Source: Escherichia phage BP9
Reading direction: 5' to 3' (one strand)
Length of the DNA: 64,000 nucleotides
Sequence record: PP488543.1
Below the pieces are notes generated by a model. It ran no database searches, had not been told where the DNA came from, and was given only the letters and a program-made list of their open reading frames with translations. Of the stretch, positions 1-64,000 are shown in pieces (within the stretch, counting starts at the first letter, position 1; every line of letters starts with the position of its first letter). The position numbers and the translations under genes are program-made.

Positions 1-119
1 AGATGATTAAAGACGAGGAAGGGATTGCCTGGTTTATCTCCCATCTGGCAAACGGTGAGTATCATATCTACGGAACCACCCTGCTTGCCAAGTTTGTAGC
101 TGTTGAAGAGGGCCTATGA
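1..119 (+). CDS. hypothetical protein (3' fragment or 38-aa ORF starting at ATG 3)
   Basis: In-frame ORF reaching window edge; stop TGA (117-119) overlaps next ATG (ATGA). Confidence 0.25.
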   Translation, partial: MIKDEEGIAWFISHLANGEYHIYGTTLLAKFVAVEEGL

Positions 120-310
120 AAGTAAAGTATCTGGCTGAGGGTATGAGTAGGTATTTCACCCTTGGTGAAGAATATTGGCCCTTTACAAGCAACGGCGATG
201 TCTACGTGAAAGATAATTTCGGCACGCCGTGGTTTCTGCACTCTAATGGGCTGGGATACTCCATTTACTGCGGTGCAGTGAACAACACAACCCTTGCAGA
301 GTTCGTTTAG
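116..310 (+). CDS. hypothetical protein (64 aa)
   Basis: ORF with ATGA stop/start coupling to upstream ORF; co-directional gene block. Confidence 0.5.
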   Translation: MKVKYLAEGMSRYFTLGEEYWPFTSNGDVYVKDNFGTPWFLHSNGLGYSIYCGAVNNTTLAEFV

Positions 311-320
311 AGGAGGTAGG

Positions 321-692
321 ATGTTAGTAAAAGGTACCCACACAGTCAAACAACGTATTGAAGTTGAGATTGATGATTGTGAGTTGAAGCATATTCTACG
401 GTCATGTTCTAACGTTTTGCTCCTTAGTATTCTCCAAGAGCGAGCGGAGAACGAGTTCTTAAATGCATTGGCAGGCCGTCCCGGTGACTTCTGTGTGCGT
501 AAGCGTGGTGACAACAAGTCATGGCTGTGGGAAATCGATGCCGACTGGGATTACCACAAAAATGAGGGTATAGATGAGCCTATTCGTGAACTGACGGACA
601 AAGAGATTCAGATGTACAATGAAGTTTGTCATTGGGCAACACGCCAACAAATTTACCTCGACCCTGTGTGGCTGATTGAAAATAGCCATTGA
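321..692 (+). CDS. hypothetical protein (123 aa)
   Basis: ATG at 321 follows AGGAGG (311-316); track start 294 is TTG inside the previous gene. Confidence 0.55.
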   Translation: MLVKGTHTVKQRIEVEIDDCELKHILRSCSNVLLLSILQERAENEFLNALAGRPGDFCVRKRGDNKSWLWEIDADWDYHKNEGIDEPIRELTDKEIQMYNEVCHWATRQQIYLDPVWLIENSH

Positions 693-717
693 CAAGAAGT
701 AAGATTAGATATAAGAT
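689..717 (+). promoter_or_regulatory. sigma70-like promoter (TTGACA-17-TAAGAT)
   Basis: TTGACA 689-694, 17-bp spacer, TAAGAT 712-717, upstream of 769 gene. Confidence 0.4.
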
Positions 718-768
718 GCTTCACACAAACAGATCGGTGATTTTTAAATAACTAAGGAGACTGCCAAG

Positions 769-1023
769 ATGAAAATTACTTTGAAGCCAGAATGCGTTGC
801 AAATGACCGAGCTTTTAAAGATTGCACAGTAGGTGCAATTTATGAAGCAGAGTTTTGTGAGAACCCTCTGGTAAAAGCCCTTCTGGAAGAAGGGGCCCCT
901 TTATCACAAGAAGAGATTGATGAGCTGGAAAACTCAGCACAGTGCCTTACCTTTAAAGATGATGAAGGAGACTCTGTCTGGTGCACTGTTAATGAAGTAG
1001 TTTTTGTAAAACCTGAACATTAA
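769..1023 (+). CDS. hypothetical protein (84 aa), paralog of 1087..1359
   Basis: RBS TAAGGAG upstream; shares KP(E/D)..(R/S)AF(K/R)DCT..(A/K)(I/V)Y with the next gene. Confidence 0.6.
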   Translation: MKITLKPECVANDRAFKDCTVGAIYEAEFCENPLVKALLEEGAPLSQEEIDELENSAQCLTFKDDEGDSVWCTVNEVVFVKPEH

Positions 1024-1026
1024 TAC

Positions 1027-1055
1027 TTGACAACAGTGATGGGGCCTAATATAAT
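1027..1055 (+). promoter_or_regulatory. sigma70-like promoter (TTGACA-17-TATAAT)
   Basis: TTGACA 1027-1032 and TATAAT 1050-1055; the track ORF start at 1027 is the -35 TTG. Confidence 0.45.
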
Positions 1056-1086
1056 GGCCCTATCAAAACGAAAGGGGACAACAGCA

Positions 1087-1359
1087 ATGACCAAACAATA
1101 TCAACGAATTAAAGCCAAGGTTAAGCCAGACTATCTGGAAAAGGACTCTGCTTTTCGGGACTGCACGGCTGACAAAGTTTACACAGGGGCCGTCCTGTTG
1201 AACGATGAATTTGAAGTAGATGTTCTGGGTAAAGAGGCCACTATTAAGGACGACCAAGGCGATTATGTTTGCTGCACCACACGCGAGCTAGAAATCTTAG
1301 AATACTTCGGTGAAATCTTCACCTCTCTTGATGATTACTTAGATGACGAGGCAGAGTGA
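1087..1359 (+). CDS. hypothetical protein (90 aa), paralog of 769..1023
   Basis: ATG 1087 after AAAGGGGA; in frame with track ORF 1027..1359; paralog motif FRDCTADKVY. Confidence 0.6.
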   Translation: MTKQYQRIKAKVKPDYLEKDSAFRDCTADKVYTGAVLLNDEFEVDVLGKEATIKDDQGDYVCCTTRELEILEYFGEIFTSLDDYLDDEAE

Positions 1360-1760
1360 TGAAAAACATTTGGGATATTAATATCTTTGAAGCCTCTGAG
1401 CTTGACGGTGCCGATGGGGTTATTATAGTTTCTGATGGAAAGGCAACATTGACATCTGGACTGACCTATGAGGACACTACCTACGCACTGGGAGATCTTG
1501 CCTTGTTGAAATCGACAGGTGACTCTCTGGAAGAACGTCTGCAAGGATTTGCCTTTAAAGAAGGAACAAACACCACGCTGATGTGCACTACCCGCACTGT
1601 TCAGTTGGGCAACGGTGTCTATATGATCATTGCTGTGTGTCCTAAATTCAGCAACGTCAACAAAGATGATGCTGACGCTGTCAACGATGTGGTTGTTCTC
1701 TTCGTGGGTGACGCTATGGCGGATCTGATGAATGCAGGAGAAGCAGCAAATGAAGACTGA
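1356..1760 (+). CDS. hypothetical protein (134 aa)
   Basis: ORF; ATGA overlap with upstream stop. Confidence 0.55.
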   Translation: MMKNIWDINIFEASELDGADGVIIVSDGKATLTSGLTYEDTTYALGDLALLKSTGDSLEERLQGFAFKEGTNTTLMCTTRTVQLGNGVYMIIAVCPKFSNVNKDDADAVNDVVVLFVGDAMADLMNAGEAANED

Positions 1761-2052
1761 AAACATTACCCCAGAAGGATTCCTGAAAGTATACCGTGAA
1801 CTATTGTATACCACAGAGGATAGTGTTCTAGAGTACCCAGAATATCTTTTGCTGTATAAGTATCTGCAGGAAGCTGGTGAAAATATTCCAATTAGCGCAG
1901 AAGGTGGTCCGAACTGGGTATACAGCGCATGGAGAAAGGTTGACATTCTCCCAGATCCAGGTAAAGATATGGTAGTTTGGCAGCTTATCAACAACATCGG
2001 GATTCCAATCTTTGATGAGGCTGTTAAAATCTATTTTGAACTTGACGATTAA
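1750..2052 (+). CDS. hypothetical protein (100 aa)
   Basis: ATG 1750 preceded by AGGAG at 9 nt; overlaps upstream stop by 11 nt. Confidence 0.5.
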   Translation: MKTENITPEGFLKVYRELLYTTEDSVLEYPEYLLLYKYLQEAGENIPISAEGGPNWVYSAWRKVDILPDPGKDMVVWQLINNIGIPIFDEAVKIYFELDD

Positions 2053-2069
2053 TATCAGGAGACCTTAAG

Positions 2070-2315
2070 ATGACTGAAGTAGTTGCTCGCGCAGGACAGA
2101 AAGTACGTTGTGTTGAAGTAGGTTTTGGTGGCAAAGGGTGTCAAAACTTGACTCAAGGTAAGGAATACGCTGTTATCTCTGGTGGTGGCGACGAAAGTAT
2201 TGTGTTCGAGGGCCACATCCTGGATGCTGAAAACTTTGAAATCTTTGACGACGATGGGGATCCGATCACCTGCCTGCTGGACGGGAATTGGGGAACTTTC
2301 GAAGTGATTGGCTAA
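2070..2315 (+). CDS. hypothetical protein (81 aa)
   Basis: RBS CAGGAG upstream of ATG. Confidence 0.55.
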   Translation: MTEVVARAGQKVRCVEVGFGGKGCQNLTQGKEYAVISGGGDESIVFEGHILDAENFEIFDDDGDPITCLLDGNWGTFEVIG

Positions 2316-2398
2316 CAAATACCTATTGTAATTTACAGAAGGGGATGCTAAAATAGTGTCTCCTTCTATGTTGTTCAAATAAAATCGGAGATTCCATA

Positions 2399-2764
2399 AT
2401 GGAACAAATGAACGATCAAGAGTCGGTTGCGATGAACGAGCAAGAACAACCTCAAGAATTTTTCTTAGGGTTAAGTAAAGATCAAGTGTCTCTTTTGCTA
2501 GTGCTTTCTTCTTTCATGGGAAGACTTCAGGAGCTCACACAACAACCGGAGGCTGAACAATTATTTCAGGCTCTGCGTGAAGAAGAAAAATATCGTCGTT
2601 TGGACTATGCCTTAGGTTGGGTAGCTCAACAACGAGATATGCTGATGGCCCTCTCTGGGACCACAAGTTTTGCAATGGGCCTGTTGGCTCAAGTTCAGGA
2701 CAAATTAATTCAAGCAGGGTTTGCACACACGGCAAACACTAACGAAGAACAAGGAGACAAATAA
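2399..2764 (+). CDS. hypothetical protein (121 aa)
   Basis: ORF with GGAG-like RBS; stop overlaps next start. Confidence 0.5.
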   Translation: MEQMNDQESVAMNEQEQPQEFFLGLSKDQVSLLLVLSSFMGRLQELTQQPEAEQLFQALREEEKYRRLDYALGWVAQQRDMLMALSGTTSFAMGLLAQVQDKLIQAGFAHTANTNEEQGDK

Positions 2765-3990
2765 TGAGCGTTATTCAACAATTCGCTAACCCGATGAATC
2801 CGCGTGAAACTGTTTTACTGGCTCACGGCATGATCAAGCGTGTTAGCATTAAACCTATTAAAGGGGCTGATCCTGCAACAGGTATTAAAACCACCGTGTG
2901 GCAAGGTAAGAAAATTGAATCCAGCCACACTATCTCTTTACTGATTTCTGAACTGGATTCCTCTGATAACCTGCTTCAAGGCGGTGAAGAAGTCTGGATC
3001 AGCATGGGTGATAAGCTGCTTAAACCGGGGCATCAAGACTCTGTCTCTGTTAAGATTGATGACAAGTGGGAAACCGTAACGCCAGGATGGATCGTAAATA
3101 TTCCTTTGAAGGCAAACGAGCATAACGGTAAGACCTATTACAAAGGCTCACTGGCTAAGATGGTTAAGCTGGGTGTAGGAGAGGCTCCAGCAGCGACTCA
3201 GCAGCAAAAACAGCAACAAGGTGCACAATCACAAGGCCAGAAGCAGAAACCTCAGCAGAATGCCAATCAGGACGTTTTACGCATCTATGGTGATGTGACT
3301 CAGATTGTTGGCAACGTGGTTACTGTCAATGACCACAAGATTGGCGAAGGTGCTATGGTTGTCACCGATGAGCAGCTTAAAGATCTGGTGGTAGGTGGTC
3401 GTGTTGCAGCCATTGTTGACAAAGACACCGGAAACATTATCAGTGGTTTCAAAGCCTATCCCCCTAAGGCAGAGAACGGCACTCAAGGCTCCGGTGGCAA
3501 GCGTAAATCCTCTTACGACCCTATCGGTGTGGAAACGGGGCATAGCATCAATGCGTTGCAGATCATCCTGGATCGCGGGTTTAAGGTAGACGACCCACTG
3601 GGCGTGGCTAAAACACTGCACGTAGTCACCATTGAGCTTAAGAAAGAGTATGCTCAGGCCACCAACCGAACTGAAGATGAAGTAGGTGCCAGTGTCGGTA
3701 ATGCGGTGTTGAACGCTTGTCGCCGTATTGACAAGAAAACGAAAGTTGAGGATTTTGCAGCGGCAATTACTGCAGAAGCAAAAGATGTCTTGACTAATCT
3801 GGCTGAGCCGTTGTACGATTGGATCAAGAACGGTGCTGGGTCAACTGACCATCAAGAACCTCAGGCTACCAAACAGGAAGCAGCTCCACAGCAAAACACT
3901 GTAGACGCTCCTCCTGTAAATGATGAGGAAGATGACCCAATGGATCAGAATCCAGCACAGTACTCCTTTGATGATGACATCCCTTTTTAA
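2764..3990 (+). CDS. protein with bacterial SSB-like acidic C-terminal tip (408 aa)
   Basis: C-terminus ...AQYSFDDDIPF matches E. coli SSB tip DFDDDIPF; Q-rich linker QQQKQQQGAQSQGQKQKPQQ; N-terminal domain unassigned. Confidence 0.55.
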   Translation: MSVIQQFANPMNPRETVLLAHGMIKRVSIKPIKGADPATGIKTTVWQGKKIESSHTISLLISELDSSDNLLQGGEEVWISMGDKLLKPGHQDSVSVKIDDKWETVTPGWIVNIPLKANEHNGKTYYKGSLAKMVKLGVGEAPAATQQQKQQQGAQSQGQKQKPQQNANQDVLRIYGDVTQIVGNVVTVNDHKIGEGAMVVTDEQLKDLVVGGRVAAIVDKDTGNIISGFKAYPPKAENGTQGSGGKRKSSYDPIGVETGHSINALQIILDRGFKVDDPLGVAKTLHVVTIELKKEYAQATNRTEDEVGASVGNAVLNACRRIDKKTKVEDFAAAITAEAKDVLTNLAEPLYDWIKNGAGSTDHQEPQATKQEAAPQQNTVDAPPVNDEEDDPMDQNPAQYSFDDDIPF

Positions 3991-4005
3991 CAATTAGTTA
4001 ACATA

Positions 4006-4034
4006 GCCCTGCCCGAAAGGGTGGGGCATTTTTG
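4006..4034 (+). terminator. intrinsic terminator
   Basis: GCCCTGCCC-GAAA-GGGTGGGGC hairpin followed by TTTTT. Confidence 0.55.
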
Positions 4035-4052
4035 TATAAGGAGATCTGAAAA

Positions 4053-4469
4053 ATGACATTAGAAGATATCATTGTTAAACCTGAGAACTATGACCAATAC
4101 AACCTGTCAACTCAATCTGTAGACCTTGGATGCGCCACGGTCAGTGCGTGGCTGGTTAACGGAAAAGAGCTAGATAAATGCTTAGAAGCTCACATGTCTA
4201 TTAACAAGTTTCTGGATGAAAATACTCACTGGCTTGAGGGTGCAGGAGTATATGCTTCATGGTTGGAGAGTATGGGATTTGACTACCAATCTGAAGAAGG
4301 GTGGTGGAGCTATTTAGCTATCTGCCCAGAGACGCTGCAATGCTTCATGAAATATTCTGAAGATTTGGAGTACCGGGCGGTGGTTGATAGTGCTATTGCC
4401 CGTTATAGCCGTAAACCTTTTTCCCACGACATTAAAACTGTGGAAGAATTTGTTGAAGTTTTCTGTTGA
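4053..4469 (+). CDS. hypothetical protein (138 aa)
   Basis: RBS AAGGAG upstream of ATG. Confidence 0.55.
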   Translation: MTLEDIIVKPENYDQYNLSTQSVDLGCATVSAWLVNGKELDKCLEAHMSINKFLDENTHWLEGAGVYASWLESMGFDYQSEEGWWSYLAICPETLQCFMKYSEDLEYRAVVDSAIARYSRKPFSHDIKTVEEFVEVFC

Positions 4470-4565
4470 CACAGGTTGAAAGGTGTGCAATTATAACTTC
4501 ATATAACGGGAGGACGCGATGAACGAAGAAAACTGGGATGTATAACTAACAGGAGGCCACTGCCC

Positions 4566-4763
4566 ATGATTTATCGAATCCGTGTAAGAGAAGATGCACC
4601 AGGCTGTTACTTTGACTGGCGTGGGTGGTGGTTTCTCCACCCAATGGATGGACTCACAGATAGAATGCTGGATGCTGCCCTTTATACAGATACTGACATA
4701 GAGTATAATCTTTACTTGAAGGATGGTATCGATAACGGCCTGTTTGAAGCAATTCCTGTGTAA
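4566..4763 (+). CDS. hypothetical protein (65 aa)
   Basis: RBS AGGAGG upstream; preceded by TTGACA promoter-like site and an 8-codon leader ORF. Confidence 0.5.
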   Translation: MIYRIRVREDAPGCYFDWRGWWFLHPMDGLTDRMLDAALYTDTDIEYNLYLKDGIDNGLFEAIPV

Positions 4764-4831
4764 GAGACTATGATAGCCATGTTTTATGATCTTCCTGTAG
4801 CACCACCACCTGTTGAACCCGGAGAACTAAG

Positions 4832-5257
4832 ATGATCTATGAAATGCCAAAACTGATTCGTGACGATGCCCAAAACGCTCACACCATTATTATGGGCAAA
4901 CGCATGGATATTATTTGTCATAAAGATTTCTGGGAAGGAAGTTACTTCACAGAATATTTTGGTAAACTAGACAATGGTCTGCTGATCCAGTTCTACACCG
5001 ATGCGGAAAACAACATTCACTGGGAGTTCGAAACTGAAGATATTCATAAACTTTTCACCTTCCTCGGTATTAAGGTTGAGGCCAAGTTTGAAGAAGGCGA
5101 GTGCGACGATTGTGGATTCTACGAGGTAACAGATTTCTATCTCCCAAGTGGTGAGAACCTTTACTATGAAAGCCACTTCGGCAACTCAAATATGCCACAA
5201 GGTTGGGATGAGTTTTTTGAAATTGCGGAAGAGGAGCTGGCATACCGTGATTATTGA
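4832..5257 (+). CDS. hypothetical protein (141 aa)
   Basis: RBS GGAG upstream of ATG. Confidence 0.55.
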   Translation: MIYEMPKLIRDDAQNAHTIIMGKRMDIICHKDFWEGSYFTEYFGKLDNGLLIQFYTDAENNIHWEFETEDIHKLFTFLGIKVEAKFEEGECDDCGFYEVTDFYLPSGENLYYESHFGNSNMPQGWDEFFEIAEEELAYRDY

Positions 5258-5705
5258 TACTGTAGAGGGAGATTTAATCTCCCTTTTTAAGAGCGGTGCT
5301 GGTCACCTGATCCACGGTTGTAACTGCTTCCACACAATGGGCAAGGGGATAGCAAAACAGATTGCCCGTGAGTTCCCTCAAGCATTGGCAGCTGACAAAG
5401 AGACCAGACACGGTTGCCTAAGTAAACTGGGTGCGTTCTCCCGATGGGAGCACTTATCTCCGAGAGGTATTGTCTACGGAATCAATCTGTATACTCAGTT
5501 CTACCCAGGACCTAATGCTGAATATTTCTCAATCCTGAAAGGCTTTGAGCTAGTCAATGAGGTATTCAGTGGATCGACTTTACCATTCTACATCCCTAAG
5601 ATCGGGTGCGGCATAGGCGGTTTGAAGTGGGAGCACGTAGAGGACGTTATTAACCTTGCCACTTTTGATATGAATATTATCGTGGTGGAGTACAAAAAGT
5701 GTTGA
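5247..5705 (+). CDS. macro-domain protein (ADP-ribose binding/processing fold)
   Basis: VEGDL..LIHGCNCFHTMGKGIAKQI and YIPKIGCGIGG resemble macro-domain NAAN/GGGV and GxYG loops; GTG start 10 nt after GAGGAG. Confidence 0.5.
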   Translation: MIIDTVEGDLISLFKSGAGHLIHGCNCFHTMGKGIAKQIAREFPQALAADKETRHGCLSKLGAFSRWEHLSPRGIVYGINLYTQFYPGPNAEYFSILKGFELVNEVFSGSTLPFYIPKIGCGIGGLKWEHVEDVINLATFDMNIIVVEYKKC

Positions 5706-5758
5706 CAGCGGGTTTTTGAGATGGTATAGTCACCACAACGATTGAGAGAGGGAGCACT

Positions 5759-5929
5759 ATGGAGACTAAAATCTTAATTCTGGCTGTGATAGATACAACT
5801 GAAGGGGCTGTGTTCGAATCTGCAGGAGGGTATTTCTACCTACCCTACGGAAAAAGAACTGCTGAACCAGGTAAAGATTCAATCATCAAAGTGTTCCCGT
5901 GTGCTTTCTGGCTGGAGATTTTGGTATAA
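5759..5929 (+). CDS. hypothetical small protein (56 aa)
   Basis: ATG after GAGAGAGGGAG; TTGACA-17-TATAGT promoter-like site at 5702-5730; not in track (<60 aa). Confidence 0.3.
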   Translation: METKILILAVIDTTEGAVFESAGGYFYLPYGKRTAEPGKDSIIKVFPCAFWLEILV

Positions 5930-5955
5930 GATTGCAGAGGATTTGGGAGAGAATT

Positions 5956-6150
5956 ATGAGAAACAAGAGAGAGCTTTACTCTGGCGAGTGGATAAACGAT
6001 CAACAGGTTGGAGAGGTAACCTGCTTCCGGTGTTTTACTCGGTACAATCTTAAAACTGCACCAAAAAGTGTTCCAAAGACTGATGGTTATTACATAAAAG
6101 AGCCTCATTGCCCGAAATGTAAATGCCGAGTATACTGGAGTAACCTGTAA
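5956..6150 (+). CDS. zinc-ribbon protein (64 aa)
   Basis: ATG 5956 after GGGAGAG; CxxC...CxKC cysteine pairs. Confidence 0.45.
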   Translation: MRNKRELYSGEWINDQQVGEVTCFRCFTRYNLKTAPKSVPKTDGYYIKEPHCPKCKCRVYWSNL

Positions 6151-6154
6151 AAGA

Positions 6155-6182
6155 TTGACATCTGAAAACTACAGTGTATAAT
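6155..6182 (+). promoter_or_regulatory. sigma70-like promoter (TTGACA-16-TATAAT)
   Basis: TTGACA 6155-6160, TATAAT 6177-6182. Confidence 0.45.
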
Positions 6183-6213
6183 ATACGCACAGACTAACAG
6201 AGAGCGACGTATT

Positions 6214-6405
6214 ATGGTAATTTTTAACCGGGATGGCATCATAGTTAGACAGCACCCCTTCCTTGAATACTATCAAATTGAGCAATGGTGCTACGGAGAT
6301 TGCAGTCACTCCTATGGGCAAAGTTGGGGATATCGCACAGTTTTTGAATCAACAGACCTTGACAAAGTAAGACAGAAAGTTTTAGAAATTATTAACAACA
6401 AGTGA
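6214..6405 (+). CDS. hypothetical protein (63 aa)
   Basis: ORF downstream of promoter 6155. Confidence 0.45.
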   Translation: MVIFNRDGIIVRQHPFLEYYQIEQWCYGDCSHSYGQSWGYRTVFESTDLDKVRQKVLEIINNK

Positions 6406-6415
6406 GTATCGTGCC

Positions 6416-6748
6416 ATGGTAACATTGGAAAGACGTAAAGCTATCGCCGCCACACTGGCAGACATCTTTTGGGATTGCAACTTAAAAGATACCCGAAATT
6501 GTGGCGCATCTGTAGATGTATTATTCCCACGGCCCACCATTGTTGCAATGGGAAACCTGTTAAACGTAGTGTACGGAGCATGGGACAAAGAAGGTGGATT
6601 CTATATCTGGCAACCTGACTACGGAGCCTGGAAAGAGGTAAGGGGTGCGGATGACTTTGGGCCTACAGTTGCTAAGATGGATGGCTGGGAAATTTATGTT
6701 GGAAACGACATGAAGCTGAAAGGCGAGATTGTTTACTGGTTACCTTAA
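6416..6748 (+). CDS. hypothetical protein (110 aa)
   Basis: ORF in co-directional block. Confidence 0.5.
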   Translation: MVTLERRKAIAATLADIFWDCNLKDTRNCGASVDVLFPRPTIVAMGNLLNVVYGAWDKEGGFYIWQPDYGAWKEVRGADDFGPTVAKMDGWEIYVGNDMKLKGEIVYWLP

Positions 6749-6768
6749 GAAAGTGCAGGAGATAAAGT

Positions 6769-7014
6769 ATGAACAAAGGGTGGACATTTGTAGACGGCGT
6801 TAAAAACATGCCTCTAGGAAAGTATATCGTAGCCATGGCTGATGAGGATGGCAATGTAGATTTCGGAGCTTGCGAGGTTGTTCTTGCAGGATCTGGTAAC
6901 TATGTGAGTAAAACCGGGATAATTAACGGTCAGTTCTACTTTGATCACAACCCTGTTGTAGCGTATATGGCTATGCCAGAGTTCAAGTTCCCAAAGGAGG
7001 GTGCAGATGTTTAA
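6769..7014 (+). CDS. hypothetical protein (81 aa)
   Basis: RBS CAGGAG upstream. Confidence 0.5.
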   Translation: MNKGWTFVDGVKNMPLGKYIVAMADEDGNVDFGACEVVLAGSGNYVSKTGIINGQFYFDHNPVVAYMAMPEFKFPKEGADV

Positions 7015-7204
7015 GCTTAAATCTGCATGGAACATCGCTGTGGGTGACGAGATCCGCATCCCAGGTGGTAAAACTATTATGAAGATATCTCGTATCGAGT
7101 ACGAAGGTGACCGTGTATTCCACATCTTCGCAGAAGATGGTCGAGAAATTTATATACAGGCAGGTTCTCACATCTATATCCGTAAGAAAGGGGACGACAA
7201 ATGA
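7001..7204 (+). CDS. hypothetical protein (67 aa)
   Basis: RBS AAGGAGG upstream. Confidence 0.5.
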   Translation: MQMFKLKSAWNIAVGDEIRIPGGKTIMKISRIEYEGDRVFHIFAEDGREIYIQAGSHIYIRKKGDDK

Positions 7205-7530
7205 CAGAGATCATCATTTCAACTGCAGGGTATGTGTTCCTGACAATCATTGCACTGACTATTTTGGTGACAGTGTATGGGTTTGTTATCCTTCCTATCC
7301 TTGAGACATTTAGTTTGTGTCGGTGTTGGAGAAAAGCTTACGGTCCACAACCATGGAAGGACTGGCCCCACCTGGTGCGCTTAGCGTTCTCTTATGCTTA
7401 CGATCACTCCAGTAGTGCATGCATAACCGGATACCACGCCCACAACTGGAGCTGGGAAGGGTTGAGGAAATGGAATGTTACAAAGACCATACCTCTGCGC
7501 ATGTACAAACCTAAAAACAAAGACAACTGA
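7201..7530 (+). CDS. membrane protein (109 aa)
   Basis: ATGA coupling; hydrophobic N-terminal segment YVFLTIIALTILVTVYGFVILPIL. Confidence 0.5.
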   Translation: MTEIIISTAGYVFLTIIALTILVTVYGFVILPILETFSLCRCWRKAYGPQPWKDWPHLVRLAFSYAYDHSSSACITGYHAHNWSWEGLRKWNVTKTIPLRMYKPKNKDN

Positions 7531-7539
7531 TACTTGAAA

Positions 7540-8450
7540 ATTCCTGGCATATCAAGTATAAGGGGGATTTCTAAAATGGATTTCCTCCTTTTGATATTTC
7601 ACCGGACTGGATATTTTAAAATCCTTAGAAAATCAGAAAATAGATCGAAAACTAAAATGGATTTTTCAGAGTAGGCGCGACAAGCTGAATCACTCATCCT
7701 ATCGTTTGCACCATATTCCAGACCACCATTACAGATTTCCCGCACATGCTCACATCCTTCTACTAGAACTTCCCCCACTTAACATTGACCTTTTATGGTA
7801 ATAATATAACCACTATCTTGAAGTTGCGGTGCAGCTTTCCATGTACTCGATCTGTTTTTCGTTTCAAAGATTGAATTTTCTGAAAATTTTTCTCGATAAA
7901 TTTCCCAGTACTCGATCTGTTTTTCGTTTTCTGAATCGGATTTTCTGGAAATCGTTCCAGCTCTCGACCTGAAATTTTTGGGGACGAAATCGATTTTTCG
8001 TTTTCAGAAATGGATTTTTAAAATTTCTATATGGGAATATTTTATGGGATACTGTTTTATAGGAAATTGTTACGGAGGGTAATTAGCATGCTAATTAAAT
8101 TTATTAAATGCGAGGAGTTCTCATTTAGAATTTTGAATGATAATCATTCTCGTTTGCAGAATAACGGGCACCCCCGGTGATTGTCTCCCGGCCCCTACTG
8201 CCCCGGCTTGTTATTATAGTATCACACAGGACAAAGAAAGCAAGAAGTTTTTGCATAAATTTTTAGACGATAATGATAATCGTTCTCATTTCATGCAGCG
8301 CCCATCCCCGGTGGTTGTCTCCCCCGTCACCGGTGCCTGCCGTCCTTTCGATATGTATATTGTGCCACCTGGCGGGGCCGCTGTCAACACTTTTCAAAAA
8401 AAAATTCTAACCTGATGCGCTAACCGCTGCAACCTGGCGGGGCCAGCCTG
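7540..8450. repeat. repeat-rich noncoding boundary region
   Basis: Direct repeats TACTCGATCTGTTTTTCGTTTT (x2), AAAATGGATTT (x3) and GC-rich CCCCGGTG(A/G)TTGTCTCCC (x2); no convincing ORF. Confidence 0.5.
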
Positions 8451-8498
8451 GTGGGCCTATGCTATAGGATAGGTAACAATTGGAGAGGAGGTACAAAA

Positions 8499-8675
8499 AT
8501 GAAAGGTAATAGGATCCCCCTGGAAAATGTAGCTATTAATGACGCTGAGGCTATCACCCTGGTTGAAAAGGCTATGGCGGGAGCGTTGGAACATAAAGAA
8601 GAGTACGAAAAAATGATGGTTAACCTGTCAGGGGCGGCGGCTGGAGAATTCTACCCAAAAAATAATTTTAACTGA
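8499..8675 (+). CDS. hypothetical protein (58 aa)
   Basis: ATG after GGAGAGGAGG. Confidence 0.4.
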   Translation: MKGNRIPLENVAINDAEAITLVEKAMAGALEHKEEYEKMMVNLSGAAAGEFYPKNNFN

Positions 8676-8759
8676 TGGTTGACAGCTCGTACAGTTATTG
8701 TTATTCTTATCCTCGCAAGGTGAACAACACCACACCAATTAACAGAGAGGATAAAAATC

Positions 8760-8957
8760 ATGAACGCCTACGGAATCAAAGTACGTCGCAACACTCGCCA
8801 GGTGGTCACCAATCAAGTGATTTGCCGGGCGGATGTAACCATCAACAACGGGCAAGGCCTTTATAAATTTCGTCGCGGTCATAGTTATACCCTGCAACAG
8901 CTTAATCGTTGCGCCCTGACAAAAGGCCAGATCAACCACTGGTTTAATAAAAAATAA
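8760..8957 (+). CDS. hypothetical protein (65 aa)
   Basis: ATG after GAGAGGATAAAAATC. Confidence 0.45.
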   Translation: MNAYGIKVRRNTRQVVTNQVICRADVTINNGQGLYKFRRGHSYTLQQLNRCALTKGQINHWFNKK

Positions 8958-8960
8958 GTA

Positions 8961-8989
8961 TTGACATATAGCCTGACACAAAATACACT
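8961..8989 (+). promoter_or_regulatory. sigma70-like promoter (TTGACA-17-TACACT)
   Basis: Consensus -35, 17-bp spacer. Confidence 0.4.
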
Positions 8990-9021
8990 AAAAGCACAAA
9001 AGACACTAAGAGGATAAAATC

Positions 9022-9420
9022 ATGAAAACCACTACCTTTAATTTTGACAATGCGGACTTTTCTTTTTCTGATGTCAAGAACTGCCGCCGTGATCGTGGAT
9101 TTTATAAGGCTTATAATCTGGTGGGCCTGGACGATGACAATAATTTGCACGAAGTAGCTGAGATCCGGTATTATGCCGCCGCCAGTGGGAACACTCACTA
9201 CTGCGTTTTTTGGATACACGACAACAAGAACAATAAGTACGGCTATACTGGCGGCAAGGCGAGCGGTCACGGTTATGATAAAGCTAACGCAGCACTTGAG
9301 AGCGCATTAAATGCTATGGGGATCACTGCCGACGGCTGGATCTACGAAGAAGAGTTTTTGTCGGCACTTGCTGACCGCCTGGGATATAAAAAGCACATTG
9401 TAACATGTGCCCACGAATAA
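9022..9420 (+). CDS. hypothetical protein (132 aa)
   Basis: ATG after AAGAGGATAAAATC. Confidence 0.55.
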   Translation: MKTTTFNFDNADFSFSDVKNCRRDRGFYKAYNLVGLDDDNNLHEVAEIRYYAAASGNTHYCVFWIHDNKNNKYGYTGGKASGHGYDKANAALESALNAMGITADGWIYEEEFLSALADRLGYKKHIVTCAHE

Positions 9421-9428
9421 AAAAATTA

Positions 9429-9456
9429 TTGACACGCTGCAAAATTCAAGTAAACT
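9429..9456 (+). promoter_or_regulatory. sigma70-like promoter
   Basis: TTGACA 9429-9434, TAAACT 9451-9456; followed by leader hairpin GGCGGGAA-TGT-TTCCCGCC (9467-9485). Confidence 0.4.
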
Positions 9457-9505
9457 ATACACAAAAGGCGGGAATGTTTCCCGCCAACACAAAGGAAAAA
9501 AGATC

Positions 9506-9901
9506 ATGAATAAGAACGTACGCCGCATCATGAACGAACTGGCAAACGATGAAAAAATTATTGATATGCATTTGGTCAACATTTGCCGCCGTTGTGTAAC
9601 ATACAACAACCGCGCCGCGAAAGCGCGTGAGATGAACGCAAAAGGCACCTTAAAGCCCTTTCAGGTGGTTGTAAAATCTATAACTAGCGCAGCAGGCCAG
9701 GCGCATGACCACAACAACGAGAGCGCTAATATTGATCCGTCTTACGTAATGAAACGGATCCGGACTTGCAAGAATAAAGAGCAGGTGTATAACGTCATAG
9801 ATTGGCTGGACTCCCTGGGCGATGTGGTTTACAATAGGTTTTCTGCAGCTATTGAGATTCAGTTAGACAGGTTGGACGGGAAAGTACTGAAAACTTACTG
9901 A
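9506..9901 (+). CDS. hypothetical protein (131 aa)
   Basis: ATG 9506 after GGAAAAAAGATC; in frame with track ORF 9407. Confidence 0.55.
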   Translation: MNKNVRRIMNELANDEKIIDMHLVNICRRCVTYNNRAAKAREMNAKGTLKPFQVVVKSITSAAGQAHDHNNESANIDPSYVMKRIRTCKNKEQVYNVIDWLDSLGDVVYNRFSAAIEIQLDRLDGKVLKTY

Positions 9902-9912
9902 GTTTATTTTTA

Positions 9913-9936
9913 GATGGCCTTGACTCCAGGGCCATC
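9913..9936. promoter_or_regulatory. palindromic element GATGGCC-N10-GGCCATC (copy 1)
   Basis: 7-bp inverted repeat; loop TTGACTCCAG carries a -35-like TTGACT; TAAACT about 18 bp downstream. Confidence 0.45.
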
Positions 9937-10098
9937 AATAAAGTAAACTAACCACAGTTGAGCGGAAAGGGGCTTAAAGATGAGTACTACACGCCAGCAC
10001 ACAAAGGTAACTATTATCGTTTGCATCATTGGTTACATCCTGGCGCAAATGTTGATGGGTAGCGCCAACGGTGTAGCAAAATTTTTCTTAAACTTTTA

Positions 10099-10126
10099 AT
10101 TGACAAGCTAACTTAAATCAGTATAC
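10099..10126 (+). promoter_or_regulatory. sigma70-like promoter (TTGACA-16-TATACT)
   Basis: Followed by leader hairpin GGGAA-AAC-TTCCC (10140-10152). Confidence 0.45.
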
Positions 10127-10178
10127 TTAAACACGTAAACGGGAAAACTTCCCAAAGCACACAAAAGGAGAAAACACT

Positions 10179-10520
10179 ATGACTACTATGACCGCCACAG
10201 AAAAAGCTATGCAGATCGCCGCGCTGAAAAAACAGATCGCAGACCTTGAGAACAAGATCGATAATTTTGAAATCGACGAGGACAAGTACGACGAAAACTA
10301 TGATGAATGGTTAGACGAGATCTATGGCGAAATTATGATCGGAAACATTTCTTTTCTTCCGTCGCGTATCCTCAAGGAGTTAGATCCTATCGCTTACCGC
10401 TGCGGATTTAGCGACTACATCGACAGCCTGGATATTGAGGACGATGAAGAATACCAGGAATTGCAAACAGAGCTTGAAGAAGTGAAAGAAGAGCTTGCAG
10501 AACTGGAAGAAAACGAGTAA
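10179..10520 (+). CDS. highly acidic coiled-coil protein (113 aa)
   Basis: RBS AAAAGGAG; very D/E-rich sequence (DEDKYDENYDEWLDEIYGE...EDDEEYQELQTELEE). Confidence 0.55.
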   Translation: MTTMTATEKAMQIAALKKQIADLENKIDNFEIDEDKYDENYDEWLDEIYGEIMIGNISFLPSRILKELDPIAYRCGFSDYIDSLDIEDDEEYQELQTELEEVKEELAELEENE

Positions 10521-10531
10521 ATTTATTTTTA

Positions 10532-10555
10532 GATGGCCTTGACTCCAGGGCCATC
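10532..10555. promoter_or_regulatory. palindromic element GATGGCC-N10-GGCCATC (copy 2)
   Basis: Identical to copy 1, directly after stop of 10179..10520. Confidence 0.45.
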
Positions 10556-10609
10556 AATAAAGTAAACTTTACACTGTTAACACTGAACTAATACAGAGGA
10601 GTTAAAACA

Positions 10610-10855
10610 ATGGCCGCACTAATTACCAAGTATTATGCCCCTACCAACACCAAAAGCGCCCGTATCATGGTAAAAGGCTTCGGACGTAAAAAGGTTTACA
10701 CCTGGGATTATGCCTTAGACACGGAAGACAACTACACCAACGCGATGACCGATTTTATTAATGATCTGAACACGCGGATCTTGACAAATTATCAAATTAC
10801 CGATATCGCCTATATAGGGGAAGGCGGAATCTGTTTTGTCGGTATCGTCAAATAA
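10610..10855 (+). CDS. hypothetical protein (81 aa)
   Basis: RBS AGAGGAG upstream. Confidence 0.5.
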   Translation: MAALITKYYAPTNTKSARIMVKGFGRKKVYTWDYALDTEDNYTNAMTDFINDLNTRILTNYQITDIAYIGEGGICFVGIVK

Positions 10856-10866
10856 GCTGGTTTTTC

Positions 10867-10890
10867 GGTGGCCCTGGTAGCAGGGCCATC
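10867..10890. promoter_or_regulatory. palindromic element, variant (GGCCCTG-N4-CAGGGCC)
   Basis: Related inverted repeat after stop of 10610..10855. Confidence 0.35.
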
Positions 10891-10930
10891 TATAAAGATA
10901 GTTTATCAACACAATGAAAGGAGAAAGTAC

Positions 10931-11278
10931 ATGATCAGCGGGGCTAGTTTTATTATTGGCGCTATTGCTACGGCTTTAATTGTAAACAAGATCCAGGATA
11001 AAAAGGAAAGTACCGCCCTTGCAGAATATCCATTTTGGACATTCAACGATAATGAAGATTATATTATAAAGTATAAAAATAAAGAAGGTGACCAAGTAAC
11101 ACCGCGACCGATCCCGGCTTACAAAATGCAGGAAACACTGTACCGCCTGGAAGCTGGGGGCGCAAAAATTGTAGACTTTTGGGGATACGATCACACAGAT
11201 CAGGAAGTTATAAAGCGCCGTATCCGGGCTATTCAGGCCAATATTGAAGTTAGCAAGGGGGGAATATATGAAGATTAA
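10931..11278 (+). CDS. membrane protein (115 aa)
   Basis: ATG 10931 after GAAAGGAGAAAG; N-terminal hydrophobic helix. Confidence 0.5.
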   Translation: MISGASFIIGAIATALIVNKIQDKKESTALAEYPFWTFNDNEDYIIKYKNKEGDQVTPRPIPAYKMQETLYRLEAGGAKIVDFWGYDHTDQEVIKRRIRAIQANIEVSKGGIYED

Positions 11279-11465
11279 TTTTGAAAAGATTTTAAAGCGA
11301 TCTCATGATTCCGAAGAGCTGCCGGAACGCCGCCAGCGGAACAATAAACTGAATAAGCCAAAAAGATTTGGGAAGATCTGGCGGAATCATTATGATCGTA
11401 AATTGCCGGGCCTACTTTTGGAACGTGAACGACAAGCGGAACGATACCGCCACAAAGACAAATAG
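11268..11465 (+). CDS. basic hypothetical protein (65 aa)
   Basis: ATG after AAGGGGGGAATAT; R/K-rich. Confidence 0.4.
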   Translation: MKINFEKILKRSHDSEELPERRQRNNKLNKPKRFGKIWRNHYDRKLPGLLLERERQAERYRHKDK

Positions 11466-11473
11466 CAACCAAC

Positions 11474-11499
11474 GCCCCGCCATTGTGCGGGGCTTTTTA
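11474..11499 (+). terminator. intrinsic terminator
   Basis: GCCCCGC-CATTGT-GCGGGGC followed by TTTTTATTT. Confidence 0.6.
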
Positions 11500-11709
11500 T
11501 TTCTATCCCGCCGATAGCGCCCCTGGTTGGCCCTACAAGCGCCATAAAGGCCCCTACCTATGCAATCCCCTTTATTAACCTGAAAACATCGCCCAGGGCC
11601 GTTTTATGGTGTTAAAATATTATTGACAGTGATTTTATTTAAAGCTTGACACCTTGGAATAGTCCGGATATACTAACCACATCAAAGCAAGAAGGAAGGA
11701 GTAAACACT

Positions 11710-11970
11710 ATGCGTAAATTAAAAAATTTTGATAAAGTTGATATTGTCCTGAATAATTTTTACTACTGCAATAACAAGGCCGTTTGGTGGCGCGATAGTT
11801 CCACCGATAAAGTCAAGGCGCGCTTTCTCCAAGGGCACTGGCAAGGCCGCCCAGTGATTAAAATCACGGGGCAATTGGTAGCGTTTAAAAATTGCCGCCG
11901 TGTTGATGACGTTGAAGAGATTTTAAACATTTTGCGCCACAATAATTTAAAAAATAGTGTTGACAAGTAA
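11710..11970 (+). CDS. hypothetical protein (86 aa)
   Basis: RBS GGAAGGAG; TTGACA-17-TATACT upstream. Confidence 0.5.
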   Translation: MRKLKNFDKVDIVLNNFYYCNNKAVWWRDSSTDKVKARFLQGHWQGRPVIKITGQLVAFKNCRRVDDVEEILNILRHNNLKNSVDK

Positions 11971-11987
11971 ATCTCAATAAGTATAAT
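11960..11987 (+). promoter_or_regulatory. sigma70-like promoter (TTGACA-16-TATAAT)
   Basis: Followed by leader hairpin GGCGGGAA-AAC-TTCCCGCC (11998-12016). Confidence 0.5.
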
Positions 11988-12044
11988 TAAATACACAGGC
12001 GGGAAAACTTCCCGCCACTAACAAAGAAAACAGGAGAAAATATC

Positions 12045-12668
12045 ATGACCACCGTTAACATTACCACAGGTTACAATTTATCTTTCGACGTGCTGACCGA
12101 CGAACAAAAAGAAAAAGCCGTTGAAATGGTCCGCGAAAGAGAAGAACACAGCGGGGATAACTTTTTTCCAGAAAGTGTAATTGAAGACTATAAAGAATAT
12201 GTCTTTCCAGAGTATGGCCTTGAAGATACCGAAGTACATTGGTCCGGCTTTTGGTGCCAGGGTGATGGCGCGTCAATCAGTGCTGAAAACGTGGATTTAG
12301 AAAAATTCTTGCGTAAGGTCAAGTCTTTGACTAAATTCCGCTCAATTCGTCACTTGTTCGGCACAATGCACGATGGCGAGCTATCCGCAAGCGTTGAGCG
12401 TGATCCATATAGCCGCTATAGTCACGAAAACACTGTAAGCGGGTACATCGATACTACATGGCTAGACCTGACAGCCAAGCAAGAAAGTAAGGTTGAAGAG
12501 CTGGAAGAGCTGATCACCGAGACGGTACGGGAGCTATCCCGCAAGGTTTACGTAGACCTGGAGCAAGCTTATCTTGAACAATTTACTACCGAAAACCTGA
12601 TCGGCCTTATCGAGGCCAATGATTGGCGGTTTGATGTGGATGAATATGGCGAGATGACTTTTTCATAA
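12045..12668 (+). CDS. hypothetical acidic protein (207 aa)
   Basis: RBS CAGGAG upstream. Confidence 0.55.
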   Translation: MTTVNITTGYNLSFDVLTDEQKEKAVEMVREREEHSGDNFFPESVIEDYKEYVFPEYGLEDTEVHWSGFWCQGDGASISAENVDLEKFLRKVKSLTKFRSIRHLFGTMHDGELSASVERDPYSRYSHENTVSGYIDTTWLDLTAKQESKVEELEELITETVRELSRKVYVDLEQAYLEQFTTENLIGLIEANDWRFDVDEYGEMTFS

Positions 12669-12757
12669 ATAAAGTGTTGCAATAACCTAAAAACCTGCTA
12701 TATTAAAACTCAAGGGGCAAGACGTTTGCCCCCACACAAAACAAAGAGGAAAACATC

Positions 12758-13138
12758 ATGAAAAACACCACTAAAGCTATTGACACCGTTATGTTTAACC
12801 TGGTTACCTTTCGCGAGGATATGAAAGATCTTCCGCGTGAAACAGTGTGCGACCATATCGAAAACTATCGCAAACTAATCAAAGAGTTGCCTTTAAAACG
12901 TGATCAGTATGCGGCTAACGCCATGCTTAATGCCATGATCAAAAAGATGATCCAGTGTGATTTAACTCTGGCCTATGACTATGCGGGTGGTCGTTTTGCA
13001 GTATACAATCAGCCCGTGCCAGGTATGGGCACCACCGAAGAATTGCACGCGCTCAATCTAAAACAAGACGTGTGGGATAGTATGCCTCGCGTGGTGGTAT
13101 GGGTAGAAAGCGGAAAGATTTACGGCGATAATTTTTAA
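12758..13138 (+). CDS. hypothetical protein (126 aa)
   Basis: TTGCAA-17-TATATT promoter-like, leader hairpin GGGGCAAG-ACG-TTTGCCCC, RBS AAGAGGA. Confidence 0.55.
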   Translation: MKNTTKAIDTVMFNLVTFREDMKDLPRETVCDHIENYRKLIKELPLKRDQYAANAMLNAMIKKMIQCDLTLAYDYAGGRFAVYNQPVPGMGTTEELHALNLKQDVWDSMPRVVVWVESGKIYGDNF

Positions 13139-13148
13139 TCAGGTAACA

Positions 13149-13174
13149 GGCGGCATATTTGCCGCCTTATTGTT
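13149..13174 (+). terminator. intrinsic terminator
   Basis: GGCGGC-ATATTT-GCCGCC followed by TTATTGTT. Confidence 0.5.
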
Positions 13175-13202
13175 AATCAGAACTGTAAAAGAGGTACATA
13201 GA

Positions 13203-13574
13203 ATGGAATTTATTATTTTGGCTGTACTGGTTGCCTTGTTTAACGCCTGGATCGCTGGCAAGATGGGAAGATCCGCCTTTTTATGGTTTATTATATCTAT
13301 TTTCCTGGGGGTGGTTGCAACTATTGTATTGGTTATCCTTGCAATTGTTGACAAGGGGAATAATAGAAAGGGTAAAGTATTTTCAGACCTGTACGACGCT
13401 CAAACGTTTGTCAACGCCTATTATAGTGATCTTCCGGTCTCCTTGCGTTGCAGCCTTGCACAACAAGTTTTCGATGAAGCTAAAACCAGAGATCAAGCCC
13501 ATGAGATATGTTTAACTGAGGCGGATCGCCTATTTGAGAGGAATAGAAAATATGTGGGCCAACCGTTTAAATAA
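13203..13574 (+). CDS. membrane protein (123 aa)
   Basis: ATG 13203 after AAAGAGG; two hydrophobic helices. Confidence 0.5.
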   Translation: MEFIILAVLVALFNAWIAGKMGRSAFLWFIISIFLGVVATIVLVILAIVDKGNNRKGKVFSDLYDAQTFVNAYYSDLPVSLRCSLAQQVFDEAKTRDQAHEICLTEADRLFERNRKYVGQPFK

Positions 13575-13797
13575 TGCCACGTTAATTAATCCCTTTGGTG
13601 AAGATTTGAAGCCAGCCGCCTGGCGTGACGGATTCAATAACGAACGCTTTATTTTCAGGCCTGATCTTGAGGAATTTTATAACAATGGATCGAACAACAG
13701 CGGAGATAATTTTTCTTGTAATGTGCGTGGTGATGGTACTCCTGGGTGCCATTGTAAACCACGTCACTACTACCAGAAGGGAAGGGGGAGACGATGA
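13552..13797 (+). CDS. hypothetical protein (81 aa)
   Basis: ATG after GAGAGGA; overlaps previous gene end; frame choice uncertain (alternative 13625..13810). Confidence 0.3.
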   Translation: MWANRLNNATLINPFGEDLKPAAWRDGFNNERFIFRPDLEEFYNNGSNNSGDNFSCNVRGDGTPGCHCKPRHYYQKGRGRR

Positions 13798-13913
13798 CAC
13801 CCAAGGATAAGCCCCGCACCGATAAGGTGCGCCGCGTTATGGTATGGCTTGAGATTATCGCCCTTGAAATATTGCTAGGCGTAGGGATGTACTTTATCGC
13901 TGTAAGTAACTAA
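13794..13913 (+). CDS. small membrane peptide (39 aa)
   Basis: ATGA coupling, RBS GGGAGGGGGAG, single hydrophobic helix; not in track. Confidence 0.3.
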   Translation: MTPKDKPRTDKVRRVMVWLEIIALEILLGVGMYFIAVSN

Positions 13914-13917
13914 GAAC

Positions 13918-13944
13918 GGCCCCCGATCATGGGGGCCTATCTTT
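13918..13944 (+). terminator. intrinsic terminator
   Basis: GGCCCCC-GATCAT-GGGGGCC followed by TATCTTT. Confidence 0.5.
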
Positions 13945-14053
13945 AAAAAAAAAAATTCTTCCGTGGTGTTGCAATCCGGTCCGGAATGTGGATAATAACA
14001 ATCAACGGGGGAGCTAATCCCCACCACCACAAAAACCAGAAAGGAGAAACAAA

Positions 14054-14254
14054 ATGAGCAACAATATCCGCGTTATTAACTTCAAAAAAGAAGAAAAAAT
14101 TGCCGTGCTGATTGACGGTCAAGAAATCTTCAAGGGCGACTATGAAGATCATCAAACGGCGATTAGTATCACTCGCGTAATTGGTTATCATAATTTCTAC
14201 CCCCAAGGTGCTGAGGCAGCAGTTAAACGAATCAAAGAGATTGTAGGCCTGTAA
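14054..14254 (+). CDS. hypothetical protein (66 aa)
   Basis: Promoter-like TTGCAA..ATAATA, leader hairpin GGGGGAGCTAATCCCC, RBS AAAGGAG. Confidence 0.5.
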   Translation: MSNNIRVINFKKEEKIAVLIDGQEIFKGDYEDHQTAISITRVIGYHNFYPQGAEAAVKRIKEIVGL

Positions 14255-14266
14255 AATTTATTTTTA

Positions 14267-14290
14267 GATGGCCTTGACTTCAGGGCCATC
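14267..14290. promoter_or_regulatory. palindromic element GATGGCC-N10-GGCCATC (copy 3)
   Basis: One loop mismatch (TTGACTTCAG); directly after stop of 14054..14254. Confidence 0.45.
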
Positions 14291-14345
14291 AATAAAGTAA
14301 ATTTAAACCCTGTTAAAATAATCAGTGCAAAAAGGAGTAATGATC

Positions 14346-14645
14346 ATGTTTATACCCGCCAATAATCTTTATTTCTTTGATGGTCAGATCGTAGACGGTG
14401 TGGAAGTGGAGATCACTGGGTGCCCTGGTGGTCAGGCTATGACTTTTCGGAATAATGCCTTTGATGATTCTCATATCGTTATGAGAATGGAAGTTACAAA
14501 GCTGGACGACAAGAAAACGCTCATTGACTATTCCGTGAAAGATCATCCAGACTACCACATGATCTATGGTGATTTGTGCATTGTTGACCGTGACAAGGTG
14601 GGCGGCATTGTGATCGCTATTGTGAACGATGTTTTCTCTGTATAG
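14346..14645 (+). CDS. hypothetical protein (99 aa)
   Basis: ATG 14346 lies 8 nt after AAAGGAG; track start 14325 is GTG. Confidence 0.5.
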   Translation: MFIPANNLYFFDGQIVDGVEVEITGCPGGQAMTFRNNAFDDSHIVMRMEVTKLDDKKTLIDYSVKDHPDYHMIYGDLCIVDRDKVGGIVIAIVNDVFSV

Positions 14646-14868
14646 TTCCGGCAAATGATGCAAAATAAGGCCCCTAGCAGGGCCTGCAGCGATATAATCA
14701 CATAAAGGCTATGCGGTTGCATGGCCTTTATTATTTTGGCGTTACAGCGGTCCCCAAGGCGCTTAAAAAATTTTAAAGAAGTACTTGCATCAAGCCCTAC
14801 AATATGGATAATAGTACGTGTCAGGGGGGCGGCCCCAATCATTAACCGGATAGATAGGAGTTAAAATC

Positions 14869-15153
14869 ATGGCTATTGTTACCGTTGGCGATGTAGTGGA
14901 AATGGAAGCAAAATACTTAAAAGCGGGTATGCATATCCTTCGGAACGATCAAGAAATGTTATTGACTATGGTTGACTATAATCCGGGGCAGGATTATCCT
15001 AGCGTTGACTACTTTTTCCAGTATGTTGATGAAGAATTAAAAGAGGATGAGGCTTATCAGGGTGAATTTTGTAATTTCTTTTGCCCTGACGAGGTTGTAA
15101 AAGTTATCTATCAACCTGGCGTACCTTTCCCGCTACACGCTATCAATAAATAA
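14869..15153 (+). CDS. hypothetical protein (94 aa)
   Basis: RBS TAGGAG upstream. Confidence 0.5.
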   Translation: MAIVTVGDVVEMEAKYLKAGMHILRNDQEMLLTMVDYNPGQDYPSVDYFFQYVDEELKEDEAYQGEFCNFFCPDEVVKVIYQPGVPFPLHAINK

Positions 15154-15212
15154 ATAAACCTGGCGGGGCCGAAAAGGCCCCCAATTATGAAAATAAAGAG
15201 AGGCAAATCATC

Positions 15213-15446
15213 ATGATGGAACAAATTAAACGCGCTGAGGCTATTAATGGCAATGTGATCTATTTTGTCAGCAAAAACGAAAAAGGCGTACCCTATGCGG
15301 CGGTAATAGTACAGCCTGACGGAGATTATTGGTGCACTGTGTACGGCGCTTATTCTTTTGGGCGTCCAGTGCATGATAAAATTTTGAAAGTAGCGAACCC
15401 TACCGGGAAAAATATCACAGCAGAAAAATTTTTTGAAAAGTGTTGA
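15213..15446 (+). CDS. hypothetical protein (77 aa)
   Basis: RBS AGAGAGG upstream. Confidence 0.5.
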   Translation: MMEQIKRAEAINGNVIYFVSKNEKGVPYAAVIVQPDGDYWCTVYGAYSFGRPVHDKILKVANPTGKNITAEKFFEKC

Positions 15447-15521
15447 CATGACCATATAAGACTGTAGTATATAAATCAAAGGGGGCAACAAGCCCCACCA
15501 ACCACAAAGAGGATAAAAATC

Positions 15522-15701
15522 ATGGCTATTATTGCAAAAACTGAGATCGTAGGCTTAGATTCTATTCTCCTCGCATATGAGGAAGCTATAGAAATGTATG
15601 TTGTTTCCTATGGTGAGTATATCCGTGAATATAAATCTATTGATCTGGCTTTTGAATGTTATATTCGCCAGGTAAATAAAGCATATGATGATTATCGTTA
15701 A
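15522..15701 (+). CDS. hypothetical protein (59 aa)
   Basis: Promoter-like TTGACA, leader hairpin GGGGCAACAAGCCCC, RBS AAGAGGA; not in track (<60 aa). Confidence 0.45.
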   Translation: MAIIAKTEIVGLDSILLAYEEAIEMYVVSYGEYIREYKSIDLAFECYIRQVNKAYDDYR

Positions 15702-15775
15702 AATAGTTTGACAACAATTACAAATCGGGTAGAATGTATTTCGTAGGGCGGCAATGATGCCGCCAACATGACAGA

Positions 15776-16039
15776 ATGAAAAACATCATCTACAGATTGA
15801 CAAAACGCAACATTATGATCGCCACCGTGATCGCTTGCCTTTTCGCTTTCGTGAGTAACGCAACGTTTAACGCCGTGGGCGGGGTGGTGTTTAATGCTGG
15901 CAGCGTTTCAACAGCTAACACAATGATCGATTGTTTGCAACTTTTCTTTTATGTTGCCTTTCGTTTAAAAATAGCTTGCAAGTTAGACCGTTTTGATTTA
16001 CCTTTTATTTGTGGCGGCGTGATCGCTATCGTATGCTAA
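15776..16039 (+). CDS. membrane protein (87 aa)
   Basis: TTGACA-17-TAGAAT promoter-like, leader hairpin GGGCGGCAATGATGCCGCC; hydrophobic. Confidence 0.4.
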   Translation: MKNIIYRLTKRNIMIATVIACLFAFVSNATFNAVGGVVFNAGSVSTANTMIDCLQLFFYVAFRLKIACKLDRFDLPFICGGVIAIVC

Positions 16040-16150
16040 CAGAGGATCAGAAGATGGTTAAAAATAATTGTTGACACCAGGCGCGGATCTGGTAAAGTGT
16101 ACGACATAGGGCGGGGCAATAAGGCAACGCCCATTAATGAGGGTGGAATC

Positions 16151-16255
16151 ATGTTAGAAAAAATTTTCACGGTTGTAGTAGTTGGCATGGCATTATCGGT
16201 TGGAGTGGTTGCAACTATGGCTAACATGATCCTATCTTCCCACGGTATCGGATAA
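16151..16255 (+). CDS. small membrane peptide (34 aa)
   Basis: Promoter-like TTGACA at 16072, leader hairpin, RBS GAGGGTGG; antisense track ORF 16036..16227 judged spurious. Confidence 0.25.
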   Translation: MLEKIFTVVVVGMALSVGVVATMANMILSSHGIG

Positions 16256-16265
16256 GGTGAAACAA

Positions 16266-16481
16266 ATGATCACGAACAAAACAGGCAAAACGGAATTTTT
16301 ACGCGGCTTGCAAATAGGTAAGCCTGAGATCTGGTATTGCACTAAAACACCACGTGACGAAATGAAAGATTTTACCGCCACGCTGAAGCGGGTAAAGATA
16401 TCTATCACGCAGAAAAAAGCCTTGATAGTGGTGGAAGGTGAGATCCCTAAAGCCGTTGTTATAGTTGAGCGTACAGCATAG
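16266..16481 (+). CDS. hypothetical protein (71 aa)
   Basis: ATG 16266 after AAGGTGA. Confidence 0.45.
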   Translation: MITNKTGKTEFLRGLQIGKPEIWYCTKTPRDEMKDFTATLKRVKISITQKKALIVVEGEIPKAVVIVERTA

Positions 16482-16570
16482 TTTAATTTATACCGTACGC
16501 CCCATTAACTAACAAAGCATAAACAGGCGGCGGTAACCGCCTTAAACGCAGCAGAAAGAGGATAGACAGC

Positions 16571-16855
16571 ATGAAAAAGATGATCGCAGTGGTTGCCCTG
16601 GTTGTTGGACTTAATGCGCCTGTAATGGCTAAAGAGATGGCAAAAGAGGTAGATCTAACTGATATCCATGCCGTCAATCAAATCGGTGTTACTTATCGCT
16701 TATGCCTTGCCGCTAAAACTTTTAAGGACGGCACGACAGAGTACTACGGATTCGAGGGCATCCGGTGCGGTGAGCTTGCTCGCGACCTTAAAGAAGATCC
16801 AGACCTGGAGGATCTGCCGATAACCGTAAACGGGAAAACTTACGTGAACCGTTAA
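16571..16855 (+). CDS. secreted/periplasmic protein (94 aa)
   Basis: RBS AAGAGGA; N-terminal signal peptide MKKMIAVVALVVGLNAPVMA; two Cys. Confidence 0.55.
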   Translation: MKKMIAVVALVVGLNAPVMAKEMAKEVDLTDIHAVNQIGVTYRLCLAAKTFKDGTTEYYGFEGIRCGELARDLKEDPDLEDLPITVNGKTYVNR

Positions 16856-16857
16856 CC

Positions 16858-16992
16858 ATGAGAAAGATAATTATTACCATGGGGATCGTGGCGGCAATGT
16901 TGGCGATCTTTCCCTTTATGGTTAGGTATGTGCTGATCAGTGTTGTCCTGATAGTCAGTGATCTATTGGAAACGGTTGGCACCTTGTTTTAA
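16858..16992 (+). CDS. small membrane peptide (44 aa)
   Basis: Starts 3 nt after previous stop; two hydrophobic segments; not in track. Confidence 0.25.
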   Translation: MRKIIITMGIVAAMLAIFPFMVRYVLISVVLIVSDLLETVGTLF

Positions 16993-17005
16993 AGAGCGAT
17001 AAAAA

Positions 17006-17197
17006 ATGAATATCGAACAAGTTAGAAAGGTATTAGCGGTACTGCGTTATCATAATCATAGAAAGGTCATAGACGATCCTGATTATGTTGATTCAAGCCT
17101 GGAAGGGGATACACTACAAGCCATAAGTAACATGCAAGAATTGCTTAAACGTATGACAGAGAAGAACAGATCAGATTATATTGGCGATAAGATTTAA
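17006..17197 (+). CDS. hypothetical protein (63 aa)
   Basis: ORF in co-directional block; weak RBS. Confidence 0.4.
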   Translation: MNIEQVRKVLAVLRYHNHRKVIDDPDYVDSSLEGDTLQAISNMQELLKRMTEKNRSDYIGDKI

Positions 17198-17281
17198 AAT
17201 AGCTTGCATGATGTGCCGGATAGTGTAAGATGTGTTTTGTAGGGCGGCAATGGTGCCGCTCACCACTGGAAGGAAAACACC

Positions 17282-17485
17282 ATGACTACAGCTAACCGCC
17301 TGATCGCCGTCCTGAACAAAGCAAAGGCTAACCGCCTGGATGTTCAAATCAAAGAGCAAGCAAATGGCGAGATCCTTGCTACGGTGTCCGATGGCGGTTA
17401 TGTGTCGGAATCATTTTTATCAGGGAGCTTAGATCATCTTGTTTGGAAATTAGAAATTATCGTGGAGGATATGCAGATCATCTAA
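17282..17485 (+). CDS. hypothetical protein (67 aa)
   Basis: TTGCAT..TAAGAT promoter-like, leader hairpin GGGCGGCAATGGTGCCGC, RBS GGAAGGA. Confidence 0.5.
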   Translation: MTTANRLIAVLNKAKANRLDVQIKEQANGEILATVSDGGYVSESFLSGSLDHLVWKLEIIVEDMQII

Positions 17486-17689
17486 TCTTTACAAAACAGG
17501 GCTTGTTTTTGTCCTGTTTTTTGTTATACTTATTCCACGGCAGGCACCTGGCGACGGGGGGAGACAACCACCGGGCCTGCCTGTCATATAAGAACTATAA
17601 AAACCGTTGACATCTGCCAGGGGGTGGGGTAACATTTATCTTGAAGGGGCAAAAGTGCCCACACAACAACCAGAAGAGAGGAAAACATT

Positions 17690-17962
17690 ATGTCAAGCTG
17701 GATTAATCAAGAAGTCGAATCACGTTTCAATGCTATTTGGGATCTCATCGAAAAAGAAGACGGCACATCAAGCCCCTACCTCAACAATTTGGAATTCCAT
17801 TTTGTGGAAGCGATGAACGCAGAACATGATCACGAAGGTGGCGCGGATGATTTCGCTAAAGGTTATGGCTTTAACAATGCCAACGAAATGATCGAGGCGG
17901 TCGTACTCCAGGCTGAGGAAGATTATCAATTAAAAACGCTTGAATTCTGCCGCCATAAGTAA
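17690..17962 (+). CDS. hypothetical acidic protein (90 aa)
   Basis: TTGACA-17-TAACAT, leader hairpin GGGGCAAAAGTGCCC, RBS AGAGAGGA. Confidence 0.5.
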   Translation: MSSWINQEVESRFNAIWDLIEKEDGTSSPYLNNLEFHFVEAMNAEHDHEGGADDFAKGYGFNNANEMIEAVVLQAEEDYQLKTLEFCRHK

Positions 17963-18022
17963 TAAGATAATGACACGGGCCAAAAGGCCCACTAATCAGA
18001 ACCGCATAAAGAGGTAAACATC

Positions 18023-18286
18023 ATGAAACGTCTTGATCAGCTCAAACTAGTTCAGTACATGGCCTACAAAGTTCTTGAAGTCCAAAAAGGTAGCAAAAAA
18101 GAGGTTTGCGAGAAAGCATATAAGATCTTTACCCGTAAAAAAGATGATTGGATGTTACGCCAGACCAAAAAAGCCGATATCCTGGGGTACCTGGAAGAAG
18201 AGATCCGACTTGAAGAGCAAGAAGAGATCCGCCGCAGTGAAGCAGATTATCAGGCAGCTTGGGAAAACTGGATGAGTAACAAATAA
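18023..18286 (+). CDS. hypothetical protein (87 aa)
   Basis: RBS AAAGAGG upstream. Confidence 0.5.
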   Translation: MKRLDQLKLVQYMAYKVLEVQKGSKKEVCEKAYKIFTRKKDDWMLRQTKKADILGYLEEEIRLEEQEEIRRSEADYQAAWENWMSNK

Positions 18287-18431
18287 TACAACAAGTTGCA
18301 CGATCAGGGGGGCAATAAAGCCCCTTGATCACATAAAAATTATGCTATCCTTATTGACAAGGATCGGCAGTTTTGCTATATTCTTTTTTGAAGGGAAGTT
18401 GTAAGAAAATTAACTAAGAGGTAAAAACACC

Positions 18432-18851
18432 ATGAACATTAAATCTAATAATCCGGCATATAGCTTTGATAACGCTTTTTGTCACGGCCCGGCGGCGAAA
18501 GGATTCGAAATCGATGGTAAACTAATTATTGTCAATGTTGACGGGGAAGAGGTTGCAGTATATCCGGTGGCAGACGTAAAAAGCCGTTTACAATGCCGCA
18601 TGGATGTTACCGCCTATCAGCTTGATCCGGTCCGCATAGTTGCCCTGGTCCTGGAAGAAGAAATTAAAGCAATGCACCACAGCAACAAGTTTATTGGTGA
18701 CGCTCAAGATAATATGAAGGTATGCCGCCATAAAGTTAATGAAGTGCTTAAAGAATATGGCTTTAAAGATCTGATGATCAAACGTGAGGAAAAATTCCGC
18801 TACCGTAACGACCTGGCAAATCGGATTTTTGAAATATACGAATCATTATAA
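18432..18851 (+). CDS. hypothetical protein (139 aa)
   Basis: TTGACA-17-TATATT promoter-like; RBS TAAGAGG. Confidence 0.55.
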   Translation: MNIKSNNPAYSFDNAFCHGPAAKGFEIDGKLIIVNVDGEEVAVYPVADVKSRLQCRMDVTAYQLDPVRIVALVLEEEIKAMHHSNKFIGDAQDNMKVCRHKVNEVLKEYGFKDLMIKREEKFRYRNDLANRIFEIYESL

Positions 18852-18870
18852 TTTTTTAACTGAATTATCA

Positions 18871-18895
18871 AGGGGCTTAGGCCCCTTTCTTTTTG
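18871..18895 (+). terminator. intrinsic terminator ending the plus-strand early block
   Basis: AGGGGC-TTAG-GCCCCT followed by TTCTTTTT. Confidence 0.6.
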
Positions 18896-19547
18896 TCTGC
18901 TCTTCCCCCCTACCACAAACGGCCCAGCCTGGCAAGTGGAATAATTGACTAGCCATCAATCCCACACACTGTACAAACATACATATAAAATAACTATTGC
19001 ATAATTTTTCATTGTGTGGTAGCAGGGCCATTTTTACACGTTTTTCCTTCCAAAATTGCACGTAATGCAGCATTTGCACAAAATTTAACCTTATGCATAT
19101 CTTCAATAGCTTGTCAACAACTAAAAATCTTTATAAGTCATACACTTACATAACCACAAAAGCGTGTCCTACGTGAAAAATCGGGTGTAACTATAGCCGC
19201 CAGATCTCAGAATTTACGTACGCTCGCCATTCTATAGCCTGCTAAGCATTTATTCCAACCATAGAATAACGGAATAGTCAATACCTGCATAAAATAATTA
19301 TTCGTGTAAACTGCATAACATAAATCAGCTCAGGTGTCAACATTTTTCGTAAACAGTCTGAAATTGTCACGATAGGTTATCATAAACAGAGAAATCTTTA
19401 GTCGTCTAATGTTTACTGTACGTTACTATACTAACTGGAATCATTAGATGACTAATAGAAAGATAAGAAATAATTAACAATACAATTATTTTATCTGTAA
19501 CAATAAGGCAACTATGCAAACGAATGGCATGGCGCGACGGAGTCGCG

Positions 19548-19697
19548 ACATAATATAAAAGCAGTAACCATCACCCCCGTGATAGTTTGTCTGCAAACTA
19601 TTAATCAGATCATAGTTGCCTTATATTTAGTTAATCATGACATAACAAGCAAGGCAACTATAGATCTTCTAATAGTTGCCCTGCTTTTATATTATGT
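19548..19697. repeat. 16-bp inverted repeat pair flanking a ~120-bp core
   Basis: CATAATATAAAAGCAG (19548-19563) and its reverse complement CTGCTTTTATATTATG (19682-19697); flanked by direct repeats ATGCAAACGAATGG(C/T)ATGGC. Confidence 0.5.
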
Positions 19698-19791
19698 CAT
19701 AGATTATTAACTTGCTAATAGTTATCATGCAAACGAATGGTATGGCTTATCATTTCCATGTAAATAGTTAGCTATGTAAACTATTGGTCAT

Positions 19792-19861
19792 GTAAACAGT
19801 AAAGGGCGTGAACAGTAAGCAGGTGAATGGTAATAGCGTGAATAGTGACAGCGTAAACAGT
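19792..19861. repeat. iteron array: 5 x GT(A/G)AA(C/T)(A/G)GT at 15-16-bp period
   Basis: GTAAACAGT 19792, GTGAACAGT 19808, GTGAATGGT 19823, GTGAATAGT 19838, GTAAACAGT 19853. Confidence 0.55.
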
Positions 19862-19865
19862 CAGG

Positions 19866-19962
19866 CATGTCAATTATGTCAATCGTGTTTAATGTTCCCA
19901 GTATGTCAAAGGTGTCATGTTATGTCACTATTGTGTCATATTGTGTCAGTTATGTCAGACAA
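19866..19962. repeat. iteron array: ~10 x (A/T)TGTCA at ~10-bp period
   Basis: catgtcaattatgtcaatcgtg...gtatgtcaaaggtgtcatgttatgtcactattgtgtcatattgtgtcagttatgtcag. Confidence 0.55.
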
Positions 19963-21372
19963 GTTTTTCTCCTCTTTGTCAAGTGCTGCATAAAAATTTA
20001 CAAGCTTGTATGGTAGCATTTTTGCGGCCCTGTTTACATTCAGGAGTGTATGTATAACCCTTGTTGTGTGGGCGTTTAGACGTCTAGACGGTTGGAAGTC
20101 TACAGGTCAATATCTAATCTATTGGCTGCTAACTATATCCCACACAAATAGTAAGAAATATAATTGTTATATGCGTAAACAGTAACCTATGTTATCAATC
20201 CATGTATGTATCGCCAGTGGTGCGCATAATGGGTATTATGTTAAATTGCCCGTAATGATAACTATTCTCACAATGATAGGTATTCTCATTCACCCCGCAA
20301 GATAGGTTGCAAATGTTGTGTCACTGTGTGAACGGCCTCGCCTATTAATTTGCCTCACTGCCTTGATATTTGAGAATTGTTATAAGAATGAGAAGTATTC
20401 CCATTTCGTCCGCCTGGCAGCACTCCAGTCGCTACGGCTCATAACAGGGCAGAACCAGTCCTATTCAGATATTTCTGGCTGGCTCTTCAGGTCTGTGTGG
20501 GAAAAGCCAACCCCTCCGGCGGCGGGGAGGGGGTCAATTAAAAAATTTACGTGGTGTATGAAGCGCTCTTCAGGTAAGGCATGTATTATGGGATGAAATC
20601 CTCTTCAGACAATGATATTTGTTGGTGTGATATTTGCTGGAAAGCCAGATATGACGGGACTCCCGGCGGGGCAGGGGTAGTACAGACAGGGAAAATATGG
20701 GGGATGTAGTTGGGGAAATTGATCAGGTAGGTAGAGTATGGAATATGTTACAGGTATGTTAAATAGGGAGGCTGAATATCTGTAAGATTTGTGTGTAAAA
20801 TCAAAGACTTAAGTGGTGTTGTGGTATTTTCTATAAATAATTCAGGTTTAATAGGTAATATTTGTTTCAATCCACTTTGTGTGGTAAACAGATTCAGATG
20901 AAATTGGTTTACAAGTGTATACATAATATACAAATTAAAGATACAAGAAACCCCCCTCCCCCTTCGGCTACCATTCACCTTTTCCTCTGACTGGTACTTA
21001 AACACTTATTCAGACTCTTTAGGTTATCACCCATATATCATATGGCAGTGACTGGTGTCCTCCGGCCCCTCTTTCGTCACCCGTCCGCTTCGCCATGCTA
21101 ATGCCATAGCCAAATGTTCGGTTGTTCACCCTGTTCACTCAGGTGTATCTCCATACCCTTCAAACCGAAGAGAACAGAAAACCCGAATTACTCGGTAAAA
21201 GAAAAGAGAAGAACTTAATTTTATCAGGATAGGCAAGAATGTCAAGGCATGACTGCTCACTAAACAAGCAAACAGCCATGTGTGGGAGGTAAGTTATTGT
21301 GGTGGTGGGAAATTTAGTTGAAAGATGTGTTATAGGTGCTTCCAGCACTTTAGCTGGGCAGCTAATTGTGTG

Positions 21373-21588
21373 TCAGTCCAGCGGTTCATCCTCTACTTCA
21401 CTGAAATCAATGTTCATGGTCTCCTCCCAACCATCGATCTCAGCACAAGAGTGGAGTTCTTTAGGGTTTACTCCCAAAGCCTCAGCAACAGAGTCTATAT
21501 TTAACACCTCTGGCAGGTATGATTCATCGAATTCAAGGTAAATCAGGCCACGAGTGTTGTCAGCTCCACCAAATATTTCTATCTTCAT
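21373..21588 (-). CDS. hypothetical acidic protein (71 aa)
   Basis: ATG 21588 after AGAGGAG; last gene of minus-strand block. Confidence 0.4.
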   Translation of the reverse strand: MKIEIFGGADNTRGLIYLEFDESYLPEVLNIDSVAEALGVNPKELHSCAEIDGWEETMNIDFSEVEDEPLD

Positions 21589-21708
21589 AAAATCTCCTCT
21601 GGAAATGAGAATGTGAACTGGGTTTATACGTTCCAATGCACAGGAATTATGCACGTTTGCCTCTTCAGGCCATGCTTTAGCATGAGGAACCTGTGTGGGC
21701 TCGGTGCT

Positions 21709-22122
21709 TCATAGTCTACCACCCCTGAACTCTTCGTGCTCAGGCATAATAGAGAACCAGATATCTACGATGTCTTCCCACGTTAGGTCATCAGCCTCAG
21801 GATCTACCTGGAGCGAAGATGGGGAGTCTTTAGAATCGAAGTTTTCCTCTTTAACTGGCTCAGTCAAGGGACATATAGTCACTCCTTTGGATGTCTCTTC
21901 AGATGCATGTGTGTTTATCATGTTCCACCCGTGAGTATTCCGGCAACAGCCGCTATGGACGTAATGATCATCAGGATCACCACCAAAACCTCTGACAATG
22001 TTTTCATTGTGTATCCCATATTCTCCAAACGATGTGTGGATACTATCACTGGAGCGGCAATGTGTCAACAGAAACGCCGCGAGGGTTTGGTTAAAATCCG
22101 AGCGTATGGTGATTTGGGTCAA
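21709..22122 (-). CDS. hypothetical protein (start uncertain, TTG in track)
   Basis: Longest minus ORF in a region with overlapping ORFs on both strands; weak support. Confidence 0.25.
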   Translation of the reverse strand: MTQITIRSDFNQTLAAFLLTHCRSSDSIHTSFGEYGIHNENIVRGFGGDPDDHYVHSGCCRNTHGWNMINTHASEETSKGVTICPLTEPVKEENFDSKDSPSSLQVDPEADDLTWEDIVDIWFSIMPEHEEFRGGRL

Positions 22123-22281
22123 AACGGACGTGCGTTCTCGCTACGCTCGAAAGATAGATTTGTTTGTAGGAAGCTCTTAAACGCTCTGTAATGAGATTAT
22201 CTGTCCAAGGTATGCAATCGTGCACCAGATAAAGAAAAGGACGCCACAGAGCGTCCTAGGTGTCTTAAATTTGATATTTTG

Positions 22282-22581
22282 CTATACCCATGAGGGCTTA
22301 TCAAGGTTGGAGTAGCTGAAAGGTGTCAAAAGGTGATTGTCAAAATCTCTCAAACTATCCAGATCTTTTTCCTCGTCCTGACACCATCTGTGCCTACATT
22401 TATTGTTGTAGTGCATAGAATGCATAGCGTTCTGCAACTTAACAGGCACAAGTGATTCGGGAGTAGATAGTATTGTTGGGTATGCCAGAACCACTTCAAA
22501 CAGTGGAAACACATCGAAACTAAAGTCTACCTCTGCAGAGGTTGATGGCATATAGGAGTATTTAGCCGCCTTTGTAGACAT
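22282..22581 (-). CDS. hypothetical protein (99 aa)
   Basis: ATG 22581 after GAGGTGG; directly follows upstream stop. Confidence 0.45.
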   Translation of the reverse strand: MSTKAAKYSYMPSTSAEVDFSFDVFPLFEVVLAYPTILSTPESLVPVKLQNAMHSMHYNNKCRHRWCQDEEKDLDSLRDFDNHLLTPFSYSNLDKPSWV

Positions 22582-22589
22582 AATCCACC

Positions 22590-22916
22590 TCACACAGGTT
22601 TGATAATACCTTCACCGAATAGCTCTTCGTATCTAATCTTATCCGGATCCCACTCCTGGATAATTTCGAAGACAATATCCAACCCAGGAATAATCACTTC
22701 TCCAGTGTCAAGTTTGGCAAGAACAAAACCAGAAGGCTGAATGGTTTCCCAGTTGCGACGATTGGAATAGAAGACCTCGAAAATATCACCGACCTTGATC
22801 TGTTGATCAAGATGTTCAAGATTCTCTTTCATATAGACGCAGCGGATTTTTCGTGCAGGCCATAGACCGCCTGCATCACGTTCATTCAATTCTTTTACAG
22901 TAATCGGTACACCCAT
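22590..22916 (-). CDS. hypothetical protein (108 aa)
   Basis: RBS AAGGAG upstream of ATG. Confidence 0.5.
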   Translation of the reverse strand: MGVPITVKELNERDAGGLWPARKIRCVYMKENLEHLDQQIKVGDIFEVFYSNRRNWETIQPSGFVLAKLDTGEVIIPGLDIVFEIIQEWDPDKIRYEELFGEGIIKPV

Positions 22917-22969
22917 CTCAAATCTCCTTCATAGATAGTAAAAAGAGGGGCCCAAGCCCCTCTTTGCCA

Positions 22970-23275
22970 TTATTCTACAGAGCGTTTGAAAAGAATGTCT
23001 GCCTCAGACATGTGCTCAACCTCTTCTTCGATTTTAGCTCGACGTTTTTCAGCCTCATATCGAATATCGAACTCGGTAGCCACCAGAGATTTGATGAATT
23101 TAGGAGAATACAGATGATCCTGCTTCTCAACAAGAATGATATCCTTGATGGCATCTTTCAGATCTTTAATCTGAAGTTGGAGTTCCACCAGTTCTTCGAT
23201 TGTTTTGCGAAGGCGATCACGCTCTGCAGTGTCAGAAGGAAGAGAGGTGAACAGTTCAACTTTAGATTTAGCCAT
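22970..23275 (-). CDS. coiled-coil protein (101 aa)
   Basis: RBS AAGGAG; heptad-rich E/K sequence. Confidence 0.5.
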   Translation of the reverse strand: MAKSKVELFTSLPSDTAERDRLRKTIEELVELQLQIKDLKDAIKDIILVEKQDHLYSPKFIKSLVATEFDIRYEAEKRRAKIEEEVEHMSEADILFKRSVE

Positions 23276-23303
23276 AGTAAGAGTCTCCTTATGTTGTTTT
23301 AAA

Positions 23304-23555
23304 TTAACGTTCTACAAAAATACCGTTCAGTTCGATGACCAGGAATTTCTGGTCTTCACTATCGTCTCGTGCCAGCACCTCACAGACGTATCGGTCATCC
23401 CCATCATCATCGCAGTCAAATACAAGGCTGAGGACTTTATCATGATAAATCTTCGACACTACTGCCTCGTAAGTATTGCCGATTGTGAATCCAAGATAAT
23501 CCCCGATGCATTTGACAACAACATGGTCGCCAGCGCTTAAGTCAATCTTCGTCAT
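23304..23555 (-). CDS. hypothetical protein (83 aa)
   Basis: ATG 23555 after AAGGAG; track start 23621 lies upstream. Confidence 0.5.
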   Translation of the reverse strand: MTKIDLSAGDHVVVKCIGDYLGFTIGNTYEAVVSKIYHDKVLSLVFDCDDDGDDRYVCEVLARDDSEDQKFLVIELNGIFVER

Positions 23556-23710
23556 TACTGTGCTCCTTGGGTGATAATATGGTATGTAAAACTTTAACCA
23601 GAGATGTGAATAACGCCCCAAAACACACAGATAGCGCTAAAACGGATAAGGCCATCATTAAAGCTTCAGTAAAATCAGTCATTCCTCACCTCTTGTTAGT
23701 AACTATACTA

Positions 23711-23974
23711 TCATTTATCTTCGCCGTCAAGAACTTTTTTAAATCTCTCAGGAATATCTCCTGTTCTTAGATAGCTCATGACCTCCCAAGGTTTCCACTT
23801 GAACTTCTTGCACAGTAAGGCAGCCGAGATCGTCTCATTGCGAAAAGAAAGGATATTAATATCCCACTCTGAGAACCCCAATTTCCGAAGAGTGGCTATA
23901 GAAATCCTCACAGCAACCCAACAAGAGAGGCACGCAACAAACGCCACTGCCACAACCCACATCAGGATGTTCAT
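23711..23974 (-). CDS. membrane protein (87 aa)
   Basis: RBS AAGGGGG; N-terminal hydrophobic helix. Confidence 0.5.
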   Translation of the reverse strand: MNILMWVVAVAFVACLSCWVAVRISIATLRKLGFSEWDINILSFRNETISAALLCKKFKWKPWEVMSYLRTGDIPERFKKVLDGEDK

Positions 23975-24063
23975 ACAGCCCCCTTAATGAAATACAAGAC
24001 ATAGTGTTAAGGTCACTATCCAGCAAATAATTAACAGTGCCGTTGCAACCTTGGCAAGATTTA

Positions 24064-24351
24064 TCATAGTGTCTCTAAAATTTCATACCCTTCGGGTCGG
24101 AATACAAGCCACTCCGTGGCCCCGTTTGGTCGATACGCTTTATACAGAACAACCTGATCTCGGCACATGCACATAGCTACATAGTTTTCATCCACACCTG
24201 CAGCCTGCATTGCAGCTTCTTCTCCGGCAACTGCTTTGCTTACAACCTCCTTGGTAGGCAGGTGTGCGATCAGCTCGTCACCATCATTAATTCCAAAATG
24301 GCTGAGTTCTCCATTGGTATCTTTAATCTTAATCTTAACCAGATCTTTCAT
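24064..24351 (-). CDS. small acidic protein (95 aa), MK(I/V)K-family array
   Basis: ORF in tight tandem array; N-terminal MKDLVKIKIKD. Confidence 0.5.
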   Translation of the reverse strand: MKDLVKIKIKDTNGELSHFGINDGDELIAHLPTKEVVSKAVAGEEAAMQAAGVDENYVAMCMCRDQVVLYKAYRPNGATEWLVFRPEGYEILETL

Positions 24352-24680
24352 TAGTCTTCCTCTAGGTTCAAAGGCCCTAAGATTTCATATGCCAGATTAG
24401 AAGTTACCAGAGGGTCTTCTGCATCTTTAGTATTATACCATCCGTGAATAACCAGAGTCCCACTTTGCTTCATGTCTAACTGGAACTGTTCTGCCGTTTC
24501 CTCATCCATCTCCAAGATCTCCATGAGGTATTTGATGTTAGGAAGGTATGCAGCTGTTACAGTCCCCTCTACCAGGCCTTCAGGCCAACCTACATCCGGA
24601 TGACAAGTAGGGACCAGAGAGGTCAGCTTGATAGTGTATGCTTTTTCTGCACGAGCCTTCAGTAACGGATCAATTTTCAT
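24351..24680 (-). CDS. small acidic protein (109 aa), array member
   Basis: Stop/start abutting neighbours. Confidence 0.5.
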   Translation of the reverse strand: MKIDPLLKARAEKAYTIKLTSLVPTCHPDVGWPEGLVEGTVTAAYLPNIKYLMEILEMDEETAEQFQLDMKQSGTLVIHGWYNTKDAEDPLVTSNLAYEILGPLNLEED

Positions 24681-25030
24681 TATTCTTCCTCCTCTTCGGT
24701 GCCTGCTTCCAGTAGTAAGTTAAGAACATCTTCAGCAGAAGGTTCGTAGAACTCTTGGCCTTCATTATCAATGATTCGGTAGTCATCTCCACGAATAATC
24801 AGAGGATCACTCTCAAAATTATCGAGGCCTTTAACAACGACAACACGATCGATTGCCATCATTGTAAGAACTTTATCGACATCTTCCTCTGCTACACCAT
24901 ACTGCAGCAGAATGTCTTTGGTAGGAGGAACAGCATCCACCACAACGCCGTTACCAAAACCTTCTGGAAGTTTAGCTAAAATATCTTCCGGAACCACATT
25001 CACATCAAAACCGGTAATTTCTACTTTCAT
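24680..25030 (-). CDS. small acidic protein (116 aa), array member
   Basis: N-terminal MKVEITG, C-terminal EEEEE. Confidence 0.5.
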   Translation of the reverse strand: MKVEITGFDVNVVPEDILAKLPEGFGNGVVVDAVPPTKDILLQYGVAEEDVDKVLTMMAIDRVVVVKGLDNFESDPLIIRGDDYRIIDNEGQEFYEPSAEDVLNLLLEAGTEEEEE

Positions 25031-25291
25031 TTACAGCACCTCTTCGTCAACTACTTCATAAAAATGGCTTGGGATTGCAATGGCGTTCTCGCCTTCACCT
25101 AAGAACACTGTCCCACTAACGATTAACATTAGAAGAACGTCTGCGATACCTTCCTCGGGGACGTTGCCAAAACCTTTAATCAGCTCGTAGGTTGGAAGAT
25201 TTACCTCTAAGATGTCACCATCTTTAGAACGGAAATCAACACCGTCCTGAATCTCTGCCGTTTCAAGGTTTTTCAATTTAATCTTCATCAA
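25031..25291 (-). CDS. small acidic protein (86 aa), array member
   Basis: N-terminal MMKIKLKNLE, C-terminal FYEVVDEEVL (compare 26456..26725). Confidence 0.5.
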   Translation of the reverse strand: MMKIKLKNLETAEIQDGVDFRSKDGDILEVNLPTYELIKGFGNVPEEGIADVLLMLIVSGTVFLGEGENAIAIPSHFYEVVDEEVL

Positions 25292-25367
25292 TCAGTCTCC
25301 TGTCTTGTTAAGATGAAGGTATTATTGCACACAGGGTTGGTGTTGTCAACACCTGTGTGGTATAAAA

Positions 25368-25763
25368 TTACTGAAACAGTGCAGATAAATTACCTTCTGG
25401 TGGAAACTTATCTGCCAAGAACGGGGTCAGAACAGTAGCCTTCTGAAGATCTGGGGTCCACTCGTTGTTCAGAACATCCCAGTAGTACGCAATGTTGCTG
25501 TGTGGGTGCCGCATTACGAACTTTTTCCCTTCGTAGTCATCTGAAACCTCTACAGAAGAAATAACAACAGAATCTTCAAGGGTTTCTTCATAGAAAGATC
25601 CGCCTTCAAATTTCCAACGAGATGCAAGAGCCCCTGCCTTGAACGCTGCAGATAACGGACTGTCGGCAAGAACATACATTTCTTGCACTCTGTCGCTGCG
25701 ATCTTTGCTTCTTACGTTGTACACAGTATCTGAACTATACTCAACACGGTATAGGCTTACCAT
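25368..25763 (-). CDS. hypothetical protein (131 aa), paralog of 27576..27974
   Basis: Shared motif FV(M/I)(R/V)HP(H/D)S..YW.....(E/T)WTP. Confidence 0.5.
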   Translation of the reverse strand: MVSLYRVEYSSDTVYNVRSKDRSDRVQEMYVLADSPLSAAFKAGALASRWKFEGGSFYEETLEDSVVISSVEVSDDYEGKKFVMRHPHSNIAYYWDVLNNEWTPDLQKATVLTPFLADKFPPEGNLSALFQ

Positions 25764-26095
25764 TACCGCACCTCCTCAATAACTTCCACATCTGAACCAA
25801 CCACAAATGCAAAAGGACAGGTTTCATGAAAGACATCCGGATCGCCGCCAAGCTTGCTAACAATTTCTCCACCGCTGATAAACACAAGCTCACCGATATT
25901 CATCAGATTGCTGAAATAGTATCCATAATGATTAAAGAATGCAGCAGGGTCGGGCAGACTAGTAGCCTCAAGCACTACATCGGTTGAGGTTACTTTCTTA
26001 TCATAACCTCTCGCCTTTTGAGATGCAAGATCTGCAGAATCCTCAGGCGACCGGAGATGCACAGGAATTGTTTCACCAATAAAGCGTACTTTCAT
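25763..26095 (-). CDS. small acidic protein (110 aa), array member
   Basis: ATG 26095 (MKVRFIG...) after upstream stop; track TTG start 26122 overlaps neighbour; C-terminal GSDVEVIEE. Confidence 0.45.
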   Translation of the reverse strand: MKVRFIGETIPVHLRSPEDSADLASQKARGYDKKVTSTDVVLEATSLPDPAAFFNHYGYYFSNLMNIGELVFISGGEIVSKLGGDPDVFHETCPFAFVVGSDVEVIEEVR

Positions 26096-26099
26096 ATTA

Positions 26100-26363
26100 T
26101 CACCCAACAACCATAGCTTCAAAAGGAGTCATGAACGAATAAACGGCATCATCATCTGCTTCAGGGAATGCTCCCAAAGACTTCATGTCTGAGCCCTTAA
26201 CAAATACAAGGTTTTGATCAAAAGCTTCTTGGGGATCAATCCGATACATATCCCGTATGATATCACTTACCTCATCATCGAGAGGCGAGTATGCTGTGCA
26301 CGTTTTTCCAATCAAGCTTTGAGAATCAGGGTATCCACCTGAAGTTTTAAAATAAACAATCAT
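26100..26363 (-). CDS. small acidic protein (87 aa)
   Basis: ORF in array. Confidence 0.5.
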   Translation of the reverse strand: MIVYFKTSGGYPDSQSLIGKTCTAYSPLDDEVSDIIRDMYRIDPQEAFDQNLVFVKGSDMKSLGAFPEADDDAVYSFMTPFEAMVVG

Positions 26364-26455
26364 ATAGTCTCACCTCTGGTAAGAGATGGGGATTCCTTCC
26401 CCACAAATAGTTACAAACCTTTCTTGTCGAGGAAAGTATGCTAACCTAAGCAGGA

Positions 26456-26725
26456 TTACTCTTCTACAACCTCATACACATCAGGAGTTACAATCAACTC
26501 TTCTCCGTTACCCGGTGCAACAAACACCACCAGACCTTCAGGTGTGTGCTTTTTAGCCATCTCGATGACATCTTCTCGCAGAGCTGGCTCCATCAGATCA
26601 AAACCTTCACCCAAGGCATCACGAACCACCTTCATGTAGTCCACTGGTTGTGCTTCAACAATCATGCCTTCAACCAGTCCACAGTTTTTGTCTGCCAGCT
26701 CAGTTTTGAATAATTTAATTTTCAT
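26456..26725 (-). CDS. small acidic protein (89 aa), array member
   Basis: N-terminal MKIKLFKTEL, C-terminal VYEVVEE. Confidence 0.5.
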   Translation of the reverse strand: MKIKLFKTELADKNCGLVEGMIVEAQPVDYMKVVRDALGEGFDLMEPALREDVIEMAKKHTPEGLVVFVAPGNGEELIVTPDVYEVVEE

Positions 26726-26862
26726 TTAGAGGTCTCCTCAATTATTTGATATCAATAGCCGTAACCTAACACATTAACTACAACTGCGATTGCAAACATA
26801 ATTTCAAAGCATGCAATCTCTACATTTGGGACTAATTTCTTAATCACGCCCATTGTAGCACC

Positions 26863-27180
26863 TCATTCTCCAAAGTCAATTTTTACTTTGCCTTTCCCCT
26901 TACCTTTCTTTCCACCACATTTAGCCAGCTGACGTGCTGCAACATCTACCATACGGTCAGTTGCCTCGTAAGCATCACTGCCTTTAGCTTTGGCAATAAC
27001 TTCTTTTCCAGAAGTGTCAAAAATGAACGCCATAACTTCCTGGTGATCATTTTCAACTTTTACACTTACACGTGCATGATTTACAGAAGGATGTAGACGC
27101 TCCAGTTTTGACATTTTGTGGGAAATGAAAGACACCATACCTTCGGTGATTTCTACGTTGCCAGTGATCTCAATTTGCAT
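26863..27180 (-). CDS. hpf: ribosome hibernation promoting factor (HPF/YfiA) homolog
   Basis: MQIEITGNVEITEGM..KLERL..ARVSVKVE....GSDAYEATDRMVDVAARQL resembles E. coli HPF (MQLNITGNNVEITEAL..KLEQY..VYVVLKVE..GQDMYAAIDGLIDKLARQL); RBS GAGGAG. Confidence 0.75.
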   Translation of the reverse strand: MQIEITGNVEITEGMVSFISHKMSKLERLHPSVNHARVSVKVENDHQEVMAFIFDTSGKEVIAKAKGSDAYEATDRMVDVAARQLAKCGGKKGKGKGKVKIDFGE

Positions 27181-27267
27181 AACGTGCTCCTCTCAAGGAA
27201 GGGAGAATAACAACCATCTCTCTTTGAAAACAATAATACTATAGCTGAAGCGTTGTGTCAACAGTTT

Positions 27268-27558
27268 TTACAGCTTGTTGTCGATAGTATCTAAAATATC
27301 TACAGCAAGATCTGCCATTTTTCGAACATACTCTGCAAACTCAACAGGATCCTTGATCAAAGAATTCACAGGGTCGTACCCTAGAGCGTTCAAAATGGCT
27401 GCAGCATCTACAACCTTTTCATCATTTGCAAAGATCTCTCCGTCAAACTTATAGGTCCATTTTGAGTCAATCTTGGCAGGGCATGGTTGGTCCATGCTTG
27501 TTACACCATCGTCTTTAACCTCTCCTGCGTTATCAATATTCAGAACTAAATCCATCAT
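27268..27558 (-). CDS. hypothetical acidic protein (96 aa)
   Basis: ORF in array. Confidence 0.5.
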   Translation of the reverse strand: MMDLVLNIDNAGEVKDDGVTSMDQPCPAKIDSKWTYKFDGEIFANDEKVVDAAAILNALGYDPVNSLIKDPVEFAEYVRKMADLAVDILDTIDNKL

Positions 27559-27575
27559 AGTGGCACCTCACTGTT

Positions 27576-27974
27576 TCAGTTTAGCTTTTCTTCAACAACC
27601 CCATAGCTCGGGGCAGAGTCAAGAGCTTTTTGGTTTAAAAGTGGTGTAGCAGAATCTGCAAACGGTGTCCAAGTTTTTGTTCTGGCATTCCAGTAATGCT
27701 TCACTCTGGAATCAGGATGAACTATAACAAAAACTTTTTCGCTTGTCAACACATTGATTTCTTCTACACCCTTGCTGATAATTTCTCCGTCATAACCCCC
27801 AGTCTGGTATCCTTCGTACCAGGTTCTTGCATAGGCATAGCCAGCCTGCCAGCATGCAGCCTCCTCCGAGGTGGAGACTACGTAGAAGTCTTTCTCAAAT
27901 TCCGGAATACGCCCTTGCTTTACGCTCCAAGCTCCGCGAATTTTCATTGTAACTTTAAACAGTTTATTTTTCAC
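27576..27974 (-). CDS. hypothetical protein (132 aa), paralog of 25368..25763
   Basis: Shared motif FVIVHPDSRVKHYWNARTKTWTP. Confidence 0.5.
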   Translation of the reverse strand: MKNKLFKVTMKIRGAWSVKQGRIPEFEKDFYVVSTSEEAACWQAGYAYARTWYEGYQTGGYDGEIISKGVEEINVLTSEKVFVIVHPDSRVKHYWNARTKTWTPFADSATPLLNQKALDSAPSYGVVEEKLN

Positions 27975-27986
27975 AACGGTTACCCA

Positions 27987-28241
27987 TCACAGCTCTACAA
28001 TATCCACATCTGACCCTACCCCAAAGGCATAATAGGACTCTTCCCCGAAATAATATTCAGGTGCACCAGCGGTGATCAGGTCTGATCCCAAGATAAACAC
28101 CACGTTGTGGCCTACATAACTGTGATGTTGCCGCACAGGATCATCCCACGGCAACCCTTCAAAGTATACCGCAGGAACGACCTTTCCCTTCAGGAAGGAT
28201 TGTCCCAAGTAGACGTTAGAATCAAGAATTTTAACCTTCAT
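27987..28241 (-). CDS. small acidic protein (84 aa), MKVK family
   Basis: MKVKILDSNVYLGQ...DLITAGA...GSDVDIVEL. Confidence 0.5.
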   Translation of the reverse strand: MKVKILDSNVYLGQSFLKGKVVPAVYFEGLPWDDPVRQHHSYVGHNVVFILGSDLITAGAPEYYFGEESYYAFGVGSDVDIVEL

Positions 28242-28458
28242 GATCGTCCTCCACTATCTCTACATCCTCACCTAGGGCAAAGTTGTAGGTCCACTGACTG
28301 TCAAAGCATTCCTGAGATGAACCAGCTGCAATAAGATCTGCCCCTTTTATTTTTAAAAGGTCAGGGTAATCTTCGTTAGGGACAGCAGTAAACACTTTCC
28401 CTACTAAAGGCTCCTGACCAATATAGAAGCTTGAATCTAAAACTTTAACTTTCATCAA
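28231..28458 (-). CDS. small acidic protein (75 aa), MKVK family
   Basis: MMKVKVLDSSFYIGQ...DLIAAGS...GEDVEIVED. Confidence 0.5.
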   Translation of the reverse strand: MMKVKVLDSSFYIGQEPLVGKVFTAVPNEDYPDLLKIKGADLIAAGSSQECFDSQWTYNFALGEDVEIVEDDHEG

Positions 28459-28739
28459 CGGTCTCCATCAGGTGGTTGTGGGACGTAAACACTGTTACGA
28501 ATCTCGTCAGCAGTGTAGTAACAAGTTTTCCCCTCTCTGTCTCTGGCAGCAATGTATTCAGCTATACCAATAAGTGCCATAGCCTTGGTTGCGTATCTCT
28601 TAAGCTCGTTAGCTCCCCAGCAAAATCTCTGCCAAAACGGTATGAAACCGAATAGGTACACTTTCTGTTTCACTATCCAATAAGTTCCTTTACAGATCAC
28701 TTTAAACTCTGCAGCACTATTGCTAACACTATTGCTCAT
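28455..28739 (-). CDS. hypothetical protein (94 aa)
   Basis: ORF with overlapping stop/start. Confidence 0.45.
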   Translation of the reverse strand: MSNSVSNSAAEFKVICKGTYWIVKQKVYLFGFIPFWQRFCWGANELKRYATKAMALIGIAEYIAARDREGKTCYYTADEIRNSVYVPQPPDGDR

Positions 28740-28751
28740 TATCTTCTCCTT

Positions 28752-29036
28752 TTATTTTTCTGGGTTTGGCAGATATTGCACATTAGCAGGAGGAACACCG
28801 GATAGCTCCCAAACAACCATAGTGCTGTACCCTGGCACACTTCTAACATTTAAAAGAGTAGGAGCACCAACACATTTAAACTTCCTTTTCCCAAATCCGT
28901 TCTCCATCATAACCCAGTATCCGGTATCCTGATCACCGGGAATTTGTGTTCCATCATCGTCCACCCAGCGGACGGTCCATTTCGATACAGCAACAGCCTG
29001 GTATTTAAACTTTTTAAACCACTCGAACAGTTTCAT
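28752..29036 (-). CDS. hypothetical protein (94 aa)
   Basis: ORF in array. Confidence 0.5.
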   Translation of the reverse strand: MKLFEWFKKFKYQAVAVSKWTVRWVDDDGTQIPGDQDTGYWVMMENGFGKRKFKCVGAPTLLNVRSVPGYSTMVVWELSGVPPANVQYLPNPEK

Positions 29037-29131
29037 AATTCAGCCTCGCATAGCCATAATAACTATAAACAGACAAATAATGAATCCGAATGCCACGCCA
29101 CCCATAAACGTTAATATTGATGCGATCATAA

Positions 29132-29317
29132 TCAATCAGCCTCGTTTGGCAGCTCTTCCATTTTGACATACCGGAAAGTGTTGCCGTAATAGTTGATCCA
29201 TGACATCAGCTCACTTTCTTGCTCTTCCTCTGGGATGGACTCTCGAACGCTGACAAGTTTTAAGAAAACCCAATCACAATCCACCCCCATCCTACCAGAC
29301 AGACAATAGTGCTTCAT
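29132..29317 (-). CDS. hypothetical protein (61 aa)
   Basis: ORF in array. Confidence 0.4.
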   Translation of the reverse strand: MKHYCLSGRMGVDCDWVFLKLVSVRESIPEEEQESELMSWINYYGNTFRYVKMEELPNEAD

Positions 29318-29335
29318 AAAACCCTCCCGCCTGGT

Positions 29336-29530
29336 TTAGAATATTGCTTCTTCCATTGCACCTGAGAGCAACAAGGAGGTAATCTGGCTAACATTCATCT
29401 CAGACTCCACTTCCTCTCCTTTGAAAGGTTCGCGGCAGAATAGGACTGTTTCAGGATTTTTACTTCGAACAATATAATACAAATCATTCAAAGTGTTGTA
29501 GTAATAAGTGTTAAAACGTAAGTTTTTCAT
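29336..29530 (-). CDS. hypothetical protein (64 aa)
   Basis: ORF in array. Confidence 0.4.
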   Translation of the reverse strand: MKNLRFNTYYYNTLNDLYYIVRSKNPETVLFCREPFKGEEVESEMNVSQITSLLLSGAMEEAIF

Positions 29531-29814
29531 TTTCTAGTCCCCTTTTTAGATTTTTGTGCAGAAACGCTTTCTGCAATACGAGACAGGCGTTCTTCTGAAG
29601 CTTTACCTACCCCAGGTTTCTTGAGCGGGTTATCTTTATGACCGCAATCCAATTGGATGCTAGATACATCCCCAACCTTGTAAGTCAATTCTAGCAAAAG
29701 GTTGTCGTCCTTGTCAAATGTTTTTACGATAAATTTTTTATCGTCCTCCTTAACTTCATATCTAGTACCTGCAGTATACAGCATGGTGCCATCAGCGTAG
29801 GATATCCAGATCAT
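29527..29814 (-). CDS. hypothetical protein (95 aa)
   Basis: Overlapping stop/start with neighbours. Confidence 0.5.
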   Translation of the reverse strand: MIWISYADGTMLYTAGTRYEVKEDDKKFIVKTFDKDDNLLLELTYKVGDVSSIQLDCGHKDNPLKKPGVGKASEERLSRIAESVSAQKSKKGTRK

Positions 29815-30158
29815 TGCACCTCCTTCTGCTGCAACAGCATCAACTCTTTGTTGGAAATCTTTACTGCTGTCTTTATTGTCCCATCTTCACGGAACCACGA
29901 CCAGAATTCTACAGTGTCACCACTATCAAGCAAGGCATGACCATGGTAAAAATCTTTGTCCTTAGACAGTTTCTCATCTATATCTGCATCAACACATTCG
30001 TGATCCATAGCATTTTGCCTGAACGCATCGGTTATGCCAATGCACGCCTTGCTCTCAAGGCTGGTATACCCAATATCTTTTAATTCAGTTTCCCAAGTCC
30101 AGTACCCTATAAAAGCCACAACAGCTACCCACATCAATATCGATTTAATCTTTGACAT
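29811..30158 (-). CDS. membrane-anchored protein (115 aa)
   Basis: N-terminal hydrophobic helix ILMWVAVVAFIGYW. Confidence 0.5.
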   Translation of the reverse strand: MSKIKSILMWVAVVAFIGYWTWETELKDIGYTSLESKACIGITDAFRQNAMDHECVDADIDEKLSKDKDFYHGHALLDSGDTVEFWSWFREDGTIKTAVKISNKELMLLQQKEVQ

Positions 30159-30218
30159 TCTCTCTACCTCTTTCTTAATTTGTTTAATTATGGCACATCC
30201 TTTGTGCCTTGTTACACA

Positions 30219-30680
30219 CTACTTAAACAACAGTTCAAAATAGTGCAAAATTAACAGAAGTTGAATTACGCCCAGCACAACGGCAAGTATGTTAATCTTA
30301 GAATCAAAAAACTTCTTAACTTTTACCCTAAAAGGTTCCTTAATGTCCTTTACGATCCTATCTATAGATGATCTCATATCTCTGATTACCATCCTGAACA
30401 TTAAAGACGGATGATCCCTCTCTGTAACGGAATCGAAAACATACTCTCTTTGATCATAAGGGCCGCCAGCTCTGCGTATTAACCTCTCCACAGAGACCTC
30501 GAACGTCACACCTGTAACGTAATCATCTATGACAAGTAGTGACGGGTCTTTACCATCAAGAGGCATCAAAGTTATCTTTCCAGATTTTGTTAAAATCTCT
30601 CCTTTTTCAAGTAAGGTGTACCAATGCTCTCTGCCAAGACTGTTGAGGCACGTTTTTACATATTTAACAAACATCGTCAC
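30219..30680 (-). CDS. hypothetical protein with C-terminal TM helix (153 aa)
   Basis: C-terminal ILAVVLGVIQLLLILHYF. Confidence 0.5.
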   Translation of the reverse strand: MTMFVKYVKTCLNSLGREHWYTLLEKGEILTKSGKITLMPLDGKDPSLLVIDDYVTGVTFEVSVERLIRRAGGPYDQREYVFDSVTERDHPSLMFRMVIRDMRSSIDRIVKDIKEPFRVKVKKFFDSKINILAVVLGVIQLLLILHYFELLFK

Positions 30681-30862
30681 CCCTCATCACACGTCTGATA
30701 TAACCACTCTATAAAATCTTGATACCATTCGCCCTCTGAGCGCTCCGTAGGCCAATAATCTTCACCCTCTCGTGCATTAAAATCTGAGTATTCAACTTTC
30801 CACTCCTTTACCAGCTCGTGGAGAAGGTTTTCAGCCTGCTCTAAAGATTTATTTTTTGCCAT
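30677..30862 (-). CDS. hypothetical protein (61 aa)
   Basis: ATG 30862 after AAGGAGAC; track start 30880 is TTG. Confidence 0.45.
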   Translation of the reverse strand: MAKNKSLEQAENLLHELVKEWKVEYSDFNAREGEDYWPTERSEGEWYQDFIEWLYQTCDEG

Positions 30863-31081
30863 TGCTGTCTCCTTTTTCAAGATATTTATACATCAGAACT
30901 GCACCACCTAAGATGGCTACCAGTAACAATACCCCAGATAGCATCTCAATAAACATGGCTTGAAACACTGGAAGGTCTCCCTAAATTAACGCACCACTTT
31001 AAATACATGCTCTTTTCCCATAAAGGTGCCTGGCTAAGATCTGCGTAGAACGCAATCTCTTTAAGAACAGTATAAACAGTT

Positions 31082-31318
31082 TTAGGTGCGGTCTCCATCC
31101 CTACTCCCCTTTTTCTCCTTACGGATATTCTTGTAGTAATCAACTAGGCACATTATTACGATGAAGATAACAATAGGCCAAAAAGGTGCAGCAGTGATGA
31201 TGGTGATAAAATCATCAAACTTCACCCTTCGTCTAGACACGATGCATACACCTGTCAAGAATACCGCTGTTATAACGGCTATTACCAGGTAACCTATTAG
31301 CACAACATTTATACTCAT
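31082..31318 (-). CDS. membrane protein (78 aa)
   Basis: RBS AAAGGGAGGG; two hydrophobic helices. Confidence 0.5.
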   Translation of the reverse strand: MSINVVLIGYLVIAVITAVFLTGVCIVSRRRVKFDDFITIITAAPFWPIVIFIVIMCLVDYYKNIRKEKKGSRDGDRT

Positions 31319-31348
31319 TAGCCCTCCCTTTGTAGGTTAAATTATATA

Positions 31349-31882
31349 CTACAGATGGTTGCTGATGGTGTCAAGAAAATTATCTCGTTCTTTCTCGGAG
31401 TTTTCACGGGTGTAGTTGAAAAACATATCTAGAATAACCTTATTGATATATTCCAGCTCCTCTGTGTTCAGGTACTTAGCAGGATCTACAATGACATCCC
31501 AAGTCTCATACAGACCGCACTCATGATACCCCCAACGCTGCTCAATTGTCAAGCTGAGTGGCAAATCTTTACCGTCACAAACAACCTTCCATCTACAAAT
31601 GCTGGTATCTGGTCGTATCTGTGCACGGTATACCTGTACAAAATCCAATTTGAATTTGAGGTACTCGTCATACAATTTAAGCACAAAGCTCTCGATTTGT
31701 GGAGACACTTTTGCAGCAAACTGTGCGTATTTATACTTGCACTGGATGATCTTTCTGCGTTTTGCAGTTAAATTTTTTGCAGCCAGTTGTTCTTCAGTGT
31801 ATCTCCATCTACGATCAACAAACGCAACAGGATCTTTGTCCCCATAGAGGTATTCCCAGTTAATCAGAAGCATACCTGTCAC
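31349..31882 (-). CDS. hypothetical protein (177 aa)
   Basis: ORF; no motif recognised. Confidence 0.5.
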   Translation of the reverse strand: MTGMLLINWEYLYGDKDPVAFVDRRWRYTEEQLAAKNLTAKRRKIIQCKYKYAQFAAKVSPQIESFVLKLYDEYLKFKLDFVQVYRAQIRPDTSICRWKVVCDGKDLPLSLTIEQRWGYHECGLYETWDVIVDPAKYLNTEELEYINKVILDMFFNYTRENSEKERDNFLDTISNHL

Positions 31883-32112
31883 TCCTCCACAACTTCAAGG
31901 CCTTTGCCGCCTCGTTCTGGTAGATTACTTAAAGACAGGTAATACGTATAGTCAGGAGAGATCCTGCCAGACTCTGCACCTGCAGCTAATAAATCTTTTC
32001 CCTTAACCATGACAACATTATCGTTTGCAGATAGCCGTTTTGCTTCCACAATTTTACCGATGCAGTCAACCAAGGAAGGGTATCCTAAATCTGTAAGAAA
32101 TTTAACTTTCAT
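31879..32112 (-). CDS. small acidic protein (77 aa), MKVK family
   Basis: MKVKFLTDLGYP...DLLAAGA...GLEVVEE. Confidence 0.5.
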   Translation of the reverse strand: MKVKFLTDLGYPSLVDCIGKIVEAKRLSANDNVVMVKGKDLLAAGAESGRISPDYTYYLSLSNLPERGGKGLEVVEE

Positions 32113-32151
32113 GCTACCTCCTACTTCTACCGTCCCTGGTAAGATAAATTA

Positions 32152-32550
32152 TTACTGAACAGAGCGCGGAGCTGGGAAGGATAACTCTTCTAAAGAGAAG
32201 ATTTCATTTCCCACAATCCATGTTGCCGGATCATCTTGGTTGACTGGATAGATAATCATCACCTCGTCCGTGTTACATACCCGCTTTTTACCTGTGGAGT
32301 TATCAGCAACCAGCATACGCGGTTCTTCAGAAATGCACAGGTAGCCTCCTCGGCCCACTGTTCCTTCCACAGGGTCTTGTCCTTTGATCACGATGATTAT
32401 CTTTTCACCTGCGGCAATATTACCTTGCACACTTACCGTTTGACCAACCTTAGAAGTACCAGTCTGGGTTACTTCAAACATTACATCCCGAATTACTGTT
32501 GCATAATCGCCAGAAACTTTCTTACCTTCTTTAGTGATCTCAATCTTCAT
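32152..32550 (-). CDS. hypothetical protein (132 aa)
   Basis: N-terminal MKIEITKEG. Confidence 0.5.
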   Translation of the reverse strand: MKIEITKEGKKVSGDYATVIRDVMFEVTQTGTSKVGQTVSVQGNIAAGEKIIIVIKGQDPVEGTVGRGGYLCISEEPRMLVADNSTGKKRVCNTDEVMIIYPVNQDDPATWIVGNEIFSLEELSFPAPRSVQ

Positions 32551-32786
32551 ACACTAGGCTCCTTAAATGAATCTATGTAATCAATTAAATCCCAAGCATC
32601 CCTATGACCTGTCAGAGGGTATACTTCTCCAAGAGGGATCATAGCAATAAGCCTATCAAAAACCCAGTCTGGACGCAACATTTTATGATGATATTCCCAC
32701 TCACCTTCTACAGATTTTTTCTGAGTGATCAGAATCTCTGTGTAGTGTTTCGCCTGTCTTGAGTAAATTGAAAATGACTTGTACAT
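32547..32786 (-). CDS. hypothetical protein (79 aa)
   Basis: ATG 32786 after AAGGGGGTC. Confidence 0.45.
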   Translation of the reverse strand: MYKSFSIYSRQAKHYTEILITQKKSVEGEWEYHHKMLRPDWVFDRLIAMIPLGEVYPLTGHRDAWDLIDYIDSFKEPSV

Positions 32787-32820
32787 AAATGACCCCCTTG
32801 TTGATAACAACAATACACAA

Positions 32821-33105
32821 CTACCAAGTTACTGTCAAGTAGGCAACCGTGTTATTTTTCTCTGGAGAGATGCCAACAACATCTACCTGCAGACCTCCTG
32901 CCCTCAAATCCCCAACAATATGCGGGAAGTAATCTGAGAGATGCGAGGGTAGATTTATCGAAAATCCGCATCCCAGAAAGCCTGCTAACGCTTTATTTTG
33001 TATCTCCCCTACAATCGCATCATAAATGGAGTTAAGCTCGTCAGGGAGCGTTACAGGACGTTTTAGCGCCAACTGGTGCAACTTGTCCTTAGCACTCATT
33101 TTCAT
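32821..33105 (-). CDS. hypothetical protein (94 aa)
   Basis: ATG directly after methyltransferase stop; start uncertain (33099/33105). Confidence 0.4.
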   Translation of the reverse strand: MKMSAKDKLHQLALKRPVTLPDELNSIYDAIVGEIQNKALAGFLGCGFSINLPSHLSDYFPHIVGDLRAGGLQVDVVGISPEKNNTVAYLTVTW

Positions 33106-33635
33106 TTCAAGTCTACCTCTGGTGGTGCCAACCACATAAATGGCGGCAAGTCTAGACGGTTTTTCTTGTCCCATACAAAATAGGCATATGCCTGCCCATC
33201 CGTTCTACCGTTGGATTGGAATGACGGACGCTTAGATATTGTGATCACAGTGGTAGGTGCATTATCAAGCCACCATTCAAATCTGGCCTTGCTTTCCAGA
33301 AAATTAAGACGCAAAAGCATAATAACTACGTCAGCATCTTTCAACGCCTTGTCTACGAACTCACGGGCCAGACTGTATGGTGGGTTGGTGATAATACAGT
33401 CAACATGGTTGTATTCTGTATTCAGATAGTCAACACCTTCTTGGATTTCTCCCCATGCAGATCCTAACGGCATACGGGAGTAGAACACACCTGAGGCACT
33501 ATTCCTGCAAGGCTCTAAGTAGGTCCAGTCCTCTGGGAACGGAATAAGGTCATACAGCCCTTCTGCACACCACTCCGGTGTCACATACTCATCGTATGCG
33601 TTACGTTGTTCATCAGGTTTTCTAGCACAAGTCAT
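33102..33635 (-). CDS. DNA methyltransferase (N6-adenine/N4-cytosine type, NPPY motif)
   Basis: CIITNPPYSLA catalytic motif; RBS GGAGA. Confidence 0.5.
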   Translation of the reverse strand: MTCARKPDEQRNAYDEYVTPEWCAEGLYDLIPFPEDWTYLEPCRNSASGVFYSRMPLGSAWGEIQEGVDYLNTEYNHVDCIITNPPYSLAREFVDKALKDADVVIMLLRLNFLESKARFEWWLDNAPTTVITISKRPSFQSNGRTDGQAYAYFVWDKKNRLDLPPFMWLAPPEVDLK

Positions 33636-33686
33636 GCAAATCTCCAGATCATAAAAGCCCTCCGAAGAGGGCTTTAGAATTAATGT

Positions 33687-34736
33687 TTAAGCTTCTTCGA
33701 CAATTCCTGCACCCAGGATTTTTTCATTGAGCTCTTTTGCTGTTTTAATAATATTGTCCACCAGACGCTTGCGAGTCTTATCTTTTACCTTAACCTCTTC
33801 ACCGCCGTTCAGAGTAGTCTTCAATTGAGACAGAATATCCTGAAGTTCGACGACAGAGAATCGCTGCAGATCTTCTGAAGTAATTTCACCCAGGGCGATC
33901 CGGACGGTCTCGCCACTTTCCATCTGCAGATTCAGGAACACAGTGTGAACATCATCTTTCATACCATTTGCTTTTGCAGACTCAACAGCATGAACCAGCT
34001 CGTCCAGAGATGTGCATTGGTGAATCTCTGGCAGGCCTGCTTCGCCTAGCACACCTTCTTCATCACTTTTTGCCAAAAGCTTTTTCGGTTTCTGTCCATT
34101 CTGAATGCGCTGAATGTTTTCATCGTCCAGAATGATAGCACCAGTTCTAGATGCCAGCTCTTCTCCATCTAACCACACTTCACCGCCAGCTGTGATGGAT
34201 GCGATCTCATCTTCTGTCAGCACCCCACCGTAGTATTTTTCGATCAGGCGTTCAAAACGTTTTTTCCAGTAGCTGACCTGAGTATTCATGTTCACACCGT
34301 TACCATAAGTGCCACCTTGATAGTAGTGGAACATAAATTCTGTGTCCGGAGCCACAGTTCGTTCTTTGCAGCCCAGCCATAAGATTGTTCCTGCCGAGCA
34401 GCACATCCCTTCAGCGTGTACAACAACGCTTGCCTGAGACTCGCGGAATGCCTGCAAATACGCCATAGCAATGTGAACGCAACCACCAGGACTGTTAATG
34501 ATCACCCGAATGCTTTCTTCCGGCTGAGCCATACGGATCGTCTGCAGACGAGACATATGATCTTGTAAGTCTTCCAAATCGTCGATATAAAGAACGTGGT
34601 CAACAACTGGTGTTGGGTAGCTGTATGTTTCCATAATACCACCCGGCATACCGAACATTTTATTACTCATAGGTTCGAAACCGTTCTGTTTTTCTTTCAT
34701 GCCGTGTACCATGGTGCTGCGAGGTGTTAAATTCAT
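33687..34736 (-). CDS. ClpP-like serine peptidase with C-terminal extension
   Basis: INSPGGCVHIAMAYLQAFRES...HAEGMCCSAGTILWL resembles ClpP (S14) fold; RBS AAGGA. Confidence 0.55.
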   Translation of the reverse strand: MNLTPRSTMVHGMKEKQNGFEPMSNKMFGMPGGIMETYSYPTPVVDHVLYIDDLEDLQDHMSRLQTIRMAQPEESIRVIINSPGGCVHIAMAYLQAFRESQASVVVHAEGMCCSAGTILWLGCKERTVAPDTEFMFHYYQGGTYGNGVNMNTQVSYWKKRFERLIEKYYGGVLTEDEIASITAGGEVWLDGEELASRTGAIILDDENIQRIQNGQKPKKLLAKSDEEGVLGEAGLPEIHQCTSLDELVHAVESAKANGMKDDVHTVFLNLQMESGETVRIALGEITSEDLQRFSVVELQDILSQLKTTLNGGEEVKVKDKTRKRLVDNIIKTAKELNEKILGAGIVEEA

Positions 34737-34796
34737 GAGAAATCCTTAATATTGGAAGTTGAAAGCTATTTATTTAAACCTGATTCACATTTACCT

Positions 34797-35108
34797 TTAT
34801 TTAGCAATCACTATAGAGTACTTACGATTGTCAGAAGCATCACAGCTCAGTGATTGCCAGTCTACCACATACCACGTATCATTGTCAACAATTACTTTAT
34901 CGCCTGTTCTGTAGCAGGTGCTGCTTTCAATAATCCGAGACTCGATAAAGAATCTGTGTCGGCGCTCACGTAGCAACGCTAAGTTGATTATATTACCACC
35001 ACTGTCCTTGATCCATACATTCTTGGATCCTTTATATGCCAGAATTGTCTCGCCGTTATAGACAAACAGGCAGTATATTTTATTCAGTTTCTCTTGTACT
35101 GTAGCCAT
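34797..35108 (-). CDS. hypothetical protein (103 aa)
   Basis: RBS AGGAGAAGGAG; TTGACA promoter-like upstream. Confidence 0.45.
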   Translation of the reverse strand: MATVQEKLNKIYCLFVYNGETILAYKGSKNVWIKDSGGNIINLALLRERRHRFFIESRIIESSTCYRTGDKVIVDNDTWYVVDWQSLSCDASDNRKYSIVIAK

Positions 35109-35206
35109 ACTATCTCCTTCTCCTTGTCCTATAATAATATCTAAAGCTTACCTGTTTGTCAAAAACTGTTTTAGATATCTAAGGGTGGAATAACCACCCT
35201 TCTGTG

Positions 35207-35995
35207 TTACTCGGAAACAGGGGTCCAAATATGATTTGCACGATCCTCAATAAGATTGAGTGCAATCTGACGACCCAATCCGGAACGAACGACATCGTCT
35301 GGACTATCAAAGCTGATCATTCCAACCTCAGGATCTGGATGACGAGTAAAGAAATCCGTCACCCATGCAAGGCCAGATTTACCAGGGATGTCACGTTGGC
35401 TATTATCGCCCATGATTACAAGGGTGGCCTGATCAGAGATCCTTGTGATAATTGACAACATTTCTTCCGGATTAGTTTGCTGTGCCTCGTCAATCAGGAC
35501 AAAGCATCGCTCATCGAAACTACGACCACGAATGCTTTCAACTTCACAAATCTCGATACGGCTGTTCTGACCATCTCCCAGCATTGCGGCAAAAGCACCT
35601 TTGCCAACACGACGACAAATCGTGTCCATCATGCTTCTAAGATAGGGCCATAGTTTCTGCATTGCATTTCCAGGTTTAAATCCTGAAGTCTTTCCTGTCT
35701 GAACGTAAGGACGTGCAACAATGATCTTATCAATCTCGTTCTTACGCAGAAGATCACCTGCATATGCAGATGCCATGAATGTCTTACCGGATCCAAACAC
35801 ACCGTTTACAATAATAATCTTACGTGACCCTAGATAATCAAGATACTTTTGCTGCTTCTTATTCATTGGTCGGAGAGCTGGAGCTGTGTGCTCTCGTTCG
35901 TCAGCAAATTTCTCAGCAGCCTTACGCAGGCGATCAGATTTGCGAGCCTCTCTAGCTTCATCACGCATGCGTTTTGTTTCTTTAGCTCGACCCAT
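35207..35995 (-). CDS. phoH: PhoH-like ATPase
   Basis: Walker A GVFGSGKT, Walker B VLIDEAQ; RBS AAGGAG. Confidence 0.8.
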   Translation of the reverse strand: MGRAKETKRMRDEAREARKSDRLRKAAEKFADEREHTAPALRPMNKKQQKYLDYLGSRKIIIVNGVFGSGKTFMASAYAGDLLRKNEIDKIIVARPYVQTGKTSGFKPGNAMQKLWPYLRSMMDTICRRVGKGAFAAMLGDGQNSRIEICEVESIRGRSFDERCFVLIDEAQQTNPEEMLSIITRISDQATLVIMGDNSQRDIPGKSGLAWVTDFFTRHPDPEVGMISFDSPDDVVRSGLGRQIALNLIEDRANHIWTPVSE

Positions 35996-36033
35996 GTTGG
36001 GACTCCTTTCAGATTGAGATGTGCCAAGTACGT

Positions 36034-36384
36034 TTACTGCAACAGTTTTTCAATAGCCGCTTCCATGCTGCTTGCAACAGCCTGAACTCGGATATTCATC
36101 TCTTCTTGGTGGATCAGCTCCTTAAGCTCTTTAATGGTAAATTCTTTAGAGAAACCTTCCACCATAATCTTGTGTAAGGCTTCTTGCGTGCCTACTTGCA
36201 AGAACTTTTCCAGTTTGTTGGCAGAGGCTTCTAAATCAGCCCGAATACGAGGGTCATCTGTGCGATTCAGCATTAGACGTAAGCCACCAAGATTAGTAGA
36301 AATAGCGTCTGCATGTTGAGTAACTAACCGTGGCAAAATGAGATCTACAAACTTATTAGCCAAATCGATACGTTCTTGTGTCAC
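36034..36384 (-). CDS. hypothetical protein (116 aa)
   Basis: GTG start overlapping upstream stop. Confidence 0.45.
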   Translation of the reverse strand: MTQERIDLANKFVDLILPRLVTQHADAISTNLGGLRLMLNRTDDPRIRADLEASANKLEKFLQVGTQEALHKIMVEGFSKEFTIKELKELIHQEEMNIRVQAVASSMEAAIEKLLQ

Positions 36385-36494
36385 TGTTGCACCCCCTCTT
36401 CATCCTCATGATGTTTCTTTTCACGCTTGTGTTTTTTCTTAAGCTCAAGCGCAATTTCTTTTTTGTACGCCTTCTTCAAGGCTTTTTTAGCCAT
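36381..36494 (-). CDS. small Lys-rich protein (37 aa)
   Basis: ATG 6 nt after GAGGAGG; MAKKALKKAYKKEIALELKKKHKREKKHHEDEEGVQQ; GTGA coupling to next gene; not in track. Confidence 0.4.
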   Translation of the reverse strand: MAKKALKKAYKKEIALELKKKHKREKKHHEDEEGVQQ

Positions 36495-36558
36495 TTGGCA
36501 CCTCCTCTGCTTTCATTTTACGATAATTATACCTATCTAAACAAAACTTTGTCAACAA

Positions 36559-37032
36559 CTAGTCTACCTGAACCCAACCGCCTGATACTTTTTTAAACAT
36601 TCTTTGGTTATCACTGCCTCGGAACGGTTTCTTGGTTGGTAAATCTTTTACATACTTACCGTCAATGATGATATCAGCCAGTTTAAGAACATCACTAGAG
36701 ATATGGTCAAATGTGAACCCAGTATATACAAGAATAGTTTTCTTGTCACCAAATTTTTCCTTAATTTTCTCCATCAGGCTAATAATATCTGGCTCATTAT
36801 AGTATGCTAATGGTTCTCCCCCCAGCAGAGAGATACCGCACACAGATGGGTTATCTAAATCTGACAAGATTTTTTGTAAATCTTCTTCAGTGAACTCTCT
36901 CCCCTTATCTTTTGACCAAAATGCCTGATTAAAGCAACCAGGGCAAGCGTGTGGGCACCCAGATACCCACAAGGCAGTTCTAATACCTGGCCCTTCGGTG
37001 TAAGATATTTCTGTGTATCCGGCAATGTTCAT
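36559..37032 (-). CDS. nrdG: anaerobic ribonucleotide reductase activating protein (radical SAM)
   Basis: CPHACPGCFN radical-SAM cysteine cluster; adjacent to nrdD. Confidence 0.8.
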   Translation of the reverse strand: MNIAGYTEISYTEGPGIRTALWVSGCPHACPGCFNQAFWSKDKGREFTEEDLQKILSDLDNPSVCGISLLGGEPLAYYNEPDIISLMEKIKEKFGDKKTILVYTGFTFDHISSDVLKLADIIIDGKYVKDLPTKKPFRGSDNQRMFKKVSGGWVQVD

Positions 37033-37050
37033 AGATACTCCGCATCACAT

Positions 37051-37146
37051 TTAGGGCAATGCCAAATAAAATCGTCCAGTGCCTTGCACCAACGAAGGTT
37101 GCAACGACAACCACACTTGCAAATTTTATAAATACCTGTAGACATA
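37051..37146 (-). CDS. small Cys-rich peptide (31 aa)
   Basis: ATG after AGGAGGTA; MSTGIYKICKCGCRCNLRWCK...; between nrdD and nrdG; not in track. Confidence 0.25.
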
Positions 37147-37208
37147 CTGTACCTCCTAGCTCACTGTGTGTCAATAATATGCCACATCCTTGTGGCTTTT
37201 GTCAAGTA

Positions 37209-39332
37209 TCAGCAACTACAACTTCCATAGTGCTTAACTCGCTCGATAACTTCCGCTTGCTTACCTTTATTGTAAGGACGGGAGTTAGGGCTGGAAAGGT
37301 ATCCGGACACACGTCGAATTACACTGATCGTTCCCTCTTCATGGTTTCCACACTCTGGGCATACAAAGCCTTTAGCTGTTGCACTGAACTCCCCAGAGAA
37401 ACCACACTTAAGACATTTATCCACAGGTTGGTTAATACCAAAATACATAATGTGTTTATACCCGAAGTCAACAAGAGCTTCTAAAGCATCTAAGTTGTTT
37501 TTCAGATTTGGTGTCTCTACATATCCGATGTTTCCACCAGAGGAGATCATAGCAAAACCTTCCTCATACTTCCACTTATCAAAAGGAGAGCTATTGATCC
37601 ATACTGGCTGATGGAAACTGTTGGTGAGATATTCATGCTCGTGCTTCAACACTTCAGGATATTCACGATCCAGACAGGTTGCAGCTTTATAGCATAGACT
37701 CTCAGAAGGGGTGCCGTACAAGCTAAACGCTAGTCTACTTTCCTTCTTGTATCGCTCACAAGCATCTCTCATGTGCTGAAGTATTCCAAGAGCTAAAGCC
37801 TTGTCACCCTCCCTGCCCAAAATCTGACAGGTTTCATACACACCAATATACCCAATACTGATGGAAGCGTACCCTTCATAGAAGAGTTTATCAATACTCT
37901 CTTCAGGATCCAGGCGAGCAAGAGCGCCTTCACACCACATGATAGGGTTCTGCCCTGCCTTTGTTCCTTTTAGACGGTTAACCCTTACAAGGTGAGCCTC
38001 GTATGCAAGACCCAGGTATTCGTCAAGAACTGCAAAGAAATCAACACCTTCCGTTTTAGCTTTTGCCGCAATCATTGGCAGGTTAAGGCTAACAACGCCT
38101 AAGTTAAATCTGCCAAGGTATTTCTCCTCGCCTGTTTCCAAATCATTGTATTTGCTAAGAAAACTCCGGCAACCCATGCTTGTTACTTTACCCTCTGTCG
38201 AGCCTGTCACTTTACGATTTAGTGGAACAGAAACAAAGTCAGGATAAATCCGCTCTGCAGAGCATTCCAGGGCCAATCTTTTCAAATCATAGTTAGGATC
38301 TCCAGGGTTCATGTTGACACCCTCTTCTAGGAAGAACAGCACTTTAGGGAACACAGGTGTGATACGTTCTTCACCAAGACCCATTTTGTGGACTTTCAAG
38401 TAATTTTTGGTAATCATTCTACCAAAGACCGAGGTATCCAGTCCTAAACTTAATGTGATGAATGGAGTTTGCCCGTTGACAGAAGTTAACGTATTGATTT
38501 GATAGAGTAAAGTCTGCATGCTGTCAAATACGTCTTTATCTGTCATTTGCATTGCAACAGTCTCAGCATCTGGCAACCAATGTTCCTGGCAAAATTTAAG
38601 GTTCTTCTCATAGGTCGCTTCAGCATACTGTGCCAGATAATGATCAATATGGCTCATAGTCTGACCTCCATATTGAGCACTAGCTACTGCACTAGAGATT
38701 TGGCTAAGGATTGTTGTTGCAACCCCTATTGACTTCGGCTTACTGACATGGGCGTTACCAATGTTGAATCCGTTTTCCAACATATCTGGATAATTTACCA
38801 AACAACAGTTTGTTAACGGACTGATCAAATAGTCAAGATCATGCACATGGATGAAGCCTTTATTGTGCTCTTCTGAGACACGGTCTGGCAGGATCTGTGT
38901 TGATGCAAGGTGTTTGCTAAGGATGCCTGCAAGCAGGTCACGATGAGTGTGTACATGATTGGTAGGCTTATTTGCGTTTTCTTTTGTAAATTCATCACAA
39001 GTGCGATCCAAGAAGCCACTAATATCTGCAAGCAGTTTTCCACCTGCCTCTCTGTTATTATCTCTTGTCTGCCTATACTGGATGTATTCTCTGGCTGCAC
39101 ATTTTAAACCCATATCCATAAGAGCGTCTTCAACAAGGATATGGATATTTTTTACAGAGATCGTGCACTGGTCGATTGGTAGATTGTTAGCAACAACTTC
39201 ATTAACCGCGCAGGCGATCCGGTAAGCTTCTTCTTCAGTATGTCCAGACTCAAGTAAGGCGGACTCTGCCGCCTTGATCACCTTAATTCCGTTATAGACC
39301 TCTTCTCTACCGTCCCGTTTTACAACTTTCAC
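37209..39332 (-). CDS. nrdD: anaerobic ribonucleoside-triphosphate reductase
   Basis: N-terminal ATP-cone (VVKRDGREEVY), C-terminal glycyl-radical RVSGY and Cys cluster; GTG start after GGAGAG. Confidence 0.85.
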   Translation of the reverse strand: MKVVKRDGREEVYNGIKVIKAAESALLESGHTEEEAYRIACAVNEVVANNLPIDQCTISVKNIHILVEDALMDMGLKCAAREYIQYRQTRDNNREAGGKLLADISGFLDRTCDEFTKENANKPTNHVHTHRDLLAGILSKHLASTQILPDRVSEEHNKGFIHVHDLDYLISPLTNCCLVNYPDMLENGFNIGNAHVSKPKSIGVATTILSQISSAVASAQYGGQTMSHIDHYLAQYAEATYEKNLKFCQEHWLPDAETVAMQMTDKDVFDSMQTLLYQINTLTSVNGQTPFITLSLGLDTSVFGRMITKNYLKVHKMGLGEERITPVFPKVLFFLEEGVNMNPGDPNYDLKRLALECSAERIYPDFVSVPLNRKVTGSTEGKVTSMGCRSFLSKYNDLETGEEKYLGRFNLGVVSLNLPMIAAKAKTEGVDFFAVLDEYLGLAYEAHLVRVNRLKGTKAGQNPIMWCEGALARLDPEESIDKLFYEGYASISIGYIGVYETCQILGREGDKALALGILQHMRDACERYKKESRLAFSLYGTPSESLCYKAATCLDREYPEVLKHEHEYLTNSFHQPVWINSSPFDKWKYEEGFAMISSGGNIGYVETPNLKNNLDALEALVDFGYKHIMYFGINQPVDKCLKCGFSGEFSATAKGFVCPECGNHEEGTISVIRRVSGYLSSPNSRPYNKGKQAEVIERVKHYGSCSC

Positions 39333-39607
39333 TTTTTCTCTCCAAAACCATTCTTAACAAAAGAGATGAAATCATCGGCACCGCCTATATGGGCACTTTC
39401 AAGATTACTTTCTAAGAAGATCTGCGGCAACGTTCTGGGTACGATTGGACTGCACTTCTCAATAAGCTCTTCTTTTGTGTAACCCTCGCCAAGTGTCTTA
39501 TATACAAAAGGCAGACCTTTACTGACTGCAAATTCTTTTGCTCTTACACAATGTGGGCAGTTATCTTTACCGTAAATAATAAAGAAAAAAGATTTTTCAC
39601 AGCTCAT
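39329..39607 (-). CDS. glutaredoxin-like protein
   Basis: CPHC active-site motif; 92 aa; between nrdB and nrdD. Confidence 0.7.
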   Translation of the reverse strand: MSCEKSFFFIIYGKDNCPHCVRAKEFAVSKGLPFVYKTLGEGYTKEELIEKCSPIVPRTLPQIFLESNLESAHIGGADDFISFVKNGFGEKK

Positions 39608-39610
39608 GTA

Positions 39611-40699
39611 TTAAAACTCCCAAATTTCTTCTTCAGCGTCGTTAACAGTTGTGTTGACTCGGTAGTCAGTGTTCGACATTTCTTGGTTCGCCGTCTGTTG
39701 CAATGAAGGTTTCATCCACACCTGCATAAACGGTAGCGGGTCCTTTGTTGGCGGCACAAAGTCTTTGTCGATATCGTAGTAATCATAAATCGGTGAGCAG
39801 TTATAGTCAACCCATTCTTTAAGCAACGGTGAGTTAAGGCCTATAATCGCTCTTCCTTCGCTGAAAATATAGTCGCTCCAACCGTACTCCTTGGTTCGTA
39901 CTTCATCAAGAATCTCTTTTAACTCCCCTTTTATCTCCAGGAAGCTTTTCTCCCATGCTGGATCGTTAAGCAGGATATCAATGATGGCAAAATCACCTTT
40001 CGAATGTAGCATTTCGTCAAGCATGATTTTTTGAACAAGCTGTGCCACCTGAACAAAAATACCCTGTTCAGCTACTGCGAAAGTGCATGCAAAACTTGCA
40101 ATAAACTCAATACTTTCCAGAGCTAAAAGTGCAAAAAGCGCTCTAAGAATGCATTTCCGCACAATATCTTCTTCAACACTAGAAGGATCCAGTCGGTATT
40201 TTGCACCAATAACCTCAAGCTCTTGCATGTATTTGACAATAACGCCAGATCTGCTCAGAACGTTTTGGTTTTCCTGAATCTCTTCTATAATCTCACGGGC
40301 ATTGGGGAGGCATTGTCTAACAATCTCTGAGTAAGTTAGTGCGTGAAGAACTTCAATCTCTGACTGTTTCATCAATAGAGTGAAAAGCTCACTATTAGTG
40401 ATGAATGGTGAAAAGAGGCAGATGATCGATCTTGCCGCAACGCTATCAGCCTCCCATTGCCACATCAAGGTCTGCACCATTACATCATAAGTTGACTTGG
40501 AGCATGTTACAAAATCTGAAATAGATTGTGACAAATCCACTTCATCCTCTGCCCAGTCTTGTTCTTTTTGTTTTTTGTACAGTTCGAACAGTTGCGGATA
40601 TTTTTTGTTGATAGAGTCGTACATACCCATTTGCTGTCCCAGAAACAGCGGATAGTCACCAGTTTTATGAGCGGTGTTCTCAGCATTAAATACAGCCAT
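39611..40699 (-). CDS. nrdB: ribonucleotide reductase class Ia beta subunit
   Basis: R2-like iron-binding helices; ATG 40699 after AGAGGTAG; track ORF extends into nrdA. Confidence 0.8.
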   Translation of the reverse strand: MAVFNAENTAHKTGDYPLFLGQQMGMYDSINKKYPQLFELYKKQKEQDWAEDEVDLSQSISDFVTCSKSTYDVMVQTLMWQWEADSVAARSIICLFSPFITNSELFTLLMKQSEIEVLHALTYSEIVRQCLPNAREIIEEIQENQNVLSRSGVIVKYMQELEVIGAKYRLDPSSVEEDIVRKCILRALFALLALESIEFIASFACTFAVAEQGIFVQVAQLVQKIMLDEMLHSKGDFAIIDILLNDPAWEKSFLEIKGELKEILDEVRTKEYGWSDYIFSEGRAIIGLNSPLLKEWVDYNCSPIYDYYDIDKDFVPPTKDPLPFMQVWMKPSLQQTANQEMSNTDYRVNTTVNDAEEEIWEF

Positions 40700-40716
40700 T
40701 ATTCTACCTCTAAAAT

Positions 40717-40730
40717 GGGGCCGAAGCCCC
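40717..40730 (-). promoter_or_regulatory. intercistronic hairpin between nrdA and nrdB
   Basis: GGGGC-TTCG-GCCCC between nrdA stop and nrdB RBS. Confidence 0.35.
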
Positions 40731-40737
40731 TTTAAAA

Positions 40738-43053
40738 TTATAGTGCACAGCTTTCGCAATACGGATCTTCAACTGAACTATCTGCAATCAAAGGATAGTT
40801 CTTTCTGGTTTCATCTTCAGCCTGTTTCTTGGCATGAAGTTCCTCTGCCAAGGAGTCACCAGCACCAACCCTAGAGTTTAAATAATACCATGTCTTCATT
40901 CCGAATTTAGTGGCACGGATAAGGTACCCTAGCTGCTCCTTCATTGAAATTTTACCATCTTTCAACTTGGTGTAGTCTATGTATAAATCCGCGCTGATTG
41001 CCTGACCTGTGAATTTTTGAATCACAGCATACATATCGATCATGTCGTTAGTATCAACGTCCCAAGCCGAAGTGTAATACTCTTTCAACTCATCATAGTC
41101 AGGAACGATAAACAGCACCTGCCCTTGTGGCGACTTTTTAAAGATAATGTGCTCACGGACAGGATAAACCCCGTTAGTGGTGTTTGTTGCCAGCGAAGAG
41201 CTTTCATTAGGCATATATGCTTCAAGAACGCTATTACGTAGCCCACCATTTTCAACGATTTCTTTACGTAACCCTTCCCAATCCTGTTTAAGAGAAGGAT
41301 CTTTCACCACGCTATCGACCTCTTTGTTATAGGTGTCGATTGGTAACCAACCTTCTGGATATTTTGTTTTATGCATCCACTCGCAGACACCACGCTCTTT
41401 TGCCAACCGTAAACTTGCCTTATGCAAGCTGTAGCTGTGAAGTTCTGCAAGATCGTGAACGAGCTGTTTACTTTCAGGAGATCCGTAAGTAACCTTGTGG
41501 CTGGCAATAAAATGTGCAACATTGGTAAGGCCAACCCCGATGGATCTGCGTTTTTTAACTGTGCTTTCCATATTTTCATACGGATATGTCATGATTTCCA
41601 TAACATTGTCAATCATAAGCACCGTATAGTATGCAACATCCTCATACTCCTCTGGAGTAACCCTCCCAGCTACAAGAGATGACAGAAAGCACAATGCAAC
41701 CTCTCCATCATCAGCATCGTACTTGAAGATATTACGCATATCTGAATAGCCTTTTGTCGGGAGGGCTATTTCTGCACACAGGTTACTTGAATAGATCACA
41801 TCTTTAAAAGGTGTATGTCTATTCATCTCATCTGTCCAGTATACATACAGCCTTCCCACCTCAGTACGCTGCGTGATCAGTTCAACAGCAAGATCTCTGG
41901 CCCGGATCCATGTTTTAGGAATACTGTCATCTTTAGCAATACGATCAACCTCTGCATCAAACTCCTCCATAGACATGGTGAAGATACCCTCATGCAGTTG
42001 AGGCGCGTGCTTATAAGAAACAAGCATCCAATCCAAATTCTTAGCCACACGGTTGATAAACGACCTATTAATACCGATGGAGTAGTCCATGGTGTTGATT
42101 CTTTTTGAAGCAACAGTCATAGGGTTTCTCAAACGGATTAGCTCATCAATCTGCGGGTCCAGTGCAAGGAATGATACTGTTGCAGAACCGCCACGTGATT
42201 GTTGTCTGTTCTCCTTAACACCAGCATCAATACCTCGATAATATGGAATCTTACCCATATGTTTAATAGTGTTACCACGAACACCATCGCCTGCAGATCT
42301 TGAGGATAAGTAGTAGCCGATACCTGCCTGGTTAACCGTCATTGTGTACGCAACTTCACGTGCCACACCAATAGATTTTGCTGTATCGTCAGCTTTTATT
42401 ACACAACAAGATGCATACCCTGTCTTACCTGTGCGCAGCCCGTTTAAGTACGGTGTCGGGGCATTGATCTTTAAGTCGGACAGATAAGTGTATAATTTTA
42501 CAACATCGTTGATACGACGTTCTTTCGGCATATTCTTCATTACAGCCATTGCTATCCCCATAAACATCATCTGGGGAGATTCAAACAAGGTGTCTTTAAG
42601 AGTATCCTTGATCCCGTATTTGTCGCGAAACTGTTTAAGGACTGCATAGCCATAACCGAGATCTTTACTGTGATCAATAACAGTGCCTAAAGTGTTTAAC
42701 TCGGTAAAGCTATAACCCATATCCTCCCAATACCCTTTCTCAACCATGTCGTTGTAAAATGATGGTAAGGAAGGGATCTTTGTAAACCCTCCAAAAGCCT
42801 CTTTATAAATCTGACCAATAAGAACACGACCAGCCATACGGGAATGTGCTTCGTCTTTACGGCTAACACAGGAGTCTATAATAGCTTGGTTAACTTCTTT
42901 GGTTGTACATCCATCATACAGTCGTTTGTATGCATCCAGTGCAATATGTGACCAATTGCCGTTACCGTCGTCACCGAAAATAGCTGCCTTATTTAAACGT
43001 TCTGGATCGAATGCCACTTCACATCCGTTACTTTTAATTACCTTGGTGATCAA
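40738..43053 (-). CDS. nrdA: ribonucleotide reductase class Ia alpha subunit
   Basis: N-terminal ATP-cone (VIKSNGCEVAFDPERL), 771 aa; TTG start preceded by GGAGG, overlapping upstream stop. Confidence 0.85.
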   Translation of the reverse strand: MITKVIKSNGCEVAFDPERLNKAAIFGDDGNGNWSHIALDAYKRLYDGCTTKEVNQAIIDSCVSRKDEAHSRMAGRVLIGQIYKEAFGGFTKIPSLPSFYNDMVEKGYWEDMGYSFTELNTLGTVIDHSKDLGYGYAVLKQFRDKYGIKDTLKDTLFESPQMMFMGIAMAVMKNMPKERRINDVVKLYTYLSDLKINAPTPYLNGLRTGKTGYASCCVIKADDTAKSIGVAREVAYTMTVNQAGIGYYLSSRSAGDGVRGNTIKHMGKIPYYRGIDAGVKENRQQSRGGSATVSFLALDPQIDELIRLRNPMTVASKRINTMDYSIGINRSFINRVAKNLDWMLVSYKHAPQLHEGIFTMSMEEFDAEVDRIAKDDSIPKTWIRARDLAVELITQRTEVGRLYVYWTDEMNRHTPFKDVIYSSNLCAEIALPTKGYSDMRNIFKYDADDGEVALCFLSSLVAGRVTPEEYEDVAYYTVLMIDNVMEIMTYPYENMESTVKKRRSIGVGLTNVAHFIASHKVTYGSPESKQLVHDLAELHSYSLHKASLRLAKERGVCEWMHKTKYPEGWLPIDTYNKEVDSVVKDPSLKQDWEGLRKEIVENGGLRNSVLEAYMPNESSSLATNTTNGVYPVREHIIFKKSPQGQVLFIVPDYDELKEYYTSAWDVDTNDMIDMYAVIQKFTGQAISADLYIDYTKLKDGKISMKEQLGYLIRATKFGMKTWYYLNSRVGAGDSLAEELHAKKQAEDETRKNYPLIADSSVEDPYCESCAL

Positions 43054-43280
43054 TTTGCTTCCTCCACTTCATTAACGTATTTATCAAGGCAGGTATCAGT
43101 ATCTTGCTGGATAAAGGTATCCTCTTCTACAGAGATATTTATAATTTTACCTGTATACTCGTCATAATAAACATCATCATACATTTTAATATCGTTTGTC
43201 AGACCGTTGAACCAAAGCCAACCAACATATTCTGCCCGACTTGCAAAACCAAGATCCTTCCACTTGGAGTTATGACTCAT
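43050..43280 (-). CDS. hypothetical protein (76 aa)
   Basis: ATG 43280 after AAGGTGG. Confidence 0.45.
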   Translation of the reverse strand: MSHNSKWKDLGFASRAEYVGWLWFNGLTNDIKMYDDVYYDEYTGKIINISVEEDTFIQQDTDTCLDKYVNEVEEAN

Positions 43281-43290
43281 CTTCACCACC

Positions 43291-43791
43291 TTAGCTTTCA
43301 ATACCGAATAATTTTTCCAGGCGATGCAGATCTTCAAAATTGAAAGGTTCATCAACAATATGAATATCTTCAGCCTTTTCAGATTGTTTTGTATACTTTC
43401 TTACATTAACACGATCCTCTACAGGGATATCATACGGAAGATCTTGAACAAGCATTGCCTCACCGGGTGCTTTATCTACATCTAAAATATCTACACCGTT
43501 ATACATTTGTGGGTATCTAAAGTCTGCACGCATGACACCAGCAAATACATCTGCCTTTCGATAATGTGTTGGCTTATTTTTGCATCGAACGTTTTTTCCA
43601 CGAAGAACATCGATATTTTTTAAATCAAACCCCACGGCAAAGAGTGCAGCTCGGAGACCGTTTCGTGTGCGAACGTTAAACCCAGGGACGGTAGATAGGA
43701 AATCCAAAGTAACTGAAATAAATGTCTTTTTAGGAATCATAACATTACTCATATCTGTCTCCATTTCTGGCTCACCAACAAAGTGAGCCAT
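43291..43791 (-). CDS. hypothetical protein (166 aa)
   Basis: ORF between thyX-like and nrdA; no DHFR/dUTPase motifs. Confidence 0.45.
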   Translation of the reverse strand: MAHFVGEPEMETDMSNVMIPKKTFISVTLDFLSTVPGFNVRTRNGLRAALFAVGFDLKNIDVLRGKNVRCKNKPTHYRKADVFAGVMRADFRYPQMYNGVDILDVDKAPGEAMLVQDLPYDIPVEDRVNVRKYTKQSEKAEDIHIVDEPFNFEDLHRLEKLFGIES

Positions 43792-43850
43792 TATTATAGA
43801 TTATCTGATACTATTAGTCAACACAAAAGTTACCTATCGCTGTGATAGGA

Positions 43851-44834
43851 TTAACCTTTCACGAAGTGGTTATTAAGCAGTTGTCTGTGCTGAACCCACC
43901 CACAAAAGTTGGCAGACCAGAATTTACCATCACGGTCTTGATGGGTTACACCTTCCTGCCAAACACAGCTGTCTTGTGTGATTTCACATGAAGATAGATA
44001 GTAGTTTAAACGTTCCATTGCGTTATCGTGATCCATAGGTGTTGCCTGGTGCTCGTAAGGGCTTGCATGAATACGATCCCCACCAATCAATTTCTTAGCC
44101 ACACTGTCTGCCTTTTCAAACGTGCTGTCAATATTTCGATAAGATACTTGTGCACAGCAACTGGCACTGATAGACAGAGCTTCTTTAGTATCGAGGATGC
44201 AGAGCTTTCCTTCTGTGTCACGTACAGCGTAGTTAAACTCTCCGTCCAAATAAACGTGCTCTACATATGGGGTGTGCCATTGACCCGGTTTAAGGATCTC
44301 AGGGGTGCTATTCACAAGAGCTTCCCACATGCAATTAGCCAACATCTGAATCGTAGGATCCGCATCGTGCCAGCAACGGAGGTGGAAAAAATTATTCCAC
44401 TCGGTGCTTGTTACAACTGTTTTCATGCGTTGAAAAGGCTCCACTAAGCGGTTACATACTTGCTTATGGTAACCAGCAAGGGCGAACTTCTCTGCATGCC
44501 AAGCGGCGTTTTTTGCAGCTTCTTTCCAAAATTCTTCAGGAGTTAACTCCATGTCAGTGTACTCTACACGGATCTTTTGATCGTGTTCCCCACCATCTTC
44601 CATCCCTCGCTTATTTGCACCGAAGCGAACTGGCATTGCAGGATTCTCCACAATCTGTTGCAGCATCTTGCCGACAGGAACTGCACGGGAAGACATGGCG
44701 TTTCGGCTGAATACTCGATGCGTCATAAGCTCTGAGTGAATAATTCGAGGATACTCTAGCTCAAAAGTGGTGATTCGCTTACCTTTCTCGGAAATGCTGT
44801 CAGCAATGATCTTTGCAGTGCACAGTTTTAGCAT
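43851..44834 (-). CDS. thyX: flavin-dependent thymidylate synthase ThyX-like
   Basis: THRVFSRNAMSSRA resembles ThyX signature RHRxxSxNExSxR (first Arg replaced by Thr); RBS AAGGAGAG. Confidence 0.55.
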   Translation of the reverse strand: MLKLCTAKIIADSISEKGKRITTFELEYPRIIHSELMTHRVFSRNAMSSRAVPVGKMLQQIVENPAMPVRFGANKRGMEDGGEHDQKIRVEYTDMELTPEEFWKEAAKNAAWHAEKFALAGYHKQVCNRLVEPFQRMKTVVTSTEWNNFFHLRCWHDADPTIQMLANCMWEALVNSTPEILKPGQWHTPYVEHVYLDGEFNYAVRDTEGKLCILDTKEALSISASCCAQVSYRNIDSTFEKADSVAKKLIGGDRIHASPYEHQATPMDHDNAMERLNYYLSSCEITQDSCVWQEGVTHQDRDGKFWSANFCGWVQHRQLLNNHFVKG

Positions 44835-45034
44835 TATTTAGCTCTCCTTGTTTTAATTTTGGAAATTTCGTCTGGGTTTATGTTGGCCTTAAATGCAAGG
44901 TATCTGTTGAACATATCGGAGCACATGTCTTGGGTGATCCTGGAGGCATACACCAGCTTACCTCCCAGATCATACACCTCTAGCCAGTCACCGTATCTGA
45001 CTACAGGATCGCCACCTTTAGAACATCTGCCCAT
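44834..45034 (-). CDS. hypothetical protein (66 aa)
   Basis: TAATG stop/start coupling with thyX. Confidence 0.45.
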   Translation of the reverse strand: MGRCSKGGDPVVRYGDWLEVYDLGGKLVYASRITQDMCSDMFNRYLAFKANINPDEISKIKTRRAK

Positions 45035-45035
45035 T

Positions 45036-45629
45036 TCAAATACCTTCTAAAAACTTTCCTATTTTATACCAGCTATTAGCGGTATAGTCAACACTGACCT
45101 TTAACTCCTCGAATTGCTCATAAGGCGTATCTTTTAGGATTTTAATAACTTCAGGTCGTGAAGCGAATTGGTTCAGGTATTCATGCCTGTCGTCAATTAT
45201 AACATCTACAGCCACATTTCCTTTGAAATGTGTGGCGTAGAAGCCGTGACCCTGGGTGTGATCGTCCAGATCCATAAAATCACTGGTCCAACGCTTTAAG
45301 AACCTTGATTTAGATGCAAGGTGACCTTTCTTGCATACCGAGATAAATGCAAGCTTGTGACCACGAGCCACCAAATCTTTCATAACCTCTATAGCCCCCT
45401 CTTCAGGCTTAAGAAAGTCGTAGAGGAACGGATCACTCCAGAAATCAAAAGGTCCTATGATGTTTTCTTTGGGGCGATCAGGCCAATACTTTGACAGATC
45501 GTAATACATCAGACCATTAGAAGGTTTAGCGACTGTCTTACTGGCTGGACCATACAAACGCTCCAACCACTCCCACCATGCTGTTCCTGAATCTACCAGT
45601 GTCAAATCTACATCAATTCCGATTAACAT
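45036..45629 (-). CDS. HAD-family phosphatase (5'(3')-deoxyribonucleotidase-like)
   Basis: N-terminal GIDVDLTLVD (DxDxT HAD motif I). Confidence 0.55.
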   Translation of the reverse strand: MLIGIDVDLTLVDSGTAWWEWLERLYGPASKTVAKPSNGLMYYDLSKYWPDRPKENIIGPFDFWSDPFLYDFLKPEEGAIEVMKDLVARGHKLAFISVCKKGHLASKSRFLKRWTSDFMDLDDHTQGHGFYATHFKGNVAVDVIIDDRHEYLNQFASRPEVIKILKDTPYEQFEELKVSVDYTANSWYKIGKFLEGI

Positions 45630-46240
45630 TCTTCTTTGGCCTCTTTAGCATCAATATACTTGCACACAATCTCCGATGCACATTCCCAAGGTGCACCTTC
45701 AGGGTTTACAACATCAAACTCAATCCCTTTTATTCCGTTCTTTTCCAGACTTAGGTAGGTTCTGGAATCATTTCCCCAGTCATATCCGACACGGTGAATA
45801 CGGAACAACAACAGATCTCCACCTGTGCTGTAGGCGTACTCGCTAAGGCATGCCAGCTCCTCTTTGAAGCCGCCATCGGAGTAAACAACAACCCCTTTAC
45901 CTTTAGGGAAATCTTTCTTCAAAGATTTGACTGTGGCTTTACCGAAAGCATCCTCACCAAAAATAGGTTTAATCAGATTTTCACTACAATGGATCATCCA
46001 TTCTCGCGGAGAGACATGCTTGCCGTCTATCATTAAGAAAGGGCAAGGATCTTCTTTGTAGTGGCGGTCATAAAGTGCATTCCAAAGTTGAGGAGTTACA
46101 CCAGCTGCCTTAATTGCCACACTAAAGAGCATCTCCTTAACCTCACGGTGGTGTGAGTTAGGAATAGCTTCCAACAAGAGATCTGCAATGTGATCCTTGC
46201 CGCTGCTAGGTGGGGCGTTAAGAACAATAATATCCATCAA
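45623..46240 (-). CDS. deoxynucleoside monophosphate kinase-like P-loop protein
   Basis: IVLNAPPSSGKD resembles T4 gp1 P-loop (SGVKRSGKDT). Confidence 0.55.
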   Translation of the reverse strand: MMDIIVLNAPPSSGKDHIADLLLEAIPNSHHREVKEMLFSVAIKAAGVTPQLWNALYDRHYKEDPCPFLMIDGKHVSPREWMIHCSENLIKPIFGEDAFGKATVKSLKKDFPKGKGVVVYSDGGFKEELACLSEYAYSTGGDLLLFRIHRVGYDWGNDSRTYLSLEKNGIKGIEFDVVNPEGAPWECASEIVCKYIDAKEAKEEC

Positions 46241-46440
46241 AAACCTCCGTGGTATTCTTCAACTGCATCAATAATACTTTTACACTTATCTACCAGCTCG
46301 TTAGCCACTACAGCATCATCTTCCCAAACAGCTTCCTCAATCTGATCAAGCAATGATCGCATCTTACCCATCATTTCTGGGATAAAGTTTTCTGAAAAGC
46401 TGTCTGGAATTGTTAACTTTAGTGTCATTGCGGTCTCCAA
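46237..46440 (-). CDS. hypothetical protein (67 aa)
   Basis: ORF overlapping neighbours by 4 nt. Confidence 0.45.
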   Translation of the reverse strand: METAMTLKLTIPDSFSENFIPEMMGKMRSLLDQIEEAVWEDDAVVANELVDKCKSIIDAVEEYHGGF

Positions 46441-46455
46441 TCATACTATGCGTTA

Positions 46456-46914
46456 TTAGAAGTTTGTTTTTACACGTCCCTTTTCATCAACTTCGTTGTT
46501 AGCTAAAAGCGTTACAAAGTCTGTGAAACGGACATGAAGAACTCTTTTATTATCAAGGTATCCTAAAGCCACCCCTGAGAAATTTAGCATCAAAGGGGCT
46601 AAAGAAGCTTTAGCACTGAAATGCTGTTGTTCTACCCTTCCAACACCCTTAGTATAGGATGGGTTGAGATTGTAAGTTCTGAATCCAAGTTTTGTTGGGG
46701 CTTTAGAATTAAAAACAACTTTGTAGCGTTTCTTACTCAACTTATGCTCCAGGATAAGCATTCCCTTATCGCCCTTGATAAGTTGAAAATCTGTAAAGTG
46801 CTCTTTTAAGACGAAAGGTAGTGCCAGTCCCATCGCCTGCCCCCTTTGTACCGCTGTCTCACCAAAAGCTTTCGCATCAGTGAGTTCTTTGGTCAAGTCT
46901 ATGCTTTTGATCAT
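46456..46914 (-). CDS. hypothetical protein (152 aa)
   Basis: ORF; no motif recognised. Confidence 0.45.
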   Translation of the reverse strand: MIKSIDLTKELTDAKAFGETAVQRGQAMGLALPFVLKEHFTDFQLIKGDKGMLILEHKLSKKRYKVVFNSKAPTKLGFRTYNLNPSYTKGVGRVEQQHFSAKASLAPLMLNFSGVALGYLDNKRVLHVRFTDFVTLLANNEVDEKGRVKTNF

Positions 46915-47695
46915 ACCTGGTCTCCAAAATGTATTGTAGTTCTTTCTTACCTATACTCTTCATTCCAGCAGTCTTACCTGCTTCTTCTTGAAAAGAAGAA
47001 TAGCATTCAGCAAACACTCTGTCAACACCGTCAACTAAAGATTTTATGAAATATGTCGATTCTTCAGATTTTGGGTCATCATCCCCCAATACTTTTCCAG
47101 CATTATACCCAACACGTCTTACACAGAAGTCGTAGTCATCTGGAGTGCTAAAAGAAAATAACTTATTCTCTCCAATCTCTACAGGATCCCTATTACACGC
47201 CTTTTTCTCCCAAATTTGGAAAACACATGGCACGTCGTAAGGTTTGCCATTAAGTAAAAACGAATTCTTAGGGCACCTTTCGCTGTAGACAAGGTGCATC
47301 GACATGTCCAGTTTGTTTGCAAAAAATATTTTTTCAAATGTCCGTGGCAAGATGAAGGCTATAGCCCCTCCAAGCTCTAGCAATGATGCACAATGGTTGA
47401 AGAATTTGCAAGCTAAAGATGAATTCTTGCCAAATGGTGGGTTACCTATGAAGACATCTGCCTTGGGATGAACCTCCAAGAAGTTTGCCTGAATGCACGG
47501 TGTTGGTCCTTCAAATTCAGGATCTGGTACTAAATCGTACGACAGTATCTCTGAAAATAGTTTTGAAAAAGAACCCCTTCCAGCAGAAGGCTCAACGTAT
47601 GCACAATTCCCATACTTATCTTTTACTTTACCAACAAGATATTCTGCATACTCAGGGTTTGTGTAATATTTGTCGTTGGACTCTTTCTTACTCAA
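46877..47695 (-). CDS. DNA N6-adenine methyltransferase-like (NPPF motif)
   Basis: AdoMet motif VEPSAGRGSF and catalytic FIGNPPFG. Confidence 0.6.
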   Translation of the reverse strand: MSKKESNDKYYTNPEYAEYLVGKVKDKYGNCAYVEPSAGRGSFSKLFSEILSYDLVPDPEFEGPTPCIQANFLEVHPKADVFIGNPPFGKNSSLACKFFNHCASLLELGGAIAFILPRTFEKIFFANKLDMSMHLVYSERCPKNSFLLNGKPYDVPCVFQIWEKKACNRDPVEIGENKLFSFSTPDDYDFCVRRVGYNAGKVLGDDDPKSEESTYFIKSLVDGVDRVFAECYSSFQEEAGKTAGMKSIGKKELQYILETRYDQKHRLDQRTH

Positions 47696-47739
47696 AGTGC
47701 CTCCAAAAGGAAAGGGAGGCTTGCGCCTCCCTATACTTG

Positions 47740-48723
47740 TTAGATTATCTGAATCAGAGTGTTTTTCATCTCTTCTCGGGTACGGATGTTGTTACGATCA
47801 CGAACAACAGATCCACAACCTTCGCAGCGGTATGTTTTAAATGCACTCAGCTGAGTATATGCCAAAGCTTCTTCCTCGTGAAGGTGTTCTCCACCACAGC
47901 GTGGGCAACGAACCTTTGGCTCCTCGTCCTGGTAGTACAATGACATGTTTGGGTGCTGCTTAGCAAACGGGCGAGCCAGTAAATACAGTCCTTCCAGAGA
48001 TAGGATATCACCAACATTGTACTCCCGCATCTGTTTAAACGCCTCAAGATCGCCGTGAACACACTTGATCCACATTTCAAATGTGTGGTCAATCAGTTTC
48101 TGTCTGGCAAGTTGGAAGTATTTGCATGCATACTCCAAAGTGTTTGCATTCAAACGGAATGCCTTCTTGATCATTTTGAGGGTGTCAACCTCTTTGTATG
48201 GGCTTGTTGGCGGCAACCCGTGAAATGCAAATCGTTGGTTGGCCCACCCACAGTCAAAACCTGAATTGTGGGCTACTGCGACATCACATTTATCCAGATA
48301 ATACCACAAATCCTGAATCAATTCGAGATCATTGTGAATATCTTCGCCCCACATTTTATAATCAGGAAGAGCACAGTCAACCACACTAGGACTGTCTAAC
48401 CACTTACCTGCGAAAGTTAGCATATAGGGCATAACTTCAATACCACAGGTTTGAATGTTGGTCTTATAGTGCCCAAAGAACCAGCCGTTTGTTGGGGATG
48501 TCTCTGTATCATACACCCAAACTTTAGCACCTTTGTGCTCTTCAAGGAAGCGCTCCGTTGCTTCTCCTACAATCTCTGACATATTCTCTTGTGCACGTTT
48601 AAGCTGTAGTCGGATCCAGCTCTCACGTGACTCACGGCCTAAAAATTCACGAGCAATTTGTCTATTAGTGTATCCCTGTTGCTTTAGTGTTAAAATTTGC
48701 TCAAGAGTTAACTTTGTCATCAT
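47740..48723 (-). CDS. DEDD-family 3'-5' exonuclease with HTH and C-terminal zinc ribbon
   Basis: Exo I VYDTETS, Exo II AHNSGFDCGW, Exo III YNVGDILSLE; CPRCGG...CEGCG. Confidence 0.6.
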   Translation of the reverse strand: MMTKLTLEQILTLKQQGYTNRQIAREFLGRESRESWIRLQLKRAQENMSEIVGEATERFLEEHKGAKVWVYDTETSPTNGWFFGHYKTNIQTCGIEVMPYMLTFAGKWLDSPSVVDCALPDYKMWGEDIHNDLELIQDLWYYLDKCDVAVAHNSGFDCGWANQRFAFHGLPPTSPYKEVDTLKMIKKAFRLNANTLEYACKYFQLARQKLIDHTFEMWIKCVHGDLEAFKQMREYNVGDILSLEGLYLLARPFAKQHPNMSLYYQDEEPKVRCPRCGGEHLHEEEALAYTQLSAFKTYRCEGCGSVVRDRNNIRTREEMKNTLIQII

Positions 48724-48735
48724 CGTTAAGATTCC

Positions 48736-48957
48736 TTAGTAAAACTGAAGAATGTCTTTTAAAGCGAAGTCACGATATTCGCCCTTGTCTACATCGAAGG
48801 CACGCATCAACCACTGCTCTTCTTTATGATACTCTGTAGAGCCAAACCATAAATTAGGCTCAGTAACGCAGCGATCTGCAACAACACCTTTCCAGTTACG
48901 GTATTTCATCCTGATCAGGACTGAGTCGCAAGGATTGAATACCTTTTTCATCCCCAT
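48736..48957 (-). CDS. hypothetical protein (73 aa)
   Basis: ORF; overlaps 3' end of EndoVII gene in another frame. Confidence 0.4.
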   Translation of the reverse strand: MGMKKVFNPCDSVLIRMKYRNWKGVVADRCVTEPNLWFGSTEYHKEEQWLMRAFDVDKGEYRDFALKDILQFY

Positions 48958-49501
48958 AGAAATCTCTCTCCTCAGTTTTCTTTATAAACTCCTGCATGTA
49001 GAACTCAATAGCCTCATGCTTGGTGCACTCCGGATTAATGACAAGATTGAGATCTGATTCTGCTCGTGCAATAATCGTAGCTTTAGAGCATCTCCTCAAG
49101 AACTTTGTCATATCATCTCTGTAGTTTTTGTGGAGCGGGAAGTCGCTGTAGTCTTTCTCCAAATAGTCAGCCATCCGGCGCAACGCCTCTGATAAACTGC
49201 AATCTGTATACTCGTTACAGTATTTCATCCAGTATTTAAGCACATACCCCTCAAAGGTATTAGTGCATTGAGACAAAACACCCCTGCAACGACCAGTCAG
49301 ATGATCATGATCTAAACAAGGCTTACGAAGTGGCTCGCACAAGATCGGATCAAGACCATCCTGCTCCTCTGACAATTCTTTTCGAAAGTTGGCTATGTCC
49401 TTAGAATCTTTTAACCACCCGTTATGAACTGGGGCTTTGACAGCTTTCTTTCTTATTTTACGCTTTGCGATAATCCCTCCAGATGAGCCCTGCCTATCCA
49501 A
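48896..49501 (-). CDS. recombination endonuclease VII-like (Holliday junction resolvase)
   Basis: CEPLRKPCLDHDHLTGRCRGVLSQCTN resembles T4 gp49 CQRE..HLDHDHE..GKVRGLLCNLCN. Confidence 0.6.
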   Translation of the reverse strand: MDRQGSSGGIIAKRKIRKKAVKAPVHNGWLKDSKDIANFRKELSEEQDGLDPILCEPLRKPCLDHDHLTGRCRGVLSQCTNTFEGYVLKYWMKYCNEYTDCSLSEALRRMADYLEKDYSDFPLHKNYRDDMTKFLRRCSKATIIARAESDLNLVINPECTKHEAIEFYMQEFIKKTEERDFYGDEKGIQSLRLSPDQDEIP

Positions 49502-50082
49502 TAAGCATCTGCGAGATCGGCCTTACCTTGTACCAAATTGATTCCGTCTAGGAACCCAGGTTCAGATACTTCGCAGGCCTTAACCATCAACTTTTTATCC
49601 ATTGTAACAGGTTTCTTCACAGTATGCTCTTTACCTGTCTTTTTGTCAAGCTTTTTCTTCTCCTCAAAAGCAAGTTCTTCAGGAAGATGACTGCGAGCAA
49701 ACTTTTTGGCGGTTGTTGGTGTCACTGTGTGGACCTTAAACAGGCCGTCATTTGCACAATCAGCTAAGGCATCCCAAAGCATAATTTCAAGACCGTAAAA
49801 CAACCCGGCCAGTTCACGTGTGGCATCCCCGCGTGATCCAAAGGAAAGCCCTTCCATAACCACGGTGTCCACTCCGTGCGTGTGGATATAATATCTGACC
49901 TGTTTGCAGATCCAGTCAATACGCTCAGCAGCTGTTGCAAAAGAAACCGTCCCTGGTTTCTTCTCTTTTGCAGATGAGCTTTGAGTTCGTAACACAACCT
50001 TATGAACAGGCTTTCCATCGTCCCATACAACGCAAGCTGTGTGTGTCAACGACTGGTCTATGGATAATAGACGCTCTCTCAT
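49453..50082 (-). CDS. RuvC-like resolvase / RNase H-fold nuclease
   Basis: LSIDQSLTHTACVVW (Asp), VVMEGLSFG (Glu), ADAYWIGRAHL (Asp) in RuvC-like order. Confidence 0.45.
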   Translation of the reverse strand: MRERLLSIDQSLTHTACVVWDDGKPVHKVVLRTQSSSAKEKKPGTVSFATAAERIDWICKQVRYYIHTHGVDTVVMEGLSFGSRGDATRELAGLFYGLEIMLWDALADCANDGLFKVHTVTPTTAKKFARSHLPEELAFEEKKKLDKKTGKEHTVKKPVTMDKKLMVKACEVSEPGFLDGINLVQGKADLADAYWIGRAHLEGLSQSVK

Positions 50083-50414
50083 ACCCCCTCATCCTCCTCT
50101 CCTTCATCAGGAGCATAAGCCTTATCTTTGAACAAGACGAGAGAGCAAAGCTTAACATCTGTTTCCACACTGGTGAACATGCATAACCGCTCGCCCTCAA
50201 TCAGTTCACAATCCTCTTTTAAAACAGCAGACCATACACGGTCATCTGCGTAATCATCAGTGTACAGGATGTATGAAATGGTGTCATCTTCATACAACCG
50301 CCACATACCTGTGGCAACAACGAATGTATTTTTTGTTTTAAGTGTCCCTGTTGTATGATCATCCTCAAAAACAGCTTCCATAATTGCACTATCTACAGAA
50401 TTTTTAGTCATCAA
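50079..50414 (-). CDS. hypothetical acidic protein (111 aa)
   Basis: ORF with 4-nt overlaps. Confidence 0.45.
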   Translation of the reverse strand: MMTKNSVDSAIMEAVFEDDHTTGTLKTKNTFVVATGMWRLYEDDTISYILYTDDYADDRVWSAVLKEDCELIEGERLCMFTSVETDVKLCSLVLFKDKAYAPDEGEEDEGV

Positions 50415-51550
50415 ATTGCTCCAACATTTCTAAGAACGTTAACAAGTTTTGTTTGATCATTGAATGTCCGCTTCATATACAAACAGTCAAAAATTATACT
50501 CATCCATTGACCTACGGAAATTCTACGATCAATACCATTGAAGTCAGTATACTTAACAACACCTTTCGGGAACCACTTCTTGTACTGATCAATAATAGCC
50601 ACCCACATCTCCTTTGGAGTGCTGCACTGAGACAGTAGGTAGAATGCTGAGGCATCTCCGAACTTACCCTTACCGATAAGTCCTTGATACGGCTTAATGT
50701 TGTCAGCAGAGTCACCACACAGCATTTGGTATCCGAAGAACAGCATTCCGTAACCACCAACCTCTCCATTAGGCTTCATGAAGATGTTCCCCATACCGTT
50801 ATCGATCAGCATAGGGGTTTCCCTTACAAAATCACCCTTATCGTTTCGCATGGGATCGAACACAAGCCCAGGTAGTGTTCTTTGGTCCTTATCAATAGAG
50901 ATAATAAACTTGTTGAACTTACCTGTTTTTTGGTAGTGGTTCCAACCTTCAAATTGCTGAATAGCTAACCAGTCGTCAGCCTCGATACCGTTGATCACTT
51001 GAGCATTATACTGCTTTTGGAGATACTGTCTTGCATCTCCAAGCAGCAGTGGTCGAAGAGTATTGTTACGGTTGGCTTTATATCTTTCCGGCATGGGAAG
51101 ATCTAGTCTGAAATTACCTGTGCCTCCAAGTACCCCCACGCACCGATCTTCCGGAATACCGAGATAATTAAGGACTGCATTAGCTTTACACTTAATTGTG
51201 TGCAAGCAGTTCTCTACAGGATCAGGGGTTTGGATATCCAAGACATCGAAATCTTCTCGTGTCCACGGAATAAACTCCTTGCCAGCCTTTTTACATGCAG
51301 CTTCACGGTTGGTATTCTCAGCTTTTAACCAACCACCAACGGTGTTCTTCTGCCGCCCCCAGAACTCTGTTCGTGTTTTAAACATCTTCTTACGTCCGGA
51401 GGCTTTGTGTGTTACCTCAATTGTCCTTTTTTCACAACTTGCTGCAGCTTGATATGCAACCTGATCGAAGTCATAATAAACTATAGCGTCAGGTTCAAGA
51501 AGATCAGCCAGACAATCTATGGACTCAATAAGTGGATATTCTCTACTCAA
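50411..51550 (-). CDS. FEN-family 5'-3' exonuclease (T7 gp6-like)
   Basis: YKANR, GIEADDWLA and ISIDKDQRTLP resemble 5'-3' exonuclease motifs. Confidence 0.5.
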   Translation of the reverse strand: MSREYPLIESIDCLADLLEPDAIVYYDFDQVAYQAAASCEKRTIEVTHKASGRKKMFKTRTEFWGRQKNTVGGWLKAENTNREAACKKAGKEFIPWTREDFDVLDIQTPDPVENCLHTIKCKANAVLNYLGIPEDRCVGVLGGTGNFRLDLPMPERYKANRNNTLRPLLLGDARQYLQKQYNAQVINGIEADDWLAIQQFEGWNHYQKTGKFNKFIISIDKDQRTLPGLVFDPMRNDKGDFVRETPMLIDNGMGNIFMKPNGEVGGYGMLFFGYQMLCGDSADNIKPYQGLIGKGKFGDASAFYLLSQCSTPKEMWVAIIDQYKKWFPKGVVKYTDFNGIDRRISVGQWMSIIFDCLYMKRTFNDQTKLVNVLRNVGAI

Positions 51551-51851
51551 AGACCCTCCTGTTAGTTATTCTGCAAGATGGTTGGATGCTGTAATGGAAT
51601 GCATCATCACTCTCTGCAATAAGTGACTCAACATCCCAATACTTTTCAAAAAGGAACGGATTAGACCCCCAGTGGTGGGTTATTTTCATCAAGGAGTCTG
51701 GTATCATATAACCACAGATCTTAATTACATCGCCAGGTTGAATTGTGTTTTCATGAAGGTTGCTTGCCTTCTTCAGAATCATACCCTTGTGATTCTCGTT
51801 TGCATACAACTGGACGATATCTTTATCTTCAACAATAAAAATTTTAAGCAT
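51543..51851 (-). CDS. hypothetical protein (102 aa)
   Basis: ORF in block. Confidence 0.45.
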   Translation of the reverse strand: MLKIFIVEDKDIVQLYANENHKGMILKKASNLHENTIQPGDVIKICGYMIPDSLMKITHHWGSNPFLFEKYWDVESLIAESDDAFHYSIQPSCRITNRRVFE

Positions 51852-51903
51852 ACCTAGTTCTCCTAGTTAATAAATAGTTAACTGATAATATCAGATCAGA
51901 GAC

Positions 51904-52203
51904 TCATTTGTCAAGACTTTTAGTCTTTCTTGGAGAGCTTTTTGTTGATCTTTTTCTTTTGTGGTAAATTCCAAGTGCAGCATTTTCTTGGGCACACGTT
52001 TTAACGGTTTTTAGATCAGAGCTTTCAGCTTTAGGTAGGTTAAGCTCCCACCAACCCAACCAGTAAAGCTCTGATTCCGACAGCTGCTCAGATTCAGACT
52101 TCCGATACAAGGCTTGCATACCTCTGATGATATCGTCCAAAGGTGTATCGAATACAAAAGCTGTCTTATCAAATTTCTCTTTTACAGGTTTCTTAGCCAT
52201 CAA
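51904..52203 (-). CDS. hypothetical basic protein (99 aa)
   Basis: ORF in block. Confidence 0.45.
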   Translation of the reverse strand: MMAKKPVKEKFDKTAFVFDTPLDDIIRGMQALYRKSESEQLSESELYWLGWWELNLPKAESSDLKTVKTCAQENAALGIYHKRKRSTKSSPRKTKSLDK

Positions 52204-52657
52204 GGTAACCCTCTATCCACGAAAAGTCAGTTTTCCATTCTGGAACTTTACTAAGCTCACGCCACTCTGCAAAGCAGTCTCGGTAATACGCCTCTGCCAT
52301 ACCCTTGGTGATCTTATTCACCTTAGCCAACTGATTAACTGCCTGAGCATACTTTCCACGGATATTTGCTAACCCAGGATGCACCGATGTGTGACAATCT
52401 GGGCACAACGCTATCAGTCCGACAAGCCGGATCACTCCTTCTTCGAAAGTGTAAAGTTCATGACACTCCACTGGATGTTTGCTGCCTTTACCTCCGCACA
52501 CCTCGCAAGTGTAGTTGGCTTCTCTGTAGCACTTCTTACGGATCTTATCCCACTCACTCTTCTTCACAGCGTTTCGGAGGTTATTATACCAAGCTGTTTC
52601 TGGGATCAGTTGCACAATAAGCCTGCGTTCAGACTTCATTAAACGTCCGTCTTCCAC
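52193..52657 (-). CDS. HNH-like zinc-finger endonuclease
   Basis: YTCEVCGG...H...CPDCH pattern; GTG start 5 nt after GAGGAG. Confidence 0.4.
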   Translation of the reverse strand: MEDGRLMKSERRLIVQLIPETAWYNNLRNAVKKSEWDKIRKKCYREANYTCEVCGGKGSKHPVECHELYTFEEGVIRLVGLIALCPDCHTSVHPGLANIRGKYAQAVNQLAKVNKITKGMAEAYYRDCFAEWRELSKVPEWKTDFSWIEGYLDG

Positions 52658-52666
52658 GTATTCTCC

Positions 52667-52873
52667 TCATTCAAAGAAATGGGTGCGAGGACAAGATCCA
52701 GCCTCGCCTTGTTTCACAAGCTCGTAGAGCTCACCTTGACTTGTCTCATAAAGGCAAATACGTTTACCATTGTCCCGATATACATCGACAAGATACGCTG
52801 TTTCACCTGCAAACACGACACCACAGGCCAGACATGCTGCCATGAACAAAATTGCCAACAGAAAATCTTTCAT
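52667..52873 (-). CDS. small signal-peptide/lipoprotein-like protein (68 aa)
   Basis: N-terminal MKDFLLAILFMAACLACG; RBS AGGAGGT; adjacent to lysozyme. Confidence 0.45.
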   Translation of the reverse strand: MKDFLLAILFMAACLACGVVFAGETAYLVDVYRDNGKRICLYETSQGELYELVKQGEAGSCPRTHFFE

Positions 52874-52936
52874 GGTTAAGACCTCCTAAACATTTTATGA
52901 GGTAACAATACCACGTCCGTGTGGTTATGTCAATGA

Positions 52937-53407
52937 TCAATCAAGGACAACACCGCCTGCTTTTTTAAACACCTCGATCAACTTCTCGATCTTCTGTTCA
53001 TGCTGACCATATCCAGCACCAGGTAACGAAGCCCAGCGGGAACGGCATTTATGGATAGCCTGGTGAATACGACCTTCATCAATATCATCGAGCGCCTTAC
53101 ACTCACGGATCAGTTGCAACGCAATCTTGTCCTGGCTGGCAGGTCCAAAATCTGGTAATCCTAGCTGTTTCATATAGTGTTTAGCAAACTTCTCCAAAAT
53201 CTGGTAACGCCCAGCAGCAGAAGAGGTAAGTTTAGCATTTAGCTTAACGTAAACACCTGGATGCTTGCTGTAATCGCTGAACAGATTGCCACCGACTATG
53301 ACATCGTATCCACGATCCTTGGTAGGTTGTCTACCATTATCTGTGCCTTCTGAATATGCGATCATATCCAAGAAAGCTTTTCGTTGAACATTTTTATCAA
53401 GTTTCAT
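52937..53407 (-). CDS. lysozyme (lambda R-like lytic transglycosylase)
   Basis: NVQRKAFLDMIAYSEGTDNGRQPTKDRGYDVIVGG closely matches lambda R N-terminus (NQRKAFLDMLAWSEGTDNGRQ). Confidence 0.8.
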   Translation of the reverse strand: MKLDKNVQRKAFLDMIAYSEGTDNGRQPTKDRGYDVIVGGNLFSDYSKHPGVYVKLNAKLTSSAAGRYQILEKFAKHYMKQLGLPDFGPASQDKIALQLIRECKALDDIDEGRIHQAIHKCRSRWASLPGAGYGQHEQKIEKLIEVFKKAGGVVLD

Positions 53408-53530
53408 TTTTCATACTCTCCAGTTTACTCATAACTAACCCGATCAACAACACTACACAGTGTGGTTATGTAGGTGCCGATTGAAAACCATCATTCAATT
53501 GGCTACCGTTACCTACTGAACCTTCCTACA

Positions 53531-54814
53531 TCATTCAAGCACCTCCCAAGTATCTGGGTTAACATTTCGGACGCAGATACCGACAGGGAATTGGTAGTTG
53601 TTGTCTTCTGTCCTTGCTTGGTATTTGAAGGTGACAAACTTGCCGATCATTTCCTGCATCCTGTCATAGCTACGCTCCTCGTGCGTGCCTTTCATCTTCA
53701 TTTTAACAACAATACCTTCCTTGTCAACGCAGATAAGAACACCTTCATCATTCTTATCTTTCTCAACGTCAATAACTTTCACCTCTGCGTCGTTGAACTT
53801 TTTCCATTTCAATGCTTCAGATGTTCGCTGACCGTACTCGTATTTACCGCAGAAATTACGCATGATAGTACCTTCATATCCTTCGGACATGAATATACCA
53901 ACAGATTCTTCGCAATGATCAACTGTGTACGCAAGCTCTGCGTCAACAACCTTGATATGGTCAAGCATCAGAGTGGTAACGGTATCCTCTGCATCCATAA
54001 GATCCTTGCAGCGTCCAGACTCTGTTTCTGGATCCCACCACACCTTGTCGCTAGGAATATCAAAAATGTGATACTCCAGATCGTAGCTACAGTACCCACC
54101 GTAACGCAAATCATCACGAACAGGCTCAACATCGACAGGAATATCTATCTTGTTGAAGTTTTTGTATGTTGATAAGCCTGCCTTAATTGCTGCATGACGG
54201 CGTTTTTTATCTGCCTCATAGTCTTTATCGATCTCGGCCTGAATCTCTTCCTGTGTGCGCCACCGTTTTGCAAGAGACACTATTTTCTGCAAAGGAAGAC
54301 CATGAATGTATAGTTCCCCATCAAGTTGTTTAATCCCAGTGGTGGAATGGAAAGAACGAAGTTGCTCTAAAAGCTTTCCTTGAATAGGGTAGGACTTATT
54401 ACCACGGGAAATAAATTTAGGCTCACCATTTTGGAAAACAACAAGCAGACGAAGGCCATCTAACTTACGCAAGATCCAGCAAGGTAATTTAAGTGCCTTG
54501 CCACGCTTCAGGTAGTCATGCACCAGCATTGGTAAAAGGTCAACACCCTGCTCGCAATCTTCCATGTTTTCAACATACCCCAGACGGACTTGTTTTTCCC
54601 ACTTACTGATCGCTTCCAGCTCGGCCTGTTGCTCAGCTGTAGTTTCATTGGCACGACCCACGTTCTTAGGTGTGCAGATCGTCTCTTTGTATTGCAGTTT
54701 ACCATCAAGCTTACCAAACTCTACGATAACCTTATCACCATCCGTGAATACTTTCCACTGTTGGTAGCTGCCATCTTTATTCAGTGCGTACAGTGTTGTT
54801 TTGATCTGATGCAT
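53531..54814 (-). CDS. DNA ligase (covalent nucleotidyltransferase; ATP vs NAD type unresolved)
   Basis: Motif I KLDGLR, motif III DGELYI, motif IV EGTIMR, motif V KWKK. Confidence 0.65.
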   Translation of the reverse strand: MHQIKTTLYALNKDGSYQQWKVFTDGDKVIVEFGKLDGKLQYKETICTPKNVGRANETTAEQQAELEAISKWEKQVRLGYVENMEDCEQGVDLLPMLVHDYLKRGKALKLPCWILRKLDGLRLLVVFQNGEPKFISRGNKSYPIQGKLLEQLRSFHSTTGIKQLDGELYIHGLPLQKIVSLAKRWRTQEEIQAEIDKDYEADKKRRHAAIKAGLSTYKNFNKIDIPVDVEPVRDDLRYGGYCSYDLEYHIFDIPSDKVWWDPETESGRCKDLMDAEDTVTTLMLDHIKVVDAELAYTVDHCEESVGIFMSEGYEGTIMRNFCGKYEYGQRTSEALKWKKFNDAEVKVIDVEKDKNDEGVLICVDKEGIVVKMKMKGTHEERSYDRMQEMIGKFVTFKYQARTEDNNYQFPVGICVRNVNPDTWEVLE

Positions 54815-55083
54815 TACTCGGCCTCTTCCTTAAAAATTTTAAACATCTCTTCTTTACTCATTACCAACCAGTCTCCCATAAAGTCAACTAGCCAATCTCC
54901 CTGGTACAAGACAAGGTTACCAAACGGCTCTACAAGCTCACACATGCGACGAAGATCTCTGGTCCGAACAGGTGACGATGTAAACACACCTGTATCAATC
55001 CACCGTTGCAGATCAGATACTGATGAAGAGCTTCCGTCAAACTGGTGGGCTTCTACAGGTTTAGCAAGATTAAATAACGGCAT
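54814..55083 (-). CDS. hypothetical protein (89 aa)
   Basis: ORF abutting ligase gene. Confidence 0.45.
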   Translation of the reverse strand: MPLFNLAKPVEAHQFDGSSSSVSDLQRWIDTGVFTSSPVRTRDLRRMCELVEPFGNLVLYQGDWLVDFMGDWLVMSKEEMFKIFKEEAE

Positions 55084-55378
55084 TGCAGTCCTCCTTCTGT
55101 AGTAGGTCTTTTATAGGATAAACAAGTAAGTGTGGATCGGAATAACGTATAGTCCTATTCTGCCACACTATGAACTTTATTACAACCAAATTTACAATAT
55201 CTTTATCACCATGCAGCCCAACACACACATTTGTCCATATTTTGTGGTTGAAGATCTTGCTATCGATGTAGATTTTAGTGTCAAACTTATCTTCCATTCT
55301 ACCTATAAGTTTGATCAGCTCCTTCATCTGGTCGCCAAACACAGCATCTTTTTCAAGATCTCTGGAATGCTTGTACAT
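55070..55378 (-). CDS. hypothetical protein (102 aa)
   Basis: ORF in block. Confidence 0.45.
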   Translation of the reverse strand: MYKHSRDLEKDAVFGDQMKELIKLIGRMEDKFDTKIYIDSKIFNHKIWTNVCVGLHGDKDIVNLVVIKFIVWQNRTIRYSDPHLLVYPIKDLLQKEDCNAVI

Positions 55379-55440
55379 AACTAACTACCTCACTGCATAC
55401 TTTCCATAATAAGTAAAGCCGGGTAATCCCGGCTATGTTG

Positions 55441-56154
55441 TTAAATATACTCTGTTACATCCTTGAAGCTCGAAGGCTTCATGATCTTACCTTTGCTGTC
55501 AAGGAATATAATAACTTTATTGCCGTTGTAGAACTCCTCTTTAGCAACGAAACCTTCGTAGCGACCACCAAAACGACGCTCAAGATCTTTAATCTCCAAC
55601 TCGATGAGTTGTTCAGCAGGCATATCTGCACTGGCACCGTGTGAATACCGTAGATGGTTGATCCGTGCAAACTTACTGTCATTAGATTTGAGAACCTTCC
55701 GCATCATCCCACACACATCGCCGCGAAGCTGGAACAGCAAAGCTGTTGACAACTCCGCTAAGCGGTAAGCTGACGCTCTTTGCTTGGATGTGTTTTTCGC
55801 AGCGATCAGTGTATCATAGAACTCACCGATCTTGAACTTAAGACCTCGTGGATTATCAAACAGGTTTGACCACTTTTCGTGATTGTCATTAACAAGATAA
55901 GCTGCATAACTTGTGACAACGTGAAGATCGCAGGCCTCTTTTAGCAGGTGATCTCCACCATCACCTTTCTCCAGCTCTTCCAAAACCTCATTGAACTCTT
56001 CCTCAATGAAGCTAAGCTGTAATTCGAATGGTGTGTATGATTTTTTCACTTTAGCTGCCACACGGTTCCAGTTTTCCACCCAGTTGGCAGACCAAAGGTA
56101 GTTTTCAGGCTGGGACAGTTTTTCAAGGTTGTCGATTAATTTGGTGTTCAGCAT
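55441..56154 (-). CDS. all-alpha NTP pyrophosphohydrolase-like (MazG / dimeric dUTPase-like)
   Basis: Acidic helix FIEEEFNEVLEELEKGD followed by KEACDLHVV; weak assignment. Confidence 0.35.
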   Translation of the reverse strand: MLNTKLIDNLEKLSQPENYLWSANWVENWNRVAAKVKKSYTPFELQLSFIEEEFNEVLEELEKGDGGDHLLKEACDLHVVTSYAAYLVNDNHEKWSNLFDNPRGLKFKIGEFYDTLIAAKNTSKQRASAYRLAELSTALLFQLRGDVCGMMRKVLKSNDSKFARINHLRYSHGASADMPAEQLIELEIKDLERRFGGRYEGFVAKEEFYNGNKVIIFLDSKGKIMKPSSFKDVTEYI

Positions 56155-56167
56155 TAAAGGTCTCCTT

Positions 56168-56929
56168 TTAAAGTTCCATAAAGTTTTCTACAGTTTCAAT
56201 AAATGCTTTATCAGAGAAAGCGTCAACAGCACCGTTAAACCATACAGGGATCCCGCGATCCTCATATTGATAAAGGTCGCTACGTGAAATGCCACTTCCA
56301 TCTGCACTCTGCGAATCATACTTGTTTACAATCAGCAGCTTTGTGCCTTTACAAGTAGCAGGAAACAATTCCCAGTTAAAATTAATAACTGTGTTAGAAC
56401 AACCTACCAGGATCACCATATCATTGCTTGTGAGAGATGTCAACAGGTCATACATGTCTGTATACTTAGGAGCAACCTCACCGAAGAACACTACATTGGG
56501 CTTAACCCAGGTATACTTGCCTGTATCTACCTCCGTGTATCCGATATTTTTAATTACATCATTACCTTCATCATCTTCGTAGGTGATTTCAGGCAAATAC
56601 CCGTGGACATGTAAAATATCTTCATGTTTTACACCAGCACGCTCCAGCAAATCATCTACATTGGTGGTAAGGTTGATCACACGACCAGACCAGCGGGAAT
56701 ACCACTCAGCGATCCGAAGATGTGCAAGGTTAGGATCAACACTGCCCAGAGCTACACGACGTGCATTGTAAAAATCATGCACCTTATAGTAGTTCTTGGC
56801 AAAGGTGTGGATGTTGCACACCTCATCGATGCTGAAATTCTCCCACATTGCAGTGCTACCAGATCGGAAAGTGGGAATACCAGATTCAGCGCTCAAACCC
56901 GCACCGGATATAATAATCAGTCGTCGCAT
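56168..56929 (-). CDS. Sir2-family (sirtuin) protein lacking Zn-ribbon cysteines
   Basis: GAGLSAESGIPTFRSGS, TNVDDL, HG and NVVFFGE sirtuin motifs; no CxxC pairs between HG and VFFGE. Confidence 0.7.
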   Translation of the reverse strand: MRRLIIISGAGLSAESGIPTFRSGSTAMWENFSIDEVCNIHTFAKNYYKVHDFYNARRVALGSVDPNLAHLRIAEWYSRWSGRVINLTTNVDDLLERAGVKHEDILHVHGYLPEITYEDDEGNDVIKNIGYTEVDTGKYTWVKPNVVFFGEVAPKYTDMYDLLTSLTSNDMVILVGCSNTVINFNWELFPATCKGTKLLIVNKYDSQSADGSGISRSDLYQYEDRGIPVWFNGAVDAFSDKAFIETVENFMEL

Positions 56930-56937
56930 AAGTGCCC

Positions 56938-57288
56938 TCAGTAGATGTTTTGTTTAATCTCTATTCCAAACTTTTTAAACGAGTCAGCTGCAAGCATGAA
57001 TTTACGAGCCGCTGATGGATTAGAAGTATGCACGAAAATCTTCACGTTGTCAACTACAGGAGGCTTACCAAATACAAATTTTTCCTCCAACATAGATAGG
57101 CAATCGTACCCTTCGAATACCTCTCCAAGGTCGTTGTCCATATGCCACTCAGAAACGCGTCTGTAGAGCTTTTTATTATCGTTAATAAAATCCATAAACT
57201 CGGAGGAATTCTTTAGCCAAATAGCGTCTGGGAGCCCATAATTTGAAGGATCTCTCAGATCATCCAGCCACACAATCAACTTCTTCAT
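56938..57288 (-). CDS. hypothetical protein (116 aa)
   Basis: ATGA coupling to the RNA ligase-like gene; MKKLIVWLDDLRDP...VHTSNP. Confidence 0.45.
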   Translation of the reverse strand: MKKLIVWLDDLRDPSNYGLPDAIWLKNSSEFMDFINDNKKLYRRVSEWHMDNDLGEVFEGYDCLSMLEEKFVFGKPPVVDNVKIFVHTSNPSAARKFMLAADSFKKFGIEIKQNIY

Positions 57289-58220
57289 TGCATATAGTCC
57301 TCGTTGTGGAAATAGTGGTCAAGTATCTCACGGCGTTCCTGCTCCAGGAGGCAGTTCCACACATCTTCTGTGTAATTGCTACGAATGAAGTTTACCATGC
57401 CGTAAAACTCTTCATCAACACGTTTAAAGATATCATCATCCCAAATCTTCCAAGCTTTACCCCTCATTACGGCCTTCCGTGCCAGATAGTATGGAGACTT
57501 GATCTTCAGCTGCAGGTCGTAAGGGTAGTAAGGCTTACGGATCATATACCCTTCACCTCTTGTTTCTGCAGCTAATTCTTTTGCATAGCTGAACGGAATT
57601 TCACGCACAGTGTGAGGACGTTTTGCACCAAGGTATTTGGCAATCCCATCTAAAGCTGCTTCTGGTAGCATTATTCCAGAATCATTATATCTGCAACCTA
57701 TCAAATATGCGCCATGATCTTCTTGAACAATATGCGGATCTGAAGGGTGACAAATTTCAAACATGAATGTCATGTTTTCATTGCCCATAACCTTCTTGAT
57801 AAGATCTAAATTACCACATTGCTCCTGGATGGTTTCCTTTGCGAGGTTACAATATGGAGAATCAAGAGATCCGGTTGTTGAGAACAATAGTTCACCTTTA
57901 TGAGATGATACCACACCGAGGAATCCGTTCTTTTTCTCTACCGCAGTCACAAGTTTACTGTCCGGTAGGTTGGTGGAGTTTTCTCCCAAGTTAAACACTT
58001 TTGTGAAGGGCCATGCCACAACATTTCCTTCATTCCCGACAACAATGCCTCGGCACTCCAGTAAACGAGGGGACAAATGCCATAAATTGTTGTAAAATAC
58101 TTTTCTAGCATATTTATAGATCTTTAACCCGAGATCTGGGTAATATCTGCTGGTTACAAGACCTTTGTCAACTAGGTCGTCTGCATTAAAATACTTCATC
58201 ATACGTTCCTCATTTGTCAT
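57285..58220 (-). CDS. RNA ligase-like nucleotidyltransferase
   Basis: K-x-N-G (VEKKNGFLG), F-E (MTFMFEICH), EG motif (GEGYMIRKP), K-x-K (LKIKSP); distinct from the DNA ligase at 53531. Confidence 0.5.
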   Translation of the reverse strand: MTNEERMMKYFNADDLVDKGLVTSRYYPDLGLKIYKYARKVFYNNLWHLSPRLLECRGIVVGNEGNVVAWPFTKVFNLGENSTNLPDSKLVTAVEKKNGFLGVVSSHKGELLFSTTGSLDSPYCNLAKETIQEQCGNLDLIKKVMGNENMTFMFEICHPSDPHIVQEDHGAYLIGCRYNDSGIMLPEAALDGIAKYLGAKRPHTVREIPFSYAKELAAETRGEGYMIRKPYYPYDLQLKIKSPYYLARKAVMRGKAWKIWDDDIFKRVDEEFYGMVNFIRSNYTEDVWNCLLEQERREILDHYFHNEDYMQ

Positions 58221-58263
58221 TTTGTCAGTCTATCCTGCCACACAAATAACCTAGTGTCAACAC

Positions 58264-58292
58264 TTGAAATTAACAAAACAGTTAGGTATACT
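58264..58292 (+). promoter_or_regulatory. sigma70-like promoter (TTGAAA-17-TATACT) in divergent region
   Basis: Track ORF start at 58264 is the -35 TTG; real start at 58321. Confidence 0.45.
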
Positions 58293-58320
58293 ATCGTTGA
58301 AATTAAAACGGAGGGTCACT

Positions 58321-58728
58321 ATGTCTAAAATGCTATATATCGTGCGTGGTCTACCAGGGTCTGGCAAATCAACACTGGCAAATGCGCTATCTTTAGAGGG
58401 TCTGTATCCACATTTTGAGAACGACATGTTCTGGTACGACGATGATGGAAATTACAACTGGGATGCAAGTAAAGTCACACTTGCAGCAAAATGGTGCAAA
58501 GATAACGTAGAAGATATGATGCGTATGGGATACGACCGTATCGTGGTAAGTAATACGTTTACAAAAGAAAAATATGTGCAAAAATATATTGACATGGCAA
58601 TCAGTTATGGGTATAGTTATACCGTAATCGTGGTTGAAAACCGCCACGGTAATAAAAGCATTCATGCTTCAGACGAGGTTGTGGATCGTATGGAACGCCA
58701 ACTTAAAAACTGCATTAAACTTAAATGA
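58321..58728 (+). CDS. P-loop polynucleotide kinase-like protein
   Basis: ATG after GGAGGG; Walker A GLPGSGKST; 135 aa. Confidence 0.55.
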   Translation: MSKMLYIVRGLPGSGKSTLANALSLEGLYPHFENDMFWYDDDGNYNWDASKVTLAAKWCKDNVEDMMRMGYDRIVVSNTFTKEKYVQKYIDMAISYGYSYTVIVVENRHGNKSIHASDEVVDRMERQLKNCIKLK

Positions 58729-58735
58729 GGAATGT

Positions 58736-59290
58736 ATGAAATACTTTGTAACAAGCGACACACACTTTCTCCACCAGCGGGTCATGGAGTTTGATTCATG
58801 TCAAAAACACAGATCTCAGTATGATCACAATCTTGACAGTATGAATGCGGGAATCATCGCCGAGTGGAACTCTGTTGTGTCACCTGCAGACACTGTGTTC
58901 CACTTGGGGGATATTGCGTGCACTAATGATAAGAATATCAACAACTTACTTCCAGATATTCTAAATATGTTGAACGGACATATTATTCTTGTTCGTGGCA
59001 ACCATGACACAAGGACGACTGTCAGAATTATGAAAGAGTTCTATCATGAGGTTGTAGATTATTACGAGCTTCGCCACAACAAGAATTTGATCTGTATGAG
59101 CCATTACCAATTTGCAAAGTGGAACAGAAAGCATCACGGATCAGTCCAACTGTTCGGTCATGCTCACGGAACCACACAACAGTTGTTTGGCAGGCAGCTT
59201 GATGTCGGTTGGGATGTGTGGGGGAGACTCTTACCATTAGAAGAGGCATACCGTATTGCAATGAGTTTTGCTATTGACAGCGGGGAGTAA
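58736..59290 (+). CDS. calcineurin-type metallophosphoesterase
   Basis: SDTHF, HLGDIA, VRGNHD, GHAHG metallophosphatase motifs. Confidence 0.65.
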   Translation: MKYFVTSDTHFLHQRVMEFDSCQKHRSQYDHNLDSMNAGIIAEWNSVVSPADTVFHLGDIACTNDKNINNLLPDILNMLNGHIILVRGNHDTRTTVRIMKEFYHEVVDYYELRHNKNLICMSHYQFAKWNRKHHGSVQLFGHAHGTTQQLFGRQLDVGWDVWGRLLPLEEAYRIAMSFAIDSGE

Positions 59291-59337
59291 TCCCTGCTAT
59301 TTTAAAGAAAATTGCCACACAAGGAGAATCAGGAGAT

Positions 59338-59688
59338 ATGAAAGATGGGGATAAGCTGCTATATCTTAAAGTCCCCCTTGAAATACTGTCTATGTCAAAA
59401 GTTTTGAATGACACAACTGGAGAGGTTGTTGTTCTTGACTTGTATGACAAGATTGTATACTGCTACCTGCACAACTGGTATAAGCTTGGAGGAAATTCAC
59501 GCTTCACACCCAGCACAAGGAAAATTGCAGCAGATGTTGGGATAAAGAAAACAAAAGCAGCAGCGTGCGTTAAAACTTTAGAGTGTGCAGGGGTGGTTGA
59601 AACATCCACACAAGGGAGAGGTAAAAGATGCACATTTTCCAAAGTTTTGCCGCCAGAAGAAGTTATTCGAATGTCAACAACTGGTTAG
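59338..59688 (+). CDS. putative HTH DNA-binding protein (116 aa)
   Basis: RBS AAGGAG; helix-turn-helix-like TRKIAADVGIKKTKAAACVKTLE. Confidence 0.45.
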   Translation: MKDGDKLLYLKVPLEILSMSKVLNDTTGEVVVLDLYDKIVYCYLHNWYKLGGNSRFTPSTRKIAADVGIKKTKAAACVKTLECAGVVETSTQGRGKRCTFSKVLPPEEVIRMSTTG

Positions 59689-59763
59689 ACCAGTAAAAAC
59701 TTAAATATCTGTACTATAAGGATTTGTATGTTTTATGTTCACCATGGAACAGAAACTATTAAC

Positions 59764-59823
59764 TGTCCGTCACGCGGACACATCTGTCCGTAATACGGAC
59801 ACTAACTGTCCGTGATACGGACA
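59764..59823. promoter_or_regulatory. three tandem palindromic operator-like sites TGTCCGT-N3/5-ACGGACA
   Basis: 59764-59780, 59785-59801, 59807-59823; centres 21-22 bp apart. Confidence 0.5.
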
Positions 59824-59960
59824 CATAAAGAATATAACTAAAATAACTAAATAATAAAAAATAAAAGATCTAGTACTTATGGTACTAAGTACATATACTT
59901 AACTTATGTAGAATATACTAGATCCTAAGTACCATGTTTTAAATTTATTACTTTCTATAG

Positions 59961-60180
59961 GTAGTGTCGGCCCTTCATTGGCACTCGCCTACGAGGGGCG
60001 AGATGCCGGGCCTCTATAGTGCACACAATAACAGAAGTGCATACATGCAGGACTGTTAACATGTGTGGGAGCGAAGCGATAGCGCAGGCCAAAGGCCGAG
60101 CACTAATGTGGACCACCGACGAAAGCTTGCCAGCGCCGGAAGGAGTCGGTTGAGAGCCTCCCGCGCGAGTTCGGATAAAG
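59961..60180 (+). ncRNA. GC-rich stem-rich segment: candidate structured RNA (class unknown)
   Basis: About 60% GC island in AT-rich DNA; multiple nested complementary segments; no ORF; strand not determined. Confidence 0.3.
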
Positions 60181-60327
60181 TTTATGTGTGGAAACTGACA
60201 AGAAGGTCCCTAAATCGCTCCACAGCTATATAAACTATACCAAGTAAGGCAATCGCACCAGTTTGATAGAAAAGCTCGTTACAAAGCGATACAGTGAGTT
60301 TTTCTATAACTTGAAGAGGAGGCTGCT

Positions 60328-60906
60328 ATGAGTTCACGCAAAGATGCCCGTGAAAAGATTGCAAAACGTTATCAGGATGAAGAACAGATGGAGAAAACTT
60401 TCAAGTGGAAGCCAGGTTTCCAGCGTAATCATTCTAACGCTCGTGATCGTAAGCATCCGGATAAGTGGTTAACACCGCCAAATGATGGCATGCAAGTCGG
60501 TGATGAGAAAGAGCTATCGCCTGGAAAAGATGGCAACTACATTCGCACTAAGGAAGCAGGTCCAAAGGATGACAGCTATCTTGTAGATAAGGTTCTTGAT
60601 GGTATTGATGTAGATGTTGACACTGCACGAAACCTTTTTCTTGGTTGGTATCGTACAGGGTTTTTCGACATCAAGGCTATTCGTCGTGTTTGTGATATTA
60701 AAAAGTCTGCCTATGATGATGACTCTCTACATCGCACTCTGAGACAATACTCAGAGAGATATGGTCATCCAGTTATCACTCTTGACGATATTAACGAAGT
60801 GCTGTATCATGCAGAGGTTGTTGCAGGTAGATTCGGTGATGCATATCTCGGTATTCTTTCTGCAAAAGATGAGGTAATGTTAAATAAAATTTACTATGAA
60901 CGCTGA
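60328..60906 (+). CDS. hypothetical protein (192 aa)
   Basis: RBS GAGGAGG upstream of ATG. Confidence 0.55.
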   Translation: MSSRKDAREKIAKRYQDEEQMEKTFKWKPGFQRNHSNARDRKHPDKWLTPPNDGMQVGDEKELSPGKDGNYIRTKEAGPKDDSYLVDKVLDGIDVDVDTARNLFLGWYRTGFFDIKAIRRVCDIKKSAYDDDSLHRTLRQYSERYGHPVITLDDINEVLYHAEVVAGRFGDAYLGILSAKDEVMLNKIYYER

Positions 60907-61105
60907 GGAGCGCTTAATGAACAACCCGGTAGCAAAGAACTGTAATAAGTTCAACAAGTCTGCAATTCACACTGACAGGAAAAAGGGATGGTCCCCTGAT
61001 ATTGACGAGGAGCTTGAGGATTACTTTGAAGGTCTTGCCATCAACGCGGAGGAGATTGCGATTAAAGAATACGCAGACAGGAAGGATAAGGCCGGAATCT
61101 GTTGA
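60896..61105 (+). CDS. hypothetical protein (69 aa)
   Basis: Overlaps previous gene end; RBS GAGGAG. Confidence 0.4.
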   Translation: MNAEERLMNNPVAKNCNKFNKSAIHTDRKKGWSPDIDEELEDYFEGLAINAEEIAIKEYADRKDKAGIC

Positions 61106-61181
61106 CAAAAACAGTGTTACCTGATAAGATCTGCAATATGATGTGATGCAATTTTAACTTACGAGGTCTACAGGTAATGCT

Positions 61182-61424
61182 ATGTTTAAGGTTAAGCTCG
61201 TTTTTCGTTCCATGAATGAGGATTATTTAGAAGATGAAGGTGAATTTCGTGCACTGGATGATGCAATAGATTTTGCCAACGACTTAGCTTGTATGAATAC
61301 TGGTTATGGGTTATGCTGTTGGGATGGTGGTGTTCAGATCGGTGATAGCAAGATCTTCTACTTCTACCCTGAGCCTGATAACAAACAAATTAAGTATGTT
61401 TTATTTATTTGTGCTTTACAATGA
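61182..61424 (+). CDS. hypothetical acidic protein (80 aa)
   Basis: TTGACA-17-TAAGAT promoter-like upstream. Confidence 0.5.
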   Translation: MFKVKLVFRSMNEDYLEDEGEFRALDDAIDFANDLACMNTGYGLCCWDGGVQIGDSKIFYFYPEPDNKQIKYVLFICALQ

Positions 61425-61479
61425 GGTTGTTTTCGTGTATCATGATGAATATCCAATTTAAAGATGAATTTGATGGCTT

Positions 61480-61712
61480 TATCTCCGGATGCTTTGAAAC
61501 AGGGTTCGGAGAAGACTGAGTTCCCCTTAGAGGGCTTGATAGTGCACCACACTTAAAATGGTAGGGGGCAGCCAGCACATGACGATGTGACCCCAGCCAA
61601 CCTGTAACAAGGTCGAGCCGAAGCGCGGGTAATAGGCCTCTGGTAACCCACTTGTTGGGTCTTGCTGGTCCAGGACGCTGGACAAGTCGCAGGGAATATC
61701 TCCCTGCGGCGA
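61480..61712 (+). ncRNA. GC-rich stem-rich segment: candidate structured RNA or complex terminator
   Basis: Hairpins CGCAGGGA-ATAT-CTCCCTGCG, CCAG-GACG-CTGG, ACCCA-CTTGT-TGGGT; no ORF; lies upstream of the promoter at 61705. Confidence 0.3.
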
Positions 61713-61733
61713 ACTTGACAATCAGTACTTGCT
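61705..61733 (+). promoter_or_regulatory. sigma70-like promoter (TTGACA-17-TAAAAT)
   Basis: Upstream of 61772 gene. Confidence 0.45.
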
Positions 61734-61771
61734 ATGATAAAATCCACCTATCACGTGATAATGGAGGAAAC

Positions 61772-62110
61772 ATGGCGGATACAACTAAAAAGCGTCGCCG
61801 TAGAGGCAGACCTCTGAAAGAGGAGTCCAACGCCATTCAGCTAGAGAAGAACATCCTTGATATGAAGGAATCTTTTATAGCGATGGTTCCAGAAGCTCAC
61901 AAAGTTTTAAGAGAGCTGATGTTGGACCCGAAAACCAAACAAAATATTCGTCAAAGCATTGCAGAGTATGTTCTTGATAAGGCAGACCGAATGCAGGAAG
62001 AATATGATGAGATGTTTGGTGAAGAGGAAGAGGTGGTAGTGGAAGAGGCTGAAAAACCAGCACCTTTTATGCCATTTACTACAGAAATACAGCCTGTTAG
62101 CAATAGCTAA
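61772..62110 (+). CDS. basic DNA-binding-like protein (112 aa)
   Basis: ATG after GGAGGA; N-terminal KKRRRRGRP (AT-hook-like), acidic C-terminus. Confidence 0.5.
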   Translation: MADTTKKRRRRGRPLKEESNAIQLEKNILDMKESFIAMVPEAHKVLRELMLDPKTKQNIRQSIAEYVLDKADRMQEEYDEMFGEEEEVVVEEAEKPAPFMPFTTEIQPVSNS

Positions 62111-62119
62111 AATATTTTC

Positions 62120-62148
62120 TTGACAAACTTTGCTTAACAGTGTAATAT
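62120..62148 (+). promoter_or_regulatory. sigma70-like promoter (TTGACA-17-TAATAT) ahead of tRNA cluster
   Basis: TTGACA 62120-62125, TAATAT 62143-62148. Confidence 0.5.
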
Positions 62149-62206
62149 TGTAAACATGGTCTCCCACCTTTTCTGGCGGCTCAGGTGTAAAAGAAAGCCA
62201 CCCAGT

Positions 62207-62281
62207 GCCCTGTTAGCTTAGTGGATAAAGCAGCGGCCTTCTAAGCCGTTGACACTGGTTCGAGTCCAGTACGGGGTGCCA
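62207..62281 (+). tRNA. tRNA-Arg (anticodon TCT)
   Basis: Hand-folded cloverleaf: acceptor GCCCTGT/ACGGGGT, D-stem GCTT/AAGC, anticodon loop CTTCTAA, T-loop TTCGAGT, encoded CCA. Confidence 0.7.
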
Positions 62282-62411
62282 AGTTCTTTTTAATGTAGCT
62301 TACTTTAGCAGAGTAAATCTTCGGCAAGTGGCGGTAACCACTTTACCGATACCTCATAGTTAGTGGTTAGAACACTAGCTATTTTAAAAAGAATTTAAAT
62401 ATTAGTATTTA

Positions 62412-62499
62412 GGTGAGTTAATTCCGTAGGGGTAGCGGGGCAGACTGTAAATCTGTTATCATTGCGATTCGGGTGGTTCGACTCCATCACTCACCACCA
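62412..62499 (+). tRNA. tRNA-Tyr (anticodon GTA), long variable arm
   Basis: Acceptor GGTGAGT/ACTCACC, anticodon loop CTGTAAA, T-loop TTCGACT, CCA encoded; D-arm irregular in hand fold. Confidence 0.55.
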
Positions 62500-62613
62500 A
62501 ATTTATATTTTTAGATGCATAAATCATACAGATAATGGCATTGATATTTATCGTCGTTTATACTAGTCACTAACTGCTCGAAAATCAGTGTCATTATCAG
62601 TATAATTTATAAA

Positions 62614-62704
62614 GGAGGGTAGGGAGCAATGGTGCTCAAGCGGTCTTGAAAACCGTCCCATTGAGGATGACTCGATGATGGTTCGATTCCATTACTCTCC
62701 GCCA
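62614..62704 (+). tRNA. tRNA-Ser (anticodon TGA), long variable arm
   Basis: Acceptor GGAGGGT/ACTCTCC, anticodon loop CTTGAAA, ~20-nt variable arm, T-loop TTCGATT, CCA encoded. Confidence 0.6.
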
Positions 62705-62802
62705 CATTGTTGACCTTGTAATTAAGCGAAAGCCGGAAGCAGAACCGGATTATCAAATGTTACAGTCGTCATCGCCGACTAGCAACATGGTCAACATACT
62801 GA

Positions 62803-62901
62803 GCTAGGTAAGCCCTTTGGCAAGGGCGAGGATTTTTAATCCTGAAAATAGACGAGGTAGTCGTTGAATACATAGGTGGTTCGATTCCACCGCCTAGCAC
62901 C
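62803..62901 (+). tRNA. aberrant tRNA-like element (99 nt; anticodon-loop TTT, oversized variable region)
   Basis: Acceptor GCTAGGT/GCCTAGC, D-arm GCCC/GGGC, loop TTTTTAA, T-arm GGTGG-TTCGATT-CCACC, but ~30 nt between anticodon stem and T-arm. Confidence 0.3.
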
Positions 62902-62906
62902 TTTTT

Positions 62907-62982
62907 GCTGATGTAGCACAATTGGTAGTGCAATTGATTTGTAATCAATAGGTTGCAGGTTCAAGTCCTGCCATCAGCACCA
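62907..62982 (+). tRNA. tRNA-Thr (anticodon TGT)
   Basis: Acceptor GCTGATG/CATCAGC, D-stem GCAC/GTGC, anticodon loop TTTGTAA, T-loop TTCAAGT, CCA encoded. Confidence 0.75.
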
Positions 62983-62983
62983 A

Positions 62984-63058
62984 GGCCCTGTAGCTGGAAG
63001 GTTCAAGCAAGCGACTCATAATCGCCAGACGGTGGTTCAATTCCACCCAGGGCCACCA
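62984..63058 (+). tRNA. tRNA-Met (anticodon CAT; Ile2 not excluded)
   Basis: Acceptor GGCCCTG/CAGGGCC, anticodon loop CTCATAA, T-loop TTCAATT, CCA encoded. Confidence 0.7.
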
Positions 63059-63069
63059 AATAGTAAATA

Positions 63070-63146
63070 CTCCGCGTAGCTCAGCTTGGTAGAGCGCCTG
63101 ATTTGGGATCAGGAGGTCGAGTGTTCGAATCACTCCGTGGAGACCA
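63070..63146 (+). tRNA. tRNA-Pro (anticodon TGG)
   Basis: Acceptor CTCCGCG/CGTGGAG, D-stem GCTC/GAGC, anticodon loop TTTGGGA, T-loop TTCGAAT, CCA encoded. Confidence 0.75.
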
Positions 63147-63192
63147 CTTTCAGTTATACTTTAAACATATACAAACAAAAGGAACCTTTAAA

Positions 63193-63462
63193 ATGTATAC
63201 ACTTAAAATTGTAGAGCGTGTGAATCCAACCCATACCGTAGATTTTCGTGACGATTTCAATCCTCTGGCTGTAAATCTTCGAGAGTCATATCATGAACTC
63301 AGCTGCGATGCAGTGGTGGTCTTTTTTGAAGACAACTCTGAAGGGGCGGTAGCTTGTGTTGTTGATAGTGAGCAGAAGTTTTATATTTACAGAGATGTAG
63401 ATGCATACTTGATGAATGAAAATGCAGTTACTGTTAGAATCATCCACCGAGTGCCTCGATAA
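63193..63462 (+). CDS. hypothetical protein (89 aa)
   Basis: ATG 63193; upstream part of track ORF overlaps tRNA-Pro. Confidence 0.45.
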   Translation: MYTLKIVERVNPTHTVDFRDDFNPLAVNLRESYHELSCDAVVVFFEDNSEGAVACVVDSEQKFYIYRDVDAYLMNENAVTVRIIHRVPR

Positions 63463-63514
63463 GTATTAGTCTCCTTTTAGTTAGTTTCGATCTATTTAGG
63501 TTACTCAATTTTAA

Positions 63515-63549
63515 CCCGCCCCGTTAGCTGTATAGCTGCGGGGTTTTTT
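63515..63549 (+). terminator. intrinsic terminator
   Basis: CCCGCCCCG...CTGCGGGG stem followed by TTTTTT. Confidence 0.55.
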
Positions 63550-63567
63550 CGTTTCTGGAGCCTTAAA

Positions 63568-63966
63568 ATGATTTCAGGTTTAACATGGCTGAGTAGGTAT
63601 AGAGGGATCATAAAAGGTTTAGTTTTTGCAGCGGCTATAGGTACAGCTTATCTTGGGGCCGTGTATTGGTTTAACTCTAAGCTTAATGAAGCCTACCAAG
63701 AAGGTGTGTTAGCAACAGAGTTGAAGTGGGAACGGATCCTTGATCAGCAACAAAAGCAGGCCGACAAAATTAAAATGGGCCACGCAGAGGAGGTTAAAAA
63801 CCTTGAAAAATCCCTTTCTGATCTGCAGGATAAATTAAATATAGCTGAGAGGGCAGGTAGAGAAAAGCAGATTATCTACCTCCAATCACCTGAAGGTAAG
63901 AAGTCAACACTTCCTGATCAGCTTATAGATATTTATAATGAGAGTATCAATCAGGAGGATCGATGA
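63568..63966 (+). CDS. membrane-anchored coiled-coil protein (i-spanin-like)
   Basis: N-terminal TM helix GLVFAAAIGTAYLGAVYWF then coiled-coil; ATGA coupling to next ORF. Confidence 0.4.
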   Translation: MISGLTWLSRYRGIIKGLVFAAAIGTAYLGAVYWFNSKLNEAYQEGVLATELKWERILDQQQKQADKIKMGHAEEVKNLEKSLSDLQDKLNIAERAGREKQIIYLQSPEGKKSTLPDQLIDIYNESINQEDR

Positions 63967-64000
63967 GAGTTGCCACACTGTTTATTGCGTGCTTGTTATT
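63963..64000 (+). CDS. lipoprotein-like ORF, 5' fragment (o-spanin-like)
   Basis: MRVATLFIACLL... signal with Cys; runs off window. Confidence 0.3.
   Translation, partial: MRVATLFIACLL

Follow-up and report, generated by a model that had tools for sequence, protein, structure and literature searches.

A phased palindrome array beside a small winged-helix gene as a probable replication origin in an rV5-like phage

Downstream of a small winged-helix gene in a phage of the genus Vequintavirus lie three near-identical palindromes, phased by two turns of the helix and adjoined by an extremely AT-rich tract. Judging from sequence comparison, it is likely that this locus is the replication origin of the phage, or its primary early origin, and that it is built like oriλ and the origins of the RepA_N family. 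From this arrangement we infer that the 116 amino acid product of the gene binds the palindromes, that the DNA is unwound, that a replisome enters and that replication proceeds in both directions; the array and the protein may also have a secondary, regulatory role. An origin is preferred over a set of transcriptional operators because the protein resembles replication initiators, because arrays of the same palindrome are found in initiator genes elsewhere and because the most meltable AT tract adjoins the array.

Much of what is expected of an iteron origin is seen here, namely at least three dyad repeats, a phasing of about two turns and an adjoining, easily unwound AT tract. Two further features are not: the array does not lie inside the initiator gene, and the protein does not have a C-terminal domain that recruits partners. 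Elements of this kind are well known and the PHROG label of the 116 amino acid protein already hints at its role, whilst the searchable literature yielded no description of a Vequintavirus origin or of a TGTCCG iteron family. The modest wider interest of the locus lies in its minimal initiator and in the recurrence of one exact palindrome in the initiator genes of very different phages.

The phage and the gene neighbourhood

The window, by which we mean the whole stretch of 64,000 nucleotides that was analysed, was placed by a megablast search with positions 58600-60950. This matched 119 phage records, 117 of them with at least 80% query coverage and mostly with 95-99% identity. With few exceptions these records are of Escherichia phages belonging to Vequintavirus (rV5, FV3, Murica and nomo among them), and on the strength of these matches the window is identified as a section of the genome, ~137 kb in size, of an rV5-like virulent myophage. 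Eighteen records in the MG0656xx series (MG065690 and MG065652, for example) are entered as 'Campylobacter phage' with Campylobacter jejuni as host and are ~96-97% identical to the rV5-like region; the host and organism labels of these records look doubtful.

Genes between ~22 kb and 58.2 kb of the window, including those for ribonucleotide reductases, ThyX, DNA ligase, Sir2 and RNA ligase, are on the − strand, and genes from 58.26 kb onwards are on the + strand. The features discussed below are collected in Table 1. An RNA-repair-like gene set (57285-59290) adjoins the tRNA cluster, and sister genera arrange these genes differently. ARAGORN calls a 99-nt tRNA-like gene at 62803-62901 with a four-base anticodon (atcc) and no amino acid assigned, which appears as 'tRNA-OTHER' in the nomo annotation.

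The 116 amino acid gene is most often called 'putative transcriptional regulator' in the matched records, otherwise 'DNA-binding protein' or 'hypothetical protein', and newer pharokka-style annotations name it 'replication initiation protein'. In the nomo record a 'repeat_region' feature covers the palindromes, without explanation. Three sister genera (Henunavirus, Mydovirus and Seunavirus) have another gene order, with neither an ORF79 homologue nor an array at the corresponding place. The gene and the entire non-coding module are restricted to Vequintavirus, and the module is therefore not an origin common to the whole subfamily.

Table 1. Features at and around the candidate origin (positions are those of the window)
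Feature	Position	Strand	Remarks
T4 Rnl1-type RNA ligase	57285-58220	−	
AAA_33 kinase	58264-58728		
Metallophosphoesterase	58634-59290		
Sigma-70-like promoter	59274-59303	+	TTGACA-18-TATTTT, extended −10 TG; 10/12 match; corresponds to rV5 P76
Winged-helix protein, 116 amino acids, rV5 ORF79 homologue	59338-59688	+	Proposed origin-binding initiator; N-terminal DNA-binding domain only
Iteron 1	59764-59780		TGTCCGTCACGCGGACA; TGTCCG-TCACG-CGGACA
Iteron 2	59785-59801		TGTCCGTAATACGGACA; TGTCCGT-AAT-ACGGACA; TGCCCG in most relatives
Iteron 3	59807-59823		TGTCCGTGATACGGACA; TGTCCGT-GAT-ACGGACA; adjoins AT tract
AT-rich tract, candidate DNA-unwinding element	59825-59866		39/42 bp A+T (93%), A-rich on + strand
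Nested inverted repeats, conserved block	59867-59935		Two GATC sites; nearly invariant in relatives; part of the conserved core
First inverted-repeat pair, GATCTAGTA/TACTAGATC	59867-59875/59916-59924		
Second inverted-repeat pair, ATGGTACTAAG/CTAAGTACCAT	59879-59889/59925-59935		
GC-rich non-coding block, conserved	59955-60250 (about)		Single strand may be highly structured
tRNA cluster	62207-63146		

A palindrome array found once in the genome

A sequence-only reading of the window had described three near-identical palindromes with centres two helical turns apart, downstream of a gene for a 116 amino acid HTH-like protein and followed by further inverted repeats. All of this is borne out. 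The ORF is present and its product is a winged helix-turn-helix protein by profile matches and by model; the palindromes occupy 59764-59823, beginning 76 bp 3′ of the stop codon; their centres (59772, 59793 and 59815) are 21 and 22 bp apart; and two pairs of inverted repeats were found within 59867-59935. With at most one mismatch, TGTCCG-N5-CGGACA is matched three times in 64 kb, each time in the array, against an expectation of 0.02 from 100 dinucleotide shuffles, in which there were never as many as three.

That reading had also proposed a genome-wide search for additional sites, which yielded none. With the same tolerance there is no site outside the array in the window, and in the complete genome of the relative Aya (136,399 bp) the only sites are the four of the homologous array. 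No half-site was found at the gene's own promoter (59274-59303), and motifs from the array region recur elsewhere in the window only as chance 12-mers. We know of no LexA, DnaA or other host-factor box that the palindrome fits.

Four copies, with the extra 21-bp unit at the 5′ side and a spacing of 21/21/22 bp, are present in nine of the 11 relatives in which the whole array is covered. Both the window and phage nomo have three, the fourth having been lost or never gained, and the change in copy number within the genus is one of exactly one 21-bp unit. In 13 relatives the half-site hexamers are kept, with a single recurrent exception (T to C at position 3 of one copy, turning TGTCCG into TGCCCG), whilst there is free variation in the central 5 bp and over ~25 bp 5′ of the array. 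Conserved half-sites around a variable centre are the pattern predicted if the two half-sites are recognised by a symmetric dimer. Three Logan contigs of relatives from independent metagenomes (L186, L187 and L188) end inside or just after the array, probably as assembly breaks arising from the repeats or from copy-number polymorphism.

The AT tract and the conserved DNA beyond it

The tract that adjoins iteron 3 ranks first among the 63,959 segments of 42 bp in the 64 kb, having both the lowest duplex stability (nearest-neighbour energy) and the highest AT content, and the homologous tract in the complete 136-kb Aya genome also ranks first. Two more of the ten least stable segments in the window flank the array. 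Low stability is accompanied by strong conservation: across 59800-59950, which takes in the last iteron, the AT tract and the inverted repeats, divergence counted from BLAST-based mismatches is 0.7-1.3% among six relatives versus ~4-5% in flanking coding DNA, making this the most conserved 150 bp in the surveyed 5 kb. Considered as a cruciform or hairpin, the inverted-repeat block is of no significant stability (z = −1.2).

Beyond the inverted repeats comes the GC-rich block, for which the predicted minimum free energy is −101 kcal/mol (z = −3.2, either strand). An Rfam search of the intergenic region returned no family, the one sub-threshold match (rli43) being a chance one. The core of the block is almost invariant in nine genomes, which vary too little for compensatory pairs to appear (none was seen). 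The block is present only in the 118 Vequintavirus records and contains no convincing ORF, the next gene starting at 60328; in rV5 a doubtful 56 amino acid 'ORF 78' is annotated within it and there is an 18-bp deletion there. An sRNA, an mRNA leader and a single-strand priming signal are all conceivable roles for the block, which may or may not belong to the origin.

Transcription and GC skew around the array

The promoter upstream of the 116 amino acid gene has an annotated homologue, P76, in rV5. A scan confined to sigma-70-like promoters found none on the + strand between 59304 and 60690; on the − strand a weak match (9/12) lies at 59741-59713, upstream of the array. The rV5 annotation, too, has no promoter at the array. 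As no terminator-like site was found between the promoter at 59274-59303 and position 60328, transcription from P76 probably reads through the initiator gene and the whole of the element.

Cumulative GC skew reaches its minimum ~1.5-2 kb from the array, in the window as in the whole Aya genome. This minimum coincides with the point of divergent transcription, the genes on either side pointing away from the array, and forks leaving the array would therefore run co-directionally with transcription on both sides. The equivalent change of skew in rV5 (66675-66725) was judged by the authors of the rV5 genome paper, who examined both GC and AT skew, to be linked to transcription, and they left the origin undefined. 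Because skew is confounded with the direction of transcription, as those authors noted, we regard it as consistent with an origin and not as independent evidence for one.

A small protein related to replication initiators

Profile searches with the 116 amino acid protein point to a winged-helix initiator. Its two best Pfam matches are borderline, lying below their gathering cut-offs: DUF6945 (PF22182) with 27.4 bits against a cut-off of 28 (E = 3.8e-6, profile positions 3-78 of 83) and HTH_36 (PF13730) with 24.5 bits against 25 (E = 2.3e-5). Other Pfam matches are weaker and generic to winged helices. Precomputed tables list PF13730, marked 'weak', for the close homologues P0001 and P0003. Among the PHROGs, phrog_12838 ('replication initiation protein') is matched with E = 5e-80, followed by five more initiator or λ-O-like families with weaker scores (E about 0.03 for λ-O-like) and by a single 'transcriptional regulator' family that is weaker than these. 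Neither Pfam nor PHROGs gave a match to terminase or ParB/ParG-like families.

The family is an isolated one. A word search of 5.8 billion proteins returned close relatives only (5 matches) and an exhaustive HMMER search returned eight proteins, so that no deep alignment is possible; a search of IMG/VR for related loci with the protein found none. Three of the more remote homologues, P0008, P0009 and P0011, belong with the HTH_36 proteins and have matches among phage initiator and DnaD-like loader families. Those of their contigs for which DNA could be examined are short and showed no clear iteron array. On the contig of P0011 (L192), three GTACC-N7-GGTAC-like palindromes with AT-rich DNA between them lie at 64-313, upstream of a 217 amino acid HTH_36/DUF6945 relative, and may be the origin of the element that encodes P0011.

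AlphaFold gave an unusable model from the single sequence (pLDDT 39) and a usable one from a six-sequence alignment (pLDDT 78.8, pTM 0.75). The latter has an N-terminal β-hairpin, a three-helix winged helix-turn-helix, a β-hairpin wing and, after the wing, one short C-terminal helix; a partner-recruiting C-terminal domain is absent. The nearest relative in sequence and among solved structures is the N-terminal domain of PLE RepA (PDB 4RO3; E = 3e-6, ~27% identity), which has been placed in RepA_N by structure (PMC7145576). With the RepA_N structures 4PQL, 5KBJ and 4PT7 the resemblance is one of fold, Foldseek giving E = 8e-4 to 3e-3 and a TM score of ~0.54, whilst phmmer is not significant (E about 0.8) and the Pfam RepA_N profile (PF06970) is not matched. 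A search for a separate ORF that might supply the C-terminal domain gave no candidate: ORF77, the neighbouring ORFs and the ORFs downstream of the L081, L012 and L131 arrays (described below) show no similarity.

The same palindrome in other initiator genes

IMG/VR was searched for two TGTCCG-N5-CGGACA palindromes 2-10 bp apart, a query for which, by rough estimate, ~0.01 chance matches are expected. Twenty-one contigs unrelated to rV5 were found, with a GC content of 40-70% and arrays of 2-7 copies spaced by 18-34 bp, mostly by 21-23 bp (among them loci L012, L042, L081, L090, L091, L123, L124 and L131-L143). As controls, a shuffled half-site matched no contig and the λ iteron matched one. 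The majority of the independent families have their array within an ORF whose PHROG matches are to replication-initiation or λ-O-like families (phrog_270, 345, 391, 678 and 16167), just 3′ of the part that encodes the winged helix. Compared by profile-profile alignment (hhalign), the N-terminal domains associated with these arrays match the rV5 family over the helix-turn-helix and wing with 90% probability (E = 1.8e-6).

In two of the families the protein is small, as it is in rV5. At L081 it is an HTH_36 protein of 133 amino acids that scores above the cut-off (34.8 bits), and the array lies towards the 3′ end of the gene; on L131, a 169-kb phage contig of 40% GC, the array follows immediately 3′ of the stop codon of a 120 amino acid protein. 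Several of the arrays also adjoin AT-rich patches, with 78% AT against a background of 35% in L132 and 75% against 34-39% in L135, L138 and L141. For several GC-rich array-bearing contigs, our searches gave no initiator ORF.

Arrays of this pattern are found in cellular genome assemblies too. The genomes of 185,579 species contained 39 loci (L145-L181 among our records), and across the array-bearing viral contigs and bacterial assemblies GC content ranges from 40 to 73%. Of ten array-bearing ORFs that were scanned, three had family matches, all of them to O-like or DnaD-like initiators, and these three belong to prophage-like loci of Actinoplanes, Treponema and Parachlamydiaceae; the other seven, from Myxococcales and from other high-GC or MAG contigs, gave no family match for the ORFs tried.

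Comparison with known origins

At oriλ about four iterons, each an inverted repeat of the form TCCCTC-AAAAC-GAGGGA, are bound by the N-terminal domain of the O protein, a flanking AT tract is unwound and the origin is activated by transcription (PMC7466680). The rV5-type locus likewise has 6-N5-6 inverted repeats in about four copies, a phasing of about two turns and an AT tract directly at its flank; its putative binder is again the N-terminal DNA-binding domain of a phage initiator, and transcription would again pass through the origin. Copy number varies among relatives in both cases, Stx phages having six repeats. The two differ in that the rV5-type array lies outside the gene, 76 bp beyond its stop codon, in that the matches of its protein to λ-O-like PHROGs are weak, in that this protein, unlike λ O, comprises the N-terminal domain only and in that an rV5-like phage brings its own replisome.

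RepA from the Vibrio cholerae satellite PLE has been shown to be an initiator, its N-terminal domain binding semi-palindromic iterons in a non-coding region (PMC7145576; Barth et al., NAR 2020). Its partner is the replisome of phage ICP1, and it needs an SF1B helicase (PMC7145576). This is the closest relative of the 116 amino acid protein, and rV5 encodes both a PIF1/SF1B helicase and an ICP1-related polymerase. At ~27% identity the relationship is a distant one, however, and PLE RepA, the protein of a satellite and not of the phage itself, has an extra C-terminal domain, whilst its iterons, which are longer and of another sequence, converge on a poly-A tract.

In the RepA_N proteins of plasmids pSK41 and pTZ2162, a winged-helix N-terminal domain of ~120 amino acids dimerises or oligomerises and binds four Rep boxes; ori adjoins or lies inside the part of the gene that follows this domain, the linker that ori encodes is dispensable and, in pPR9, an HTH_36 N-terminal domain in place of the RepA_N domain still supports replication (PMC5703833). 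The IMG/VR arrays resemble those of λ O and pSK41 Rep in lying inside initiator ORFs just after the winged-helix part. The plasmid initiators differ from the protein of the window in coming from Firmicutes plasmids and in carrying a DnaG-binding C-terminal domain. In λ O, pSK41 Rep and PLE RepA alike, the C-terminal domain recruits partners or is thought to do so, whereas the 116 amino acid protein has no such domain.

A possible route to initiation

Initiation at the locus might proceed as follows. Dimers of the 116 amino acid protein would bind the 17-bp palindromic iterons (three here, four in most relatives), and the spacing of 21-22 bp would place these dimers on one face of the helix to give a bent complex resembling the O-some. 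The resulting strain could open the 42-bp AT tract (59825-59866), probably with the aid of read-through from the upstream sigma-70 promoter, and the phage's own T7/ICP1-type replisome would then enter the opened tract. An initiator with an N-terminal domain only, lacking a C-terminal domain that recruits a loader, could suffice for this because a T7-type helicase-primase can load itself on exposed single strands.

The replication proteins of rV5 are described in its genome paper as a Pol A polymerase (gp228), a gp4/DnaB-like primase-helicase (gp230) and a PIF1-like helicase (gp237); according to the same paper, the genome is circularly permuted and the ICP1 polymerase is among the closest homologues of that of rV5.

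A broader proposal, which we advance tentatively and regard as possible but doubtful, is that TGTCCG-N5-CGGACA is the conserved 'origin code' of a single clade of HTH_36/RepA-NTD-like initiators found in phages and prophages of many bacterial phyla, in genomes of 40-70% GC. The rV5 type would then be the minimal, N-terminal-only form, which bends the iterons and melts the AT tract; a self-loading T7/ICP1-type helicase-primase, possibly with a PIF1/SF1B helicase, would enter without a loader, and the GC-rich block would serve as a single-strand priming signal.

Alternative functions for the array

The sequence-only reading took the palindromes for operators, and such a role deserves the most attention among the alternatives: by binding cooperatively to the phased sites, the 116 amino acid protein would act as a repressor or activator, controlling either a promoter nearby or read-through into ORF77 and the genes downstream. 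Its winged-helix fold is shared with regulators of the MarR, CodY, CRP and LexA types, most GenBank records call it a putative transcriptional regulator, and proteins bound between P76 (59274-59303) and ORF77 could act as a roadblock. Like the operators OR1-OR3 of the λ repressor, the array consists of three to four short palindromes that small HTH dimers encoded nearby could bind cooperatively (putatively so in our case). Operators overlap promoters, however, and are usually duplicated at other promoters, whereas the rV5-type array overlaps none, is unique in the genome and adjoins its most AT-rich tract. The + strand has no sigma-70-like promoter between 59304 and 60690, the − strand has only the weak 9/12 match upstream of the array, rV5 has none annotated there, and neither the gene's own promoter nor the rest of a complete genome contains a site. 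Regulation would leave the adjoining extreme AT tract unexplained, matching arrays in other phages sit within the coding sequence of initiator genes and the best characterised homologue of the protein is itself an initiator. We therefore think it unlikely that the array serves mainly as operators, and leave this reading some weight partly because phage-specific promoters lie beyond the scan and because initiators can, and often do, regulate transcription as well. What stands of the earlier reading is the cooperative binding of phased palindromes by a dimeric HTH protein encoded nearby, which is plausible and consistent with all of our findings; the operator label itself is not supported, given the lack of an overlapping promoter and of further sites, the initiator-like protein and the adjoining AT tract.

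Two other functions have little support. HTH domains and repeat arrays are also a feature of small terminases and centromere binders, and the array could be a pac or partition-type site at which the small protein, as a recognition subunit, marks the genome; the site is unique, lies ~4 kb upstream of the large terminase gene and belongs to a circularly permuted genome of headful type. This is highly improbable to our minds, since the protein matches no terminase or ParB/ParG-like family in Pfam or PHROGs and the structure nearest to it is that of an initiator N-terminal domain, terL is separated from the site by tRNA genes and several ORFs, homologous arrays elsewhere are embedded in replication-initiator genes and a virulent phage would not obviously need partition. 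Action in the P76 transcript, where each palindrome could form a stem of 6-7 bp with a loop of 3-5 nt, is scarcely credible either. If P76 is active, the sites would be transcribed, there being no intervening terminator, and three or four consecutive hairpins might stabilise, process or attenuate the mRNA. The stems are short, however, and lack a U-tail, and the terminator scan found none; conservation follows the half-site sequence, with no compensatory changes, and the recurrent change from TGTCCG to TGCCCG would replace a U-A pair by a C·A mismatch. Phasing by 21-22 bp, the occurrence of the motif on either strand of initiator genes and the adjoining AT tracts all point to recognition of duplex DNA. 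An origin of replication, by comparison, is the reading that we favour.

Significance

Phages of the rV5 type are widely isolated and are candidates for therapy and biocontrol against E. coli O157 and other strains. A defined candidate origin (59764-59866) with its initiator (59338-59688) would aid their engineering, for example through origin-bearing plasmids or conditional replication, and a defined origin would also help in reading read-depth data from infections. Through the comparison with PLE RepA and ICP1, it would help in understanding satellites and defences that target replication. Its recurrence elsewhere makes the palindromic iteron a possible means of predicting origins in metagenomic phage contigs; should the shared 'origin code' prove true, the origins of many uncultured phages could be predicted with one search for the motif.

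Follow-up and report, generated by a model that had tools for sequence, protein, structure and literature searches.

What is the abrupt GC-rich segment that lies ahead of the rV5 ORF 77 homolog in Escherichia phage BP9, and what might it do there? We analyzed a stretch of 64,000 nucleotides of this phage (PP488543.1; the window). The GC content of the segment (59961-60180; the island) is 0.577, compared with 0.20 at 59826-59955, 0.40 at 60181-60327 and 0.426 in the window as a whole, and G is in excess on its plus strand (skew +0.17 to +0.20). A preliminary description of this DNA had noticed the sudden change in composition and several nested complementary segments, and had proposed a structured RNA. 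The four pairings that it listed are all found at exact coordinates: GGCACTCGCC (59980-59989) with GGCGAGATGCC (59997-60007); CACACA (60022-60027) with TGTGTG (60062-60067), with AACAG (60030-60034) and CTGTT (60053-60057) inside; GGCC-AAA-GGCC (60087-60097); and CCGAC (in 60115-60120) with GTCGG (in 60145-60150). As described below, helices of the island are maintained through compensatory changes in several independent lineages. This evidence, which is evidence from sequences, bears out the proposal and indicates that the island is a genuine folded RNA element, conserved in evolution and outside the known families.

The island is preceded by three palindromes and followed by the homolog of rV5 ORF 77 (60328-60906, plus strand). 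Its placement between the two had been described correctly, but the palindromes had been called operators, a label that we replace below. In rV5, the neighbours of the locus on the left side are genes for RNA ligase, kinase and phosphoesterase, and a tRNA cluster is found on the right side. Therapy cocktails and typing sets make wide use of phages related to rV5, whose replication origin, to our knowledge, has never been located.

Relatives of the island in phages and plasmid-like elements

A blastn search against phages revealed the region in 118 records of rV5-like Vequintavirus phages with 91-96% identity, and no matches beyond Vequintavirus. The phage of the window is itself an rV5-like Vequintavirus. 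Matches of ORF77 and ORF79, the latter encoded upstream of the palindromes, were also confined to Vequintavirus in tblastn; therefore, no syntenic comparison with other Vequintavirinae genera could be made. Scans with exact 17-mers and 22-mers identified one rV5-like contig (L029) and 18 chance matches in GC-rich DNA among viral contigs, and no match among genome contigs. An exact-word scan of metagenome contigs found two plasmid-like contigs (L030 and L032), two rV5-like contigs (L033 and L034) and one chance match (L031), and a gapped motif scan of viral contigs gave one chance match within a coding region (L048).

Relatives of the island are also carried by about 15 circular plasmid-like elements of E. 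coli, 13.1-14.7 kb in length, and by one 39.6-kb trimer. They were first found by blastn of E. coli genomes, as matches in unannotated DNA of small circular "plasmids"; NZ_CP020521.1, of 13 kb, is one example. These elements encode major head, tape-measure, Dit-like and tail-completion proteins, and a Rep-like HTH_36 protein of about 300 aa that shows weak matches to replication-initiator PHROGs. No relative of the capsid was found among sequenced phages, whereas the tape-measure protein is closest to those of Vequintavirus, at 25% identity. A related-locus search with a plasmid protein gave nothing useful. The island is the sole DNA common to the tested plasmid and the 64-kb window, and the plasmid proteins beside it show no similarity to the phage genes around it. 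The repeats are of a different type in each plasmid. Downstream of them come three A-rich 11-13-mers and then a hairpin array ending in the 106-nt core described in the next section; the order and orientation of these parts are constant. The hairpin modules vary in number and each is preceded by UGUGUGGG. In one plasmid (L051), the repeats are present in five copies at 22 bp and the core in two. Strong sigma-70 promoters are located downstream of the array, before the genes. A sequence that is the only one shared by a virulent phage and small elements suggests an unrecognised relationship between them, or at least horizontal exchange of replicon parts, in E. coli.

Several of these features could be explained by an independent trans-acting noncoding RNA. 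It might titrate a factor of the host or of a defence system as a decoy or sponge, undergo self-cleavage or processing, or serve as a signal between a helper phage and plasmid-like satellites. The domain moves as a self-contained unit among unrelated backbones, the variable hairpin modules behind UGUGUGGG resemble an array of processed units, and the core is duplicated in L051. The similarity of the tape-measure proteins hints at a helper-satellite link. A precedent is the rV5-related phage ΦTE, which is known to counter the ToxIN abortive-infection system with an RNA mimic (PMC3475682). However, neither a promoter nor a terminator delimits a discrete gene in the phage, no similarity to known decoy, antitoxin or ribozyme families was found, and a trans-acting RNA would leave unexplained the constant position beside the initiator repeats. 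We thus consider a trans-acting RNA unlikely. It is similarly doubtful that the core represents a new class of mobile self-folding RNA domain, the constant cis-acting part of a replicon, through which a hitherto undescribed family of plasmid-like elements has virulent rV5-like phages replicate or activate it; one distant protein similarity and the shared element hint at such a helper-satellite relationship. If it were true, these elements would be the first satellites known for Vequintavirus, and the helper would be recognised via an RNA fold and not via a DNA site or a protein. In a second variant of this idea, the two-junction core with its invariant junction nucleotides would be a new ribozyme or ligand-binding RNA.

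Architecture of the element

The island is predicted to be built of three parts on the plus strand: module M1, a variable and partly dispensable module M2, and a core of 106 nt. In M1 (59964-60014), the helix GGCCC/GGGCC closes the domain, which continues through an asymmetric internal loop into a bulged hairpin of 10 bp (GGCACUCGCC/GGCGAGAUGCC). Its predicted fold has an MFE of -28.1 kcal/mol (z = -3.7) and makes up 91% of the ensemble. M1 is also found in the plasmids L004 and L053, and in L004 both sides are altered at two pairs (GUCACUCUCC/GGAGAGAUGAC). M2 (60015-60061) contains a variable hairpin formed by AACAG (60030-60034) and CUGUU (60053-60057), and its outer strand CACACA (60022-60027) is able to pair with UGUGUG (60062-60067). 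In rV5, C2 and Murica, the tip of M2 is lost through a deletion of 18 nt, and the tip is therefore dispensable.

The core (60062-60167) comprises two nested three-way junctions with GNRA tetraloops, and MFE folds of the different core types, computed independently, agree on this one architecture. Helix P1 (60062-60071 with 60158-60167; UGUGUGGGAG with CUCCCGCGCG) closes a junction that bears P2, P2b and P3. The preliminary description had looked in vain for the partner of the TGTGTGGG(AG) strand; the partner is CTCCCGCGCG at 60158-60167, and this pairing closes the core. P2 (60076-60083) is a short hairpin, GC[GAUA]GC, with a GAUA-type loop, and P2b (60087-60097) is present in phages only. The invariant junction sequence AAUGUGGA (60105-60112) lies between P2 and P3. 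P3 (60115-60120 with 60145-60150) opens into two small hairpins, P3a (60125-60134) and P3b (C60136-C60137 [GGAA] G60142-G60143), and a further junction sequence, GAGAGC, occupies 60152-60157. The core is followed by a conserved 3' tail (60168-60327, plus strand), which reaches the ribosome-binding site (RBS) of the next gene and aligns with a noncoding region of the plasmids. Within the tail are UGUGUGG for the third time (60185-60191), the short hairpin GCU-CCAC-AGC (60217-60226), an inverted repeat (60266-60277/60296-60307) and the RBS GAGGAGG (60316-60322). When P1 is enforced in the fold, CACACA at 60022-60027 takes the third UGUGUG, in the tail, as its partner. Two nearly isoenergetic conformers (-90.9 versus -88.2 kcal/mol) are predicted, and they differ in the UGUGUG strand that is paired with CACACA or with CUCCCGCGCG.

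This architecture raises the possibility of a cis-acting regulatory RNA, a riboswitch-like or protein-binding leader or intercistronic RNA that controls ORF77 and the co-directional early genes. Control of this kind could be exerted by the alternative M2 and P1 pairings and the hairpin just ahead of the RBS. The element and ORF77 share a strand and are 160 nt apart, the element being upstream; no terminator separates them, and the 12-bp inverted repeat ends 8 nt ahead of the RBS. The two conformers with differing use of UGUGUG would suit a regulatory leader, and folds that bind ligands or proteins typically have GNRA loops and junctions with conserved, unpaired nucleotides. On the other hand, the downstream genes are wholly different in phage and plasmids, and in the plasmids strong promoters separate the array from the genes. 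In addition, an ORF77 homolog (51% identity) in another phage has no such element upstream, which indicates that the element travels with the initiator and the repeats and not with ORF77. Finally, no expression platform, either a terminator or sequestration of the RBS, was recognised. We consider a leader function rather unlikely.

Conservation and covariation

A covariance model (R1) was built on nine phage sequences. In the 64-kb window, it gave a single match of 136 bits on the plus strand, and it scored type-1 (T1) plasmid cores at 64-73 bits. For T2 cores, R1 and R2 (a second model) gave weak matches or none. The T2, T4 and T5 types are too divergent for the model, and their helices were therefore tabulated by hand. 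MAFFT alignments misplaced P1 and the T2 helix and were set aside. In a model-based alignment of 18 phage and plasmid sequences, 94% of the cells were paired, versus 33-47% when the partners were slid by 1-3 columns. Nine pairs showed changes on both sides, versus 3.0 ± 0.9 in shuffles, and none of 500 shuffles reached nine; these counts come from an alignment fitted to the model and represent few independent events in a small number of lineages. P3 and P3a were both 100% paired, and both-side changes were seen at four of the six pairs of P3 and two of the three of P3a.

Compensatory changes are found in M1, P1, P2, P3, P3a and the tail hairpin among the phage, T1, T2, T4 and T5 lineages. All five lineages hold P2 and P3 despite their differing sequences, and in T2, T4 and T5 the helix sequences are entirely different while the layout is the same. 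P3 occurs as ACCGAC/GUCGGU, GCUGCC/GGCAGC, GUCCGGAU/AUCCGGAC, CCGUCC/GGACGG and GCCGGA/UCCGGC. P2 occurs as GC[GAUA]GC, UGC[GUCA]GCA, GUGC[GAA/GAUA/UAUA]GCAC, CAGUCC[GAAG]GGACUG and CUGCCC[GUAA]GGGCAG. The loop of P3b is GGAA, GUAA or GGGA, all of which conform to GNRA, and the stem of the tail hairpin is GCU/AGC in the window, GUC/GAC in L029 and GCC/GGC in the plasmids. The accessory three-hairpin modules of the plasmids covary likewise. P1 is supported mostly by conservation and by variation in length and wobble pairs, with little classical covariation, and its inner pairs are weakened in L050. Covariation analysis in related phages had been named as a check in the preliminary description, and compensatory changes that support the fold are indeed present across the five sequence lineages.

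The degree of conservation differs along the locus. Compared with L050, a divergent rV5-like contig, identity is 92% in M1, 92.5% in the core, 67% in M2 and 79.5% in the tail (60168-60327). It is 84-89% in the neighbouring genes and 55% in the initiator gene, and the repeats and AT-rich stretch are effectively unalignable (48%). M1 and the core are thus better conserved (92%) than the flanking genes (84-89%) in L029 and L050.

Folding energy and known RNA families

Compared with dinucleotide shuffles, the whole island has a z of -2.7 on each strand. For the core alone, z is -1.4 when the plus strand is folded and -0.6 for the minus strand; these modest values arise because GC-rich shuffles fold well too. 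A folding energy better than that of shuffled sequences, another check suggested earlier, is thus seen for the island and above all for 59964-60014 (z = -3.7), but hardly for the core. Since the energy is only moderately unusual, energy alone is insufficient, and conservation and covariation in the relatives are decisive.

The preliminary description had been loosely reminded of RNase P RNA. Bacterial RNase P RNA is about 330-400 nt long and has the P4 pseudoknot and the conserved regions CR-I to CR-V. The island, at about 200 nt, has a different architecture and matches no model of bacterial RNase P RNA (types A and B). In the 701-nt slice 59700-60400, neither an RNase P model nor any other Rfam family gave a match even at E <= 10, apart from chance matches of the island far below threshold (rli43, a snoRNA). 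Scanning of both strands with Rfam thus assigned the island to no family. In the window, Rfam 15 at gathering thresholds detected tRNAs only, and a second island yielded nothing beyond tRNAs at gathering and permissive thresholds. The plasmid versions, like the island, matched no family. The idea of an RNase P RNA in degenerate or miniature form, or of another known family, was favoured by nothing but the visual impression of short shared strings, and in view of the Rfam results its probability is negligible. This RNA family is new, being absent from Rfam.

Other candidates were rejected as well. Among the Rfam 15 models, tmRNA, SRP/4.5S RNA, 6S RNA, self-cleaving ribozymes, T-box and riboswitches gave nothing at or near the gathering threshold, and ARAGORN did not find a tmRNA. 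Likenesses seen by eye, namely CCGGAAGGAG to SRP domain IV, GUGGACC to T-box and CUGAUG to hammerhead, were not supported by any model. C4/CI antisense RNA did not match the window or four plasmid loci (E <= 1). A mimic of the CRISPR type I-E repeat (CCCGCGC...GGATAAA) is not conserved in the relatives, nor is a T7-like promoter, CTATAGG. The loops of the modules are too small for tRNA-like modules.

Coding capacity of the island

It had also been stated that the island contains no open reading frame. Mechanical ORFs of 31-56 aa do overlap it, and one of them is the 56-aa call annotated as ORF 78 in rV5 (60063-60233 in the window), so that only the lack of a coding signature is upheld. The functional product of the locus might accordingly be a small basic protein, since this frame is annotated in rV5 and is open in most Vequintavirus variants. 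However, the GTG start at 60063 has no Shine-Dalgarno sequence. The variable columns are distributed 20/22/21 over codon positions 1/2/3 with no third-position bias, and this split means that the ORF 78 frame has no coding signature. Several frames are open on both strands, as expected in GC-rich DNA. The compensatory changes cause non-conservative amino-acid changes, and the plasmid types T2, T4 and T5 retain the fold while losing both reading frame and peptide. It is very improbable that ORF 78 is the functional product.

Strand, and RNA versus DNA

G·U pairs and the GNRA and UUCG loops favour a plus-strand RNA. Three to four of the pairs of P1 are U·G in all lineages, and the minus strand is unable to form this helix. 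At the base of P3, an A-U or G-C pair is changed to G·U on the plus strand in L029, L047, L050 and L053. The loops on the plus strand are of GNRA type (GAUA; GGAA/GUAA/GGGA; GUAA) or cUUCGg, and in each comparison of folding energy the plus strand was lower. In one plasmid module, an A·C mismatch would be G·U if the minus strand were folded, and one plasmid module has a terminator-like hairpin on the minus strand. Because of these two features and the promoters downstream of the plasmid arrays, the strand assignment is not airtight for every module. A strict consensus scan around the island found neither a sigma-70 promoter directly upstream nor an intrinsic terminator downstream.

The structure might instead act as DNA, with hairpins in single-stranded DNA that serve as an ssi-like signal for priming or replisome loading, or as a packaging signal copied by satellites. 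The element adjoins an origin-like module, its helices are mostly Watson-Crick and hence able to fold on either strand, and a terminase gene is found about 4.5 kb downstream in L050. Satellites typically copy cis-acting DNA sites of their helpers, as in the case of the P4 cos site. However, several of the pairs on which P1 relies are G·U(T) and thus weak in DNA, tetraloops of the GNRA and UUCG types are motifs of RNA, and a packaging site has no need for compensatory changes that preserve hairpins. We consider a role as DNA quite improbable.

An origin-like module precedes the element

The gene upstream of the palindromes (59338-59688, plus strand) is a homolog of rV5 ORF 79 and encodes an initiator-like winged-helix protein. 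This protein matches PHROG 12838, "replication initiation protein", with an E of 5e-80, the initiator PHROGs 8102, 428 and 270 more weakly, and HTH_36 and DUF6945 in Pfam. It is labelled "putative transcriptional regulator" in rV5 and replication initiation protein in FV3, Murica and others. Downstream of this gene, the 17-bp palindrome TGTCCGTnnnnCGGACA is present three times (59764-59780, 59785-59801 and 59807-59823), 21 and 22 bp apart from start to start, and four times in other Vequintavirus genomes. We regard these palindromes as putative iterons. Given that the gene ahead of them is a member of replication-initiator families and that their phasing of 21-22 bp occurs beside a stretch of 20% GC, they are better read as putative initiator-binding repeats of a replication origin than as operators.

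The AT-rich stretch that follows (59826-59955; 130 bp, 20% GC, two GATC sites) is a candidate unwinding region, promoter region, or both. It contains two nested inverted repeats, GATCTAGTA (59867-59875) with TACTAGATC (59916-59924) and ATGGTACTAAG (59879-59889) with CTAAGTACCAT (59925-59935), and a TAGAAT box (59909-59914) is common to the window and the plasmid L004. No sigma-70 promoter was found in this stretch by a strict consensus scan. Between 59355 and 60581, there is no DnaA box (TTATCCACA, <=1 mismatch). Phage origins do not necessarily have DnaA boxes. In the window, the cumulative GC skew reaches its minimum at about 58 kb, which is also where the genes change orientation (58240). 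In the rV5 genome paper, the skew analysis of the authors did not place the origin, and our literature search on small RNAs, origin and satellites of rV5 found nothing relevant beyond that analysis.

In L029 and L050, the initiator is replaced by a relative of 143 aa with 28% identity, and the repeat set differs along with it (GATACAnnnnTGTATC type), while the RNA element is retained. The layout is the same in every lineage: a winged-helix initiator-like gene, its own repeats phased at 21-22 bp, an AT-rich stretch and the element. Of the features of iteron origins, the flanking module has an initiator gene (by homology and annotation), at least three repeats at about two helical turns and an AT-rich region, and it lacks DnaA boxes. 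Thus, it can be said that the module, as judged from its sequence, looks like a replication origin. The locus is a concrete candidate origin for rV5-like phages with all parts present, and we infer that the RNA element is a fourth, conserved component of the origin module.

Possible working of the element at the origin

We tentatively propose that the element is an origin-linked RNA with a role in cis, be it in priming, activation or control, which we hold to be a serious possibility without being confident of it. Rightward transcription would traverse the AT-rich region; its source could be the promoter of sigma-70 type that is annotated ahead of the initiator gene in rV5, or it might start inside the AT-rich region. 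The G-rich nascent transcript would then fold into M1 and the core. Once folded, the RNA could be the transcript that activates or primes the origin in cis, or an element that sets the use of that transcript. The competing pairings of UGUGUG, in the M2 form and in the P1 form, could act as a switch. G-rich strands favour RNA-DNA hybrids, as in ColE1 and mitochondrial origins. The G-rich plus strand and the two nearly isoenergetic conformers fit an RNA that works at the origin. The initiator and the repeats would be the exchangeable specificity of the module, and the RNA domain would be its constant part, carried by the plasmid-like elements too. This RNA domain is defined well enough by covariation to be modelled, searched for and mutated.

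Comparison with known systems

The element belongs to none of the RNA families tested, and in its working it may be likened to ColE1 RNA II and other origin transcripts. Among orphan RNA motifs of the Breaker type, GOLLD and ROOL are also conserved, covariation-supported intergenic folds of phages near tRNA clusters, and no function is known for them. However, our element is far smaller (a core of about 106 nt and about 200 nt in total), has another architecture and does not match their models. P4 CI RNA and the C4-type RNAs of P1, P7 and N15 are likewise small structured leader RNAs of phage-plasmids or satellites. These RNAs are cut from a longer transcript and control the life cycle of the element that carries them. 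Unlike them, the RNA described here matches no C4 model, no complementary target repeats were identified, and the phage is virulent.

The proposed origin RNA resembles ColE1 RNA II, the R-loops of T4 oriF and oriG, and the mitochondrial LSP/CSB primer, which are structured or G-rich transcripts located upstream of the start of DNA synthesis. In origin transcripts of this kind, folding, including alternative conformers, decides priming. ColE1 differs in having an antisense RNA I and neither an initiator nor iterons, whereas an initiator and repeats are present here. Our Rfam scans gave no match of RNAI or RNA II type, and neither an RNase H site nor a primer site could be identified at the locus.

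Iteron-type theta origins (RK2 oriV, pPS10, P1 oriR and lambda ori) share with the flanking module an initiator gene, repeats of about 22 bp and an AT-rich unwinding region, although here the repeats are palindromic and DnaA boxes are absent. As in lambdoid phages, the specificity of initiator and repeats is exchangeable. We know of no iteron-type origin for which a 200-nt GC-rich element with hairpins kept by compensatory changes has been described as a feature. RK2 oriV is also described as having a GC-rich stretch at its end (Helinski/Konieczny literature). If the RNA acts at the origin, the locus would join initiator-and-iteron origins with RNA-dependent origins, which have so far been treated separately.

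Plasmids carrying the core

The circular E. coli plasmids that carry the core of the RNA element form one family of 13.1-14.7 kb (L004-L010, L030, L032, L038-L040 and L051-L056; for example NZ_CP020521.1, NZ_CP035869.1, CP148565.1, CP134895.1, NZ_CP178698.1, NZ_CP074841.1 and NZ_AP045055.1), to which a 39.6-kb trimer (NZ_CP043822.1) is added. Besides an HTH_36 Rep-like gene, they have a capsid gene without a phage relative, a tape-measure protein with distant likeness to its Vequintavirus counterpart, and Dit-like and tail-completion genes; 2.3-3.1 kb of each element is noncoding. Their annotation shows no terminase, portal or integrase. These elements look like plasmid-borne phage satellites. 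No description of the family was found in the literature searched.

Differing hairpin modules, variable in number, lie upstream of the plasmid cores (1150-1540 in plasmid L005, 1250-1565 in L010, 2400-2800 in L053, and equivalents in the others), and each module is introduced by (A/C)UGUGUGGG. One module consists of three adjacent hairpins, has a cUUCGg loop and shows many compensatory changes from plasmid to plasmid. The number and order of modules also vary between plasmids, as if they had been shuffled via recombination at the UGUGUGG repeats.

The divergent plasmid L051 carries two copies of the core. At 1785-2840 it has five 22-bp phased repeats and then three AAGACTCTATAAAG repeats, followed by the first core (about 2124-2212). 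A pure A/T stretch of about 270 nt separates this copy from the second core (about 2737-2840), which differs from the first. In three other plasmids, the covariance model gave a weak match (E about 0.02-0.04) upstream of the plasmid repeats, at 551-652 in L038, 661-762 in L039 and 546-647 in L040. Here, three hairpins are enclosed by a perfect closing helix, UGUGAGGGAA/UUUCCCACACA, and the match possibly represents a distant core paralog.

Surroundings of the RNA element in the phage

A second GC-rich (55-57%) noncoding island is located at 61450-61715 (+) of the window. It follows a promoter-like site (61415-61443) and is flanked by an ORF75-like gene on one side and a strong sigma-70-like promoter (61715-61743) on the other. 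Its sequence is unrelated to that of the first island and is 92-98% conserved; an Rfam search of it gave no match. It contains a hairpin at 61668-61683, GUCCAG-GACG-CUGGAC, which in a divergent relative reads GCUCAG...CUGAGC, i.e., with two compensatory changes. This island is probably another structured RNA.

Directly left of the initiator gene, an RNA-repair-like gene set (57285-59290) encodes an RnlA-type RNA ligase (57285-58220, minus strand), an AAA_33 kinase-like protein (58321-58728) and a metallophosphoesterase (58736-59290). A tRNA cluster occupies 62207-63146. ARAGORN identified in it a 99-nt tRNA with a four-base anticodon (62803-62901), annotated in relatives as tRNA-OTHER or tRNA-Lys; another tRNA (62412-62496), annotated in relatives as tRNA-Tyr, was detected by Rfam and missed by ARAGORN. 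The presence of RNA-repair-like genes together with tRNA genes suggests a region for countering tRNA damage. Across the window, cumulative GC skew is lowest at about 58 kb, which is about 1.5 kb to the left of the putative origin repeats, and this minimum coincides with a switch in gene orientation (58240).

Related phage records and exchange of the initiator

Eighteen UNVERIFIED 'Campylobacter phage' records (MG0656xx) give C. jejuni as the host. These host labels look doubtful because the records are 91-95% identical to the E. coli Vequintavirus region.

In two rV5-like contigs, L029 (137 kb) and L050 (107 kb), the initiator gene and its repeats are swapped for a 28%-identical relative with other palindromes, of the GATACAnnnnTGTATC type. 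Both contigs retain the RNA element and ORF77, as well as the flanking phosphoesterase gene. This exchange of initiator and repeats is a specificity swap, similar to that of the lambdoid O/ori regions.

Follow-up and report, generated by a model that had tools for sequence, protein, structure and literature searches.

Covariation points to a conserved structured RNA ahead of the tRNA genes of rV5-like phages

Introduction

What does a GC-rich segment full of hairpins do between two small phage genes, shortly before a group of tRNA genes? The segment lies near the end of a 64,000-nucleotide stretch of Escherichia phage BP9 (PP488543.1; hereafter the window, numbered from its first base), an rV5-like myovirus of the genus Vequintavirus. 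rV5-like phages are common coliphages, are used therapeutically and form part of the BASEL collection. A preliminary description of the DNA had taken 61480-61712 for a noncoding segment that is too long and too structured for a simple terminator and that may be an independent small RNA, a 3'-UTR element or a protein-binding site.

The element is flanked by an 80-aa gene upstream (61182-61424, phrog_5676) and a 112-aa gene downstream (61772-62110, phrog_3330), to whose products sequence searches of Pfam, PHROGs and the PDB assigned no function. The first phage tRNA gene begins at 62207, and ARAGORN finds six tRNAs in the window. The 112-aa protein has an arginine-rich N-terminus. Upstream, at a distance of 1.6 kb from the element, there is an origin-like region. 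In the annotation of Escherichia phage vB_EcoM_YN3, which is 100% identical over 61400-61780, the sole feature in the gap between the 80-aa and 112-aa genes is a 32-aa ORF (61421-61519); none of the annotations inspected marks an RNA gene at the element, and a search for literature on non-coding RNAs or transcriptomes of rV5 or Vequintavirus found nothing relevant.

Results

The segment, which the preliminary description had called GC-rich, has the highest G+C content of the 64-kb window (0.60 versus a mean of 0.426, in 150-nt windows), and all of the hairpins listed in that description are found in the sequence (Table 1). No intrinsic terminator is detected in the segment, in keeping with the earlier view that a simple terminator would not be this long and structured. 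Most of 61480-61712 is indeed noncoding, except for the first 40 nt (61480-61519), which fall inside the 32-aa ORF. The tRNA genes are likewise G+C-high in this AT-rich genome, a stable-RNA character that the element shares. Hairpins of at least 4 bp with a GACG tetraloop occur twice on the + strand of the whole window, both times inside the element.

Relatives were sought with the 112-aa protein, the 80-aa protein and conserved DNA patterns, and two clades were found to carry the element. Clade I is Vequintavirus, with 118 phage records that are 92-100% identical to 61400-61780 and that all carry the whole stretch (118/118). Clade II is an uncultured sister clade of contigs of ~120-140 kb (L004-L007, L021, L023 and L026), in which the local order is as here: 62-aa gene, 80-aa gene, micro-ORF, element, 112-aa gene, tRNA-Arg and tRNA-Tyr. 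Element boundaries were taken from the alignment of the two clades, and the length is about 165-200 nt. A covariance model matches 61518-61714 with 241 bits, which is its only match in the window and the rest of the closest genome, so that the element is single-copy there. Beyond these genomes, an exact-pattern scan of viral contigs hit only six contigs, from the two clades, and neighbour-protein searches led to the same six; a metagenome pattern scan returned more contigs of the same two clades together with two chance matches (L022 and L024). A scan of GTDB genomes gave one match (L038), in which the model finds no element and which is probably due to chance, 5,426 E. coli genomes gave no match, and the single plasmid match in PLSDB, a 137.6-kb record and thus of roughly rV5-like genome length, is probably such a genome. 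Neither nhmmer nor the covariance model found a copy near the 112-aa gene of Mydovirus, Seunavirus, Henunavirus, Certrevirus or ChuuTotoro.

In the other Vequintavirinae genera sampled, the 112-aa gene lies within the tRNA array with tRNA genes directly upstream, and in ChuuTotoro tRNA genes and two ORFs separate the homologues of the 80-aa and 112-aa genes; the element thus sits in the position of tRNA genes. Such a location, given that other genera sampled have tRNA-Cys or tRNA-Leu directly upstream of the 112-aa gene, would suit a decaying remnant of former tRNA genes without present function. ARAGORN reports no tRNA at the element, the Rfam tRNA model (RF00005) has no match at E ≤ 10, and the element bears no similarity to the tRNA loci of the other genera. 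A tRNA-like reading of an "anticodon-like" P2 loop together with the ACG loops, judged by eye, was rejected on stem and loop geometry (the P2 loop has 9-11 nt, and the P5 loop has 6 nt without T-loop sequence). With conservation far better than that of the flanking genes and compensatory changes besides, a tRNA remnant is largely refuted and seems to us very improbable.

Conservation is unevenly spread along the element. Between the clades, in which the flanking genes are 68-69% identical, the 5' domain (61520-61566) is 94% identical and 61596-61640 is 80% identical; H3-H4 (61567-61595) shows 40% identity with every base pair kept, and the 3' part (61641-61714) shows 43%. The 3' third is looser, being variable and partly deletable: P7 is deleted in L029 and L032 (phiWec189) and is therefore not essential, and the terminal hairpin (61688-61708) is absent in clade II.

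Table 1. Features at and around the RNA element, in order along the window
Feature	Position	Strand	Remarks
Candidate sigma-70 promoter, clade I, TTTACA-17-TATCAT	61415-61443	+	10/12 match
Small ORF, 32 aa	61421-61519	+	annotated in PV763136; ends where RNA core starts
Upstream hairpin CUCCGGA/UUCGGAG	61483-61511	+	clade I only; inside 3' end of small ORF
Whole conserved RNA element	61518-61716	+	core 61520-61644, variable 3' part to 61716
P1 hairpin CCC-CUUAG(A)-GGG	61524-61534	+	61524-26 pairs with 61532-34; invariant
Single-stranded junction CUUGAUAGUGC	61535-61545	+	identical in all 20 distinct sequences, both clades
P2 hairpin ACCA/UGGU, A-rich loop of 9-11 nt CACUNAAAA	61546-61562	+	stem invariant
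H3 GGGG/CCCC (61565-61568 / 61591-61594), enclosing H4	61565-61594	+	present in sequence; covariation
Pseudoknot helix, 5' strand GCCAG	61571-61575	+	within internal loop of H3/H4
H4 CACAU/AUGUG, loop GACG	61576-80 / 61585-89, loop 61581-84	+	covariation
Px helix GCC/GGC (61596-98 / 61635-37)	61596-61637	+	closes P5, P6 and GGUAAU
P5 ACCU/AGGU	61600-03 / 61610-13	+	invariant
P6 GC/GC	61617-18 / 61625-26	+	C-G to G-C in L003
GGUAAU	61628-61633	+	invariant, within Px domain
Pseudoknot helix, 3' strand CUGGU	61640-61644	+	partner of 61571-75
P7 hairpin CCCA-CUUGU-UGGG	61647-61659	+	deleted in L029 and L032 (phiWec189)
P8 (CUUG/CAAG) and H9 (UCCAG 61669-73 / CUGGA 61678-82, loop GACG 61674-77)	61661-61686	+	
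H9 hairpin TCCAG-GACG-CTGGA	61669-61682	+	present in sequence
Terminal hairpin CGCAGGGA/TCCCTGCG, CGCAGGG(A)/(U)CCCUGCG	61688-61695 / 61701-61708	+	clade I only; variable loop, no U tract
Promoter of 112-aa gene, TTGACA-17-TAAAAT, TG extended -10	61715-61743	+	11/12 match

Comparative covariation, which the preliminary description had proposed as a check, bore out the fold: covariance models were built from the clade I alignment, 19-20 distinct sequences were realigned and pairs were counted, and 98-99% of the cells were paired with 16-19 pairs changed on both sides (99.0% and 16 pairs for the model with H3 and H4; 97.8% and 19 pairs for the model with the long-range helix). The observed pairing and double changes were reached in 0/500 shuffles, a control that ignores shared ancestry in alignments that come from two clades and are fitted to the structure by the model; when partners were slid by 1-3 columns, 28-47% of the cells paired. 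Changes on both sides affect 7/9 pairs of H3 and H4 (96-100% of cells paired), which in clade II read GGAAC/GUUCC and CUACG/CGUAG around an unchanged GACG loop, the covariation of each helix resting on essentially one evolutionary split, that between the two clades. For the pseudoknot helix the fraction is 3/5, with four complementary versions (GCCAG/CUGGU, GAGG/CCUC, GUGAGGG/CCCUUAC in L004 and GAGGG/CCCUU in L021). H9, with 4/5, changed independently within clade I (CUCAG/CUGAG in L003, UCUAG/CUAGG in L035 and two G-U pairs in L036), and in Px one position is filled by G-U, G-C or A-U pairs and another by either C-G or G-C. P1, P2 and P5 show no variation and hence yield no covariation evidence for or against these helices; their invariance could reflect sequence recognition rather than pairing. 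In the P2 loop, the A run differs in length and a single position is variable (U/C/G/A).

Taken together, covariation supports at least five helices of the predicted structure, including the long-range helix. Since H3 covaries too, H3 and the long-range helix would form a nested double pseudoknot or else represent alternative states of the RNA. In either case, the comparison of the aligned copies shows purifying selection on the predicted fold. A closing stem GAGUUC/GAACUU (61518-23 / 61711-16) is possible; it shows no covariation, its clade II partner lies elsewhere, and we do not claim it. Folding energy was less telling. For 61470-61715 the z-score was -1.84 (6/200 shuffles as stable), for 61518-61716 it was -2.30 (4/200), and for the clade II copy, cut inside its last hairpin, +0.95; folding energy alone is only marginal support and would not carry the claim of a structured RNA.

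The pairs also point to the strand. G-U pairs fill 32 cells (pseudoknot helix 16, Px 10, H9 5, P7 1) and would be A-C mismatches on the other strand, which fixes the strand of the RNA as +; all promoters at the locus face + as well. A site that acts as DNA (an operator or a replication or packaging signal), or a gene for a small protein on either strand, could account for the 45-nt 5' domain that is invariant, stems included, for the proximity of the origin-like region and for the 64-aa ORFs that are present on the - strand of the element. G-U pairs are, however, tolerated on the + strand only, covariation over long range and within hairpins is meaningless for duplex DNA, and indels of 1, 2, 10 and 14 nt within clade I shift the frame of the opposite-strand ORFs and disrupt them, from which we conclude that the element is not coding. 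No ORF is conserved in it, and both the DNA-site and the protein-gene readings are highly unlikely. The 32-aa ORF is a different matter: its KDEFDGF core (61460-61480) is 100% identical between the clades over 21 nt, and the two changes that it shows within clade I (GAA>GAG and TTT>TTC) are both synonymous. The clade II version has 8 codons only and its own Shine-Dalgarno sequence.

We then turned to the signals for transcription. The promoter that had been placed at 61705 does exist, with the hexamers and spacing described and with a TG extended -10, at the position given in Table 1; it is kept in both clades, and its -35 overlaps the 3' strand of the possible closing stem. A further consensus promoter lies downstream, at 62120. 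In clade II, a sigma-70 promoter (TTGACA-17-TGcTATACT, 11/12 match; L005 2700-2728), whose hexamers are conserved and whose spacer is variable, precedes the element model match that begins at 2733. It ends 5 nt before the first conserved base, at which the clade II transcript would be expected to start. No other observation speaks as strongly for a separate RNA gene as this placement, and of the three options in the preliminary description the independent small RNA is the best supported. In the phage studied here no promoter abuts the core. The place of the clade II promoter is taken by the hairpin 61483-61511, a predicted fold that is kept via G-U pairs in L003 and L027, and the clade I candidate at 61415-61443 reads TATCAT, TATTAT or TATGAT at its -10, with A2 and T6 kept.

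At the other end, a search of 61440-61780 for a GC-rich hairpin followed by a U tract found no intrinsic terminator. Behind the last hairpins come GCGAACUU in clade I and AAUCUAUU in clade II, and the terminal hairpin of this phage, which is not called as a terminator, runs into GCGAACUUGACA rather than a U tract. As there is no terminator after the element in either clade, the 3' end would arise by processing, or transcription would read through into the 112-aa gene. The position directly behind the small ORF and the GC-rich hairpins at the end of the element could speak for a 3'-UTR element of the upstream operon (60328-61519), which would either terminate transcription with the help of a factor or stabilise the mRNA by blocking 3' exonucleases. 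This is improbable, given that there is neither a U tract nor a terminator call, that the 5' domain is the best conserved part and the terminal hairpins are clade-specific or deletable, that the clade II promoter separates the element from the upstream genes, and that a pseudoknot and invariant junctions far exceed what such a role needs.

The main rival to an independent RNA is a cis-acting leader, that is, a nascent RNA that alters the polymerase or the transcript so that the downstream, untranslated tRNA array is fully transcribed. Such a leader could work by put-like or rrn-like antitermination, by anti-Rho action or as a site for RNase processing or stabilisation. tRNA arrays are untranslated and hence natural Rho targets, and the 112-aa gene and the tRNA array follow the element with no terminator between. 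The placement of the element directly after a promoter in clade II recalls the put RNAs of coliphage HK022, nascent RNAs that fold shortly after early sigma-70 promoters and need no protein factors for their action (PMC9378689). A put RNA is, however, about 70 nt long with two stem-loops (PMC9378689), one of them forming a triplex, and each genome carries two paralogues, putL and putR, whereas the element has about 165-200 nt, is pseudoknotted and is single-copy. Moreover, the consensus promoters at 61715 and 62120 stand between the element and its supposed target genes, so that most downstream transcripts would omit it, and other Vequintavirinae genera transcribe larger tRNA arrays without any such element. 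We therefore regard a cis-acting leader as unlikely, even though it fares better than the other alternatives.

The preliminary description had further held that the element and a second GC-rich segment (59961-60180) bracket an operon, a notion that the comparison does not uphold. The covariance model of the element detects nothing in 59961-60180 with filters off, the best BLAST match between the two spans 12/13 nt (E = 0.29), and the shared motif ATAGTGCAC is not conserved in the orthologues of 59961-60180. In clade II, the 3 kb upstream hold no blastn match to that segment and no GC-rich island, that is, no counterpart; also missing there are the initiator-like gene and the 192-aa gene. With no detectable similarity in sequence or structure, paralogy of the two segments was rejected.

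Nor does the element belong to a catalogued family. The Rfam scan that had been suggested at the outset yields no family for it: Rfam 15 (4227 models) has nothing in 61480-61716 at the gathering threshold and no match at E ≤ 10 over a 3.1 kb region, the scan of 341 nt around the element gives a sole match outside it (61736-61772, - strand, E = 5.9), and the scan of the clade II copy gives none. Several classes were also weighed by their hallmarks and rejected. A U-tailed terminator as in Hfq-type base-pairing sRNAs was not found, a K-turn or C/D box built on UGAUAG lacks its CUGA partner in clade II, and a CsrA sponge would require GGA, which is missing from some loops. The arginine-rich N-terminus of the 112-aa protein might suggest an analogy to lambda N and boxB, which is only a lead: the loops are tetraloops and not GNRA-like pentaloops, and other genera have the 112-aa protein without such hairpins.

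Discussion

The element very probably specifies a functional structured RNA on the + strand. As to what kind of RNA this is, our best explanation overall, which we give an even chance, is a new non-coding RNA, stable, structured and about 165-200 nt long, that occupies the tRNA slot of related genera. That it acts in trans as a stable, protein-binding RNA is a possibility to which we give slightly less than even weight. For such an RNA the following course can be envisaged. Early in infection it would be transcribed by host sigma-70 RNA polymerase. In the sister clade, a consensus promoter belonging to the element itself would set the start at the first conserved base; in this phage, transcription would begin at the candidate promoter 61415-61443 or at others that lie farther upstream. 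As there is no terminator, processing would generate the ends, and the product would build up as one of the stable RNAs that stem from the transcription units of the tRNA region. It may then act in trans as a decoy or scaffold for a protein of the phage or of the host, to which the invariant single-stranded junction CUUGAUAGUGC and the GACG loops would be presented.

How does this RNA relate to known ones? In the guanidine-II (mini-ykkC) riboswitch, G-C pairs close the ACGR tetraloops of two hairpins, and two hairpins of the element are each capped by a conserved ACG-containing tetraloop as well. In the element, however, the register supported by covariation is GACG, and each hairpin is embedded in a larger fold; the alternative register gives ACGC in clade II, and RF01068 has no match at E ≤ 10.

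HDV-like ribozymes have a 3-bp P3 and an L3 of 7-8 nt that forms P1.1. They occur, theta ribozymes included, beside phage tRNAs, and their catalytic cytosine is the first position of J4/2 (PMC10879173). A self-cleaving ribozyme of this type, cutting a polycistronic early transcript or a tRNA precursor, would fit the neighbourhood and also the strand order of the element, in which H3, the long-range helix, H4 and the Px domain follow each other as H3(5')-PK(5')-H4-H3(3')-Px-PK(3') with junctions of 0-4 nt, the nested double-pseudoknot order P1-P2-P3-P1'-P4-P2'. By contrast, the equivalent of J4/2 reads AU, CU, U, AUAG, UA or UC or is absent, with no conserved cytosine, and H4, in the place of P3, has five pairs (four covarying) and a 4-nt GACG loop, with neither L3 nor P1.1. 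The equivalent of P1 is short (4-5 bp), with G-C as its first pair. Conservation is highest ahead of the putative cleavage site, in a part that HDV-like ribozymes can do without, and even a threshold of E ≤ 10 brings up no ribozyme family of Rfam. Self-cleavage thus appears very doubtful. A bolder proposal, for which we see a small chance, takes the HDV strand order without the active-site features as the mark of the founding member of a new phage RNA class with a catalytic or a ligand- or protein-sensing core. If this were true, the RNA might serve to process or license the transcripts of the tRNA region, or it might counter a host defence directed against RNA or tRNA, and it would have taken the place of some of the tRNA genes that the sister genera carry in their arrays.

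Returning to the stable non-coding RNA that we favour, its closest parallel in kind is found in phage T4. T4 species 1 and 2 (rnaC and rnaD) are structured non-tRNA RNAs, about 120-140 nt long, that are encoded within the T4 tRNA cluster or beside it, are co-expressed with the tRNAs and are released from tRNA precursor transcripts by processing; to our knowledge, they have been without a known function for decades. The element would likewise be a phage RNA beside a tRNA cluster, and it differs in its pseudoknotted core and in having its own promoter in the sister clade. It would represent a family missed by current RNA libraries, and with a strictly conserved pseudoknotted RNA at the head of a tRNA cluster, experiments have a target that is both concrete and inexpensive to study. 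As a second example, unrelated to T4 species 1 and 2 and endowed with a well-defined fold, it makes the question of function testable in a tractable system. We thus view the element as a previously undescribed RNA whose sequence and predicted fold are new and which, by analogy, resembles the stable RNAs of the T4 tRNA cluster in kind.

A probable second structured RNA upstream of the pseudoknotted element

The GC-rich segment at 59961-60180, which the preliminary description had paired with the conserved pseudoknotted RNA at 61518-61716 (+), is probably a second structured RNA that is unrelated to this element. The segment is maintained at 91-100% identity in all 118 of 118 Vequintavirus records, and L003, a copy from this genus, shows compensatory change at least once, with GUGGACCAC replaced by GCGGGCCGC. 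An Rfam scan of the segment returned no credible match, the sole match extending into it being a weak one to rli43 (59800-60015, 24.5 bits versus a gathering score of 100). The window also contains an origin-like module at 59338-59950, whose components are listed in the table along with a small ORF encoding a conserved KDEFDGF peptide.

Eighteen records (MG0656xx) named 'Campylobacter phage' share 96-98% identity with the element region of BP9, an E. coli phage. Mislabelling or contamination of that collection probably accounts for these names.

Features of the origin-like module and of the small ORF (window positions unless a contig is named; L005 is an uncultured contig of the sister clade)
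Feature	Position	Details
116-aa helix-turn-helix protein	start of module 59338-59950	matches PHROG families annotated as 'replication initiation protein' (phrog_12838, E = 5e-80)
Three palindromic repeats TGTCCGT-N3-ACGGACA, 21-22-bp spacing	59760-59826	after initiator-like gene
Low-G+C stretch, 21-26% G+C	59830-59950	after palindromic repeats
Small ORF, conserved KDEFDGF peptide, 32 aa	61421-61519	ATGA overlap between its start codon and the preceding gene's stop codon
Sister-clade counterpart of the small ORF, 8 aa only (MKDEFDGF)	L005 2673-2699	own ribosome-binding site

ORFs flanking the pseudoknotted element

Because its nucleotide changes are synonymous, we infer that the small ORF is probably translated. 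On the other side of the element lies a gene for a 112-aa protein that all Vequintavirinae have conserved within their tRNA arrays. In the sister clade (L005, 2914-2955), the promoter spacer carries CUCCAGA, the reverse complement of a UCUGGAG that overlaps this gene's Shine-Dalgarno sequence, so that the ribosome-binding site could be masked in read-through transcripts originating from the element's own promoter. In BP9, the 5' UTR of this gene also contains a perfect 12-bp palindrome (TATCACGTGATA, 61749-61760). Pfam and PDB sequence searches with the 112-aa protein gave no function; its N-terminus (61772-61830) features an arginine-rich segment, TKKRRRRGRPLKEE, similar in character to AT-hooks or to arginine-rich motifs that bind RNA.

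The tRNA region and a neighboring enzyme pair

The genes for tRNA-Arg(UCU) and tRNA-Tyr(GUA) are set apart by a 128-nt insertion (62284-62411), and only a few bases separate them in the Vequintavirus phage phiWec189 and in the sister clade. The tRNA-Tyr copy (62412-62496) reaches 39 bits against the Rfam tRNA model and is not called by ARAGORN; in its acceptor and anticodon stems, bases have changed in pairs relative to the phiWec189 copy. A further tRNA-like gene (62803-62901), with an insertion of ~26 nt 3' of the anticodon arm, is called by ARAGORN as a tRNA of undetermined type whose anticodon has 4 bases, and scores slightly over threshold (31 bits) with the Rfam tRNA model. Near the tRNA region, a P-loop kinase (AAA_33) adjoins a calcineurin-like phosphoesterase (58321-59290), a pairing that recalls the polynucleotide kinase/phosphatase enzymes of RNA repair.
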